Positions 1 to 46,137 of a stretch of DNA of 46,137 nt are shown here, in pieces. The translations under genes were made by a program, and so were the position numbers. Origin of the DNA: Candidatus Moraniibacteriota bacterium (GTDB lineage Bacteria > Patescibacteriota > Minisyncoccia > Moranbacterales > UBA1568); assembly GCA_016699385.1 (NCBI GenBank), contig CP064974.1, positions 758,654 through 804,790 of the forward strand, in the 5' to 3' direction. Below the pieces are notes generated by a model. It ran no database searches and had not been told where the DNA came from. It worked only from the letters and a program-made list of their open reading frames with translations. Within the stretch, counting starts at the first letter, position 1. Every line of letters starts with the position of its first letter.

Positions 1-1
1 G

Positions 2-547
2 GAACGTCGCCAAGAAAGCCAAGCTCATACAGAACAGCAGGATTACAGGAGGCACTATTCTATTATGTTCATAGATGCCGATAAGTTCAAGTCAGTGAAC
101 ACTGAATATGGACATGATGCTGGAGATACCGTCCTCAAAGAAATCGCAAAGACTATCAAAGAAAAAATCCGTGACAACGAAGGCGTAGTAGCTCGATGGG
201 GCGGCGAAGAAATAGTTGCTCTTGTTCCAGTCGATATCGATATCGCCTGCGCAATAGCAGAGCGCATTCGAACAGCTGTCGAGCAAAGAACATTTCGAGC
301 TGAAAGAAAACGCGATTTTCATGTCACCATAAGTATTGGTATTGCTCCATACCAAGATGATAGCAAGAAACAGATAAAAACTGCTGATATGGCCGTTCAA
401 GCAGCAAAAGGCGACTTCTCATCTGTCAAAAATATTGCGGAAAGTCTTGGAGGAATCACGGTAGAGGAAGATCTCAGCGAAACACGTAACCAGATACAAT
501 TTGTCGACAAAAATGGGATTCTCTCGAGATTCAAACCAAAAGAATAA
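2..547 (+). CDS. GGDEF-domain diguanylate cyclase, C-terminal part (5' end lies outside the window)
   Basis: Frame 2 is open from the window edge. FIDADKFKSVNTEYGHDAGD and RWGGEEIVAL (GGEEx active-site variant) are typical GGDEF-domain motifs. Confidence 0.8.
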   Translation, partial: ERRQESQAHTEQQDYRRHYSIMFIDADKFKSVNTEYGHDAGDTVLKEIAKTIKEKIRDNEGVVARWGGEEIVALVPVDIDIACAIAERIRTAVEQRTFRAERKRDFHVTISIGIAPYQDDSKKQIKTADMAVQAAKGDFSSVKNIAESLGGITVEEDLSETRNQIQFVDKNGILSRFKPKE

Positions 548-587
548 CAAAAAGATTTCAGGAAAATGAACAGCTTCTGAGATGACC

Positions 588-1670
588 CTATTCCTCCACA
601 ATCACTCCTCCTCCCAAACATTCCTCTCCATCATAGAATACAGCGAACTGTCCCGGCGCAATGCCGGGCTGCGATTCGTTGAGGTGTACGCGCCATCGAT
701 CTCCCGAAAGCAATCGAATATGACACGGGTATCTTGCTTCTCCGTGGCGTATTTTTACATCGAATGTCCTCTTCTTCGGAAATGAACCAGATACCCAATT
801 CGTATTTTCGATGACAAACTGCTCGCGCGATCCTTCCGCGCCACGCCACGCATTGGAAACAAACACCGTGTTTTCCTTTGCATCTTTTGCAACCACAAAC
901 CATGGTCCACCAGAGAGTTTGACACCCTTCCTCTGCCCGATAGTGAAATACCAGAAACCGTCATGCTCTCCGATTTTCTTCCCCGTTTCATATTCGACGA
1001 GATCACCTCGCTTCGTACCCAGATAGTGCCCGAGAAATTCATCGAAGCGCACCTTCCCCAAAAAGCATATGCCCTGACTATCTTTTCGACTTGCATTTGG
1101 CAAATGAAATTCCTGCGCAAGCTCCCGTACACGATCTTTCTGATATTCTCCAATCGGGAAAAGCGCACGTGACAACTGTACCTGTGAAAGTTGCGAGAGA
1201 AAATATGTTTGATCTTTTACCAAATCAGGCGAACACAGAAGCTTCGTCCTCCCTCGAACAAGCGTCGTCCGCGCATAGTGTCCCGTCGCAATGAAGTCAA
1301 ATGATTCCTTCGCAAGCGTCTCAAAGAATGCACCAAACTTCACTCTAGGGTTACAGAGCATATCAGGGTTTGGCGTCCGTCCAAGGCGCACCTCATCGAG
1401 CACATAGGAGACTATCCTTTCCCAATATTCCTTCTGAAGCGGCACAACCGTAAGTGGTACATCGAGCTGTTCACATACCTCGCGAACATATCGCAAATCC
1501 TCCTCCCACGGACATTCCCCCAAGAAAGACACCTCATCCTCCAGCCAGATCTTGAGATAAAATGCGCGAACATCATACCCTGCATTTTTAAGCAACGCCA
1601 AAGACACAGAGCTATCCACTCCGCCCGAAACAAGCACCGCTATTTTTGATTGCTTTTGCAGTAGTACCAT
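588..1670 (-). CDS. mnmA: tRNA-specific 2-thiouridylase MnmA
   Basis: N-terminal PP-loop IAVLVSGGVDSS. Full-length MnmA-like pattern (NPDMLCN, DSQGICFLG), 360 aa. Confidence 0.95.
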   Translation of the reverse strand: MVLLQKQSKIAVLVSGGVDSSVSLALLKNAGYDVRAFYLKIWLEDEVSFLGECPWEEDLRYVREVCEQLDVPLTVVPLQKEYWERIVSYVLDEVRLGRTPNPDMLCNPRVKFGAFFETLAKESFDFIATGHYARTTLVRGRTKLLCSPDLVKDQTYFLSQLSQVQLSRALFPIGEYQKDRVRELAQEFHLPNASRKDSQGICFLGKVRFDEFLGHYLGTKRGDLVEYETGKKIGEHDGFWYFTIGQRKGVKLSGGPWFVVAKDAKENTVFVSNAWRGAEGSREQFVIENTNWVSGSFPKKRTFDVKIRHGEARYPCHIRLLSGDRWRVHLNESQPGIAPGQFAVFYDGEECLGGGVIVEE

Positions 1671-1811
1671 TTAGACCCGTTGTCGTTTAAACACCATCGC
1701 CAAACGCAGCAACATCCAAAAAAATTAAAACGCCTCCGTCGAAATGCAACCGAGTTTCAGCATACCTCTCACTATGAATTTTGACAATATCTACTGAAAT
1801 TTTCCCACTTA

Positions 1812-1839
1812 CCAACAAAAAAACCGGCGACAACCGGTT
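1812..1839 (-). terminator. Rho-independent terminator candidate downstream of the 323-aa secreted-protein gene
   Basis: On the minus strand, AACCGG-ttgtcg-CCGGTT hairpin followed by TTTTTTTGTT. Confidence 0.45.
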
Positions 1840-1910
1840 CTTTTGCTTCGAATTATCAAGACAGAACCTTTCACCAAAAATGAAAATTTCTTACAAAGAA
1901 ATCCGATAAA

Positions 1911-2882
1911 CTAGGAGTTCGATCCATCACTGGATTCCACAACAGTCCCAAAAGCTGTCTTCAAATCGGCACGAGCCTGTTCGAGTGCCAGCTTGAAATC
2001 CGAAAGAGCAGCCGCGAATGACACTTTCTTCGCCTCAGCAAGTGTCTTCACTTGCTCGCCAACCGTGTCCGAATCTTTCCGCTGATCTCCCATAGCCGCC
2101 TTGGCATCTTTGAGGCTCGCCTGCAATGTTTCGCGAACAGTCGCCGGATCAACACCCGAATCACAATCGCTTTTCGCGGTCGCAAATGCTGCATCTGCTG
2201 CAGATTTAAAGGTCGAGAGACTTGCATCGATAGTCGTCTTCTTTGTGCCAATCGCCGCATCGACACCAGTGCGAAATGCCGCAATCGCTGCATCAACCGT
2301 CTGTTGTCGATCGGCAACTGCCTTTTCTACCGTTGCTTTGAACGTCGCAATAGCTGCCTGCTTGTCCGCATCATCACCTGCTCGTTCGAGAAGTTTTGCA
2401 TACATCTCTTCGCGCTTGGCATCGCGCTCGTTTCGATTCTTCTCGAGCGTCGCATCTCGTTCATCTCGATTCTCATCAAAGACATTCCGGCGATTCGTCT
2501 TCCGATCCAAGATATTTTTCTGCGCACCATCCAAACGCTCACTCATTTTCGCATTCCGCTCAATCATGTTCGTGCACAAGTTCTGTTTCCGGTCCATCAT
2601 ATTCTCTTCCCTTTTTGCCTGACGATCCTCGAGAGTACCCTCAACAAGAGCACCCTTCTTCGCATTGTCATTTTCGATCTGAGCCTTTCGCTCCGCTGCA
2701 AGGTCATGCGCCCTCACCCAAGGAGCTTTCCTACCACTATCACTATTTCCACTCGTACTGCTTCCCGTCTCACTACTAGAGCTTTCATCAGCGCGTGCAG
2801 CCGCAATTCCGAGGGAAAGCACACAGGAAAATGCAACAGAAACAGTTACTCCTTTGAAGAGTCTAGAGCTGTGTATCATCAT
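1911..2882 (-). CDS. Secreted Ala/Lys/Asp/Arg-rich helical-repeat protein (hypothetical)
   Basis: ATG-ATG start. N-terminal signal peptide (VTVSVAFSCVLSLGIAAARA), then long charged helical repeats (ERDATLEKNRNERDAKREE...). The opposite-strand ORFs 2052-2891 and 2101-2622 look like low-complexity shadows. Confidence 0.6.
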   Translation of the reverse strand: MMIHSSRLFKGVTVSVAFSCVLSLGIAAARADESSSSETGSSTSGNSDSGRKAPWVRAHDLAAERKAQIENDNAKKGALVEGTLEDRQAKREENMMDRKQNLCTNMIERNAKMSERLDGAQKNILDRKTNRRNVFDENRDERDATLEKNRNERDAKREEMYAKLLERAGDDADKQAAIATFKATVEKAVADRQQTVDAAIAAFRTGVDAAIGTKKTTIDASLSTFKSAADAAFATAKSDCDSGVDPATVRETLQASLKDAKAAMGDQRKDSDTVGEQVKTLAEAKKVSFAAALSDFKLALEQARADLKTAFGTVVESSDGSNS

Positions 2883-3225
2883 AGGCGTTAGTTATATCAT
2901 CAATAGTTTGTACATTCTCTTTCGCTGTTTGCGTCTCGCCAGCTGCTTCATTATCAAGCGCCGATGTATTTGCATCATTCTTCAAGATATCGTCAACAAC
3001 CGCATCCGGTGTCTCTGGCGTTGCTACCGGTTCTTGCATTGTCGCATCCTTCATCAGAGAGTCGCTCGATGGTGCGGGTGCCGGTGCTGTCGGAGGGAGA
3101 GGCATCACCGACGACTCATTCACAAGAGCAGACCGCTGATCAGCAAATTGCCGATAGATAAACGCAAAGGCGATAACCAAAAGTCCTACACCGACAGCAA
3201 CGGTAATCTTTTGTTTTTCCGTCAT
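2863..3225 (-). CDS. Small N-terminally membrane-anchored acidic protein (hypothetical, 120 aa)
   Basis: ATG at 3225 (MTEKQKITVAVGVGLLVIAFAFIY = one TM helix), then a Pro/Ala linker and an acidic tail. Overlaps the downstream gene by 20 nt. Confidence 0.5.
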   Translation of the reverse strand: MTEKQKITVAVGVGLLVIAFAFIYRQFADQRSALVNESSVMPLPPTAPAPAPSSDSLMKDATMQEPVATPETPDAVVDDILKNDANTSALDNEAAGETQTAKENVQTIDDITNAYDDTQL

Positions 3226-3379
3226 AGAAACTTCATTCAAAAAAATTAAAAGTGCTCTTATTCTACCACGACAACACAAGAAAGAAAAAAGGCGATTCAT
3301 ACTCTGGCTTTCTGCCGAAAGTATAAACCGCCTCAAGCAATACTTGGGAGCATCGCTCACCCAAAAAATTACCATTCAC

Positions 3380-4657
3380 TTACTTCACCCTCCGCTTAAA
3401 CAAATCCCGGAACACCGGGTAGATGTCTGACGAAGAATCTATCTGCCGCATGGAAAAATGCGAACACTGCTTCCTTACCTCCTCATACGCCTCCCACAGG
3501 CTTTGGTGACGATCCGGAGTAATTTCGACATAGGCATAGTAGCGCGCAAGTGGCATAATTTGATTCAGTAAAATATCTCGACTGACAGGTGAATCAAAAT
3601 GCCAATTGTCGCCATCGGAAGCCTGCGCAGCATAAATGTTCCAGCTGGCAGTTGGGTAGCGTTCTACTACAATCCCACTCATCAGGCGTAGCGCGCTCGA
3701 TACAATGGTTCCGCCCGTCTCCTTTCCATGAAAGAACGTCTGTTCATCCACCTCCATCGCCACCGTGTGATGTCGGATAAAAATTACGTCAATTCTCTCG
3801 TAGTTGCGACTCAAGAACAAATACAACAACGTGAAGAATCGCTTCGCCAAATCTTTTCGTTTTTCATTCATTGATCCCGACACATCCATAATGCAAAACA
3901 TCACCGCCTGCGTCGACGGCTGCGGCTGTTGAATCCGATTGGCATATCGGAGATCAAACGTGTCGATAAACGGGGGCAATTTCTTCGCCTGAATTTCCCG
4001 AATTCGTTCACGAAGCTCACAAATTTTCTCATCATCAGGATCAACTCCTGCATCAAGAAGATTCTGAATTTCAGCCTTAATTGCTACAATTTCCGCCCTT
4101 CGAGCCCCGAGTATCGCTATCTTTCGACCATATGCCCCCTTAAATGTCCTCACGATAGAGATTGAAGACGGACTCCCCGTACTACTAAATCCCGCACGAA
4201 CCGACTTGAACTCCGTCACTTTAGCAAGCTGTGTCCGGATGAGATTGGGCAATTCCAAATCTTCAAAGAACAGCTCCAAAAATTCCTCACGAGACAGCTC
4301 AAAAACGAAATTATCTTCGCCTTCTCCGCTATTGCTTGCCTGACCACTGCCCGCCGCGCCATTTCCTGCACCGCCCTTTGGACGTGCCATTTTGTCGCCC
4401 GTGGTAAATTTTCTGTTTCCTGGGTGAATCACTTCACGTCTCCCACCCTGTCCATGCTTGAATGTCGGTTCGGACAAATCGCGAGCGGGAATATTTGCCT
4501 TCTCGCCTTTGTCGACGTCAGTGATACTGCGCCTACTCCCTATAGCATCAGTTATCGCCTTCTTCATCTGACCTTTAAATCGCCGAATAAAGCGTTGGCG
4601 ATTTACCGCACTCTTATTCTTCCCATCTCTACCACGACGATCAATAATCATAGTCAT
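3380..4657 (-). CDS. yeaH: YeaH/YhbH family protein (DUF444, UPF0229)
   Basis: Hallmark N-terminus IIDRRGRDGKNKSAVNRQRFIRRFKGQMKKAITDAI, EPTFKHGQGGRREVIHPGN, FEDLELPNL, and a C-terminal vWA-like part (FCIMDVSGSM). ATG at 4657 is preceded by GGAGG. Confidence 0.85.
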   Translation of the reverse strand: MTMIIDRRGRDGKNKSAVNRQRFIRRFKGQMKKAITDAIGSRRSITDVDKGEKANIPARDLSEPTFKHGQGGRREVIHPGNRKFTTGDKMARPKGGAGNGAAGSGQASNSGEGEDNFVFELSREEFLELFFEDLELPNLIRTQLAKVTEFKSVRAGFSSTGSPSSISIVRTFKGAYGRKIAILGARRAEIVAIKAEIQNLLDAGVDPDDEKICELRERIREIQAKKLPPFIDTFDLRYANRIQQPQPSTQAVMFCIMDVSGSMNEKRKDLAKRFFTLLYLFLSRNYERIDVIFIRHHTVAMEVDEQTFFHGKETGGTIVSSALRLMSGIVVERYPTASWNIYAAQASDGDNWHFDSPVSRDILLNQIMPLARYYAYVEITPDRHQSLWEAYEEVRKQCSHFSMRQIDSSSDIYPVFRDLFKRRVK

Positions 4658-4880
4658 CTCATACCTCCACACCTTGAAAAAATTGTTAAAAAAACTCCCC
4701 GCCGCCTCTCGCGCGACCGGGTTCTCTTTTTGCGTTCCTTCTTGCAGATATTCCCTTTTTGCAAGCAGAGAGATTACCGAGTCACATGAGAACAATCACG
4801 CTTCAAAAGAAGCGCACTCATACACCCTGCCGGAGAAATACATCGCTCTGTTTGCATATTTCCCTTGTACCACGACACTC

Positions 4881-4916
4881 GAGAAAACACAAGGGTCACC
4901 ACTTTCGTGGCGACCC
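4881..4916 (-). terminator. Strong rho-independent terminator after the DEAD-box helicase gene
   Basis: Minus strand: GGGUCGCCAC-GAAA-GUGGUGACCC (10-bp stem, GNRA loop) followed by UUGUGUUUUCUC. Confidence 0.75.
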
Positions 4917-4956
4917 AAAACATATCGATCAGAAATTGCATTCACTCACGAAAGTA

Positions 4957-6228
4957 TTATCGGCGTCCTCGTCCGGTAGAAGCAAATGATCGTGGCGAAT
5001 GACCTCGAGAGACAGTCTCGAAGCGCTCGACAAATGTGAAAGCATAGCCAATCTTCGTGCCACGACCCGTACGCCCGATGCGATGAATGTAGTCTTCATA
5101 CGTCATCGGAAGATCGTAGTTGATAACATGCGTAATGCCATCAATATCAAGTCCGCGCGCCGCAACGTCTGTCGCCACCAAAACACGCAGCTGATCATCG
5201 CGAAATCTCGCAAGTGATCGTTCGCGCTGGCCCTGAGACAAATCGCCATGAATTGCACCTGCTTTGAATCCGCGTTCGAAAAGCACTTTGGCAAGTTTCT
5301 CTGTACCATGTTTGGTTTTGCTAAACACGAGCACTTTCTGGAAACTTTCCTGAAGAAGCATCTCATGAAGACGCTCGATTTTTTCTTCTCGTCCATTCAC
5401 ATGCACGACATCCTGATGAACATTCTCCGATGTTGCTCGCGATTTGACGAAAACAGTCACGGGATTGGTCAGAAACGACTTTGCGATTTCACGCACACCC
5501 GCTTCCATAGTTGCTGAAAAGAAAAGTGACTGACGCTCCTTCTTGGCAAGTGACAAAATATGCTTGATATCTCGCACAAATCCCATGTCGAGCATGCGAT
5601 CAACCTCATCGAGTACGATATTGTTAAATCCGGAAATATCCATGAGCCGACGCTCAATCAAATCCTTGATGCGTCCTGGCGTCCCGATAATGAAGTTTGG
5701 ATGCGCCCGCAAATCACGCACCTGGGAATGCATATGCGCACCACCAATTACTATGGCTGACTGAATTCCCGAGCCTTTGGAAAATGCGAGGAATTCTGCC
5801 TGAATCTGCAACGCAAGTTCTCGTGTCGGCACAAGAATGAGCACAAACTCATCTTTTGGCGCGTGAAATATTTTGTTGATGAGCGGAATAAGAAATGCCG
5901 CAGTCTTCCCAGTACCCGTATTGGCAATACCAATAACATCGCGCCCTGAGAGGACGAGCGGAATCGCCGCATCCTGAATTGGTGTCGGATTCTCAAAATT
6001 CCGACCGGCGATGATTTTCTTCAACTTTTCGTGTATAGGAAAATCCGAAAACGCATGTTCCGGATGAAAAGCTTCTGTTTCCGTCGATATGACGGCTTTT
6101 TTTACAAATTGTGAAATATCGAAATTCTTCTCGAGCGACGACTTCCCTCGACCACCCTTGCCAGCTCCCTTGGGCGCGCTCCACTTCGATCGCGAATTGT
6201 GCGACCGGAAACTTCTCTCTTGAAACAT
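4957..6228 (-). CDS. DEAD-box ATP-dependent RNA helicase
   Basis: PTPIQ, NTGTGKT (motif I), DEVD (motif II variant), SAT, HRIGRTGR. Basic Gly/Arg-rich termini. ATG at 6228 is preferred over the GTG at 6267. Confidence 0.9.
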   Translation of the reverse strand: MFQERSFRSHNSRSKWSAPKGAGKGGRGKSSLEKNFDISQFVKKAVISTETEAFHPEHAFSDFPIHEKLKKIIAGRNFENPTPIQDAAIPLVLSGRDVIGIANTGTGKTAAFLIPLINKIFHAPKDEFVLILVPTRELALQIQAEFLAFSKGSGIQSAIVIGGAHMHSQVRDLRAHPNFIIGTPGRIKDLIERRLMDISGFNNIVLDEVDRMLDMGFVRDIKHILSLAKKERQSLFFSATMEAGVREIAKSFLTNPVTVFVKSRATSENVHQDVVHVNGREEKIERLHEMLLQESFQKVLVFSKTKHGTEKLAKVLFERGFKAGAIHGDLSQGQRERSLARFRDDQLRVLVATDVAARGLDIDGITHVINYDLPMTYEDYIHRIGRTGRGTKIGYAFTFVERFETVSRGHSPRSFASTGRGRR

Positions 6229-6631
6229 ACGATTACTCTCTAGAAAATTATGTCCCGTTTTGCGCACGCCTCGCTATACAAGCGAAGCGTGCCAGACAAA
6301 AACGGAATCCTCCGAAAAGGATCCCTCGAACATACACGAAAGAGAGTACCGTTTCAGATGATATTTTGTAGCCTCACAAATCTCTCCCTCTCTTGCGCGA
6401 CGTCGTTCAAATTTGACGCCATTGCCTTCTTCATGGAAGACGATAAACGCTCCCGAGGCATTGCACAGTGATGAATGAAGTGTAAGGAAACTCCTTGAAC
6501 TCTTCCGAGAAAAAAGCTTCTTGCTGTCCGAACAAACCGATCTTGCCAACCTTCTCGCATCCCAAAAAATATCAGTGGGGGATCGAAAGGAAAGAAATAT
6601 CAAGAAAACCGAACAGACACTACAATACTCA

Positions 6632-6660
6632 ATAATAGCAGAGAATCTTTTCGCTGTCAA
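6632..6660 (-). promoter_or_regulatory. Sigma70-like promoter (TTGACA-17 nt-TATTAT) overlapping the obg stop codon and reading toward the helicase gene
   Basis: Minus strand: TTGACA at 6660-6655, a 17-nt spacer, TATTAT at 6637-6632. Confidence 0.5.
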
Positions 6661-7673
6661 GACCCATTATCGGAAACACTCTGAGATGGCTCATCTGAAG
6701 CCTGATTAGACGAAAATACCCGCGCAATTCCGGCGATTGTTTCTTGCATCCGCAGAAGAGACACGTCATCGAGTATAGAGAAAGAAAAGGTATTTGGATT
6801 CTTCTTTGAGAGCGCTTTCACGAGTTTTTGCACCTCTTTGGGCGTCCGCTCATCGGCACGCGAAATGACTATCCACTCCGGCTTCTCAAGTAATTTCGGA
6901 TTATACCGTTTGAGCTCCTTGCGGATATTCGCATAGTCAGTCACAGGCGTCTTGCTGTCCGCCGCAACGAGATGAAAGAGCACGCGCGTCCGCTCAATGT
7001 GCTTCAAAAATTTGTGCCCCAATCCCTTCCCTTCCGAAGCACCCTCGATAAGCCCCGGAATATCCGCGAGTATCGTATTGAAGTACACGCCGAGATTTGG
7101 CTCGAGCGTCGTGAAACGATAGTTTCCCACCTTGCTCGATGCATCGGTAAGCGCATTGAGGAGGCTCGATTTCCCCACATTGGGATACCCGATAAGTCCG
7201 ATATCAGCAATCAGTTTGAGCTCCAAGTGAAGTGTCATTGCATCCCCGGGAAGCCCCGGATTTGCCCGGTCCGGCGTCGTATTCCGACTCGAGCGAAAGT
7301 GAAAGTTCCCAAAACCACCATTCCCACCGCGCGCCACAAGCACCTTCTGTCCCGGAAAGACAATATCATAGTCTCTGCCACGCGCCACATCATGCGCGAC
7401 AGTTCCCACAGGCACGCGCACGATTTTGTCATCGCCATCGGCGCCGGTACGCATGTTTTGCTCGCCATGCCCGCCATTTCCCGCTCGTACACTCTTGACC
7501 GATCGAAACGGACGAAGCGCACCCAAGTCCGGCACGCCCAAAAGCACGACGTTTCCACCACGTCCGCCATTTCCGCCAGTCGGTCCTTCATTCATCATGG
7601 TCCGCGTAAATCGCACCACGCCGTCTCCACCTTTCCCCGCCGACACCTCAAGAGTGACATCATCAATAAGCAT
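6657..7673 (-). CDS. obg: GTPase Obg/CgtA
   Basis: MLIDDVTLEVSAGKGGDGVVRF and a Gly-rich Obg fold. G1 GYPNVGKSSL, G3 DIPGLIEGA. ATG at 7673. Confidence 0.95.
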   Translation of the reverse strand: MLIDDVTLEVSAGKGGDGVVRFTRTMMNEGPTGGNGGRGGNVVLLGVPDLGALRPFRSVKSVRAGNGGHGEQNMRTGADGDDKIVRVPVGTVAHDVARGRDYDIVFPGQKVLVARGGNGGFGNFHFRSSRNTTPDRANPGLPGDAMTLHLELKLIADIGLIGYPNVGKSSLLNALTDASSKVGNYRFTTLEPNLGVYFNTILADIPGLIEGASEGKGLGHKFLKHIERTRVLFHLVAADSKTPVTDYANIRKELKRYNPKLLEKPEWIVISRADERTPKEVQKLVKALSKKNPNTFSFSILDDVSLLRMQETIAGIARVFSSNQASDEPSQSVSDNGS

Positions 7674-7729
7674 AGTTTCCAATCTTAGCACGGAAACCGT
7701 CGAAAGGCAAGGAAAAATTCTTGTTAACA

Positions 7730-7758
7730 TTGACAAAGTAATATTTTTCTGCTATAAT
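7730..7758 (+). promoter_or_regulatory. Perfect-consensus sigma70 promoter (TTGACA-17 nt-TATAAT)
   Basis: TTGACA at 7730-7735, a 17-nt spacer, TATAAT at 7753-7758. It lies about 146 nt upstream of the ATG at 7905. Confidence 0.6.
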
Positions 7759-7904
7759 ATGCTATCAGTGAAAAAGGGTAGATTCATAGCAAAGTGCCGA
7801 CCATAAATGCTTACTGGAAAGGTTGATCGACGTTTTGCTATCCGTCTGTTCTGGATAGAGCCTAATAGTACTTGAACAATTCACCGAAGTAAAAGGAGAG
7901 TAAG

Positions 7905-8447
7905 ATGAACACCGAATCAGTATCCCCCAAAACGCAAGATCTTGGAAACTTGGTTCTCGGCAATCTTACTTGGATGAAGTGCCAAGAAGATCCGGAATTA
8001 CGTGAGACTCCCGAAGGAATGAAACAGGTGCGCTGCGAGTTTATAAGCCTCTCGCCCACCATATTGGGGGATTTGTTGTTCGAGGTGGTATCCCTGACAT
8101 CTATCATGCAGTCAAAGCTCGCGTTTTTGCAGTATTGTCAGGAAAATGGATTCGTCCAAAAAATGATAGCCGCCATGCCGGAAGAGGCTCTGGGATGGAT
8201 GTCCAGAGGCGATGTACTAAAAAACATAGTCTCCACACTTGACTGTCTCATCGAGCTTGCCAAAAGCATAAGTGGCAATATCATTGGGTTCCTGGAGAAA
8301 AACGGGATTACCGAGGAACAGGTTTTAACCGCTCCCGAATCAAAACTCTGTCTCGATGAGAGTCTTCGAGGACGCTATCGTGCCGGCACGCTCACGATCC
8401 GTGAGTTGCTCTTGGAGCAACCGATGATTATCCTCAAGAACAGCTAG
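7905..8447 (+). CDS. Hypothetical protein (180 aa), no recognisable motif
   Basis: ATG preceded by AAAGGAGAG at good spacing. Followed by a terminator. Confidence 0.6.
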   Translation: MNTESVSPKTQDLGNLVLGNLTWMKCQEDPELRETPEGMKQVRCEFISLSPTILGDLLFEVVSLTSIMQSKLAFLQYCQENGFVQKMIAAMPEEALGWMSRGDVLKNIVSTLDCLIELAKSISGNIIGFLEKNGITEEQVLTAPESKLCLDESLRGRYRAGTLTIRELLLEQPMIILKNS

Positions 8448-8483
8448 GACGGAAGCGGTCGCTTCTTCGCTCTAAATCACAAA

Positions 8484-8514
8484 GCCCCTCCCGGATTCCG
8501 GCAGGGGCTTTTTA
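8484..8514 (+). terminator. Rho-independent terminator (copy A of a duplicated terminator module)
   Basis: GCCCCUCCCGG-AUU-CCGGCAGGGGC hairpin followed by UUUUU. It sits between convergent genes. Confidence 0.6.
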
Positions 8515-8558
8515 CTTCGAACGGTTTCTCTTTACTTTTCAAGCGCCTCAACAAGAGA

Positions 8559-8945
8559 TCAAATCTTCGAGTGAAGCGCGATGCGGTTTCCTTCGGTATC
8601 GAGGACAAGCGCCATAAAACCGTATTCGCCAATCGCCTTTTTCGGAGCAAGAATTTTGCCACCCGCCATCTCCACTCTCGAGAGCTCATTGGACAGATCG
8701 CCCGAATACGCCGTGAAATACACCAGCACGCCCTCCGCCGACGGCTTGTACCATTCCTTATGAAAGACGAGCGACCCCGCGGCGCCCTTCCCATCCGTCA
8801 TCTGAAACCACGCCATGTCGATCTCTCCCACCTGATTGCGACTCAATGTCACCTCCAAGACCGTCTCATAAAACTTCATCGCCCGCTCCATATCGACGAC
8901 GGGGATCTCAAACCACCCCACCGCATTGCCTTTTTCTTCCGCCAT
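8559..8945 (-). CDS. VOC (glyoxalase/bleomycin-resistance/dioxygenase) family protein
   Basis: 128 aa. GWFEIPVVDMERAMKFYETVL and ILAPKKAIGEYGFMALVLDTEGNRIALH fit the paired beta-alpha-beta-beta-beta VOC pattern. Confidence 0.85.
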   Translation of the reverse strand: MAEEKGNAVGWFEIPVVDMERAMKFYETVLEVTLSRNQVGEIDMAWFQMTDGKGAAGSLVFHKEWYKPSAEGVLVYFTAYSGDLSNELSRVEMAGGKILAPKKAIGEYGFMALVLDTEGNRIALHSKI

Positions 8946-9061
8946 AACGTTGTGTGAAAAAAATTATTTTACCCTTCAAGAGAGTACCATAGTTCCAGAA
9001 AATAATCATCTCCATGTTTTAACTCTACAAACTATTGACTTTATACTAAAAGTATGCTTTT

Positions 9062-9102
9062 ATACTCTGTTGGAATTTTCCAACGGAGTATGCAGCTTTT
9101 TT
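9062..9102 (+). terminator. Terminator-like hairpin inside the leader of the zinc-ribbon gene (possible attenuator)
   Basis: AUACUCUGUUGGAA-UU-UUCCAACGGAGUAU (14 bp, one G-U) at 9062-9091, then GCAGC and UUUUUU at 9097-9102. It lies 30 nt before the ATG at 9133. Confidence 0.4.
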
Positions 9103-9132
9103 AACAAATCTTATCAAGAAGGGATATTGCTC

Positions 9133-10419
9133 ATGTCAAACGATGAGACAACTATTGAGTATTTCTCCGCCCTTTGGGATTGCGAATATTGCAAAACAAG
9201 AGATATTTTCGCTCGTAACCCAAGAAATCCCGAGCAACGAATCGATCACTGTCCAAACTGTGGCGCCGCTATCCCGGAGCCGATTGATGTTGAGACGAGG
9301 GGTCACGAAGGAAACCCCTACAAAACTCCGAGTGAAGGTCAATGGACACAACTCCTCGACGCTTTCTCCGCTCAACAAGGAGAAGCCGGCCCGGATTGGC
9401 CATGCGAGTCCTGTTCCTCACTGAATTCCGATCTCCATTCCCACTGCGTCAGTTGCGGGCATTCGCGAGGAGAAGACCCGAGGGAAAAAGAAGTCACGGA
9501 AGACACCATGGGCAGAGAAGTCACAGCGAGGGACACTCCTTCCTCTACGGAAGAACGACCTCCGCAAGAAGCCATCCCACCACATCTCTCCAAAAGAGAT
9601 GCGGGGATCGAGCAAGAAACATGTCGGCATGAACCGACCGTTTCGAGCCACGGGCATCATCGCTCGAAAGCGCTCCCCATATCTGTGTGTTTCGCGGCTC
9701 TTGCCACTTGCATATGGTTGGTCTGGTTTTTCTTTTTCTCGGCTTCCGACGTGCAGGTGGAAGTAACCGGTCTTTCATGGGAAAGAAAAATCGCCGTGGA
9801 GGATTTTGCTCCCCGCCAAAGCGGAGCATGGAAAGGTACTGTTCCTTCCGATGCTTACAATGAGCAGGAAACTCGAAAAGTCCATCATTACAACAAGGTC
9901 CAAACCGGGACAAAGGTTGTCAAACACCAGCGATCGCGGCGCGTCCAGTCCGGCACTCGGCAGGAATGCTCGACGGAAAACAAAGGGAACGGCATCATCA
10001 AGCGAACCTGTCACAGTGTTCCCGAGTACAAAACGGAATACTACGCCGATCGCGATATCGAACCGGTATACCGCGATGACCCCGTGTACGAAACATGGGT
10101 GGACTACACCGTCAATCGATGGAAGTTTTCTCGGTGGATCACGGCATCCGGCAACAATCACGATGCTCACTGGCCCGAAACCCTGATTCATCCGGCTCAT
10201 TCGGCAATACCGAACATCGGAGACGAGCGTCTGGGCGAACGGACTGAACACTACACTGTCCGCTTACGCGAAATAGACTCGGATGAACCCCGCGTATGGA
10301 ACGAGACAGTGTTCCTCTCTCGATGGCAGCAATTCTCCATCGGCGAAAGCTTCGTCATACACACCAACCGCATAGGGACAATCCTCGGGTCACTGGAAGC
10401 AACAGCTTCCTCACCCTAA
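9133..10419 (+). CDS. Zinc-ribbon membrane protein (N-terminal double CxxC ribbons, one TM, about 190-aa C-terminal domain; hypothetical)
   Basis: ATG at 9133. CEYC..CPNC and CESC..CVSC pairs, TM helix LPISVCFAALATCIWLVWFFFF, then a Trp/Tyr-rich C-terminal domain. The upstream part of ORF 8926-10419 overlaps the VOC gene start and was rejected. Confidence 0.7.
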   Translation: MSNDETTIEYFSALWDCEYCKTRDIFARNPRNPEQRIDHCPNCGAAIPEPIDVETRGHEGNPYKTPSEGQWTQLLDAFSAQQGEAGPDWPCESCSSLNSDLHSHCVSCGHSRGEDPREKEVTEDTMGREVTARDTPSSTEERPPQEAIPPHLSKRDAGIEQETCRHEPTVSSHGHHRSKALPISVCFAALATCIWLVWFFFFSASDVQVEVTGLSWERKIAVEDFAPRQSGAWKGTVPSDAYNEQETRKVHHYNKVQTGTKVVKHQRSRRVQSGTRQECSTENKGNGIIKRTCHSVPEYKTEYYADRDIEPVYRDDPVYETWVDYTVNRWKFSRWITASGNNHDAHWPETLIHPAHSAIPNIGDERLGERTEHYTVRLREIDSDEPRVWNETVFLSRWQQFSIGESFVIHTNRIGTILGSLEATASSP

Positions 10420-10444
10420 GGAAATGCCTCACAGAACCACAAAA

Positions 10445-10474
10445 CTCCTCTCTGGATCCGGACAGGGGTTTTTT
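10445..10474 (+). terminator. Rho-independent terminator (copy B of the duplicated terminator module)
   Basis: CUCCUCUCUGG..CCGGACAGGGG hairpin followed by UUUUUU. The sequence is closely similar to 8471-8520. The stop codon of the convergent gene (10473-10475) lies in the T-tract. Confidence 0.5.
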
Positions 10475-11144
10475 ATTTCGAGAAAAGCTCATTCTTGTTT
10501 GTACGAGAATCATTATTCGGAGGATTAAGTTTTACATTACCGAAGAATCCCATTACAGCGGCAATCAAAATCACAAAAGCAGTAAGCATCAATAATTTGT
10601 AATATCTCTTACTCCAATCAGCATCCTTTTCAGATTTTCTAGGTAGAATAAGAAAGAATATCTGGAGAAAGAAAGCGCAAATTCCACCAAGTAGAGTAGA
10701 AAATATTATCGCCGAAACAAGATCAGATACTGTGCTGAAAATTTGAATATTAATAGAAAGAAAAGTAAAAAGCGCAACAAAAACTCCCAAAGTTTCTATG
10801 GTACGAGTTTCCCTTCCTTCCAGCTTATCCAAATCTTTCTTAAATGCACTTAGTTCACCTTTGATTTCACTGATGTCACTTTTCAACTTTTCAGACTCTT
10901 TCTCGCTCTCAGCTAAAAGCCTTTTAAGTCTTCTAAAATCACGAATAGTCTTCTCAATCTCCTCAATACGTTTGTTATATTTTGAACCTAATTCTGTAAA
11001 TTCTATAGATGGCTGACCACTTTCTAAAAATCGAACATTATCTTCTAATCGAAGACGACTCCCAATCGCTTTTTGAGAGAATACATCAACATTCTGTTCA
11101 CTTGTTCCTTCACCTGCACTATTTTCATCCGGCATATAATCCAT
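10473..11144 (-). CDS. Coiled-coil protein with three C-terminal TM helices (hypothetical; putative membrane effector)
   Basis: ATG at 11144 with GAGGA 10 nt upstream. Charged heptad-like region (EIEKTIRDFRRLKRLLAESEKESEKLKSDISEIKGELSAFKKDLDKLE), then TM segments LGVFVALFTFLSINIQIF, LVSAIIFSTLLGGICAFFLQIFFLIL and LLMLTAFVILIAAVMGFFG. Very AT-rich. Confidence 0.7.
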   Translation of the reverse strand: MDYMPDENSAGEGTSEQNVDVFSQKAIGSRLRLEDNVRFLESGQPSIEFTELGSKYNKRIEEIEKTIRDFRRLKRLLAESEKESEKLKSDISEIKGELSAFKKDLDKLEGRETRTIETLGVFVALFTFLSINIQIFSTVSDLVSAIIFSTLLGGICAFFLQIFFLILPRKSEKDADWSKRYYKLLMLTAFVILIAAVMGFFGNVKLNPPNNDSRTNKNELFSK

Positions 11145-11157
11145 CTTACGACATTCC

Positions 11158-11790
11158 TCAGAGGGACAACTGATTCAGAAATTTTACAATATTTCCTACA
11201 TCTTTTGTTTTATTATGGGCTTCTTCTAGAACATTTGTAATGAAACTTACATCTTGTTTTTTTATTTCATCCATGTACCTATTATTTACGTCAAAAGCCA
11301 CTTCTAGACTACGTAAATTATGATCAAATTTCACTGAAACATTATAATTAAATCGCTTATCCTCACTTACATAACTTATAGTTCGAGATTCTTTTGACAC
11401 ATCTAAATTAAATATTTTATCGAGTTGTTCATCAGATTCTTCCGCACCTGAAATGTCATATTCTCGAGAAAATATTGCCCCACAAAATTTCACTTTGCCA
11501 GCATTTTGAGCAACATTCTCTTGAAACATCTTGTTTCTCGCCTCAACTAGCACTTCAATAGTTTTCGTTAACTTATTCAGATCCGGACTTTCCTCATTAT
11601 TTCTTTGCAACTGAACTCTATTTGGCGATACTAACAATTCTGATTGAGAAGCACCTACTTTTATTTTCTTTACAGAGAATTCACCGATACTAAAAGCGTA
11701 CTCGGAAAGACCCTCCTGTTTATGAAGAAACTCAGCTACCAAATCAGCTGGATTATCAAACTCAACAGCAACGAGAATTGATTTATACAT
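11158..11790 (-). CDS. Hypothetical soluble protein (210 aa), AT-rich, coupled to the downstream coiled-coil/TM gene
   Basis: ATG at 11790 (the ORF-track start at 11805 is TTG). Uninterrupted frame with lysine/asparagine-rich composition. Its TGA lies 13 nt before the next ATG. Confidence 0.65.
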   Translation of the reverse strand: MYKSILVAVEFDNPADLVAEFLHKQEGLSEYAFSIGEFSVKKIKVGASQSELLVSPNRVQLQRNNEESPDLNKLTKTIEVLVEARNKMFQENVAQNAGKVKFCGAIFSREYDISGAEESDEQLDKIFNLDVSKESRTISYVSEDKRFNYNVSVKFDHNLRSLEVAFDVNNRYMDEIKKQDVSFITNVLEEAHNKTKDVGNIVKFLNQLSL

Positions 11791-11847
11791 AAATAAAATG
11801 CTCAATGCTTGTTACCACATCCCAACCAACTACCCACTACCACCCCC

Positions 11848-12870
11848 CTACTTCCACCCCTGACCCGTTATCCGCCAGACGATTTGTTCTTGTTGGACAT
11901 TGACGACGCCGCCGGGGGTTTGTTGGGGGACAATTTGTTGAAGTTTTTTGAATTCCATCGAGAGTCCGAAGAAATTGGACGCGTCGGCGGACTCGACAAA
12001 GGCGATGGTGTAGTCTTTGCGATTCTCACTCCGCCCGGCAATTTCTATTTCCGGATTCCACGGCTCGGTGAGATGCATCTCGGCATTGTAGGATTCATAG
12101 AGCGCGGAAAAGGTTTCGGCGAGCGCGGGGCTCGCCTCGACAATGGTCGAAACGCCCAAGTCCTCGCGCGCTTCTTTCCGCCCGATATAGTATTGGTGCG
12201 AATAGAGCTTCTCTGTAAAGTGTTCGATAATGTTCGCGATTTTTTCTTTGGTCATCGCGCGCAGGTGACTCTTGAGGAGCCGCTCGGCGAGAATCTTGAT
12301 GAGATTGTGCGTCCGATTCACATTGCCAAGAGCGAGGGGATGCACCGCGGGGGTCGCCTCCATAAATTTCATAAAGATATCGGCAAGCTTCTCGTCGCTC
12401 TTCACGCCGAATTTGTTCTTCGCGAGGTCGAAATAGCTCATCACCTCCTCGACCGAAATCGGAATGCGTCCTTCGGGATTCTTGGGATCGGCGGGATTGA
12501 AAAAGTTGGAGGTCGAGGGATCGATCGGTGAGAGTTCGCTCATATCGCTCATTACGATTTCGTCCGCACCGAGCGCGATCATCGTCGCCGCGGAGTGCGC
12601 CTTGTACGGCACGAGAACGGAAAATGTCTCGCAATATTCGCGGATCATCGAAACGAGACGCCACGGCACCATAGTGTCGCCGCCGGCGCTATAGAGGACG
12701 AGATCGATCCGCTTCGTCTTCCCGATCGCGCGAAGGCGCCGGCTCACAATGGGGATGATATCCATCGCGACCCGCGCATTGACCGGTCCCTGCCGATCAC
12801 TCGTCACGTACGCAATGACCCGCGACCCCCGCTCCCGCTCGATCGCCTCAAACAATTTTTTCCGTTCCAT
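11848..12870 (-). CDS. SDH-family Clp-fold serine protease (ClpP/SppA-like)
   Basis: ATG at 12870 (MERKKLFEAIERERGSRVIAYVTSDRQG). LVLYSAGGD and KAHSAATMIALGADEIVMSDMSELSPIDP resemble the serine dehydrogenase proteinase/Clp-fold family. Confidence 0.8.
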   Translation of the reverse strand: MERKKLFEAIERERGSRVIAYVTSDRQGPVNARVAMDIIPIVSRRLRAIGKTKRIDLVLYSAGGDTMVPWRLVSMIREYCETFSVLVPYKAHSAATMIALGADEIVMSDMSELSPIDPSTSNFFNPADPKNPEGRIPISVEEVMSYFDLAKNKFGVKSDEKLADIFMKFMEATPAVHPLALGNVNRTHNLIKILAERLLKSHLRAMTKEKIANIIEHFTEKLYSHQYYIGRKEAREDLGVSTIVEASPALAETFSALYESYNAEMHLTEPWNPEIEIAGRSENRKDYTIAFVESADASNFFGLSMEFKKLQQIVPQQTPGGVVNVQQEQIVWRITGQGWK

Positions 12871-12883
12871 AGACCTGTTCTGT

Positions 12884-12921
12884 AAAAAGAAAAACCGTTC
12901 CGGAAGTATATACCGGAACGG
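12884..12921 (-). terminator. Rho-independent terminator between the 373-aa gene and the protease gene
   Basis: Minus strand: CCGUUCCGG-UAUAUACUU-CCGGAACGG (9-bp perfect stem) followed by UUUUUCUUUUU. Confidence 0.65.
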
Positions 12922-12956
12922 CATGAGAGACAAGAATCATCAGTAAAATTTCGAGA

Positions 12957-14078
12957 TCACTTCATCTTTGCAAGAGTGTCGTCCTGAGCCCTTTTCTTTT
13001 CGTCAACTCTTTCTTTTTCTGCCACCTCTCTTGCATTGAACTCGTCTACGAGGGCGCTCAATCGATCGACAAGCTCCCGGTCATCACGAAACTCTGACAT
13101 CCATTGCCGCGCCACTTCGACATCGCCCTCGCCGCTCACAGAAAACCTTCGCCAGTCATCCTTCCGATAGTCAACAACCAGGGTATGCAGAATCTGGTGA
13201 CGGAATCCGGAGTCGCTTCCCGAGAGAGCCCTCAACAGCTTCGGCAGTTTCCATCCCTCGATCAAGGGTTGTTCGGCGGTATGGTACTCCGCCAAAAAAC
13301 GCACCTGACTCTCGAATAACCCGAGAGGATAGAGCGGGACATCATCCCATACGAACCGGTTAATGATGCTCGCATAACAGACAAGCGCTTCCTCCCATTC
13401 TTCTCTCGGCTTCGATTGCCCGGCGATTTCCGCCCGAATGATATTCCTCATCTTCAAGTCCGCCTTCACCTTCCAGTACTCGGCAATATCCTTTGAGCGA
13501 AGGAGTTGCTCAAAAGGAGAGTACCCCGAAGCGTCCTCCATATTGGAAAACACGGAAATGTCCCGAAGCGAATAGAGACGAAAAAGCTTCTCCCCCTCTT
13601 CTTCGGAAAGAAGCGCGAGAAGCTCCAAAATGAACTTATTGTATGTCCACAGGACTTCATGCCATTTGTCCGGGATGGTGCAAAAGATCGTCATGCTCCG
13701 AGCTCTTTCAGCAAACGATTCTGGACGATCGCAAAAATCCTTCCTCAATTCGGAACAAAAATCGCACACGAGGTCTGCGCAATAGGAAAGGAGTTTGGGA
13801 GAAAGCACGCGGAGAGCGCAAAGAAATCTCTCCCCGCAATAGGGTTTGAGAGTAGTAGTGCCCCGCCAATACAACGGATTAAATTCATCCGACGGAACGA
13901 TTAACAAGAAGAGTGCCCGCTTTTTGAATGAATCCCGCACATCCGAACCGAGAAGCGAAACAAGACTGTTCCATTCCCCTCTCGAAATAGTGTCCACCCA
14001 CTCTTTCCAGATGGCATCCTCACCACGCGGAAAATGTGTCGCAAAAAACCGTTGAAGAGATACTATCGTATTTTTCAT
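12957..14078 (-). CDS. Hypothetical protein (373 aa), Trp/Cys-rich and predicted helical, with a charged coiled C-terminus
   Basis: Long uninterrupted ORF with coding-like composition and no motif I can assign. It has its own candidate promoter and terminator. Confidence 0.7.
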   Translation of the reverse strand: MKNTIVSLQRFFATHFPRGEDAIWKEWVDTISRGEWNSLVSLLGSDVRDSFKKRALFLLIVPSDEFNPLYWRGTTTLKPYCGERFLCALRVLSPKLLSYCADLVCDFCSELRKDFCDRPESFAERARSMTIFCTIPDKWHEVLWTYNKFILELLALLSEEEGEKLFRLYSLRDISVFSNMEDASGYSPFEQLLRSKDIAEYWKVKADLKMRNIIRAEIAGQSKPREEWEEALVCYASIINRFVWDDVPLYPLGLFESQVRFLAEYHTAEQPLIEGWKLPKLLRALSGSDSGFRHQILHTLVVDYRKDDWRRFSVSGEGDVEVARQWMSEFRDDRELVDRLSALVDEFNAREVAEKERVDEKKRAQDDTLAKMK

Positions 14079-14169
14079 TTAATCTATCCTCTCATTGCCT
14101 GTGAAATACTCAAAAACCCACCTATTCTTGAACAGCTCAATACTTTTCCGAGTTGTTAAAGAACATGTA

Positions 14170-14198
14170 TTTTTATCATACGAAAAAATTTTTGTCAA
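14170..14198 (-). promoter_or_regulatory. Candidate promoter for the 373-aa gene (TTGACA-17 nt-TAAAAA)
   Basis: Minus strand: TTGACA at 14198-14193, a 17-nt spacer, TAAAAA(T) at 14175-14170. Confidence 0.3.
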
Positions 14199-14200
14199 TG

Positions 14201-14233
14201 AAAACGACTCTGCCGATTAAAGACAGAGTCGTT
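14201..14233 (-). terminator. Terminator candidate after the distal pilin gene
   Basis: Minus strand: ACGACUCUG-ucuuuaaucgg-CAGAGUCGU (9-bp perfect stem) followed by a short U-run (UUUUCAUUG). Confidence 0.5.
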
Positions 14234-14253
14234 CCAATTTTTCCCTCCAAGCC

Positions 14254-14715
14254 TTACCGGCTCGTCAGGATCGTCATGCCGCCTTCGGCATTGCAGGCGC
14301 GGACTGTCACCATATTATTGGCATCGCGAACGATGGAATACCCCGTGAGTGCCACCGTGCCATTGGGATCAGTCGGAATGCTCTTGAGGTAGCTTCCAAG
14401 CGCCGTGCCGAGATCCACACAGTCCGTCGCTCCGGAAACCGCGCATCCGCCGGTTGCAATCGCGCAGCCGGTCGCCGCCGTGCCGATCTGCCGCTCCGTC
14501 GTCGTGATCGCCGCCGGGAACGTCCCCTTGGTATCGTTTACATAGGTATGCACCGCCGAGAGAATGTTTTGGATATCCGTCGTGCGTCGCGCATTTCTCG
14601 TATCTTGAAATCGCTTTGCCGGGTCGAGTGCCACAAAAACGACGACTGCCAATACGGCAAGCAAACCGATAACCAAGAGAATTTCCATGAGCGTAAAACC
14701 TTTCTGCTGTTTCAT
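14254..14715 (-). CDS. Type IV pilin / type II pseudopilin-like protein (prepilin N-terminal methylation motif)
   Basis: MKQQKGFTLMEILLVIGLLAVLAVVV = class III signal peptide (G|FTLxE). Four Cys in the globular part. Confidence 0.9.
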   Translation of the reverse strand: MKQQKGFTLMEILLVIGLLAVLAVVVFVALDPAKRFQDTRNARRTTDIQNILSAVHTYVNDTKGTFPAAITTTERQIGTAATGCAIATGGCAVSGATDCVDLGTALGSYLKSIPTDPNGTVALTGYSIVRDANNMVTVRACNAEGGMTILTSR

Positions 14716-14856
14716 ATGATTTTTCTTTTACGAAATTAGAGTAAATGACACCTTACGATACACAACTTCCTCGTGCGTCAAAACGAAAATTACAAAACAC
14801 CGTTATCTCATATCGTTTTTGTTTTTAACGGATAGAAAATAGAAAAAACTTTTTTG

Positions 14857-14865
14857 AGTATAGCA
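14857..14865 (-). promoter_or_regulatory. Candidate extended -10 element (TGcTATACT) upstream of the distal pilin gene
   Basis: Minus strand: TGCTATACT, located just downstream of the stop of the upstream pilin paralog. No good -35. Confidence 0.3.
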
Positions 14866-14883
14866 CAATTCTACAAAAAAGCA

Positions 14884-15369
14884 TTATCGGGATACGGAAA
14901 TATTCGTCCCACCTTCTGCAGAACAGGCTTTGACCGTCACAATGCCATTTGCATCAACTGCGACGGAATATTTCGTCAAAGCCGCCGTGCCGCCATTTGG
15001 ATCAAGAGGAATTGTCTTGAGATACTTCGCCAGTGTTGCAGAAAAATTAACGCAGTCTCCGGTTGCAGCGACAGCACAGCCACCCGTTGCAATGGCACAT
15101 CCGGAAACCGCGGTGCCAAGTTGTTTTTCGGTTGTTGTGAGACCTGCTGGCATTGCACCTTGATTATCCACGATATACGTTTGAATAGCCGAGAGAATCG
15201 ATTGCACATCGGTCGATCGTTTCGCATCGCGCACATCACGAAAGCGTTTCGCTGGATCGAGTGCCACCAAAACCACTGTCGCCAAGACAGCAATCATGCC
15301 GATAACCAAGAGGATCTCAATAAGCGTGAATCCACCAACTCGATTTCTTTCGTTACAAAGTACTTTCAT
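14884..15369 (-). CDS. Type IV pilin / pseudopilin-like protein, tandem paralog of 14254-14715
   Basis: RVGGFTLIEILLVIGMIAVLATVV prepilin motif. Collinear with the neighbour (ALDPAKRF.D.R.A.R.TD.Q.ILSA..TY, GCAIATGGCAV, ...V.AC.AEGG). Confidence 0.9.
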   Translation of the reverse strand: MKVLCNERNRVGGFTLIEILLVIGMIAVLATVVLVALDPAKRFRDVRDAKRSTDVQSILSAIQTYIVDNQGAMPAGLTTTEKQLGTAVSGCAIATGGCAVAATGDCVNFSATLAKYLKTIPLDPNGGTAALTKYSVAVDANGIVTVKACSAEGGTNISVSR

Positions 15370-15389
15370 ATATGGAGACTATTTTGAGC

Positions 15390-16874
15390 TCAAAGAGAAC
15401 CTGAAACATCGCTCCCAAGTACCAAGACGACATCTTCTCCAGCATCTTCCGATATATCTCGACGACGCTCAAGTGAGAAATCGAGTCCGGCATTCGCCAA
15501 GAGCTCATCGAGAAATTCTTCCGGAACCAATGCTTTGGCACGGACAAACGAGACTGCGTGTGATGATTCGGCCGTACGAATAGCTGAGATGACAAATTTT
15601 TCTGCCACGAGATCTTCCTTCAGATGCGATGCTGCGCCAGAAATACCACTTCCATTTTCAAGAACCACTCGGAAGCTCGCATGGGTAACCTCCGGCACGT
15701 CTTCTTCTGACGGCACACTAGCAGGCGAGGAAACTGACCCCTCATCCTTCGTATCAAGCGATGGCGCATCCTCTATCGAAGGAGTTTCCGACTGCTCAAG
15801 AGGAGTATTATCACGCATATTCAATGAAATTGCTTGCTTTTTCCGAAGAAGAATAATAGTGCCACCTCCAAGGAGCACCACTACCACAAAGAGCATCGCA
15901 AGCACTTTGGTCCGTCGAGGTATTTGCGCATATGCTGCTGTTTGCTGTCCAAGTAATCGCTCGGAAGACGTTCGTTCATCGAGCGCATGCGGACGAAATC
16001 GTTCGTTTGTTTTTGATTCAGTTTCGGATGATTCTTCTGTATCATCACCCTTCTCGACCACACTGAGTTCAACAGAAAGGACACTCGGATCATTTCCAGA
16101 CACATCCTTCTTCGTCGCCAGACCAAGAAGCGCACTCTTATCCGAAAATTCTATCGAGAACCCGGCGCGTTCAGCTTTTGTTCGATCAAAATTCACCAGA
16201 TCATTCTCCGTACACGAACCAGTAAAGAGAATCCGTGAAGATGAAAATCCAAATCGATCTTTCATGAAACGTCCGACACTCTCTACTGTCTCAAATGTCA
16301 ATTCCTGAAGTGATGTTGTACTCGAAAGCACCCGACCTCGCACAACACCCGCCACAAAGAAAAAGTCGCCTTTGTACACAAGAAGGAGGGGCTCTTCCCA
16401 ATCAACAAACAATCTCGCTACCGCACATGACTCCGGAAGTGTGACCGGTATACGAAACCCCGCTTCTTTGAGAGCGGGCACTACCACACGCGCAAACGAT
16501 GCGACCAGCGCCACAACTTGCACCGGTCGCCCGAGCGATATATCCGGCAAAGAAATTTCTTGGTAATCCCACGCGCTTTCCATGAGATTCTCCGGTATAA
16601 ATTTCTCTGCAAGATCCCGCACGGCGATGCGCTCCTCTTCCAGAGATGCGTAGTTCGCGTCTTTTGGCAAGAGAAATGTCGCAACATATGTAAACTGCTC
16701 ACCAACAAGCAGTCGCACATTGCGACCGAGTGCCGCACGCGCCGTCCCCAATACCGCTCTTACATTCTCAGTCGTCCAAGAAAGATTCACTATCTCATTC
16801 ACCTTCCCACTCCGAATAGAGAAGCCCCGTATGGCACTCGGCGTTATAAAGAGAATTTCTTTTGTATTAAACAT
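15390..16874 (-). CDS. PilM-like N-terminal domain / single TM / LytR_C C-terminal domain fusion protein
   Basis: The N-terminal half resembles PilM (VQVVALVASFARVVVPALKEAGFRIPVTLPESCAVARLF). TM helix KVLAMLFVVVVLLGGGTIILL. The C-terminus FRVVLENGSGISGAASHLKEDL...VVLVLGSDV fits the LytR/CpsA/Psr C-terminal (LytR_C) pattern. Confidence 0.7.
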   Translation of the reverse strand: MFNTKEILFITPSAIRGFSIRSGKVNEIVNLSWTTENVRAVLGTARAALGRNVRLLVGEQFTYVATFLLPKDANYASLEEERIAVRDLAEKFIPENLMESAWDYQEISLPDISLGRPVQVVALVASFARVVVPALKEAGFRIPVTLPESCAVARLFVDWEEPLLLVYKGDFFFVAGVVRGRVLSSTTSLQELTFETVESVGRFMKDRFGFSSSRILFTGSCTENDLVNFDRTKAERAGFSIEFSDKSALLGLATKKDVSGNDPSVLSVELSVVEKGDDTEESSETESKTNERFRPHALDERTSSERLLGQQTAAYAQIPRRTKVLAMLFVVVVLLGGGTIILLRKKQAISLNMRDNTPLEQSETPSIEDAPSLDTKDEGSVSSPASVPSEEDVPEVTHASFRVVLENGSGISGAASHLKEDLVAEKFVISAIRTAESSHAVSFVRAKALVPEEFLDELLANAGLDFSLERRRDISEDAGEDVVLVLGSDVSGSL

Positions 16875-16929
16875 AGAGTATCAACATACGAAGTCCAGTA
16901 TACACCCTCACGCGCAAAATATGCGACAT

Positions 16930-17307
16930 TCACGGCAGAGCATGCCAGCGAGTGAGCGTCACTCCTGAACCCGTCCTTTCAAAAACAACTTGTACTGCCT
17001 GGTCATATGCCCCGTTTGTACGCACCACTCCTGTCCATTGACTTCCCGATTTCGATATTGTCACTACGCAAGACCCTTCCGGATGCGTGATTGTTCCTCC
17101 AGTATACGAGGCACTTGCTCGCGAAAAAAGCAGTGTATCTTCAACACACCCATCGAGCAATCCACGAGCATTCATTCCTTCCGAAAGCGCAAAAGAAGTT
17201 TGTGCATTACTCACCGAGAGAATTGTCACCGTCACCTCAAGCGCAAGCGTAACCGCCAGAAGAATAAAGACTGTAGAAAGAACAATAAAACCTCGAGAGT
17301 ACTGCAT
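16930..17307 (-). CDS. PilX-like / minor pseudopilin (125 aa)
   Basis: ATG at 17307. MQYSRGFIVLSTVFILLAVTLALEV is a hydrophobic N-terminal helix of the PilX-N type. Sits in the pilin operon. Confidence 0.55.
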   Translation of the reverse strand: MQYSRGFIVLSTVFILLAVTLALEVTVTILSVSNAQTSFALSEGMNARGLLDGCVEDTLLFSRASASYTGGTITHPEGSCVVTISKSGSQWTGVVRTNGAYDQAVQVVFERTGSGVTLTRWHALP

Positions 17308-17320
17308 ATAGAAAGACCTA

Positions 17321-17875
17321 TTAAAGAGGATTTGATCGAAGTTCAGCCGAAGACCGAATAGCAGTGGAGCTTGCATATTCGAAACGACCGCTCCCTGAAG
17401 TCGTACCAAGCTGGAGTATGAACCCAATATTTTTTGACGCTCCATCAACAGAAGAAGCATTAGTAAAAACCAATGAACTCACGACAATATTGCTCGATGT
17501 AAGAGCAACAGGCGCCGAGGCACCAAGTGCAACCCGAAGCGTCCCATTTGAGACATCGATAACAATCGGATCACTCGGCGCGATACCTCGAAGGGTCACT
17601 TTCGATCCAGAAGTACTCGCGATATTCACGCCAAAATTCGAATTCGCCGTGTCAATATCCGTTGCCTCACGAATAAAAAACGTGAGTTTCTCGGAAGCAA
17701 GTCGAGCGTTCGAGACAACATCATGATGCGTCCCGTTCTTTGTGCCTATTCCAATCATATTCCACCCAAAAGCGACAAGCGATGTCAAAACAATGCCAGC
17801 AACAGCAACATACAAGAGCATCTCGATAAGAGTAAACCCTCGTTGTGTGTGAATTCTTTTTGATAATCTCTTCAT
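17321..17875 (-). CDS. Prepilin-type N-terminal cleavage/methylation domain protein (minor pilin, GspJ/PulJ-like size)
   Basis: ATG at 17875 (the ORF-track start at 17887 is TTG). QRGFTLIEMLLYVAVAGIVL motif. Confidence 0.85.
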   Translation of the reverse strand: MKRLSKRIHTQRGFTLIEMLLYVAVAGIVLTSLVAFGWNMIGIGTKNGTHHDVVSNARLASEKLTFFIREATDIDTANSNFGVNIASTSGSKVTLRGIAPSDPIVIDVSNGTLRVALGASAPVALTSSNIVVSSLVFTNASSVDGASKNIGFILQLGTTSGSGRFEYASSTAIRSSAELRSNPL

Positions 17876-17890
17876 ATTATCAGGCAACTC

Positions 17891-19369
17891 CTATTGTGGA
17901 GCAAATACGACAAATTCCTCCGCATTGGACGCACCTACACCAAATGCCCGATCCAATGTCCCACTATACGCAACACCAAAAAGGTTATTATTACTCGCAA
18001 CATCCACCGAACCAACCACGGACGGCGAAGATGGTGAGGAAATATTCACTACCTGAAATTCAGCGACATCACTACTCGTTGCCAAGAAAGCAAGCGTATT
18101 GGAATTTCCAAAGGTAAGAGCAATATCATTGAGTGTGTCTGACACATTCACCGAACCAAGAAGCACGGGGCTCTCCGGCGTCGAGACATCGATTGTGTAG
18201 AGATCACTTCCTCGTCCCACAAGAAGTGTTGTCCCGGCAAGCGAGACCGTCGTTGCATCCGCCGTTCCAGAAAGATTCAGTGACCCAGCAAGAGAAGGTG
18301 ACGACGGCGTTGAAATATTCACTACCTGTACTTCCTGAGTATCATTCGCCGACGCCACATAGGCAAAATTTCCCGAAGTAATCACTTCATTTCCATTTGC
18401 ATTGAGATTCATCGACCCAACCAACGTCGGAGCACTCGGCGTCGCGACACTTACGGCAACAAATTCATCATGTGAGCCGCTTGCGCGCACCACATACACC
18501 ATTGTGCCATTCATAAACACTCCAGAAGCATTTTCTCCGCCAGGAATATTAAATGTACCTACGACACTTGGTGACGATGGCGTTGCAACATTCACCATCT
18601 GAAGTTCCTGATTATTATTCTTGTTCGAAACAGCGGCAAGTCCACCAGAAAGAGCAATATTGGTGGGTGTTCCCGTAAGAGTAAGCGATCCCATCATGAC
18701 AGGATTTGCTGGATTGCTCACATCAATGATGAGGAAATTCGGACTTCCACTTGGACGAATCATGTAAATAAAATTTCCCTGCGAACGTATCTTGATACCA
18801 TTGTTCGTACCGGGTGCATCTAAACTCGCAATCTGCGTCGGGTTTGTCCAGTCTCCACCGCTACTCACCGGCAGATGCCAGTCAGTCAAATAAGAGACAA
18901 ATGAAAGCGCATTGATTCTCGAAACCGAAACCGGCCATGTCACCGTCGACGTCACCTTTCGACTGAGGGGATCATTTGTTCCACCGCTTGCAACGACATT
19001 CCCGTTTCCATCACGAGAAACCGGAGCAACCGACACCGTTCGCACATATTTCCCATACGACGTCGACGCACCCGAAAACGCCCAGACACCGCCCGATCCC
19101 ACACGATCAATACCGGAAGAAGCTGTCGTTGTAAGCGACGCAAACGATTGATTCTTCATCGAGCGAAGCGCTTCGAGTCCTTCACTTGCATAGTTCGACG
19201 CAACACTCTCTTCTTCTGCAAGTCGATCCGCTTGGAGTCCCTGCAAAAGAAGCGCAATCGCTCCCGACGCAAACACAGCAAAAAGCGCCGCTCCGAGAAG
19301 TACCTCGACGACGGAAAATCCGCGACACGCGCGAGCCTGAACAGAGTATTTCCAATCATGCCTATTCAC
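17891..19369 (-). CDS. Large pilin-like protein: prepilin N-terminus fused to an LVIVD-repeat beta-propeller (putative tip adhesin)
   Basis: GTG start. CRGFSVVEVLLGAALFAVF prepilin motif. Six repeats of h-x-h-h-D/N-V/I-S-x-P-x-x-P-x-h-h-G-S (FLIIDVSNPANPVMMGS, LQMVNVATPSSPSVVGT, FVAVSVATPSAPTLVGS, VQVVNISTPSSPSLAGS, LYTIDVSTPESPVLLGS, FQVVNISSPSSPSVVGS). Confidence 0.8.
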   Translation of the reverse strand: MNRHDWKYSVQARACRGFSVVEVLLGAALFAVFASGAIALLLQGLQADRLAEEESVASNYASEGLEALRSMKNQSFASLTTTASSGIDRVGSGGVWAFSGASTSYGKYVRTVSVAPVSRDGNGNVVASGGTNDPLSRKVTSTVTWPVSVSRINALSFVSYLTDWHLPVSSGGDWTNPTQIASLDAPGTNNGIKIRSQGNFIYMIRPSGSPNFLIIDVSNPANPVMMGSLTLTGTPTNIALSGGLAAVSNKNNNQELQMVNVATPSSPSVVGTFNIPGGENASGVFMNGTMVYVVRASGSHDEFVAVSVATPSAPTLVGSMNLNANGNEVITSGNFAYVASANDTQEVQVVNISTPSSPSLAGSLNLSGTADATTVSLAGTTLLVGRGSDLYTIDVSTPESPVLLGSVNVSDTLNDIALTFGNSNTLAFLATSSDVAEFQVVNISSPSSPSVVGSVDVASNNNLFGVAYSGTLDRAFGVGASNAEEFVVFAPQ

Positions 19370-19396
19370 ACTCTTATTGTACCACGAAGATATTCT

Positions 19397-20143
19397 CTAT
19401 CCCGTCCAATCGAGAAAACTTTTGAGCGCACGACGAAGCAAGAGGGTCGTTTCGCGGTCGATAAATAATTTCGGAAGCGATGGAAGCGCATTCGCAAAAA
19501 GTATGCGCAAAAATTTCACCGCATTTTCCCCAAAGGGAAGCGCAATTTCTGCCATCTCGCAATGTCTCGAGCACACAATTCCGCCCAAATCAGGACTGAA
19601 GAAATATCGTTCACCAGGAAGGAGCGCTTCTCGCCCAGCAGCACAGAGACGTACTTCGACCGAGTAGCCAAGCCGAGACAGAAATTTCCAAAAAAATCCC
19701 TGCGAAAGCAGAAAAACTTTTTCAAGAAATCGTACTTCTTCATCCGCATTCTCCCGCGGAAGCACACTCACGATTTCAAGCGATCGAAGAAAATTCAAGA
19801 GAAGCGCAAAAAGCTCCGAATCAACTTCATCCTCCTCAACCCTTGCGTCAACCGCCGACACCGCCTCGAGCGCTGCACGAAGCGATGTTTCGTTTCGGCG
19901 AACATTCGGGAAAAATTCTTCGGCAAGTGCACCCGCGATATTCCCTCTCCCACGATTCCTCATAATCGAAAGACTCGCGAGATTGATTGTCTCGAGTTGC
20001 CCTGCAAGCTTCGCCACAGGCTTCCGCACGCCCCGCGCGATCGCTCGCACCTTCCCACTCTCGAGCGTCAACAGCGAATACATCCGGTCTGTCTCGCCCG
20101 TATCGCGCTTCTTGAGAACTATAGCCGTGTAGGAGAGTTGCAT
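19397..20143 (-). CDS. recO: DNA repair protein RecO
   Basis: N-terminal OB-fold pattern TAIVLKKRDTGETDRMYSLLTLESGKVRAIARGVRKP. 248 aa. Confidence 0.85.
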   Translation of the reverse strand: MQLSYTAIVLKKRDTGETDRMYSLLTLESGKVRAIARGVRKPVAKLAGQLETINLASLSIMRNRGRGNIAGALAEEFFPNVRRNETSLRAALEAVSAVDARVEEDEVDSELFALLLNFLRSLEIVSVLPRENADEEVRFLEKVFLLSQGFFWKFLSRLGYSVEVRLCAAGREALLPGERYFFSPDLGGIVCSRHCEMAEIALPFGENAVKFLRILFANALPSLPKLFIDRETTLLLRRALKSFLDWTG

Positions 20144-20167
20144 GGAAACGGAACGCTGAATGGAAAA

Positions 20168-20707
20168 TTATGAGTCCTGCAAAAAACGAAGGGCATGACC
20201 AACATTTGTTTCGTGAGACTGCGACATATCAAGAAAAAGTTTCGGATCGGGCATTATAGAATAATCGAAATTGCTCGGAACCCAATTCCTATCGAAATCT
20301 TGGTGTGAATGATGCCGATTTCCTGAAGCTACCCTCTCAGAGAACCTCTTCTTACGCTCCACTTCATCCTTAAGCTCGCAAACAATAATTTTCATATCAA
20401 CGCCCAAGTCATTCTGCCATCGCTCAAAAATTCCAGGATTCGATGGGTGATTGAACGGCGACTCAATCATAATATCAACACCGTTCCGTATGGATTCTTC
20501 TGCCAAGTGAAACAGAAGCTCCATGGATATCATCCCTGCATTTCTGCTTTCTTTGAGAGAACCTCCTCCAAGCAAATCAAATAGACGCTCCTTGAGAGTG
20601 TCCTTGTGAAGACAGAAAATATTCAGTTTCTTAGACAATTCAACAGAAAGCGTCGTCTTCCCCACGCCGGCTTGCCCGCACACAACAACAACTCGACCCA
20701 TAGCCAT
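20168..20707 (-). CDS. P-loop ATPase/kinase (AAA_33-like)
   Basis: Walker A VVVVCGQAGVGKTT. About 180 aa, nucleotide/small-molecule kinase-like size. Confidence 0.75.
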   Translation of the reverse strand: MAMGRVVVVCGQAGVGKTTLSVELSKKLNIFCLHKDTLKERLFDLLGGGSLKESRNAGMISMELLFHLAEESIRNGVDIMIESPFNHPSNPGIFERWQNDLGVDMKIIVCELKDEVERKKRFSERVASGNRHHSHQDFDRNWVPSNFDYSIMPDPKLFLDMSQSHETNVGHALRFLQDS

Positions 20708-20717
20708 CTCAAAATAT

Positions 20718-20888
20718 TTATTCCAACTTCCGCCCGATCACAAAGCCAACATAAATACCTACAAATCCCCCAATCATACTCCAGAAAATTGAAGCAATGG
20801 AAAATACACTCCCTCCCCACAAAACAGGAACATATCCCCCAACACTACTCCCAACAATAAGAAAGAAAAATATGAGTTTTTTAGTCAT
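20718..20888 (-). CDS. Small two-TM membrane protein (56 aa), absent from the ORF track
   Basis: My own translation: MTKKLIFFFLIVGSSVGGYVPVLWGGSVFSIASIFWSMIGGFVGIYVGFVIGRKLE. Its ATG overlaps the TGA of the upstream gene (ATGA at 20885-20888). The next gene starts 10 nt after its TAA. Confidence 0.5.
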   Translation of the reverse strand: MTKKLIFFFLIVGSSVGGYVPVLWGGSVFSIASIFWSMIGGFVGIYVGFVIGRKLE

Positions 20889-21742
20889 ACGCGTTTCGAT
20901 GCTTTTAATATATCTTGATGTAATATTTCATTTGATGCTGCTACCGGATAATACCGGTATTCCAAATCCTCTTCAAAAATCTTCAGATACTTTCCCGCGT
21001 CAAACACCTCACCATCTCTATCAGTCACTCGACACCCAGCCCCTTGCGCCACTGACGCAGCAAACATTTCATACAGCGGCTCACCTCCAATTGGGTCGAG
21101 ATATGCATCGATTTTTCCAAAAGCCAAACGAAACCAATATATGTGCCCACTTCCAACTACGAGGCGTTTTGATTTTTCAAAAATATCCTTTACTTCACTG
21201 CTGCGTATTCTTTCTCTCTCATTTTCCAATGCAATAGCAACCCATGATTCTTCTACTTTTTCCACATCATCCTTTTCTGCACTCATTTGCATTCCATATA
21301 CCACATCAAAGAATTTCGTTGGTTGAGTTCCCTCTACCAAAGCAAAAACACCGAGTTGATAGTCCAACACACCGGAAGCAAGGAGTGTATAGTCCCACGA
21401 AAAAACCGAGATGCCACAGGCGCCATCCAAAAAACCGCGCGAAGCAAGCGTGCTATTGCAAAACGGATCAAAGATAACGCGATATTCATTTTTTTCACCC
21501 AGAGTGTACAACCTACTTTCTTCCGAAAATATTCTCCCTTCTAAACCATACTCCCGAATCTTGTCCTTAATAATCCTATCGAGCTCCACATCGAAAGAAT
21601 ACTGGATGTTATTCCCCCGATCGACTCCATCAACTCTCAGAGCGAGTCGTTCAGAAAATTTCTTGTAATCTGTCAGGTAAGGAAGAATGAAGTTCCTCGC
21701 TGCCCGGAACGTATCAAGATAGAACTCGTTGAAATTTATCAT
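20885..21742 (-). CDS. Inositol monophosphatase/FBPase-fold family protein (divergent)
   Basis: IFSEES, VIFDPFCNST (compare DPxDGT) and AASVAQGAGCRVTDRDGE (compare WDxAAGxxxxxEAGGxVTD). The ATG at 21742 overlaps the ileS TGA (ATGA). The ORF-track start at 21757 is TTG. Confidence 0.55.
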   Translation of the reverse strand: MINFNEFYLDTFRAARNFILPYLTDYKKFSERLALRVDGVDRGNNIQYSFDVELDRIIKDKIREYGLEGRIFSEESRLYTLGEKNEYRVIFDPFCNSTLASRGFLDGACGISVFSWDYTLLASGVLDYQLGVFALVEGTQPTKFFDVVYGMQMSAEKDDVEKVEESWVAIALENERERIRSSEVKDIFEKSKRLVVGSGHIYWFRLAFGKIDAYLDPIGGEPLYEMFAASVAQGAGCRVTDRDGEVFDAGKYLKIFEEDLEYRYYPVAASNEILHQDILKASKRV

Positions 21743-24700
21743 ACGCGTCTTAGCCAAAAGGTGAATTTCTCTCCTTCAATATTTACCTCTTCCGAATATT
21801 CTGCATCGGGAAGCGCTTCGTTTTTCACTTCTGTCGCGAGCACTTCCTTCTCTATCGTCTCCTTCAAATTCGGAACACTTTGACTCGCATCCCCAGAAAA
21901 AGCAAAGACTGTCTCTTCCCCGGAATATCCTAATACAATTCTATCCTCCACATTAAATCCCGCCTTCTTCCGCCCCTCCTGTATCGCGCGAATAATTTCC
22001 CTCGCCTCGCCCTCGAGTCTGAGTTCGGGGGTAATTTCGGTATCGAGACTTAACATCCACCCCCTAAGCAGCGGATCATTGAGTGACTGGAGACTAGACT
22101 GTTCCAGTCTTACTTCTTTTACATTCACTTCTTCCTTCAAAATATCCAAAAATTCTTTCTCAAGGTCTCTCAAAGGATGCTCACCATCTTTATACAAAAT
22201 CTCTAAGAAGTGCAGTGGCTGTCGAACTTTAACTCTAGCGATAGATCTTTCTTTCAAAGCATCATTTATGATATCCCGAATCATATCCATCTTCACAAGA
22301 AGATTCTCATCAAGCAATCCTTCATCAGCAACCGGAAAATCTTCCAAATGCACCGACTCTTTCTCCGTCAAATTCCGATACATCTCTTCCGCAATAAACG
22401 GCGTGAAGGGCGCCATGAGTTTCGAGAGTGTGACCAATATGTCATACAACGTTTGATACGCGTCATCCTTATCCGCATCGTCTTCCGATTTCCAAAATCG
22501 CTTACGACTCCGGCGGATATACCAGTTAGAAAGATGGTCGAAAAATGGCACGAGAGCGCGCACTGCTCGATTGAGTTCATACGCTTCCATCGCGCTATTC
22601 ACTTCTTTGATGAGTACCTGCAATTCCGATTGTATCCATCGATCAAGAAGATTTTCCGAAGTTACCGATGCTCCTTTCGGTTTCCATTCATCGATATTCG
22701 CATACATGACGAAAAACGAATACGTATTCCACAGCATTCGGAAAGAATTCCTCGTCGAATCAACAAGGTCTCGCTCAGAAAAATTAAAATTTTCTGCAGC
22801 AACTACCGGCGACGACAGGAGATAAAATCGAAGCGCATCTGCACCATGCTTCTCCACGATACCCATCGGGTCGGGATAATTTTTGAGTTTCTTCGACATT
22901 TTCTTGCCATCTTCGGCAAGCACCGTACCATTCACAATCACATGTTGAAATGCATTTGAATCTCGAAGACTGACACCAAGAACATGAAGATAATAAAACC
23001 ACGCGCGCGTCTGATCGACGCCTTCTGCAATAAACTGCGCTGGAAATCCCGTTTCAAATTTCTCACGATTCTCAAACGGGTAATGCATTTCAGCATACGG
23101 CATCGACCCGCTATCAAACCACGTGTCGAGCACGTCAGGAATGCGATGCATTTCTTTTTTGCATTTTCTGCACAAAACAGTTATTGCATCAACAGTGTGC
23201 TTGTGAAGATCTTCAATTTTTTTTCCACTTGCATCTTCCAATTCTTTTGCCGATCCGAATACACTCATTTCTCCGCACTCGCATTTCCATATCGGCATCA
23301 CACTTGCCCAATACCGCTGTCGTGAAATAGACCAATCCCTCGCACCTTCGAGCCACTTGCCAAACCGCCCTTCTTTGATATGTTCCGGTGACCACTGAAT
23401 ATTCTTCGCGAGTTCAAGTGCGCGATCTTTCACATTCGTCACCTTCACAAACCACGATGAAGTCGCATAATTAAGAAGCGGCGTATCACATCGCCAACAA
23501 TGCGGATAGCTATGTTCATATTTTCTTGAAGCAAAAAATAAATCATTTTTCTCCAAGTATCTTTTCACATCTATATCTATTTCGCGGACTTCCTCGACTT
23601 TCCCTTTAGCTTTTTCACTTAAGTCCCTTCCAGCAAAATCTCTTACTTCTTCTTTCATTGTCCCATCCATATTTACATGTTGGACAAATGGCAAATTCTT
23701 TTCCTTGCCAAGATTCATATCATCTTCCCCAAACGCCGGCGCAATATGCACCACTCCTGTTCCCTCCTCCGTATTCACAAAATCCGCCGCATAAATCTTC
23801 CAGCCATTCTCTCTATTCTCAAGATTCTTGTCTTTTTCGTAATAATCAAAGAGTGGTTTATAAGACTTCCCAACAAGATCAGCGCCTTTCACAAGTTCAA
23901 CATCATATTTTTTATAGATCTCTTCCCAAGATAAGTGCGCCAAAATATCATCATTCAATCCTGATGCATCATCAAATATATCCCTCAATTCTGTTAAACC
24001 AGCATTGGCACTCAAGTTACACTGAAGAATATTCCTCGCAACAATATATTTTCCAGGTCTTATTGGACTATCAGACAATCTCTCTCCTGAATCCGGATTA
24101 AGTCTCGACCTATATTCCAAATCTTTTTTATTGATAATGGCGTATTCAATATCCTCCCCAACTGCCAAAGCCACATTCCCTGGCAATGTCCAGGGCGTCG
24201 TCGTCCATGCAAGAACAAACGTATTCGGCTCATCAACGAGTTCAAACTTCGCCACAACCGATAGGTCTTTCACTGTCACATATCCCTCCGAAACTTCTTG
24301 CTGTGAAAGCGTCGTCTCGCATCGCGGGCAAATATGCATCGATCGATAGCTCTCATAGATAAGTCCCTTATCCCAGAGTTCCTTGAACACCCACCATACG
24401 GATTCCATATAGTCACGATCCATGGTTCGATAGGCATGCTTCATATCTGCCCACCGTCCGATGCGCGGAATAATCCTTTCCCACTCGGCAGCAAATTCCA
24501 AAACTTTCGATCGGCAAAACTCATTGAATTTCGCGACGCCAAGCGCTTCGATATCTTTCTTATGTTTAATGTCAAGTTCTTTCTCTGCAATATTCTCTAT
24601 CGGCAAACCATGACAATCCCATCCCCATTTCCGCTCAACCTGAAACCCGCGCATCGTCCAATACCGCGGCACAGCATCCTTCAAGATATTCCCTACAATG

Positions 24701-24873
24701 TGACCATAGTGAGGTGTCCCAGTTGCAAAGGGCGGTCCATCATAAAAAGTATATCTCGGCGATCCCTCGCGATTTGTCACCGACTTCTCAAATATTTTTT
24801 CCTCCTCCCAAAAGTCGAGAATCTCTTCCTCCATCTTTGGCAAATTCATCTTCGAATCAACTTTTTTAAACAT
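21739..24873 (-). CDS. ileS: Isoleucine--tRNA ligase (type 2 / eukaryote-like IleRS)
   Basis: FYDGPPFATGTPHYGH (HIGH), KMSKKLKN (KMSKS). 1044 aa with a CP1 editing-domain-sized insertion. Confidence 0.97.
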   Translation of the reverse strand: MFKKVDSKMNLPKMEEEILDFWEEEKIFEKSVTNREGSPRYTFYDGPPFATGTPHYGHIVGNILKDAVPRYWTMRGFQVERKWGWDCHGLPIENIAEKELDIKHKKDIEALGVAKFNEFCRSKVLEFAAEWERIIPRIGRWADMKHAYRTMDRDYMESVWWVFKELWDKGLIYESYRSMHICPRCETTLSQQEVSEGYVTVKDLSVVAKFELVDEPNTFVLAWTTTPWTLPGNVALAVGEDIEYAIINKKDLEYRSRLNPDSGERLSDSPIRPGKYIVARNILQCNLSANAGLTELRDIFDDASGLNDDILAHLSWEEIYKKYDVELVKGADLVGKSYKPLFDYYEKDKNLENRENGWKIYAADFVNTEEGTGVVHIAPAFGEDDMNLGKEKNLPFVQHVNMDGTMKEEVRDFAGRDLSEKAKGKVEEVREIDIDVKRYLEKNDLFFASRKYEHSYPHCWRCDTPLLNYATSSWFVKVTNVKDRALELAKNIQWSPEHIKEGRFGKWLEGARDWSISRQRYWASVMPIWKCECGEMSVFGSAKELEDASGKKIEDLHKHTVDAITVLCRKCKKEMHRIPDVLDTWFDSGSMPYAEMHYPFENREKFETGFPAQFIAEGVDQTRAWFYYLHVLGVSLRDSNAFQHVIVNGTVLAEDGKKMSKKLKNYPDPMGIVEKHGADALRFYLLSSPVVAAENFNFSERDLVDSTRNSFRMLWNTYSFFVMYANIDEWKPKGASVTSENLLDRWIQSELQVLIKEVNSAMEAYELNRAVRALVPFFDHLSNWYIRRSRKRFWKSEDDADKDDAYQTLYDILVTLSKLMAPFTPFIAEEMYRNLTEKESVHLEDFPVADEGLLDENLLVKMDMIRDIINDALKERSIARVKVRQPLHFLEILYKDGEHPLRDLEKEFLDILKEEVNVKEVRLEQSSLQSLNDPLLRGWMLSLDTEITPELRLEGEAREIIRAIQEGRKKAGFNVEDRIVLGYSGEETVFAFSGDASQSVPNLKETIEKEVLATEVKNEALPDAEYSEEVNIEGEKFTFWLRRV

Positions 24874-24885
24874 AGGCGTCTTATG

Positions 24886-25100
24886 AAAAACAAAAAATCC
24901 TCAACGCAAAGCCTGCGCCAAGGACGTCCGAAATATTTCGCAACGTGGTACCACCTTGTTTCTCCCTTTCCACTCTCGCAAGATTGGGACTCATTTCCGC
25001 TATAACGGGCGCTCCCGGGAGAATCTACTCTCTTGCCATGTACACAAAACAAGATTTCTCTCTCCGGCTCCGAGATGATAATCTCATCAACGCCAATACA
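24886..25100 (-). promoter_or_regulatory. T-box riboswitch (tRNA-sensing transcription attenuator) in the ileS leader
   Basis: Minus-strand RNA: ...AACAAGG-UGGUACC-ACGUUGCGAAAUAUUUCGGACGU-CCUUGG... This is the canonical antiterminator: helix A1 CAAGG/CCUUG, a 7-nt bulge UGGUACC, and helix A2. The competing terminator CCUUGGCGCA-GGCUU-UGCGUUGAGG plus AUUUUUUGUUUUU ends 12 nt before the ileS ATG. A GUUGAUGAG K-turn-like motif lies upstream. Confidence 0.85.
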
Positions 25101-25139
25101 GAAAACGTATCACGATTCCCTACCACGAAGCAAGTCCCC

Positions 25140-25167
25140 TGGACAAGTCTCCAAAATTTTGTAGAAT
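25140..25167 (+). promoter_or_regulatory. Candidate sigma70 promoter (TGGACA-16 nt-TAGAAT), divergent from the ileS leader
   Basis: TGGACA at 25140-25145 and TAGAAT at 25162-25167. Confidence 0.45.
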
Positions 25168-25216
25168 GACAATGTTTTCCAACAGATCATTAACAAACAA
25201 AGAAAGAGGCTGCAAC

Positions 25217-25402
25217 ATGCGCAGAAATACCCATAACATGCTAATGCACAGGATATCTCAGGAAAGGACACTCTCCATCGCCACACGACGTCGAATTAGC
25301 TCCCGATATCCCCATAAAGACCCTCTTGAGAATGCCTTGGACAAATCAGGGGCAGATGAGGTTATTTTCATCCCCAATGAAACGCAGCAGAGAAAAACGT
25401 AA
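25217..25402 (+). CDS. Possible 61-aa basic protein (or the transcript is a non-coding sRNA)
   Basis: ATG at 25217 with AGAGG 7 nt upstream. The stop TAA at 25400-25402 lies inside a terminator hairpin. The upstream ATGs of ORF 25166-25402 lie within or before the predicted -10 and so are probably not transcribed. Confidence 0.3.
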   Translation: MRRNTHNMLMHRISQERTLSIATRRRISSRYPHKDPLENALDKSGADEVIFIPNETQQRKT

Positions 25403-25419
25403 AACGTTTTTTCTTTTTT
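25394..25419 (+). terminator. AT-rich terminator candidate
   Basis: AAAACGU-AAA-ACGUUUU hairpin followed by UUCUUUUUUC. Confidence 0.4.
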
Positions 25420-25867
25420 CAAATCGAAACAGTTCTCCCCTCGCACGATAAAGGAAAGAACAAATGAAGTTACTCCCCGAGGCAAAGAAACATACTTCGT
25501 TTTTCCTCGTTCCACAAAGAGTAGTAAAAGATACCACGAGTATTTGCCATAAACAGCCCCCGTCAGACAGTCAGTACGAGTCACGCAATCAAAGAAAAGG
25601 AGGACGACGCCAACTTCCGCAGTGGTCACATTACCCTAGATAGAAGGAGATTCTTTTGGAGAATCCGCCTGATCAACCAGTAATGCGTTCTCAACAAGTG
25701 GTAAGCTCCCTCCGTCGTACTGCACACCACGTGAAAGAAACGCCACCAGAAGATCTCGACACTGCCACAAGCATCAAGGTGGCTTCACTAAGGGGAAGGC
25801 GAGAAAACGAAAGAAAACAAATCAAACAGCTAGTATAACTGGCTGAAGAATATAGAACCAAAACAAC

Positions 25868-25895
25868 ACGCCCGCCGCAAAACTGCGACGGGCGT
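25868..25895 (-). terminator. Terminator candidate after the histidine phosphatase gene
   Basis: ACGCCCG..CGGGCGU hairpin (plus an inner 3 bp) followed on the minus strand by GUUGUUUUGGUU. Confidence 0.45.
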
Positions 25896-25920
25896 CTTCA
25901 TACCCAATAAAAAGCACCAT

Positions 25921-26490
25921 CTACATTTCTACCTTCAACATTTCTCCACGATGAAAGCGGTGGCGGTCTTCGGATAACACCGACTCTTCAAGCGTCAGTC
26001 CGACAAGAATCCCATGAAGCAATTGCAAAGTGTCTCCATGTGAGACAATCACGATGCGCTCCCCTCGGTGCTCAGACAACACAAAATCTCGGAAAGATAT
26101 GAGTCGCTCTCGAACGATTGCGAAGTTCTCGACACCATCTGTCCCATCAGTCTCCAGTCGTCGCCGTGGCGGCGGATATTTCGCTGTCAAAGTTGTCCAC
26201 GGGCCATCTTCAAATACTCCATAGCCTGGCTCTCGCAATCGCATGTCTTCAAAAGAGGGCGCGCCCGTCTTCTCAGCAATCACTATAGCCGTCTCGCGCG
26301 TCCGTGTAATCGGAGAGAAGAAAATGACATCAATAGATTCGCGAGACAATTCTTCGGCGCGCGCCGCAACCTGCCGACGCCCCTCATCGGTCAAATGATA
26401 CGAATGCCGCTCCGGAAACGAACTCGCCACATCCAAAATATTATGCTCTGCTTCCCCGTGCCGTACCAAGAAAAATACCGTATTCTTCAT
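25921..26490 (-). CDS. Histidine phosphatase family protein (phosphoglycerate mutase-like)
   Basis: ATG at 26490. FFLVRHGEAEHN (RHG motif) and IVIVSHGDTL. Confidence 0.85.
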   Translation of the reverse strand: MKNTVFFLVRHGEAEHNILDVASSFPERHSYHLTDEGRRQVAARAEELSRESIDVIFFSPITRTRETAIVIAEKTGAPSFEDMRLREPGYGVFEDGPWTTLTAKYPPPRRRLETDGTDGVENFAIVRERLISFRDFVLSEHRGERIVIVSHGDTLQLLHGILVGLTLEESVLSEDRHRFHRGEMLKVEM

Positions 26491-26503
26491 AGAAAATCTT
26501 TGT

Positions 26504-26635
26504 TCATTTCCCAAGAAACATCGAAACATCGTCAATAATGCCAATGGCGAAGTAAACTATCACCACCAAAAGAAGCGTGACAGCAAACCGTCCCACTCTA
26601 TTATCCAGACTCGTTTTTTCTTTGACAAATAGCAT
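26504..26635 (-). CDS. Small single-TM protein (43 aa), possible SecE
   Basis: MLFVKEKTSLDNRVGRFAVTLLLVVIVYFAIGIIDDVSMFLGK. Its position directly downstream of rpmG/tRNA-Trp matches the common rpmG-(tRNA-Trp)-secE order. The TM plus D-containing tail resembles SecE, but the KKVxWP motif is absent. In-frame TTG codons lie upstream. Confidence 0.3.
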   Translation of the reverse strand: MLFVKEKTSLDNRVGRFAVTLLLVVIVYFAIGIIDDVSMFLGK

Positions 26636-26672
26636 AAGCGCGCCCGACAAAAAACTCAAAGCGCAAGAGTAG

Positions 26673-26747
26673 TACCGCGTAGGGGATTCGAACCCCTGAT
26701 TTCCAGGATGAGAACCTGGCGTCCTAACCGGGCTAGACGAACGCGGC
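26673..26747 (-). tRNA. tRNA-Glu: tRNA-Glu (anticodon CUC)
   Basis: GCCGCGUUCGUCUAGCCCGGUUAGGACGCCAGGUUCUCAUCCUGGAAAUCAGGGGUUCGAAUCCCCUACGCGGUA folds as a cloverleaf. Anticodon loop UUCUCAU. No encoded CCA. G1-U72 wobble. Confidence 0.9.
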
Positions 26748-26816
26748 ATATTCCCAAAAGCCTGTCCAAAAATTCTCTTTCATCGTGAAATATGAAGTTT
26801 TCGGACAGACTCTAAG

Positions 26817-26887
26817 CAGGAGCGGAAGGAATCGAACCTTCACCGCTGGTTTTGGAGACCAGCATTCTACCACTAAACTACGCTCCC
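26817..26887 (-). tRNA. tRNA-Trp: tRNA-Trp (anticodon CCA)
   Basis: GGGAGCGUAGUUUAGUGGUAGAAUGCUGGUCUCCAAAACCAGCGGUGAAGGUUCGAUUCCUUCCGCUCCUG. Anticodon loop CUCCAAA. Close to the canonical tRNA-Trp layout. Confidence 0.9.
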
Positions 26888-26902
26888 GAAGCAAGGAAAT
26901 CC

Positions 26903-27064
26903 CTACTTCGACTCCGTTTGCAGAGTGTGTTTGCGACACGATTTGCAAAATTTCTGAAGTGAAAGCTTTTCCTTCACTTTCTTCTTGTTGCGCCTCGTGT
27001 GTCCCACAATCTTCTTGCATTCACTGCAACGAAGCTTCACCATGTTTTCCTTGATCGCACCCAT
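26903..27064 (-). CDS. rpmG: 50S ribosomal protein L33
   Basis: MGAIKENMVKLRCSECKKIVGHTRRNKKKVKEKLSLQKFCKSCRKHTLQTESK. CxxC...CxxC zinc-ribbon L33 pattern. The upstream part of ORF 26903-27160 overlaps a tRNA. Confidence 0.85.
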   Translation of the reverse strand: MGAIKENMVKLRCSECKKIVGHTRRNKKKVKEKLSLQKFCKSCRKHTLQTESK

Positions 27065-27102
27065 AACACGTATCTTAAATATTCTATACCTCTCCCCTCT
27101 TG

Positions 27103-27175
27103 AGCCGTTGACCGGAATCGGACCGGTGACCTTCTCCTTACCATGGAGATGCTCTACCAACTGAGCTACAACGGC
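27103..27175 (-). tRNA. tRNA-Thr: tRNA-Thr (anticodon GGU)
   Basis: GCCGUUGUAGCUCAGUUGGUAGAGCAUCUCCAUGGUAAGGAGAAGGUCACCGGUCCGAUUCCGGUCAACGGCU. Anticodon loop AUGGUAA. Unusual T-loop UCCGAUU. Confidence 0.85.
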
Positions 27176-27606
27176 AAATTTTCTTGTATCTTAGTAATAA
27201 TCTTATTCTGCATTTCATCACTCACTATCCGATTGAGATCTTCAAGCAACGTGTAATGATGACCGAAACGAATATCCTCAAAGATCTCCCTTCCAAAATC
27301 GACCGAATGATTGTATCGCGGCTTCACATGCCAATGCACATGGGGTTTGGGGTCCGGTAATTGATATGCATTATTCATCAGACATGACCAATTGAACATC
27401 GTTGCGCCGAAAGCGCTACGAAGAGCCTTCTCAAACGTTTTTACTACCTCAAAGAAATTAACCGCTTCCTCCTTCGTCAATTCGGCCAAGTCTCCACAAC
27501 CCTGTCTTTTCAAGGCAACGACACAGTAACCAAGATATGTCTGTTCTTCAGCAAGACCAACACGCCAATAATCAGTTTCAAATACGAGCTTCTTTTTGAA
27601 CCGCAT
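27166..27606 (-). CDS. HIT family protein (histidine triad nucleotide hydrolase/transferase)
   Basis: HVHWHVKPRY histidine triad. 146 aa. The last 10 nt overlap the 5' end of tRNA-Thr(GGU). Confidence 0.85.
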   Translation of the reverse strand: MRFKKKLVFETDYWRVGLAEEQTYLGYCVVALKRQGCGDLAELTKEEAVNFFEVVKTFEKALRSAFGATMFNWSCLMNNAYQLPDPKPHVHWHVKPRYNHSVDFGREIFEDIRFGHHYTLLEDLNRIVSDEMQNKIITKIQENLPL

Positions 27607-27634
27607 AACTTTTGATAAAAACTACTAAACCCTG

Positions 27635-27717
27635 TGGGCAGGGAGGGATTCGAACCCCCGTAGACCGAAGTCGGCAGATTTACAGTCTGCTGCGATTGAC
27701 CGCTCCGCCACCTACCC
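27635..27717 (-). tRNA. tRNA-Tyr: tRNA-Tyr (anticodon GUA), long variable arm
   Basis: GGGUAGGUGGCGGAGCGGUCAAUCGCAGCAGACUGUAAAUCUGCCGACUUCGGUCUACGGGGGUUCGAAUCCCUCCCUGCCCA. Anticodon loop CUGUAAA. Confidence 0.9.
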
Positions 27718-27810
27718 ATATCACCAACACTCTCGAACTCATCATCTCTTTCTCCTATCTTCCTCAAAATTTACTCAAGAAGAATACAAAAAACTCATAC
27801 CTTACACACT

Positions 27811-27890
27811 GTTTTTCGGAAGAAATTATTTTTCGCGGCTTTCACAGCGATCACGCGAAGACAAGCAAAAAATAATTTCTTCCGAAAAAC
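27811..27890. repeat. Long inverted repeat (23 bp perfect, 26 bp with one mismatch; 28-nt loop) between two tRNA genes
   Basis: GTTTTTCGGAAGAAATTATTTTTCGC (27811-27836) is complementary to GCAAAAAATAATTTCTTCCGAAAAAC (27865-27890). Confidence 0.85.
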
Positions 27891-27915
27891 GACTTTTCTC
27901 AATAGACTCTCACAG

Positions 27916-27989
27916 AGCCTGAGGTCGGATTCGAACCGACGACCTGCTGTTTACAAAACAGCTGCTCTAACCAACTGAGCTACTCAGGC
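27916..27989 (-). tRNA. tRNA-Thr: tRNA-Thr (anticodon UGU)
   Basis: GCCUGAGUAGCUCAGUUGGUUAGAGCAGCUGUUUUGUAAACAGCAGGUCGUCGGUUCGAAUCCGACCUCAGGCU. Anticodon loop UUUGUAA. Confidence 0.9.
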
Positions 27990-28033
27990 ATCCCTCCACT
28001 ACAAGAGCCCTTGCAGAGACCTTTCGCACTCTA

Positions 28034-29044
28034 TCACGGTGTCCGGTCCTTTTCAAGCAGACGCTCGAGTTTCCGGATTTTTATCTTGACGAGACGATAG
28101 GCGGGGCTCAATTTGAGCACCTGACGATAGCATTCCTTTGCATCAACCAGATTCTGCTGTTCAAGATAATAGTCCCCCAATCGCTCATATGCCTCAATAT
28201 CTCTCGGATTCAGAGAAATGCGCTCAATAAGTATATCCTCCAGTTGCTCCTTCTTCTGCGGAGCGACTGGTTCAACTTCACGAACCGGAAGAACAGGACG
28301 TTCTCTTGTCGGACGAAGACGGCGCATGGTATCGCCAAGTGCTCGCCCGATATTGGTCGAGACCCTCTTTGTTCCACGATCGGGTTGATCTTCCAAAGTT
28401 GGCTGAAGCGGCTCAGAAACAAGTGGTGGCAAATCTTCCTCCTTCAATGGAATCCGGAAATCTGGAGCCTCCCTCTGAGAAGAATCCTTTGGAACTTCTG
28501 CTGGCAAATCAGTCCGAGAAACACTCCGCCGATCAGCGCCCAACCATCGACGAAGACGACTTGATTGATCAGTAAGAGACGCTTGAGAACCTCCCGCTCC
28601 CGAATCATTCATTATCGAATCTTTCTGTGCATCGGCAACATTTGAAGAAACATCTCCGGACATAGAACCAATAGGCACTACCTTTGATCTTTCTGAGCGA
28701 GCCTGCTTCCTTTCTGCAATGCGATCCGCTACCTGAACACGCGCCGAATGAGCTGATGCCGCCAAGGTATTGAGCTTATTGTGAATCTTGAGCGACAACA
28801 GCTTCGAAAGACGCGCGAATCGTTCAACCAAACCCAAAAATAGTCGCTTCATCCGGTCACTCATCGAAAGAAGCGACCCGCCTGATTCGCCTGACTGCTC
28901 ACGCTCCAGACGCTCCACTTCCGGCAACTTTCGGAAAAAAAGATACAACAAAAGAGCGAGAGCAAGAACAACAAAAAACGGCGGGAGAATGAGAGCAAGC
29001 ATAGAGAGAGCAATTCGGAAGCCAAACGAAAGAATCCAATTCAA
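28034..29044 (-). CDS. Membrane-anchored protein with a disordered linker and C-terminal TPR-like repeat (hypothetical)
   Basis: N-terminal TM helix (LALILPPFFVVLALALLLYLFF) and C-terminal DIEAYERLGDYYLEQQNLVDAKECYRQVLKLSP. The 29044 start is TTG; an alternative ATG is at 29002. Confidence 0.55.
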   Translation of the reverse strand: MNWILSFGFRIALSMLALILPPFFVVLALALLLYLFFRKLPEVERLEREQSGESGGSLLSMSDRMKRLFLGLVERFARLSKLLSLKIHNKLNTLAASAHSARVQVADRIAERKQARSERSKVVPIGSMSGDVSSNVADAQKDSIMNDSGAGGSQASLTDQSSRLRRWLGADRRSVSRTDLPAEVPKDSSQREAPDFRIPLKEEDLPPLVSEPLQPTLEDQPDRGTKRVSTNIGRALGDTMRRLRPTRERPVLPVREVEPVAPQKKEQLEDILIERISLNPRDIEAYERLGDYYLEQQNLVDAKECYRQVLKLSPAYRLVKIKIRKLERLLEKDRTP

Positions 29045-29088
29045 TCATAACAGAAAAGAACAATCCGCGGCAGAGGATATATATCTTT

Positions 29089-29679
29089 CTACAAATCGAA
29101 GCGGACAAATCCGCCAATCTGAATACGCTCGCCCATCTTGGCAATCGATTCTGTCAACACATCACCAACAGTCTTTGACGAATCCTTCACGAAAGGCTGC
29201 GTAAGAAGCGCCGCTTCCTCGCGGAACTTCTTTTCTTTTCCAATAAGAATCGTTTGCGCAATCGCTTCCGGCTTCTTCTCAGCAACAAGCTGTTCCTGCC
29301 ACACTGCACGCTCTTTCTCGACAGCAAGAGCATCCACTTCTTCTGGTGAAACCACACGCGGATTCATCGCCGCCACATGCATCGCGATATCTCTCCCGAG
29401 AGCCACAAATGCCTCGTTCCGAGCCACAAAGTCTGTTTCACAGAGGAGTTTCACAAGCACTCCAATACGAGCATTCGAATGAATATACGAAGCAATAATA
29501 CCCTCTTTTGCCTCCCGATCCGACTTCTTCAACGCCTTTGCTTGCCCGCGCTTCTTCAAGAGGTCGACCGCTTTTGATTCATCTCCCTGAGATTCGTCGA
29601 GCGCCTTCTTGACATCAACAACACCAGCGCCCGTCATTTCACGGAGCCGTTTTACCATCTCAAGAGATACTGTTCCCAT
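29089..29679 (-). CDS. tsf: Translation elongation factor Ts (short form)
   Basis: ATG at 29679. VKRLREMTGAGVVDVKKALDESQGDESKAVDLLKKRG (UBA-like N-terminus) and LCETDFVARNEAF. Confidence 0.9.
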   Translation of the reverse strand: MGTVSLEMVKRLREMTGAGVVDVKKALDESQGDESKAVDLLKKRGQAKALKKSDREAKEGIIASYIHSNARIGVLVKLLCETDFVARNEAFVALGRDIAMHVAAMNPRVVSPEEVDALAVEKERAVWQEQLVAEKKPEAIAQTILIGKEKKFREEAALLTQPFVKDSSKTVGDVLTESIAKMGERIQIGGFVRFDL

Positions 29680-29752
29680 AGAACATTCTTTTAAAGAAAA
29701 CATTTCATTCACAAAAATACACAGGATGTGCCAGAGTCACAGAGTGCACCGC

Positions 29753-30577
29753 CTATTGCTTAGACACTGGTGTCGGCTCTATCTTTGTGGACTCGAGCGT
29801 CTTTCCAATCGCACCAAGGAGAAGGCGAAGTGATGAAATAGCGTCATCATTTCCCGGAATAGGATAATCAATCGAGGAAGGATCGGCATTGCTGTCGACA
29901 ATACCAACTAGCGGAATCCCCGCACGACGCGCTTCGCGAATCACGATAGCGCCCTCCTTGGCATCGGCAAGAAACACCGCTCCAGGAAGCTCGTTCATAT
30001 ATTTGATACCGCCCATGCTCTTTTCGAGCTTCTCAAGCTCTTCAGCAATTTTCATACGCTCAAACTTGGTGTAGCTTTTGAAGTCCCCGCGAGCAAGTTT
30101 ATCTTCCGTTTCACGCAAAAATTTCGTCCGCCCGCGAATAACAGAAAAGTTTGTAAATGTCCCACCAATCCAACGATCAACCACGAAGAAGAGTCCGAGC
30201 CGCTTCGCAAATGATCGAATCAGATCATGTGTCTGTTTCTTGGTACCAACGCAGAGAATCGGCTTACCGCTCTTCTTGACCAAAGCAAGAAATGCCGCTG
30301 CTTCCTCAAGTTTTGTGAGTGTTTTCTTGAGATCGAGAATATTCAGATTATTCCTAGTCGTATAGGTATAGGCTTCCATTTTTGGATGCCGACGCGACTT
30401 CATATGCCCAAAGTGAACACCCGCCTTAAGAAGCGTCTCGAGCGTCACATCTACCGCTCCAAAGTCGAGATTTGCGAAGTAATCCGACGTCAAAACATTC
30501 GCTGTACTCGCTGACGGAATAACCGTCACCTCTTTTTCCTCCGACAGAGTCTCTGTCTTCGTCTCCTCATCAATCAT
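29753..30577 (-). CDS. rpsB: 30S ribosomal protein S2
   Basis: [28 protein letters not shown] and [25 protein letters not shown]. Confidence 0.95.
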
Positions 30578-30772
30578 ACAATTCTTCTCAAAAAATTATC
30601 CTTTTCTTATGCTTCCTTCTGCCTCTCCCCACGACAATAGCGCTAAGAGAACCCTATAAAGTCTCTACCGAGACCAGGAAAGGATTCGGGGACAAGCATG
30701 AATGATAAACCGTTCCTCGCCCTCAAAAGAGCAAGAAACAAGTCAAAAGGATTCTAACGGATACTTCCCCCC

Positions 30773-30801
30773 TTGTCAATTTCCAAGAGGCATGATACAC
30801 T
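30773..30801 (+). promoter_or_regulatory. Candidate promoter for rpmE (TTGTCA-17 nt-TACACT)
   Basis: TTGTCA at 30773-30778 and TACACT at 30796-30801. Confidence 0.35.
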
Positions 30802-30831
30802 CGCCAAGAACTTGAATTTGAACCCTAACGA

Positions 30832-31140
30832 ATGCTTATGAAAACCGATATTCACCCAACATACACGCGAGAAGCCGTCATTATCTGCGGCTGTGGTGCC
30901 ACAATCAAAACCGGATCAACCCGCGCCGAGATCAATATAGACGTCTGCGCCAACTGCCACCCGTTCTATACCGGCAAAAAGAAACGCATCGACTCAACCG
31001 GTCGAGTCGATCGATTTGAGAAGCTTTCCAAGAAAACCGAGGGATTGAAGACAACTGCCCGTCCAAAGCGTATCAAACTCGCCGAAAAATCCAAGCGCAA
31101 AGCCGAGAAGACTGCTACCGCTTCCAAACCCAAGAAATAG
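30832..31140 (+). CDS. rpmE: 50S ribosomal protein L31 with a Lys-rich C-terminal extension
   Basis: [13 protein letters not shown]...[19 protein letters not shown]. An alternative ATG is at 30838. Confidence 0.9.
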
Positions 31141-31158
31141 CGCCACCGACTCCACAAG

Positions 31159-31198
31159 AAACGATGACCCTGTTCTTCAGGCATCGTTTTTTGTTTTC
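31159..31198 (+). terminator. Rho-independent terminator after rpmE
   Basis: AAACGAUGaCCUG-uucuu-CAGGCAUCGUUU followed by UUUUGUUUU. Confidence 0.7.
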
Positions 31199-31271
31199 CT
31201 TTGCACTCTATGAATGTATACTCTTAAGAGGACGTGTCTGAAAATCTGAAAGCACCTCATTAATCAACCCT

Positions 31272-32366
31272 ATGCAAGATCTCGTTACCGCTATTCGTGA
31301 AGAATTCGAGACACTCGAACGGACACTTTCCGATCCGGGTATTGTTTCGCACCCCGAGAAACTCGCCGAACTCGGGAAACGACGGACAGAGCTCCTCGAA
31401 ATCCTCTCCGTCGCGGAAGCACTCGAAAAAACGAACCAATCAATGCGCGAAAATGCGACGCTGATAAATGCCGATACCGATCCGGAAATGCAAATGCTCG
31501 CCATGGAAGAAAACGCAATACTCGCCGCACGAAAACCACTCGAAGAGGCTGCGCTCAGGAAATTACTCCTCCCAAAAGATCCACGAAATTCTCGCGACGT
31601 CATTGTAGAAATCCGCGCAGGCGCGGGCGGAGACGAGTCGGCGCTGTTTGCTGGAAGTCTCTTCCGCATGTATGCCCGTTATGCCGAACAAATCGGGTGG
31701 AAAACATCCCTCCTCCACACCAATGAAACCGGCTTGGGCGGATTCAAAGAAATCGTCTTCGAGATAAGTCGGGGAAATGGTCCCGAGGTCTACAAAAGCA
31801 TGAAATACGAGTCCGGAGTTCACCGCGTCCAGCGCATTCCCGAAACCGAGAAATCCGGGCGCATTCACACCTCAACCGCCACCGTCGCCGTCTTGCCCGA
31901 AGCGGAAGAGGCAGACCTCGTCATCAGTCCCAATGACCTCCGTATCGATACCTATTGTTCATCCGGACCCGGAGGACAATCCGTCAACACCACCAAAAGC
32001 GCCATTCGCATCACCCATATCCCAACCGGACTCGTCGTCACCTGTCAGGATGAAAAATCCCAACACAAGAACAAAGACAAAGCGCTCACCGTTCTACGCG
32101 CCCGCCTCCTCGAAGCAGAAGAGGCCAGACAAGAAAAAGAACTCGGGGACGCACGTCGAACCCAAATCGGCACCGGCGACCGAAGCGAGAAGATTCGCAC
32201 CTACAACTTTCCCCAAGATCGCATCACCGATCATCGCATCAAAGAATCCTGGAGCAATATCGAAGGAATCCTCGCTGGCAACCTCGAGCGCATACTCTCT
32301 CGACTCGAAGCCGAAGACATGGCACGCCTCCTCGAGAAAGAGTCCTCGAACACAAGGCGCGACTAA
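31272..32366 (+). CDS. prfA: Peptide chain release factor 1
   Basis: GGQSVNTT (GGQ) and [13 protein letters not shown] (P-x-T tripeptide region typical of RF1). Confidence 0.95.
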
Positions 32367-32398
32367 TCCCAACCGCGCTCCAAACGCGTACGAAAACC

Positions 32399-33334
32399 AT
32401 GCCGACTATCGAAACTCTTCTTCGCAAAGCAGAAACGAGCATTCCCCGATTCGAAGCGGAGCTCCTTCTGGCGCACATCATTAAAAAAACGCAAGTATTC
32501 GTCATCGCGCATCCAGAATATTTCATCTCAGAAGAACCAACAAATCAGTTTGCATCCTACACGCTCCGAAGAATACAACATGAACCGATAGCACTCATCG
32601 TAGGACACAAAGAATTCTATGGTCGAGAGTTTCTTGTCAATCAACACACTCTCATCCCGCGACCAGAAACAGAACTCCTCGTAGAAAATATCCAAGAGCA
32701 CATTTCAAATACTAAGAGCGATTCACAAAAAATATCATTTCACAAACACACTTCAATACTCATCCTCGATATCGGAACCGGATCGGGAAACATTATCACA
32801 ACGCTTGCAGAAGAAATCGCAACACATGCAGATGATAAAAAAAATTTTACTTTTCTCGCAACAGATATTTCAGAAAGTGCGCTCGATGAAGCAAAGAAAA
32901 ACGCCGAGCAAATAAATCCGCGGCACAATATTCAATTCATTCATTCGAATCTCCTCGAAAAAATTCCGAAGAAAAAATTTCTCGATGCCGATGAGATACT
33001 CATCGCTGCAAATCTCCCCTATCTTTCCAAAAAGGAATTTCACCAAGCGCCTCCCGATGTACAAAATTTCGAACCGAAATCAGCACTCGAAAGTGGCACA
33101 GCTGGGCTCGATCATTATCAAAGACTTCTCGAAGAACTTCGACAGTTTTTCGAAGAGCAAAAAATAAATCCAAAAACCACTCTCTTCTTCGAAATCAGCC
33201 CTTCGCAAGAAACATCTATACAACAGCTTATACTCGCCATATTCCCACAATCAACCGTCACACTTTTCCAAGACCTCGCCAAGAAGTACCGACTTGCAAA
33301 AATCTCTCTCAATGTTTCATCACAAGCGCGATAG
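32399..33334 (+). CDS. prmC: Release factor glutamine N5-methyltransferase PrmC/HemK
   Basis: ILDIGTGSGNI SAM-binding motif and ANLPYL (NPPY-type) motif. Immediately downstream of prfA. Confidence 0.9.
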   Translation: MPTIETLLRKAETSIPRFEAELLLAHIIKKTQVFVIAHPEYFISEEPTNQFASYTLRRIQHEPIALIVGHKEFYGREFLVNQHTLIPRPETELLVENIQEHISNTKSDSQKISFHKHTSILILDIGTGSGNIITTLAEEIATHADDKKNFTFLATDISESALDEAKKNAEQINPRHNIQFIHSNLLEKIPKKKFLDADEILIAANLPYLSKKEFHQAPPDVQNFEPKSALESGTAGLDHYQRLLEELRQFFEEQKINPKTTLFFEISPSQETSIQQLILAIFPQSTVTLFQDLAKKYRLAKISLNVSSQAR

Positions 33335-33368
33335 ACATTGCACAAGAAAAAGAAATAAAAAAACAATA

Positions 33369-33391
33369 GCGTCCCGAAAAAATCGGGACGC
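33369..33391. terminator. Bidirectional rho-independent terminator (prmC / microprotein gene)
   Basis: GCGUCCCG-AAAAAAU-CGGGACGC, flanked by an A-run on the left and a T-rich run on the right (U-runs on both strands). Confidence 0.7.
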
Positions 33392-33417
33392 TATTTAATA
33401 ACAGAGAAAAGACGAAA

Positions 33418-33513
33418 CTACTTCTTTCCCTTCTTCTTGGTCGTCTTTTTCTTTGTTGTTGTTTTCTTGGCCGTCTTCTTCACGGTCTTCTTGGCTTTCT
33501 TTTTTGCTGCCAT
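33418..33513 (-). CDS. 31-aa lysine-rich microprotein (MAAKKKAKKTVKKTAKKTTTKKKTTKKKGKK)
   Basis: My own translation. The ATG at 33513 is preceded by AGAAGGAGGTGGTATAC (strong SD). TAG at 33418-33420 is followed by the terminator at 33369-33391. Too short for the ORF track. Confidence 0.5.
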   Translation of the reverse strand: MAAKKKAKKTVKKTAKKTTTKKKTTKKKGKK

Positions 33514-33800
33514 GTATACCACCTCCTTCTATTTTATTTTTCTTTTTTCGAGAAAAAACTTCTCTGCAATAAATATACACTAAAATTTTTTACAACACAA
33601 ATTTTTTTCGAAAAAAAATAGAAATAATTTCGTATCATGAGAATCGTGTCAAGACTTCTATAAAAAATATCCAAAAGAAAAAATCAGCGACGTCTTGCCA
33701 ATCGATGACGAACAACATCACCCCTCTTTCCGAGACGAAATCCTTAGTATATGCTGGAAAACAAGAAGATCGTCTATTTAAATCGACTTGCTTACTCGCT

Positions 33801-35273
33801 ATGATCACACTCTACAACACACTCGCAAAGAAGAAAGAAATTTTCGAACCACTCTATGCCGGGAAGGTAGGCATGTACACCTGCGGACCAACGGTGTATG
33901 GGAAAGTACATATCGGCAATATCCGTTCCTATCTGATGGCAGATATATTGCGACGCCTGCTCGAACATGACGGATACGAAGTGCGTCACATCAAAAACAT
34001 CACCGATGTCGGGCACCTCACCGAAGACGATACGGCACAGGGCGACACTGGCGAAGACAAGATCGCAAAGAAAGCTCTCGCTGAAAAGAAAACGCCCCAA
34101 GAAATCGCGCGATTCTACGAGAATTATTTCCGCGAAACGGAAGAGAAGATGAATATCCTACCCGCGAGCTACTTCCCTCGGGCAACCGCGCATGTGCCAC
34201 AGATGATTCGTCTCATCGAAACCCTCATCAAGAAACAGCACGCCTACGAGAAAAATGGCAATGTCTTCCTCGACGTCACTTCGTACGCTAACTACGGACA
34301 TCTCTCCGGCAACACGCTCGACAAACTCAAAGTCGGCGCACGTCTCGAAGAGCACCCCGACAAGAAGCACCCCTGGGACTTTGCCCTGTGGCTGAAAAGC
34401 CCTATCGGTCACCTCATGCACTGGAAATCACCATGGAGCGAAGGCTACCCGGGGTGGCACATCGAGTGCTCGACCATGAGCATGGAATACTTGGGCGAAC
34501 GTTTCGATATTCATACCGGTGGCGAAGACAATATCTTCCCCCATCACGAAGCGGAAATCGCACAATCCGAATGTGCAACCGAGCAAGTACCATTTTCGCG
34601 CTACTGGATACACTCGCGACATCTTCTCGTCGACAATGAGAAAATGTCGAAATCAAAAGGCAATCTCTTCACTCTCGAAGATGTTGAGGCAAAAGGTTTT
34701 ACAACAATGGATCTGCGACTCGCACTCCTCTCTTCACACTATCGATCGCAAATGAATTTTTCTTGGGCAGGAGTCGAACAAGCGCGCACGAATAGAAAGA
34801 CCCTCGAATCATTTCGCGACCGACTCTCCCGTCATTCCAGCGAAGGTGAGGATTCAGTCACTATAAATCTCTCTGAAAAAACGGTGCGAGATGACGCAGA
34901 AGCATTCGCTGAAAAAGCAGCACAATGCGAAACAAAATTCATCACCGCCCTCGAAGACGATCTCAATACTCCCGAAGCAATCACCATCCTTCTTACACTC
35001 GCTCACGAAGGAAACAAATCAATGGATGCTGGAACATTTGGAAATTCAGAAGAAATACAAAAAATCTTTCTCAAGTGCACCAACCTCCTCGGTCTCGTCT
35101 TCGAAGAAAAAGGCGCCACCCCCAAAGAGATACAACGCCTCGCCGAAGCGCGCGAAATTGCCCGCCAAGAAAGAAACTTCCACGAAGCCGACCGCCTCCG
35201 AGAAGAAATAGAAAGCGCGGGCTTCACTATAGAAGACACCGCGCAAGGGTTTGATTTAAAGGCACGAAACTAA
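33801..35273 (+). CDS. cysS: Cysteine--tRNA ligase
   Basis: MITLYNTLAKKKEIFEP start typical of CysRS. CGPTVYGKVHIGN (HIGH) and KMSKSKGN. The ORF-track start at 33705 would add 32 atypical residues. Confidence 0.95.
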   Translation: MITLYNTLAKKKEIFEPLYAGKVGMYTCGPTVYGKVHIGNIRSYLMADILRRLLEHDGYEVRHIKNITDVGHLTEDDTAQGDTGEDKIAKKALAEKKTPQEIARFYENYFRETEEKMNILPASYFPRATAHVPQMIRLIETLIKKQHAYEKNGNVFLDVTSYANYGHLSGNTLDKLKVGARLEEHPDKKHPWDFALWLKSPIGHLMHWKSPWSEGYPGWHIECSTMSMEYLGERFDIHTGGEDNIFPHHEAEIAQSECATEQVPFSRYWIHSRHLLVDNEKMSKSKGNLFTLEDVEAKGFTTMDLRLALLSSHYRSQMNFSWAGVEQARTNRKTLESFRDRLSRHSSEGEDSVTINLSEKTVRDDAEAFAEKAAQCETKFITALEDDLNTPEAITILLTLAHEGNKSMDAGTFGNSEEIQKIFLKCTNLLGLVFEEKGATPKEIQRLAEAREIARQERNFHEADRLREEIESAGFTIEDTAQGFDLKARN

Positions 35274-35721
35274 TGCCAAAGAAGGACGCCAATATCACCG
35301 CCCTTTTTTAGTAGCCACATGATTCCTCCTGTTTCTTGGACCAGCGGAGAAGCGAAACATCCCTCTTTTTGTTCTTGAGTTGACGGCTATTTCTCCCTTT
35401 AGTCGTCTCTTCTTCACTCGAAACAGCTTGAAACAGATTCCTCCTCGAGATCGCCTGTCGTTTTCTCGATCACAATTCCATTGACCCAACACAATCCCAA
35501 TGAAAAACATTTGCAAAAACGCCTCTTGCTGATTCATGCGAATTCCCCTCATACTTGAGATGAATAACAGCGACGACACGCCGTGACATACCGTAAAGAA
35601 CAAAAAATCCTGAGAGCTGCCCCTCCATACAACTAGGAAAGCCAGACCTTGTCAAGACTGCCCTTCGCTTTGATTTTCCTCTACAATAGAGAGATTCATA
35701 CATCATCGTGCCAATGCTCCT

Positions 35722-37083
35722 ATGCCTCGACACAAAGCTTCCATCGACGCACTCCGCATGCCACCGCACTCCGAAGAAGCCGAGCAATCGGTTTTGGGGT
35801 CGCTTATGCTCGACAAAAACGCTATCACCAAAATCGCCGATATCCTCAAAGCAGACGACTTCTACCGTGACGTCCACAGCATGATCTATGAGGCAATGGT
35901 TGAGCTCTATGAAACAAGCGAACCCATCGACGTACTCTCCGTTGCCAATCGACTTGAAGAAAAAGGGAAAATAGAAACTGTCGGCGGTCCCGCTGCACTC
36001 GCTACCCTCGTCAATAGCGTCCCAAGCGCCTCCAATGTCGCACACTACGCAAAACTCGTCCAGCGAAAGGCTACTCTCCGCCGACTTATTGCCGCCGGAA
36101 GCGACATTGCCGAAATGGGCTATGACGAAAGCGAGGACGTCGAAAAGCAACTCGATGAAGCCGAGCAACGGCTCTTTAAAGTCTCGCAAAAATTTGTCAA
36201 ACAAGATTTCGTCCCCATCAAACCTATTCTCGAACACGCCTTCGAACGAATCGACCAGCTCCACAAGAGCGATCACGCCTTCCGCGGCGTCCCAACCGGA
36301 TTCCCCGATCTCGACGGACTTCTCTCGGGACTGCAAAAATCCGACCTCATCATCTTAGCAGCGCGCCCATCAATCGGAAAAACCACTTTCGCCCTTGATA
36401 TTGCACGCCAGGTTGGCGTTTACGCCAAGATTCCTGTCGGCATCTTCTCACTCGAAATGGGCTCCGATCAGCTCGTCGATCGCATGATCGCCTCTCACTC
36501 CAATGTCGATCTCTGGCGCCTCAGAACCGGCAAACTCCAAGACAACGACTTCCGTCTCATCGGCGACGCAATTGGTGCCCTGAGTGAAACACCTATCTTT
36601 ATCGACGACACCGGATCGGTCAATATCATGGAAATGCGCACCATGGCACGACGTCTCCAAGCAGAACATAAGCTCGGACTCATCATCATCGACTACCTCC
36701 AACTTATGGAAGGTCGCGGCGGACGAGGTGGCGACAATCGCGTCCAAGAAATTTCCGAAATATCTCGCGGACTCAAACAGCTCGCCCGAGAGCTCAATAT
36801 CCCCGTCCTCGCTCTCTCCCAGCTCTCACGTGCCGTCGAGTCGCGCCCCGATCAGGTGCCAAAGCTTTCCGACCTCCGCGAATCGGGGTCCATTGAACAA
36901 GACGCTGATGTCGTGATGTTTCTCTACCGCGAAGACCGCGCCAAACCAGATACTCCGAACAAAAACATCGTCGACGTCATCGTCGCCAAACACCGCAACG
37001 GTCCCGTCGGACGCGTCCAACTCTATTTCCACGAAACCGCCGCCACCTTCAAATCCCTCGAACGCTTCCAGGTAGAGAAATAG
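35722..37083 (+). CDS. dnaB: Replicative DNA helicase DnaB
   Basis: PPHSEEAEQSVLGSLML, Walker A AARPSIGKTTF, IIIDYLQLM and SQLSRAVE. Confidence 0.95.
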   Translation: MPRHKASIDALRMPPHSEEAEQSVLGSLMLDKNAITKIADILKADDFYRDVHSMIYEAMVELYETSEPIDVLSVANRLEEKGKIETVGGPAALATLVNSVPSASNVAHYAKLVQRKATLRRLIAAGSDIAEMGYDESEDVEKQLDEAEQRLFKVSQKFVKQDFVPIKPILEHAFERIDQLHKSDHAFRGVPTGFPDLDGLLSGLQKSDLIILAARPSIGKTTFALDIARQVGVYAKIPVGIFSLEMGSDQLVDRMIASHSNVDLWRLRTGKLQDNDFRLIGDAIGALSETPIFIDDTGSVNIMEMRTMARRLQAEHKLGLIIIDYLQLMEGRGGRGGDNRVQEISEISRGLKQLARELNIPVLALSQLSRAVESRPDQVPKLSDLRESGSIEQDADVVMFLYREDRAKPDTPNKNIVDVIVAKHRNGPVGRVQLYFHETAATFKSLERFQVEK

Positions 37084-37219
37084 TGTGAATTCATGCCAGG
37101 AATCTTCCGATTTATACGCTGGATTCCCAAAAAAGAAACTAAGCTCCTGTTAAAAGTGTCAACAAGACAAACCCTTCGCACTTTTTTTCCCAAAAGACTC
37201 CGCAGCGAATGAATGCTCT

Positions 37220-37816
37220 ATGTATCCAAAGACCTTCAAAAAACTCATTGAGCATTTCTCATCACTTCCTTCGGTTGGACCAAAGATGGCAGAACGCCTG
37301 ACACTTCATTTATTCAAGCAGTCAAAAGAAACGCTGGAAGATTTCGCGGAGAGTCTTCGCGCAATCACCGGACTCCGCACCTGCTCACGATGTTTCCATA
37401 TCGCCGAGAGCGACCTCTGCGGTATCTGTAGCGATTCCCACCGAGACGCCACAGTACTCTGCATCGTCGAAGAACCCATGGATGTCATCGCCATCGAACG
37501 AACAGGACGATACAACGGACTCTATCACGTCCTCGGCGGCGCGATGGACGTCTCGCCCAAAAAGCATTCCGAGCAGACACTTCACATTTCCGAACTCCTC
37601 GATCGTATGAGTCGGGAATCTATTGCAGAAGTAATTCTCGCGACCAACCCGACAACCGAAGGCGACCTCACCGCGCTCTACCTCAGTAGAAAACTCGAGA
37701 GCTACCACATCAAAATCACCCGCCTTGGTCGCGGACTCGCAACTGGCGGCGATATAGAATATGCCGACGAACTCACTCTCTCCTCTGCACTCACTCACCG
37801 AAGAGAAGTGGGATAG
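37220..37816 (+). CDS. recR: Recombination protein RecR
   Basis: LPSVGPKMAERL (HhH), the CSRCFHIAESDLCGIC zinc finger and a Toprim region. Confidence 0.95.
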   Translation: MYPKTFKKLIEHFSSLPSVGPKMAERLTLHLFKQSKETLEDFAESLRAITGLRTCSRCFHIAESDLCGICSDSHRDATVLCIVEEPMDVIAIERTGRYNGLYHVLGGAMDVSPKKHSEQTLHISELLDRMSRESIAEVILATNPTTEGDLTALYLSRKLESYHIKITRLGRGLATGGDIEYADELTLSSALTHRREVG

Positions 37817-37832
37817 AAAGAAAGAGATGCCC

Positions 37833-40178
37833 CTATTCCATCCCACTGCTCCATGATGCAAATGCAATGAAGGCGGTCGTGAATACAATAACCATCACAA
37901 AAGGCGCGATGAGTGAGAAGTAATTTCGCTTGCCAGGCTGAAAGAACCGAAGAAGCAATGAATTGCCCACAACCGATACCGAACTCATCGCCATCGCGAG
38001 CCCCGCAAGTTCGGGCTTAAGCACCAGTCCGAAAACAAAGAAGACGCGCGCCGCAATCGGAATACCAATTACATTGTAGAAAAGCGCGAAGAACATATTC
38101 TGTTTAATCTTTGCAAACGTTTCTTTGGAGAGCTCAAACGCCGTAACCACATCATTGAGATCACTCTTCATAATCACAATATCGCCCGCCTCCATCGCCA
38201 CATCCGTACCACTCCCCATGGCAATACCGACATGTGCCTGTGCTAAAGCTGGCGCATCATTGATGCCATCACCTACAAATGCTACTTTCTTTCCCGCTCC
38301 CTGAATTTTTTTCACCTCACTTGCCTTTGTCTCTGGAAGCACCTCTGCGAGTATATTTGTAATACCTACTTGATTAGCAATTGCATTGGCAGTTCGCACA
38401 TTGTCTCCCGTAATCATCCACACATCAACACCCATTTTCTTCAGCTTCCCAATAGCCTCTCGAGAGGTCTCCTTGACGGTATCGGCGACCGCGACCGCTC
38501 CAACTATATTTTTTTCGGTAGCAAGCAACATAACGGTTTTCCCCATTTCTTCCAATCTGGATATTTTTTGCTCTGTCTTCTTGGTATCAAGTCCCAATGT
38601 TTCATCCATCAAGCGTCGATTGCCGAAGAAATATACCGTCTCGCGCATTTGCCCCATAACACCATGTCCCGGAATTGCTTTAAAATCTTGAATATTTTCC
38701 AAAGGAATACTTTCTGCTTGAGCATGCGAATAAATCGCTTCAGCGAGAGGATGCTCGGAAAGCTTCTCAAGACTCGCTGCTACCGAAAGAATTTCATTTT
38801 CATCTTTTTCACAGAATGAAATTACGTCCGTCACTTCCGGTCTTCCTTTGGTAATTGTTCCTGTCTTATCAAAGACAACTGCAGAAATACCGCTCGCCGC
38901 CTCAAGCGCTTCACCGCCCTTCATGAGAATTCCATATTCGGCACCTTTCCCCGTCCCTACCATGAGCGATGTCGGTGTTGCAAGACCCAAAGCACACGGA
39001 CATGCAATGACAATAACAGACGTAAATGCCATCAGAGAGAATGCCAGTGTTGCCCCAAAAACGAAATACCACACAAGAAATGTGAGAAGCGCTATCCCGA
39101 TAACCGCCGGCACAAACCACGCAGAAACGCTATCAGCAAAATTTTGTATCGGCGCCTTCGATCCTTGAGCTTCCTCTATAAGACGAATAATCTGCGCGAG
39201 CGCCGTTTCACTCCCCACTTTCGTTGCTTCGAATTCAAAACTTCCCGTTTTGTTCATCGTTCCTCCGATAACGGAGTCACCGATATTCTTCTCAACCGGA
39301 ATACTCTCTCCGGTAATCATGGATTCATCCACTGCTGAACTCCCCTGACGAAGAACGCCATCAACAGGCACTTTCTCTCCGGGGCGAACAAGGATGACAT
39401 CGCCATGCACCACACTCTCTACTGCAATATCAACTGTCTGCCCATCGCGGATCACGCGCGCCGTCTTTGCGCGCAACCCCATCAATTTCTTTATAGCATC
39501 GGACGTCTTCCCTTTTGTACGGATCTCAAGCCACTTGCCAAGAATCACGAAGGTAATAAGATACGCCGCTGTTTCGAAGTAGAGATTTGGAATTTTTGCA
39601 CCATCAATACCAATGAGCGACTGATGCGCGAAAACATAGACCGCATAATTGTAGGCGCTATAGAAAAACGCTGTCGATGTCCCAATCGCAATAAGACTAT
39701 CCATATTGAACGTCTTCATCTTGAGCGCCGACCAAAATCCCCTATAGAAACCCCCACCGATAATAAACTGCACAGGAATAGTGAGAAGCAACGAGAAAAT
39801 ACCAATGTACGGCGCAAACGTCATTCTTCCTGGAAGCGACGGGAAGAAATCCAAGGGCATGAAGAAAAACATTGGGAGACTGAGTGCGAAACTAAACACA
39901 AACTTATTGAAATACGCAGAAATTTCTTTCTCACGCTTTTTCCGTTCAAAGTCAGTATCGCCCGCACGAACCTCTTCCGCATGATACCCGGCGCTCGACA
40001 CCGCATCGATCAAATGTTCAACACTCGTGCCAACCTCATCAAAAGTGACCATTGCCTTTTCGGCGGCGAAATTCACATTCGCATCCTTCACACCCGAAGT
40101 TTTCTTGAGTGAATTCTCGATAAGTCGCGCACACGACGAACAATGCATCCCCGAAAGAGAAAGTGCTATTTTTTTCAT
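37833..40178 (-). CDS. copA: Copper-translocating P1B-type ATPase
   Basis: ATG at 40178. HMA GMHCSSC, CPC in TM6, DKTGTIT and GDGINDAP. Confidence 0.95.
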
Positions 40179-40188
40179 AAGAAAGGTT

Positions 40189-41589
40189 TTATTTAACAAC
40201 AATACTGCCGCCATACATGCCCATTGAACAGGAGAATGGTATCGTTCCAGCTTCTGTCGGCGTAAACTCAATCACATTTTCTCCCGACTGGAGATTCTTC
40301 TGCACATTCATTTTCGGAATAATGAGCGAACTTGCACAGGAATACGGATTCGTCGATGTCATAATAATCTTGACCGGACGACCTCGCTCCACAGTAATCG
40401 TCTGCGGATGATATCCATATCCGTCCTGCGTCATGCGCACAATCTGAACACCGCTTCGAGAAGCTGACGAGCTCACAGACATGCGCGGCTCCTCCACATC
40501 AGACGATTGTCCAGGAGAAGATGAGATAGGCACGCTCCGCCACCCAGCAAGAGTCAATCCATTCGAGATATTGAAAAACGCAAAGAACAGAACGGCAATA
40601 CCAGCAAATTTGAAGAATCGCTGTGCGAATATTCCCTTCACAGCCGAAGCGAGTCCACCAATACCGAGAAGTCCTGGAGCTGTCCCAAGTGCAAACAGTC
40701 CCAAGATAAACGCTCCACTCACAAAGGATCCGCTTCCAATCGCAAGCAGCTGCATCGACTGGGTAAACCCACAGGGCAAGAAAAACGTGAGTGCCCCAAG
40801 CATTGCCGCATTCCGATGACTATACTCACGGCTCTTATGATCAATACCCAGTCGTCGACTGATACTTTTCGGAAGCGTGAGACTCACCCCTTCAAGTCTC
40901 GGAAAAATACCGACAAGTTTAAGTCCCAATAAGAGCATCACAACACCGATAAAAATAGTCAAGAGACCAAGTGGCGTTCCCGAAATACTGAGAAATGATC
41001 CCATCATACCAAGCAAACCACCGAGCGCCGCATATGAAACAATGCGCCCGACATTAAAGAAAAGATGCGGACGAAATTTCTGAAGCGCGGTTGCCTCGGG
41101 ATGTTTCTCCGCATGACGCGCCGAAATACCCAGGATGAGCCCACCGACAAGCGCCATACATGTCGAGAGTCCTGCAGTAAGTCCGACCAAGAAAATAACG
41201 AATGGCGCCGTAGACCCTACAGAAGCCTCGGGAACAAATGAGATGCCCGTCAAACCCAAATCACGAATCACTATCCACAACATAAGGAGAACGAGCGCGG
41301 CAATTCCCAAATCTTTGTAGTCGGAAACATTTCTACTCAGGAAAGGCAACTTCCCCGTAACGCCCACTTCATAACCGGCATCGCGAATTGCCATTTCAAT
41401 TTCTTTGCGGTTCGGCTTTTGAGAATCGTAGAAAATATCAGCCGTTCCTTTTTTGTACTTCACGTCCGCTTTTACGACTTCCGGAATCTCCTTCAATTTT
41501 TCCTCAATCAGAATCTCACACGATCGACAATGCATGCCGGCAATAGGAATCGTGATTATCTGTTTATTTTTTACAATGATTGATTTCAT
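40189..41589 (-). CDS. HMA domain / TauE-DsbD_2-like multi-TM / C-terminal cupredoxin-like domain fusion protein
   Basis: ATG at 41589. GMHCRSC HMA domain, polytopic core with FFLPCGFTQ, and a C-terminal beta-rich domain ending [14 protein letters not shown]. It ends 10 nt upstream of copA. Confidence 0.8.
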
Positions 41590-41691
41590 AGAGAAAAGAA
41601 ATATTTGAATGAAAAAATTTTCACATAACACAAAAACCTCAAAGCACTTTGACAGAAAAACCCGTCAAACATTCTTCGAGGCACACGAAAA

Positions 41692-42111
41692 CTACTGTGC
41701 AATCTTGGCATGAAGCACGCCTGTGTAAAAGGCGCGAAAAAGAGAACCAGAGAGAAGTATTCTCTCATCAAAATATTCGGGAGGATGAAATATCTCTCGC
41801 CGAAAATCAAAAATCCGAAGAACTGGAGCGTACCACAACCTGGACACAAAAACCGCAAAGAGTATTGCAGAAAGAAAAACGAGCAATACAGGCAGAGACG
41901 ATGAAAGAAACGCCCGCCACGATGCCACATGGTCAAACACGTTCATACATCCCGCACTCCCCGATTCATACAATGACTGTTCACGAAGAGAAGAGGATGA
42001 AGCACAAGAATCGTCACCCATAGCAAAAGACATCTCTCCGCCCGCACACACGCACGGCAGAGCAACCGAGAAAAAAACAAACGCAATGATAAGCAAAAGA
42101 GAACGACACAT
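41692..42111 (-). CDS. Small Cys-containing secreted/membrane protein upstream of the copper operon (hypothetical)
   Basis: ATG at 42111. Signal-like MCRSLLLIIAFVFFSVALPCVCAGG and a second TM helix LPVLLVFLSAILFAVFV. Confidence 0.45.
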   Translation of the reverse strand: MCRSLLLIIAFVFFSVALPCVCAGGEMSFAMGDDSCASSSSLREQSLYESGSAGCMNVFDHVASWRAFLSSSLPVLLVFLSAILFAVFVSRLWYAPVLRIFDFRREIFHPPEYFDERILLSGSLFRAFYTGVLHAKIAQ

Positions 42112-42276
42112 GTTTTTATGGTACCGCACAGAAGAAAAACATACAATAAGATTTGCACATCAAAAAGAAATAGTATAAAATTTACACAGATGAAAAAGAA
42201 AAACAAAAAGTGACTCTCCCTCAGTCTTTTGAAGCACTTCGAAAGAAAAAGAAGGTTGCGAGAGCGCGCATAACAC

Positions 42277-43032
42277 ATGACAACCGATATTACAACAGAA
42301 CAATCCGAAAACGACGCCACAAGCGAAGATCGGGGACAAAAGATTCAATCGCTTCGCGAGATGATCGCAACTGCCGAGCGTACCATGCAAAGTGCCAAGG
42401 CGATGCTTCTGCAACTCGAAGGCAAGAAGCGCGTCGGTCGCCCCCGAAAGGTCGAGGAAATCGAAGACGGCACAGTCGTCCAAGGAACCTTCGACGGACA
42501 AATCATGCAGGGGTCAGACGGGAAACAATATCCCGTTCCCGCCAACTACGCCTCAAAGTCAAAGCTCGTTGAGGGTGACGTGCTCAAGCTCACGATCACG
42601 CCAGACGGCTCCTTCATCTACAAACAAATTGGTCCCGCCGAACGCCGTCATGCTATTGGTGTCGTCATCCAAGATGAGCGTGGCAATTTCATGGTCATGG
42701 CAGATGGTCGCCCCTACCGCGTCCTTCTCGCTTCCATCACCTTCTTCAAGGCAAATCCCGGAGACGAAGTCGCCATTGTCTTTCCACGAAGCGAGGGGGG
42801 CACATGGGCGTCCATAGAAAACGTCTTGCAGAAAGGTGCACTCCGCGACAATATAGATGGTGCTCAAGATATCTTCCCGAGCACTGCTGCACCAGCATCG
42901 TATACAAAAGAAGAGAACAACACCGCTCTCCCAGAACCCCCAAAGGATGATATTTTGAGCGAATGGGAAAAGGATTTCGCAGAACTCAAAAGAAGCGAGA
43001 ATACACCATCTGAAGAAAAACCCCTTGAATAA
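42277..43032 (+). CDS. Hypothetical protein with an N-terminal coiled coil, an AT-hook-like KRVGRPRK motif and a beta-rich C-terminal domain
   Basis: 251 aa, uninterrupted frame with coding-like composition. GRP core flanked by basic residues. Confidence 0.65.
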   Translation: MTTDITTEQSENDATSEDRGQKIQSLREMIATAERTMQSAKAMLLQLEGKKRVGRPRKVEEIEDGTVVQGTFDGQIMQGSDGKQYPVPANYASKSKLVEGDVLKLTITPDGSFIYKQIGPAERRHAIGVVIQDERGNFMVMADGRPYRVLLASITFFKANPGDEVAIVFPRSEGGTWASIENVLQKGALRDNIDGAQDIFPSTAAPASYTKEENNTALPEPPKDDILSEWEKDFAELKRSENTPSEEKPLE

Positions 43033-43038
43033 ACATGT

Positions 43039-43701
43039 ATGACCGACACTGCTATGGAACCGGAAGTTCCAGGAAAACCCCTACATATACTTGAGAAGCG
43101 GGATCTTTTTTTTGCGGCTATAAACGGGTTTTTCATTGGAATCTTCGCGCCATCTATCTTCCGCAACCTCGGAACAGCACTCCCCGTATCAATTCCTCTT
43201 TTCGCACTCATCCTCGCACTTCTGTGTGTTATTGGCATCACGATTGGCTTCTTTCTGTCGAAGATCTCAGCAAAGCTTCGATTTTTCTTCCAACTTGCCA
43301 AATTCGGCATTATCGGTGTCACAAACTTCATCGTCGACCTTGGCATCTTCAGCCTCCTCATCTGGGTGACACATATTTCTACCGGAAGCAGTATCTTGCT
43401 CTTCAAAGTCGCTTCGGTTTCCGTCGCTATCATAAATAGCTATATCTGGAACAAATTCTGGTCATTCGAAGAAAAACACACAGACGAATCAACCGTTCGC
43501 CGACAATTCTTCCAATTCATCGCCGTCTCCCTGGTTGGACTCGTACTCAATGCCGGAATCACTTATTCTCTCATCACATTTGCAGCGGGATTCATGAATG
43601 TCTCTCCGGAAACATGGGCAACTATTTCAAGTGCCATTGCTTCCGTCACTGTCCTTTCGTGGAACTTCATCGGCTACAAATTCTTCGTATTTAAGCGATA
43701 G
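43039..43701 (+). CDS. GtrA family membrane protein
   Basis: FQLAKFGIIGVTNFIVDLGIF and AIINSYIWNKFWSF are typical GtrA-like motifs. There is an extra N-terminal TM pair. Confidence 0.85.
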   Translation: MTDTAMEPEVPGKPLHILEKRDLFFAAINGFFIGIFAPSIFRNLGTALPVSIPLFALILALLCVIGITIGFFLSKISAKLRFFFQLAKFGIIGVTNFIVDLGIFSLLIWVTHISTGSSILLFKVASVSVAIINSYIWNKFWSFEEKHTDESTVRRQFFQFIAVSLVGLVLNAGITYSLITFAAGFMNVSPETWATISSAIASVTVLSWNFIGYKFFVFKR

Positions 43702-43729
43702 GCAAGCCTCTCTCCGTTTGATATACTAG

Positions 43730-43760
43730 AAAGGCAAGGTATCCCTTGCCTTTCTTTTCG
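43730..43760 (+). terminator. Rho-independent terminator after the GtrA gene
   Basis: AAAGGCAAGG-UAUC-CCUUGCCUUU (10 bp) followed by CUUUUCG. Confidence 0.7.
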
Positions 43761-43785
43761 TCTCAATTGCCTCTCAAAAACCGCT

Positions 43786-45459
43786 ATGTCCACCCTCTAC
43801 CGAAAATACCGTCCCGAGCACTGGAGTGACGTCGCCGGACAAGAGCATATCGTGACGACGCTCACCAATGCGCTCAAAGGTGCTCTCTTGGCACATGCCT
43901 ATCTCTTTACCGGTCCGCGTGGCACCGGAAAGACCACTGTCGCGCGCCTTCTTGCCAAGTCTATCAACTGCACCAATCGTCGAGACGGGAAAGAACCTTG
44001 TGGCGAGTGTGCCAACTGCCTCGCCTTCGCGGACGGTCGTGCCTTCGACATCATCGAGATAGACGGCGCTTCCAACAACGGCGTCGAAAATATTCGCGAG
44101 CTTCGCGAAACAGTAAAACTCCCACCAACCTTGGGTACCAAAAAAGTCTACATCATCGACGAAGTCCACATGCTCTCGGGCGGCGCATGGAACGCTCTCC
44201 TCAAAACACTCGAGGAACCGCCCTCACATGTCATCTTCATCCTCGCAACCACCGAGCTTCACAAAATACCTGCGACAATCTCTTCCCGCTGCCAGCGATT
44301 CGATTTCAGTCGATTCCCCACCGCGACTATTATCGAAAAGCTCTCTCGCATTGCCCTATCGGAAGGCGTCACCGTCGATGTCGATGCTCTCGAAATGATT
44401 GCCCTCACCGCCGAAGGTGGCATGCGCGATGCCGAAAGTCTTCTCGCACAGGCAATTGCCCTCGAAGACAAACATATCACCGGATCCGAAGCCGCCACCA
44501 TACTTGGTATCACCGAACGAAAAACCGTTTTCGACTTCGTCGCTGCTATCGGCACACGCAATCTCGATACTGCCATCATCATCATCGAATCGCTCGCACA
44601 AAAAGGCGTCGACTTCCGATCATTTGCCGGAACACTCACGCATTTCCTTCGTGAAATCCTTTTCCACAAACTCGGAGACACTGCCCGAGAAACACTTACT
44701 ACACCCACCTCTCCCGAAGAACGCGCTGCTTTCGAATCACTTGCAACGCAGTTTTCCTTCGCCGAACTCGCCCGACTCACAGAACTCATCCACCATGCTC
44801 GCACAGAAATCCGCCATGCTTCCCTTCAACAAGTCCCTCTCGAAGTCGCCACTCTTGCTTTCCTCTTCCCCGAAGACCTCACTACTCCAGCCCCTCAATC
44901 AAGACAACATCCTACACCCTCCACATCTCCATCAACACAAATACAAATAACACCAGCCACACCGAAAGTCGCACCACCAACAAGTACCCCCTCATCAAAA
45001 CAGTCTACAGAGAAAGAGCTTCCACCTCACGAGACACCTACCAACACACCCATTCAGGCACCTCTCCATCAAGACTCCGCGCCCAAAGAATCGTCAACCA
45101 CCGCAGAAGAACACACTGAAACTCCTACAGCGTCTCCTTTCACGCTCGCCACCATCCAAGGAAAATGGCCTGCTTTCCTCGAAGAAATAAAGCGTCGAAA
45201 TGCGTCCCTCTCACTCTCCCTCTCCGGAAGCACGCCGACACTCTCCGAAAGCGGCACTATAAGTGTCACTGTCCGACACACCTTCCACAAAGAACGCCTC
45301 GAGAAACCCGAAAACCGCTTGACCATCGAAGAAGCAATTGCTACCATTTTTGGGAAGCCTGCCCGCCTCACCGTCAATGTCGTCTCCGAAGAACCCACTC
45401 CAAACGACCCACTTCTCGACAGCGCTCTCGAAATGCTTGGTGGGAAGGTAGTAGGATAG
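43786..45459 (+). CDS. dnaX: DNA polymerase III subunit gamma/tau
   Basis: YRKYRP, Walker A GPRGTGKTT, Zn module CGECANC, DEVHML and SRCQRF. Pro/Thr/Ser-rich linker and a C-terminal domain. Confidence 0.95.
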   Translation: MSTLYRKYRPEHWSDVAGQEHIVTTLTNALKGALLAHAYLFTGPRGTGKTTVARLLAKSINCTNRRDGKEPCGECANCLAFADGRAFDIIEIDGASNNGVENIRELRETVKLPPTLGTKKVYIIDEVHMLSGGAWNALLKTLEEPPSHVIFILATTELHKIPATISSRCQRFDFSRFPTATIIEKLSRIALSEGVTVDVDALEMIALTAEGGMRDAESLLAQAIALEDKHITGSEAATILGITERKTVFDFVAAIGTRNLDTAIIIIESLAQKGVDFRSFAGTLTHFLREILFHKLGDTARETLTTPTSPEERAAFESLATQFSFAELARLTELIHHARTEIRHASLQQVPLEVATLAFLFPEDLTTPAPQSRQHPTPSTSPSTQIQITPATPKVAPPTSTPSSKQSTEKELPPHETPTNTPIQAPLHQDSAPKESSTTAEEHTETPTASPFTLATIQGKWPAFLEEIKRRNASLSLSLSGSTPTLSESGTISVTVRHTFHKERLEKPENRLTIEEAIATIFGKPARLTVNVVSEEPTPNDPLLDSALEMLGGKVVG

Positions 45460-45490
45460 ATATTCCTTAACAATCATCAAACAACGCTTT

Positions 45491-45520
45491 TTGAAATCTC
45501 TGAAGAGTCCACGTTATATA
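45491..45520 (+). promoter_or_regulatory. Candidate promoter for tRNA-Gln (TTGAAA-18 nt-TATATA)
   Basis: TTGAAA at 45491-45496 and TATATA at 45515-45520. The tRNA starts at 45534. Confidence 0.4.
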
Positions 45521-45533
45521 AAAAAGTTATTAT

Positions 45534-45605
45534 TGGGGAGTAGCCAAGCGGTAAGGCAGGGGCCTTTGAAGCCCCCATGCGAAGGTTCGATCCCTTCCTC
45601 CCCAG
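45534..45605 (+). tRNA. tRNA-Gln: tRNA-Gln (anticodon UUG)
   Basis: UGGGGAGUAGCCAAGCGGUAAGGCAGGGGCCUUUGAAGCCCCCAUGCGAAGGUUCGAUCCCUUCCUCCCCAG. U1-A72 and the D-loop are typical of tRNA-Gln. Anticodon loop CUUUGAA. Confidence 0.9.
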
Positions 45606-45616
45606 CACATAAATCT

Positions 45617-46137
45617 ATGCAAACTTCAGCAAAAAGTATCAAAGCAATTGTTTTTGATTTTGGTGGTGTGATTCAACTATTTGGAGGTGGTAGTCTTCTG
45701 GAAGATATTGCCAATGTTCTTCAAATTGAAAATACTGATTTCAAACAACGATACTTTGAACACAACCATCTCAGTCATGTGAAGAATGTTCCATGGGAAC
45801 AAATGATCGTCAGTGTTGTTAACACTTACAATGTGAGTCCAGAAATTATTGATGAGGTAAACCAGCTTGTCAGTGACTATCAGTCAAGGAGAGTAATCAA
45901 CACCGAATTAGTTTCTTGGTTCCCACAACTTAAAAAACTGGGATACAAAATCGCAATCTTGAGTAATGCAACAACAGAACTTAGAAAGAAACTCCACAAT
46001 CTTGGTATTCATAAACACATTGATAAGATAGTCATTTCAGGCGAAATTGGATTTCAGAAGCCACATAAAGAAGCTTTCGATGTAGTATTCCAAAAACTAG
46101 GTGTTCTGCCTCAAGAAGTGATTTTTATAGACGATGC
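45617..46137 (+). CDS. HAD-superfamily hydrolase (subfamily IA-like), 3' end outside the window
   Basis: My own translation from the ATG at 45617 is open to the window edge. IVFDFGGVI (motif I), ILSNAT (motif II), QKPHKEAF (motif III), IFIDD (motif IV). AT-rich. Confidence 0.8.
   Translation, partial: MQTSAKSIKAIVFDFGGVIQLFGGGSLLEDIANVLQIENTDFKQRYFEHNHLSHVKNVPWEQMIVSVVNTYNVSPEIIDEVNQLVSDYQSRRVINTELVSWFPQLKKLGYKIAILSNATTELRKKLHNLGIHKHIDKIVISGEIGFQKPHKEAFDVVFQKLGVLPQEVIFIDD

Follow-up and report, generated by a model that had tools for sequence, protein, structure and literature searches.

The window analysed here is a 46,137-nucleotide stretch of a Candidatus Moraniibacteriota genome, and the block of interest consists of four minus-strand open reading frames, G1 to G4, with obg and the type IV pilin genes on either side. 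Frames and flanks were recovered at the positions given in the first-pass annotation, and each frame has homologues elsewhere, indicating that all four are real genes. The sharp break in base composition noted then is also present, with a GC content of 55% in G2, 33% in G3, 35% in G4 and 53% in the next gene. Gene calls and family HMMs were made in this analysis.

G1 (12957..14078, minus strand) encodes an orphan protein of 373 aa. The protein is rich in Trp and Cys (12 residues, 3.2%, and 8 residues, 2.1%, respectively), and its AF2 model (pLDDT 80) is nearly all α-helical and solenoid-like, in keeping with its earlier description. The model gave no PDB match at E<0.001 (TM ≤0.33), and no Pfam match was found for the sequence. 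An intrinsic terminator closes the G1 transcript (12883..12922, minus strand; GCCGUUCCGG, 9-nt loop, CCGGAACGGU, then UUUUUCUUUUU). As previously reported, it separates G1 from G2 and, read from 12922 to 12883, comprises a 10-bp stem, the loop and a U-run. Its RNA fold has a ΔG of -22.9 kcal/mol (z -2.95), 1 of 200 shuffled sequences being as stable, and it was overlooked by a simple scanner because of the loop size. Overlapping it is a promoter-like site (TTGTCT, 17 nt, TATACT; 12933-12905) that matches the consensus only weakly. Fourteen G1 homologues were found (39-100% identity), and the gene adjoins an SDH protease gene only in the window and in one relative, L009. Three homologues (L035-L037), the only ones inspected apart from the SDH-linked relatives, have unrelated genes and no SDH protease as neighbours, and the syntenic relative L001 lacks G1. 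Because of its own strong terminator, the unrelated neighbours of its homologues and its absence from L001, G1 is regarded as an independent gene outside the module.

G2 (11848..12870, minus strand) encodes a cytoplasmic ClpP-fold serine protease of the SDH type, 340 aa long from an ATG start that is backed by the N-termini of homologues. The family assignment made at first sight holds, with 59.9 bits against PF01972 (SDH_protease; cut-off 31.3), and the motifs LYSAGGD and HSAATMIALGADEIVM are both present. The protein also matches phrog_11747 (E 4e-38) and NF047768 (67.5 bits, under the equivalog cut-off of 250), and shows weak similarity to NfeD1b_N (E 0.068). The catalytic triad Ser93/Asp117/His225 is intact; together with G63-G64-D65, these residues are kept in at least 95% of 49 homologues, a set that includes four distant ones (one cyanobacterial, three from phages). 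G2 is probably active as a serine protease. Homologues number 2497, the best 120 of which are 65-98% identical over their full length, the named ones among these 120 belonging to Moranbacteria or other Patescibacteria. The gene behaves as a stable resident whose downstream neighbours change, for which the earlier statement that none of the block is housekeeping is a poor fit. The order pilins, protease, then VOC/obg is common to the window, L001 and L009, and G2 is the 5' edge marker of a hypervariable slot in Moranbacteria-type Patescibacteria. Distant members of the SDH family are found as accessory 'moron' genes in four types of phage (Mu-like, P2-like, lambdoid and Porphyromonas); one of these proteases occurs in only 47 of 5426 E. 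coli genomes.

The protease stop codon is separated from G3 by a G-rich spacer (GGGGGTGGTAGTGGGTAGTTGGTTGGG...; 11791..11847, minus strand), which forms the left junction of the cassette and in which no terminator was found. G3 (11158..11790, minus strand), the first cassette gene, encodes a soluble protein of 210 aa without a TM segment, as had been proposed; a TTG at 11805 would extend it by 5 residues (215 aa), which fits the lengths of its homologues. The AF2 model (pLDDT 80, pTM 0.75) shows a beta-alpha-beta3-alpha fold in duplicate. PDB structures gave no convincing match; the best match among viral structures, an unnamed protein, reached a TM of 0.54, and TBP-like matches were also seen. 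Relatives of G3 are few: an indexed search returned a near-identical match only, and an exhaustive search of 1.8 billion representative proteins added 9 distant relatives at 26-34% identity. Profile comparison with the c3 family gave 49.5% in local mode (E 1.7e-4) and 80% in global mode (E 1.6e-6).

G4 (10473..11144, minus strand) follows the G3 stop codon after a 13-nt gap, with a Shine-Dalgarno sequence (GAGGAA) 9 nt before its ATG. Its 223-aa product has the architecture first suggested for it, a charged, helical coiled-coil head of ~115 aa followed by three TM helices (hydrophobic segments at ~115-133, 135-169 and 180-207), and TM1 starts with the family motif IETLGxFVALFTFxS. G4 is a member of a coiled-coil/3-TM family, here called c9, which was found in 60 distinct loci; no relatives were found on IMG/VR viral contigs. 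Sampling was biased, the metagenomes having been scanned with the c9 motif and the genomes with protease peptides. Directly upstream of c9 lies a c3, DUF6941 or G3-like gene in 49 of the 60 loci, and a c9 gene follows the G3 relative in all five loci inspected for this. Partners are shuffled: DUF6941 occurs with c8, c30 or c9, and c3 with c9 or c76, the membrane proteins having 3 TM helices (c9), 1 each (c8 and c30) or 2-3 (c76). The cassette family is modular, with translation of a small soluble protein coupled to that of a coiled-coil-containing membrane protein; this pairing rule, like the gene anatomy and neighbourhoods, is observed directly.

The boundaries and turnover of the cassette are equally direct observations. 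In a blastn alignment to a 95%-identical relative (L033), the match breaks off at 11853 and is picked up again at 10481; the two differ only at 10482..11852 (minus strand), where the relative holds a different segment of 2.9 kb. This 1.37-kb interval comprises G3 and G4 and has a GC content of 35%, where the flanks have 53-55%; a search for repeats at its borders found none. A sister strain (L104) carries the same cassette with a 9-nt indel in the spacer. In L009 the protease stop codon is followed after 15 nt by the VOC-gene region, and this is therefore an empty site. The VOC/glyoxalase-family gene itself (8559..8945, minus strand; Pfam Glyoxalase, E 8e-9) is 83-87% identical in L003, L009, L010 and L033 and survives as a 17-residue remnant in L001; these comparisons make it the conserved landmark on the right-hand side of the slot in this sub-clade. 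Different cassettes are carried behind proteases that are 90-95% identical. G3-G4 is a recently swapped-in, horizontally acquired two-gene cassette that extends from the protease stop codon to the next gene. The comparative data do not bear out a single four-gene module; they agree with the caveat voiced alongside that proposal, namely that units may have been juxtaposed. The block is three units and not one operon: the independent orphan G1, the conserved protease G2 and the exchangeable cassette G3-G4.

The neighbourhoods of the pair point to conflict functions. Type III Mod/Res genes, or a C5-MTase with EcoRII-C, lie directly downstream of it in many loci, and Abi_alpha follows it in one (L084). 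Among 12 informative loci without the protease, at least three have a restriction-modification gene directly before the pair (a Type ISP enzyme, an Eco57I/MmeI-type enzyme or a HinP1I system). The slot can also be filled by a gene for the Bro-N protein c40, which matches the PADLOC candidate PDC-S13 (E 8.5e-107). Restriction-modification HMM matches were found in 14 of the 60 c9 loci, many of which are short contigs; in the window, no restriction-modification gene adjoins the cassette. No homology of the cassette to experimentally validated defence proteins was found, and the earlier statement that no named system corresponds to the block stands when checked against PADLOC-DB v2, Pfam, NCBIfam and PHROGs. 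Restriction-modification genes are common in Patescibacteria, so guilt by association is weaker there. Since its family recurs beside such genes in this group, G3-G4 is nevertheless a credible candidate anti-phage module. The defence-like reading first given to the whole block is thereby supported, by neighbourhoods, for G3-G4 but not for G1.

We lean, by a modest margin of confidence, towards three units of which G3-G4 is a self-contained conflict module acting by abortive infection or superinfection exclusion. Its defence function, the roles of the partners and their co-transcription we infer from the comparisons above. G3 is presumed to be the sensor or regulator partner and G4 the membrane effector: the soluble protein would detect a phage cue or hold the effector in check, and the membrane protein would oligomerise via its coiled coil, with its TM domain acting on the membrane. 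Transcription of G3-G4 would most likely occur by read-through from the protease gene, which may provide the cassette with both insertion site and promoter.

The protease might instead be a working part of a three-component, protease-gated system, in which the soluble partner relays a signal and the protease cleaves or degrades G3 or the G4 head, freeing the membrane-active TM domain; sensor and effector cassettes would then be exchanged behind one conserved protease that works with each of them. Of 38 informative c9 loci, 26 have the protease gene upstream in the same orientation, and in 22 of these the partner match begins no more than 120 nt from the end of the protease match. Such close spacing, seen in about two thirds of the loci, may indicate that the cassette is not self-contained. 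Many unrelated cassette families begin 1-30 nt past the protease stop codon (e.g. TAAaATG), and in the protease-seeded genome sample a recognised cassette stands right behind the protease in ~21 of 26 informative loci. The genes upstream of the protease are varied housekeeping genes (PepA, DnaK, NrdD, PriA, ClpB/C), which places the start of the conserved block at the protease. The intact triad and the moron positions of the phage relatives are also in line with a gating role. However, the pair lacks an adjacent protease in 12 of the 38 informative loci, three examined cases sitting behind a restriction-modification gene instead, and the protease stands without a cassette in L009, L007 and L030. 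Unrelated cassettes are served by proteases of 90-95% identity, so co-evolution is not apparent; the membrane families share no cleavage motif, and c8 and c30 are the only ones that profile comparison links across most of their length. Processing of the membrane protein by the protease, as first imagined, gained no support and is kept as a less likely rival.

We consider it less probable still that the pair serves in addiction (toxin-antitoxin-like) or membrane homeostasis, beside a housekeeping quality-control protease whose 3' end is a tolerated insertion site, by analogy with the ClpP-fold NfeD protease that is encoded with a membrane partner. The soluble-then-membrane order, tight coupling and small sizes recall the layout of type II toxin-antitoxin loci; the protease shows strong conservation and keeps its place in the sub-clade (window, L001, L009); and the weak NfeD1b_N similarity fits. 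Against this, searches of the partners revealed no toxin, antitoxin, SPFH or stomatin domain, and both the repeated siting beside restriction-modification genes, Abi_alpha and PDC-S13 and the rapid cassette replacement between near-identical strains favour conflict functions. The alternative is only partly distinct, because toxin-antitoxin and abortive-infection functions overlap. One operon of all four genes acting together, the strongest form of the original idea, is rejected as highly improbable: the genes are co-directional and closely spaced and G1 also precedes the protease in L009, but the terminator between G1 and G2, the unrelated neighbours of G1 in L035-L037, the same synteny without G1 in L001 and the presence of G1 and protease without G3-G4 in L009 all contradict it.

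Several known systems resemble parts of the three-unit arrangement favoured here. G2 belongs to the same family as the SDH Clp-fold proteinases of prophages (phrog_11747; E. coli lambdoid prophages, RefSeq) and shares their Ser, Asp and His; it is 37% identical to an E. coli 'SDH family Clp fold serine proteinase' over 80% of its length. The prophage genes are accessory, patchily distributed and in moron positions; unlike G2, they stand alone without a c9-type cassette, and their products lack the ~75-residue C-terminal extension of the Patescibacteria proteins. ClpP-fold NfeD/STOPP proteases form operons with a stomatin partner, and G2 is likewise a ClpP-superfamily serine protease beside a coiled-coil membrane protein, a possible substrate; however, G4 has no SPFH/Band-7 domain, and G2 is cytoplasmic and of the SDH (Ser-Asp-His) type rather than an NfeD protease, its similarity to NfeD1b_N being as weak as E 0.068. 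CBASS and Lamassu combine a conserved core enzyme with variable effector genes, much as one conserved enzyme gene is followed here by shuffled, non-homologous genes, many with TM helices. In contrast to such cores, the protease is far more conserved than is usual and does not co-vary with the cassettes, which also occur without it.

RexA/RexB of phage lambda is a two-gene abortive-infection system with a soluble sensor and a multi-TM effector. The San Juan system, sjdA with the 4-TM sjdB, is a recently reported two-gene abortive-infection system (PMC12366544). Like both, G3-G4 places a gene for a small soluble protein beside one for a small multi-pass membrane protein, probably co-transcribed, without an enzymatic domain and, as a family, among defence genes. 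It differs from them in that G4 combines a long coiled-coil head with 3 TM helices and that the soluble partner can come from any of three families; it shows no sequence or profile similarity to either system.

Core defence hotspots and defence islands, as far as the cited accounts describe them, hold variable systems between conserved flank genes in Pseudomonas (PMC10250203) and E. coli (PMC10121019). Within the scope of these accounts, the slot is similar: conserved flanks (the SDH protease and, in the sub-clade, the VOC gene) bracket a segment that varies between near-identical strains, is empty in one relative and often holds restriction-modification systems. It differs from the hotspots so described in the very short gaps at which same-strand cassettes begin past the flank-gene stop codon (1-30 nt) and in its occupancy, ~80% of the protease-seeded informative loci holding a recognised cassette. 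In this it resembles an operon whose distal genes are exchangeable more closely than a classical hotspot.

The two genes directly behind the SDH-type ClpP-fold protease gene G2 (11848-12870), G3 (11158-11790, a soluble protein) and G4 (10473-11144, a coiled-coil membrane protein), constitute a discrete, recently exchanged two-gene cassette (10482-11852, minus strand), which occupies a slot between the protease stop codon and a VOC/glyoxalase gene (8559-8945). When the window is compared with L033, a relative with 95% identical flanks, similarity ends at 11853, beside the protease stop codon (11848-11850), and returns at 10481, beside that of G4 (10473-10475); L033 carries another segment of 2.9 kb in place of G3-G4. 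The sister strain L104 holds the cassette of the window at 96% identity, and in the related locus L009 the VOC-gene region lies 15 nt past the protease stop, so that L009 represents an empty site. Both presence/absence and replacement polymorphism are thus found among close relatives (the window versus L033 and L009). The GC content is 55% in G2, 33-35% in G3-G4 and 53% in the next gene, bearing out the sharp break between G2 and G3-G4 described in the first-pass annotation.

No direct or inverted repeats flanking the cassette were found when 10300-12000 was searched. Given this lack of border repeats, an integron-like cassette array and a transposon-like insertion were both rejected; for the former, the gaps between stop codon and cassette, mostly 1-30 nt, are also too short for attC sites. 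Within the cassette the gap between the two genes measures 13 nt and has a GAGGAA box, and the spacer between G2 and G3 is G-rich, 42-57 nt long, with no terminator found in it. This spacer (11791-11847; L104:80-126) is made up of degenerate GGTAGT/TGGTAG-like units, differs by a 9-nt indel between the two 96%-identical strains (window and L104) and is absent from L033. Possible explanations for the spacer are a scar left at the junction, a tract prone to slippage and a structured leader. An Rfam scan of 8000-15000 returned nothing credible.

Loci from other genomes were fetched with protease sequences, and the ORF calls, gene clusters and HMMs used to describe them are our own. The gene after the protease is on the same strand, mostly starts 1-30 nt past the stop codon and comes from one of a few recurrent families that are unrelated to one another. 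The commonest layout pairs a soluble protein with a membrane protein encoded behind it: family c3 (~230 aa) with c9 (coiled coil plus three TM helices, the family of G4) or c76; DUF6941 (our cluster c1) with c8, c30 or c9; and c11 or a Bro-N protein (c40) with c7, occasionally with an additional first gene (c66/c80, or c71, which is DUF6680). Such cassettes are present in ~21 of the 26 informative protease-seeded loci and missing from L009, L007 and L030, and different cassettes stand behind proteases that are 90-95% identical. The genes upstream of the protease are varied housekeeping genes (PepA, DnaK, NrdD, PriA, ClpB/C and MraY-like), so the protease is the first gene of the conserved block: G2 is the conserved head of a variable slot. 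A link to the neighbouring pilin operon was rejected because adjacency of pilins and protease is confined to the sub-clade of the window.

The slot contents differ further between individual loci. DUF6941 with c30 fills the slot in L003 and L010, a T4_Y00F-like gene in L004, and a 177-aa gene in L001, where only 52 bp (17 residues) of the VOC gene is left beside that gene (L001:8579-8630), which shows that sequence has been deleted where the slot ends on the right. In L047 (5231-9089), two modules surround one protease, a c3-c9 pair ~0.8 kb upstream and a DUF6941-c30 pair directly downstream. Between the cassette and the VOC gene of the window, a plus-strand gene (8926-10419, start probably near 9130) encodes a 430-497-aa protein with two zinc-ribbon-like CxxC pairs, for which zinc-ribbon Pfam matches are sub-threshold, one TM helix and a conserved C-terminal domain. 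It has its own terminator at 10449-10468 and is shared with L033 (98.6% identical) and with L104, whose DNA matches the 3' flank; it is absent from the empty site L009, which makes it a second accessory gene of the slot. Beyond the VOC gene, the plus strand of the window encodes a 180-aa orphan without family match (7905-8447). Its homologue in L033 (2230-2772, 63% identical) falls within the variable slot and has the opposite relative order, which suggests that accessory genes near the slot have been rearranged locally.

The pairing of G3 and G4 was explored from the side of G4. A metagenome scan with the c9 motif, based on an alignment of six sequences (an eight-sequence version was too diverse), gave 55 loci, which were annotated with our own HMMs and together with earlier loci amount to 60 distinct c9 genes. 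A c3, DUF6941 or G3-like gene lies directly upstream in 49 of these 60 loci (27, 16 and 6, respectively), the partner being undetected in 11. The order and adjacency of G3 and G4 are hence those of a conserved two-gene module. The protease is found upstream on the same strand in 26 c9 loci, in 22 of which the match to the partner starts at most 120 nt from the end of the protease match. It is absent from 12 loci with at least 1.2 kb of upstream sequence, viewed over ±6-8 kb per match, so that a protease may lie elsewhere in these genomes; the remaining 22 of the 60 contigs are too short for its presence to be judged. Many contigs are short, and both samples are biased, the genome sample having been seeded with protease peptides and the metagenome sample with the c9 motif.

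Judged by raw adjacency, pairs of the c9 type recurrently adjoin known defence genes. Three of the inspected loci lacking an adjacent protease have the pair right behind a restriction-modification gene, 15 nt from a Type ISP enzyme in L069, 43 nt from an Eco57I/MmeI-type enzyme in L084 and 38 nt from R.HinP1I in L041; in L084, Abi_alpha comes after the pair. The upstream neighbour in L063 and L088 encodes a TPR protein or GMP synthase. Where the pair is linked to the protease, its downstream neighbours are often Type III Mod/Res or a C5-MTase together with an EcoRII-C endonuclease. The Bro-N protein c40, which occupies the slot right behind the protease in L018 (9084-9917) and L023 (9035-9853), matches the PADLOC candidate PDC-S13 (E 8.5e-107) and also part of a Type I specificity-subunit model. 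It is the sole PADLOC-matching cassette family among those tested and does not occur in the window; PADLOC-DB v2 gave no match for G1-G3 and no real match for the cassette families c1, c3, c7, c8 and c80.

Combining cassette turnover, modular partner shuffling and the restriction-modification, Abi and PDC neighbours, we somewhat favour the reading of G3-G4 as a defence module. A further reading gives the protease a mechanistic part in cassette function. It draws on the tight same-strand coupling of many unrelated cassettes to the protease, on the high occupancy of the slot and on a conserved block that starts with the protease gene, but pairs exist without an adjacent protease, proteases exist without pairs, and protease and cassette do not co-vary. 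We consider such participation rather unlikely. The same low expectation applies to a plug-and-play immune locus, in which the highly conserved, cytoplasmic SDH protease would be the common executor for a library of interchangeable two-gene cassettes of sensor and membrane effector. Cassettes would then be swapped in at the protease stop codon between strains. Defence organised around a protease in this way would be peculiar to Patescibacteria, and its stand-alone cousins would be those at prophage moron sites.

The protease itself matches PF01972 over residues 2-125 (59.9 bits, cut-off 31.3) and phrog_11747 over its full length (E 4e-38), whereas its score against NCBIfam NF047768 (67.5 bits) is under the equivalog cut-off of 250. 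From these profile matches, G2 is classed as a divergent subfamily with an extra C-terminal region and not as an NF047768 equivalog. Across 49 aligned homologues, cyanobacterial and phage proteins among them, the GGD oxyanion motif (G63-G64-D65) and S93, D117 and H225, in the catalytic order Ser, Asp, His, show at least 95% conservation, and the enzyme is therefore probably active. G2 has no TM segment and no match among PDB sequences. The best 120 of 2497 homologues are 65-98% identical over the full length, and those among the 120 that carry an organism name are nearly all from Moranbacteria or other Patescibacteria. Our literature search on PF01972/SDH-family Clp-fold serine proteinases and DUF6941 found nothing relevant.

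Distant homologues of G2 (22-37% identity, same catalytic residues) are encoded at accessory positions in phages. A Mu-like Shewanella phage has the gene between its late activator C and its lysis genes; in Porphyromonas phages it adjoins HicAB, in a P2-like Burkholderia phage it follows the integrase, and in an E. coli lambdoid phage-plasmid it lies between Q and holin. The two small genes after the Shewanella phage protease were considered as kin of the cassettes and proved unrelated. The E. coli gene (L101:2229-3224, plasmid NZ_CP081704.1), whose product is 37% identical to G2, is a prophage moron as yet uncharacterised: it stands alone, in reverse orientation, flanked by the gene for the antiterminator Q and that for the holin. 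Copies at ≥99% identity occur in 47 of 5426 complete E. coli genomes. Such a scattered occurrence, typical of morons, agrees with a putative conflict role of SDH proteases that stand alone. For the window itself, a prophage or lysis-cassette origin was dropped because neither protease nor c9 relatives were found among IMG/VR viral contigs, and no endolysin is nearby. An NfeD/STOPP plus stomatin pair was likewise dismissed, G4 having no SPFH match and G2 only 13.2 bits against NfeD1b_N (cut-off 40).

The soluble cassette protein G3 gave nothing above noise with Pfam, NCBIfam, PHROGs or PADLOC. An indexed search recovered a near-identical match only, to which an exhaustive search of 1.8 billion representative proteins added nine relatives at 26-34% identity. 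The AF2 model (pLDDT 80, pTM 0.75) predicts a duplicated beta-alpha-beta3-alpha unit. In a viral library it comes closest to one unnamed protein (TM 0.54), alongside TBP-like matches, and comparison with solved structures gave no convincing match (best AdoMetDC, TM 0.30); the modelled matches describe a fold only, not a function. Compared by hhalign with the enriched c3 alignment, G3 scored 49.5% when aligned locally (E 1.7e-4) and 80% when aligned globally (E 1.6e-6), a moderate signal seen from enriched profiles only, as the single sequence against the c3 profile gave 2.6% and no signal. On these enriched-profile scores, G3 is probably a divergent c3.

Relatives of G3 were inspected at 5 places. 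The gene before the G3-like gene is an SDH protease in L038/L039 and L042 and a c11-like gene in L040. A c9-family gene follows the G3-like gene in L038/L039, L040 and L041, and L042 stops 78 nt into the next ORF. On L041, UGA is read as a sense codon (1600-4600), the database protein having Trp there. The G3-like plus c9 pair comes directly after M.HinP1I/R.HinP1I, 38 nt from R.HinP1I, with no SDH protease in the 3.4 kb upstream, and its presence on this contig implies that the module crossed into a recoded lineage or element. G4 itself consists of a charged head of ~115 residues and three hydrophobic helices; its weak PADLOC matches to LmuB/JetC (E ≥1e-4) are a coiled-coil artefact, and Pfam, NCBIfam and PHROGs gave nothing above noise.

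All four minus-strand ORFs that the first-pass annotation had grouped into one candidate conflict module are present, including the helical orphan G1 (12957-14078), and the terminator it placed between G1 and G2 was found at 12922-12883 (10-bp hairpin plus U-run, dG -22.9, z -2.95 by RNA folding). The expectation that the four homologues co-occur as neighbours elsewhere did not hold. In the three loci with sufficient flanks (L035-L037), homologues of G1 neighbour NUDIX/polyprenyl synthase, NYN/MgsA and PHP/HAD genes, with no SDH protease beside them; L001, fully syntenic with the window across pilins, protease and obg, has no G1, G3 or G4, L009 lacks G3 and G4, and adjacency of G1 and protease is seen in the window and L009 only. 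With the terminator after G1, this led us to reject one operon or system made up of all four genes; G1 stands apart as a gene of its own, unrelated to G2 and G3-G4. The protein is helical and contains 3.2% Trp and 2.1% Cys; 14 homologues are 39-100% identical. Pfam, NCBIfam, PHROGs and PADLOC yield no domain match above noise, and the AF2 model (pLDDT 80) is a generic alpha-solenoid with no significant structural neighbour. Directly upstream of G1, two tandem paralogous minus-strand genes (14254-14715 and 14884-15369) encode type IV pilin-like proteins with the N-terminal motif GFTLxEILLVIG, and cross-match at 65-70% DNA identity in comparisons with relatives. The original proposal is thus narrowed: turnover, partner shuffling and defence neighbours make G3-G4 a candidate conflict module, and G1 falls outside it. 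Its remark that no named system fits agrees with our searches of PADLOC-DB v2, Pfam, NCBIfam and PHROGs, which returned no real match for G1, G3 or G4.

Very few defence systems are known from Patescibacteria (CPR), and only a single phage of the group has been described (PMC12366544). Loci of this type come with a compact, recurrent anchor that is easy to recognise, a highly conserved protease gene, behind which dozens of genomes keep differing, uncharacterised two-gene modules beside restriction-modification systems. If the cassettes are defence modules, this anchor would lead directly to sensor and effector families not yet known in bacteria that have not been cultured. Were the protease mechanistically involved, the locus would represent a new protease-gated immune design and provide a first function for the widespread, unstudied SDH family, including its E. 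coli prophage members. Neither G3 nor G4 matches any Pfam, NCBIfam, PHROGs or PADLOC family above noise. The putative sensor and effector roles, as well as a possible membrane-disruption mechanism, are suggested by architecture, and it is in architecture only that G3-G4 resembles RexAB-type and other abortive-infection pairs of sensor and membrane effector.
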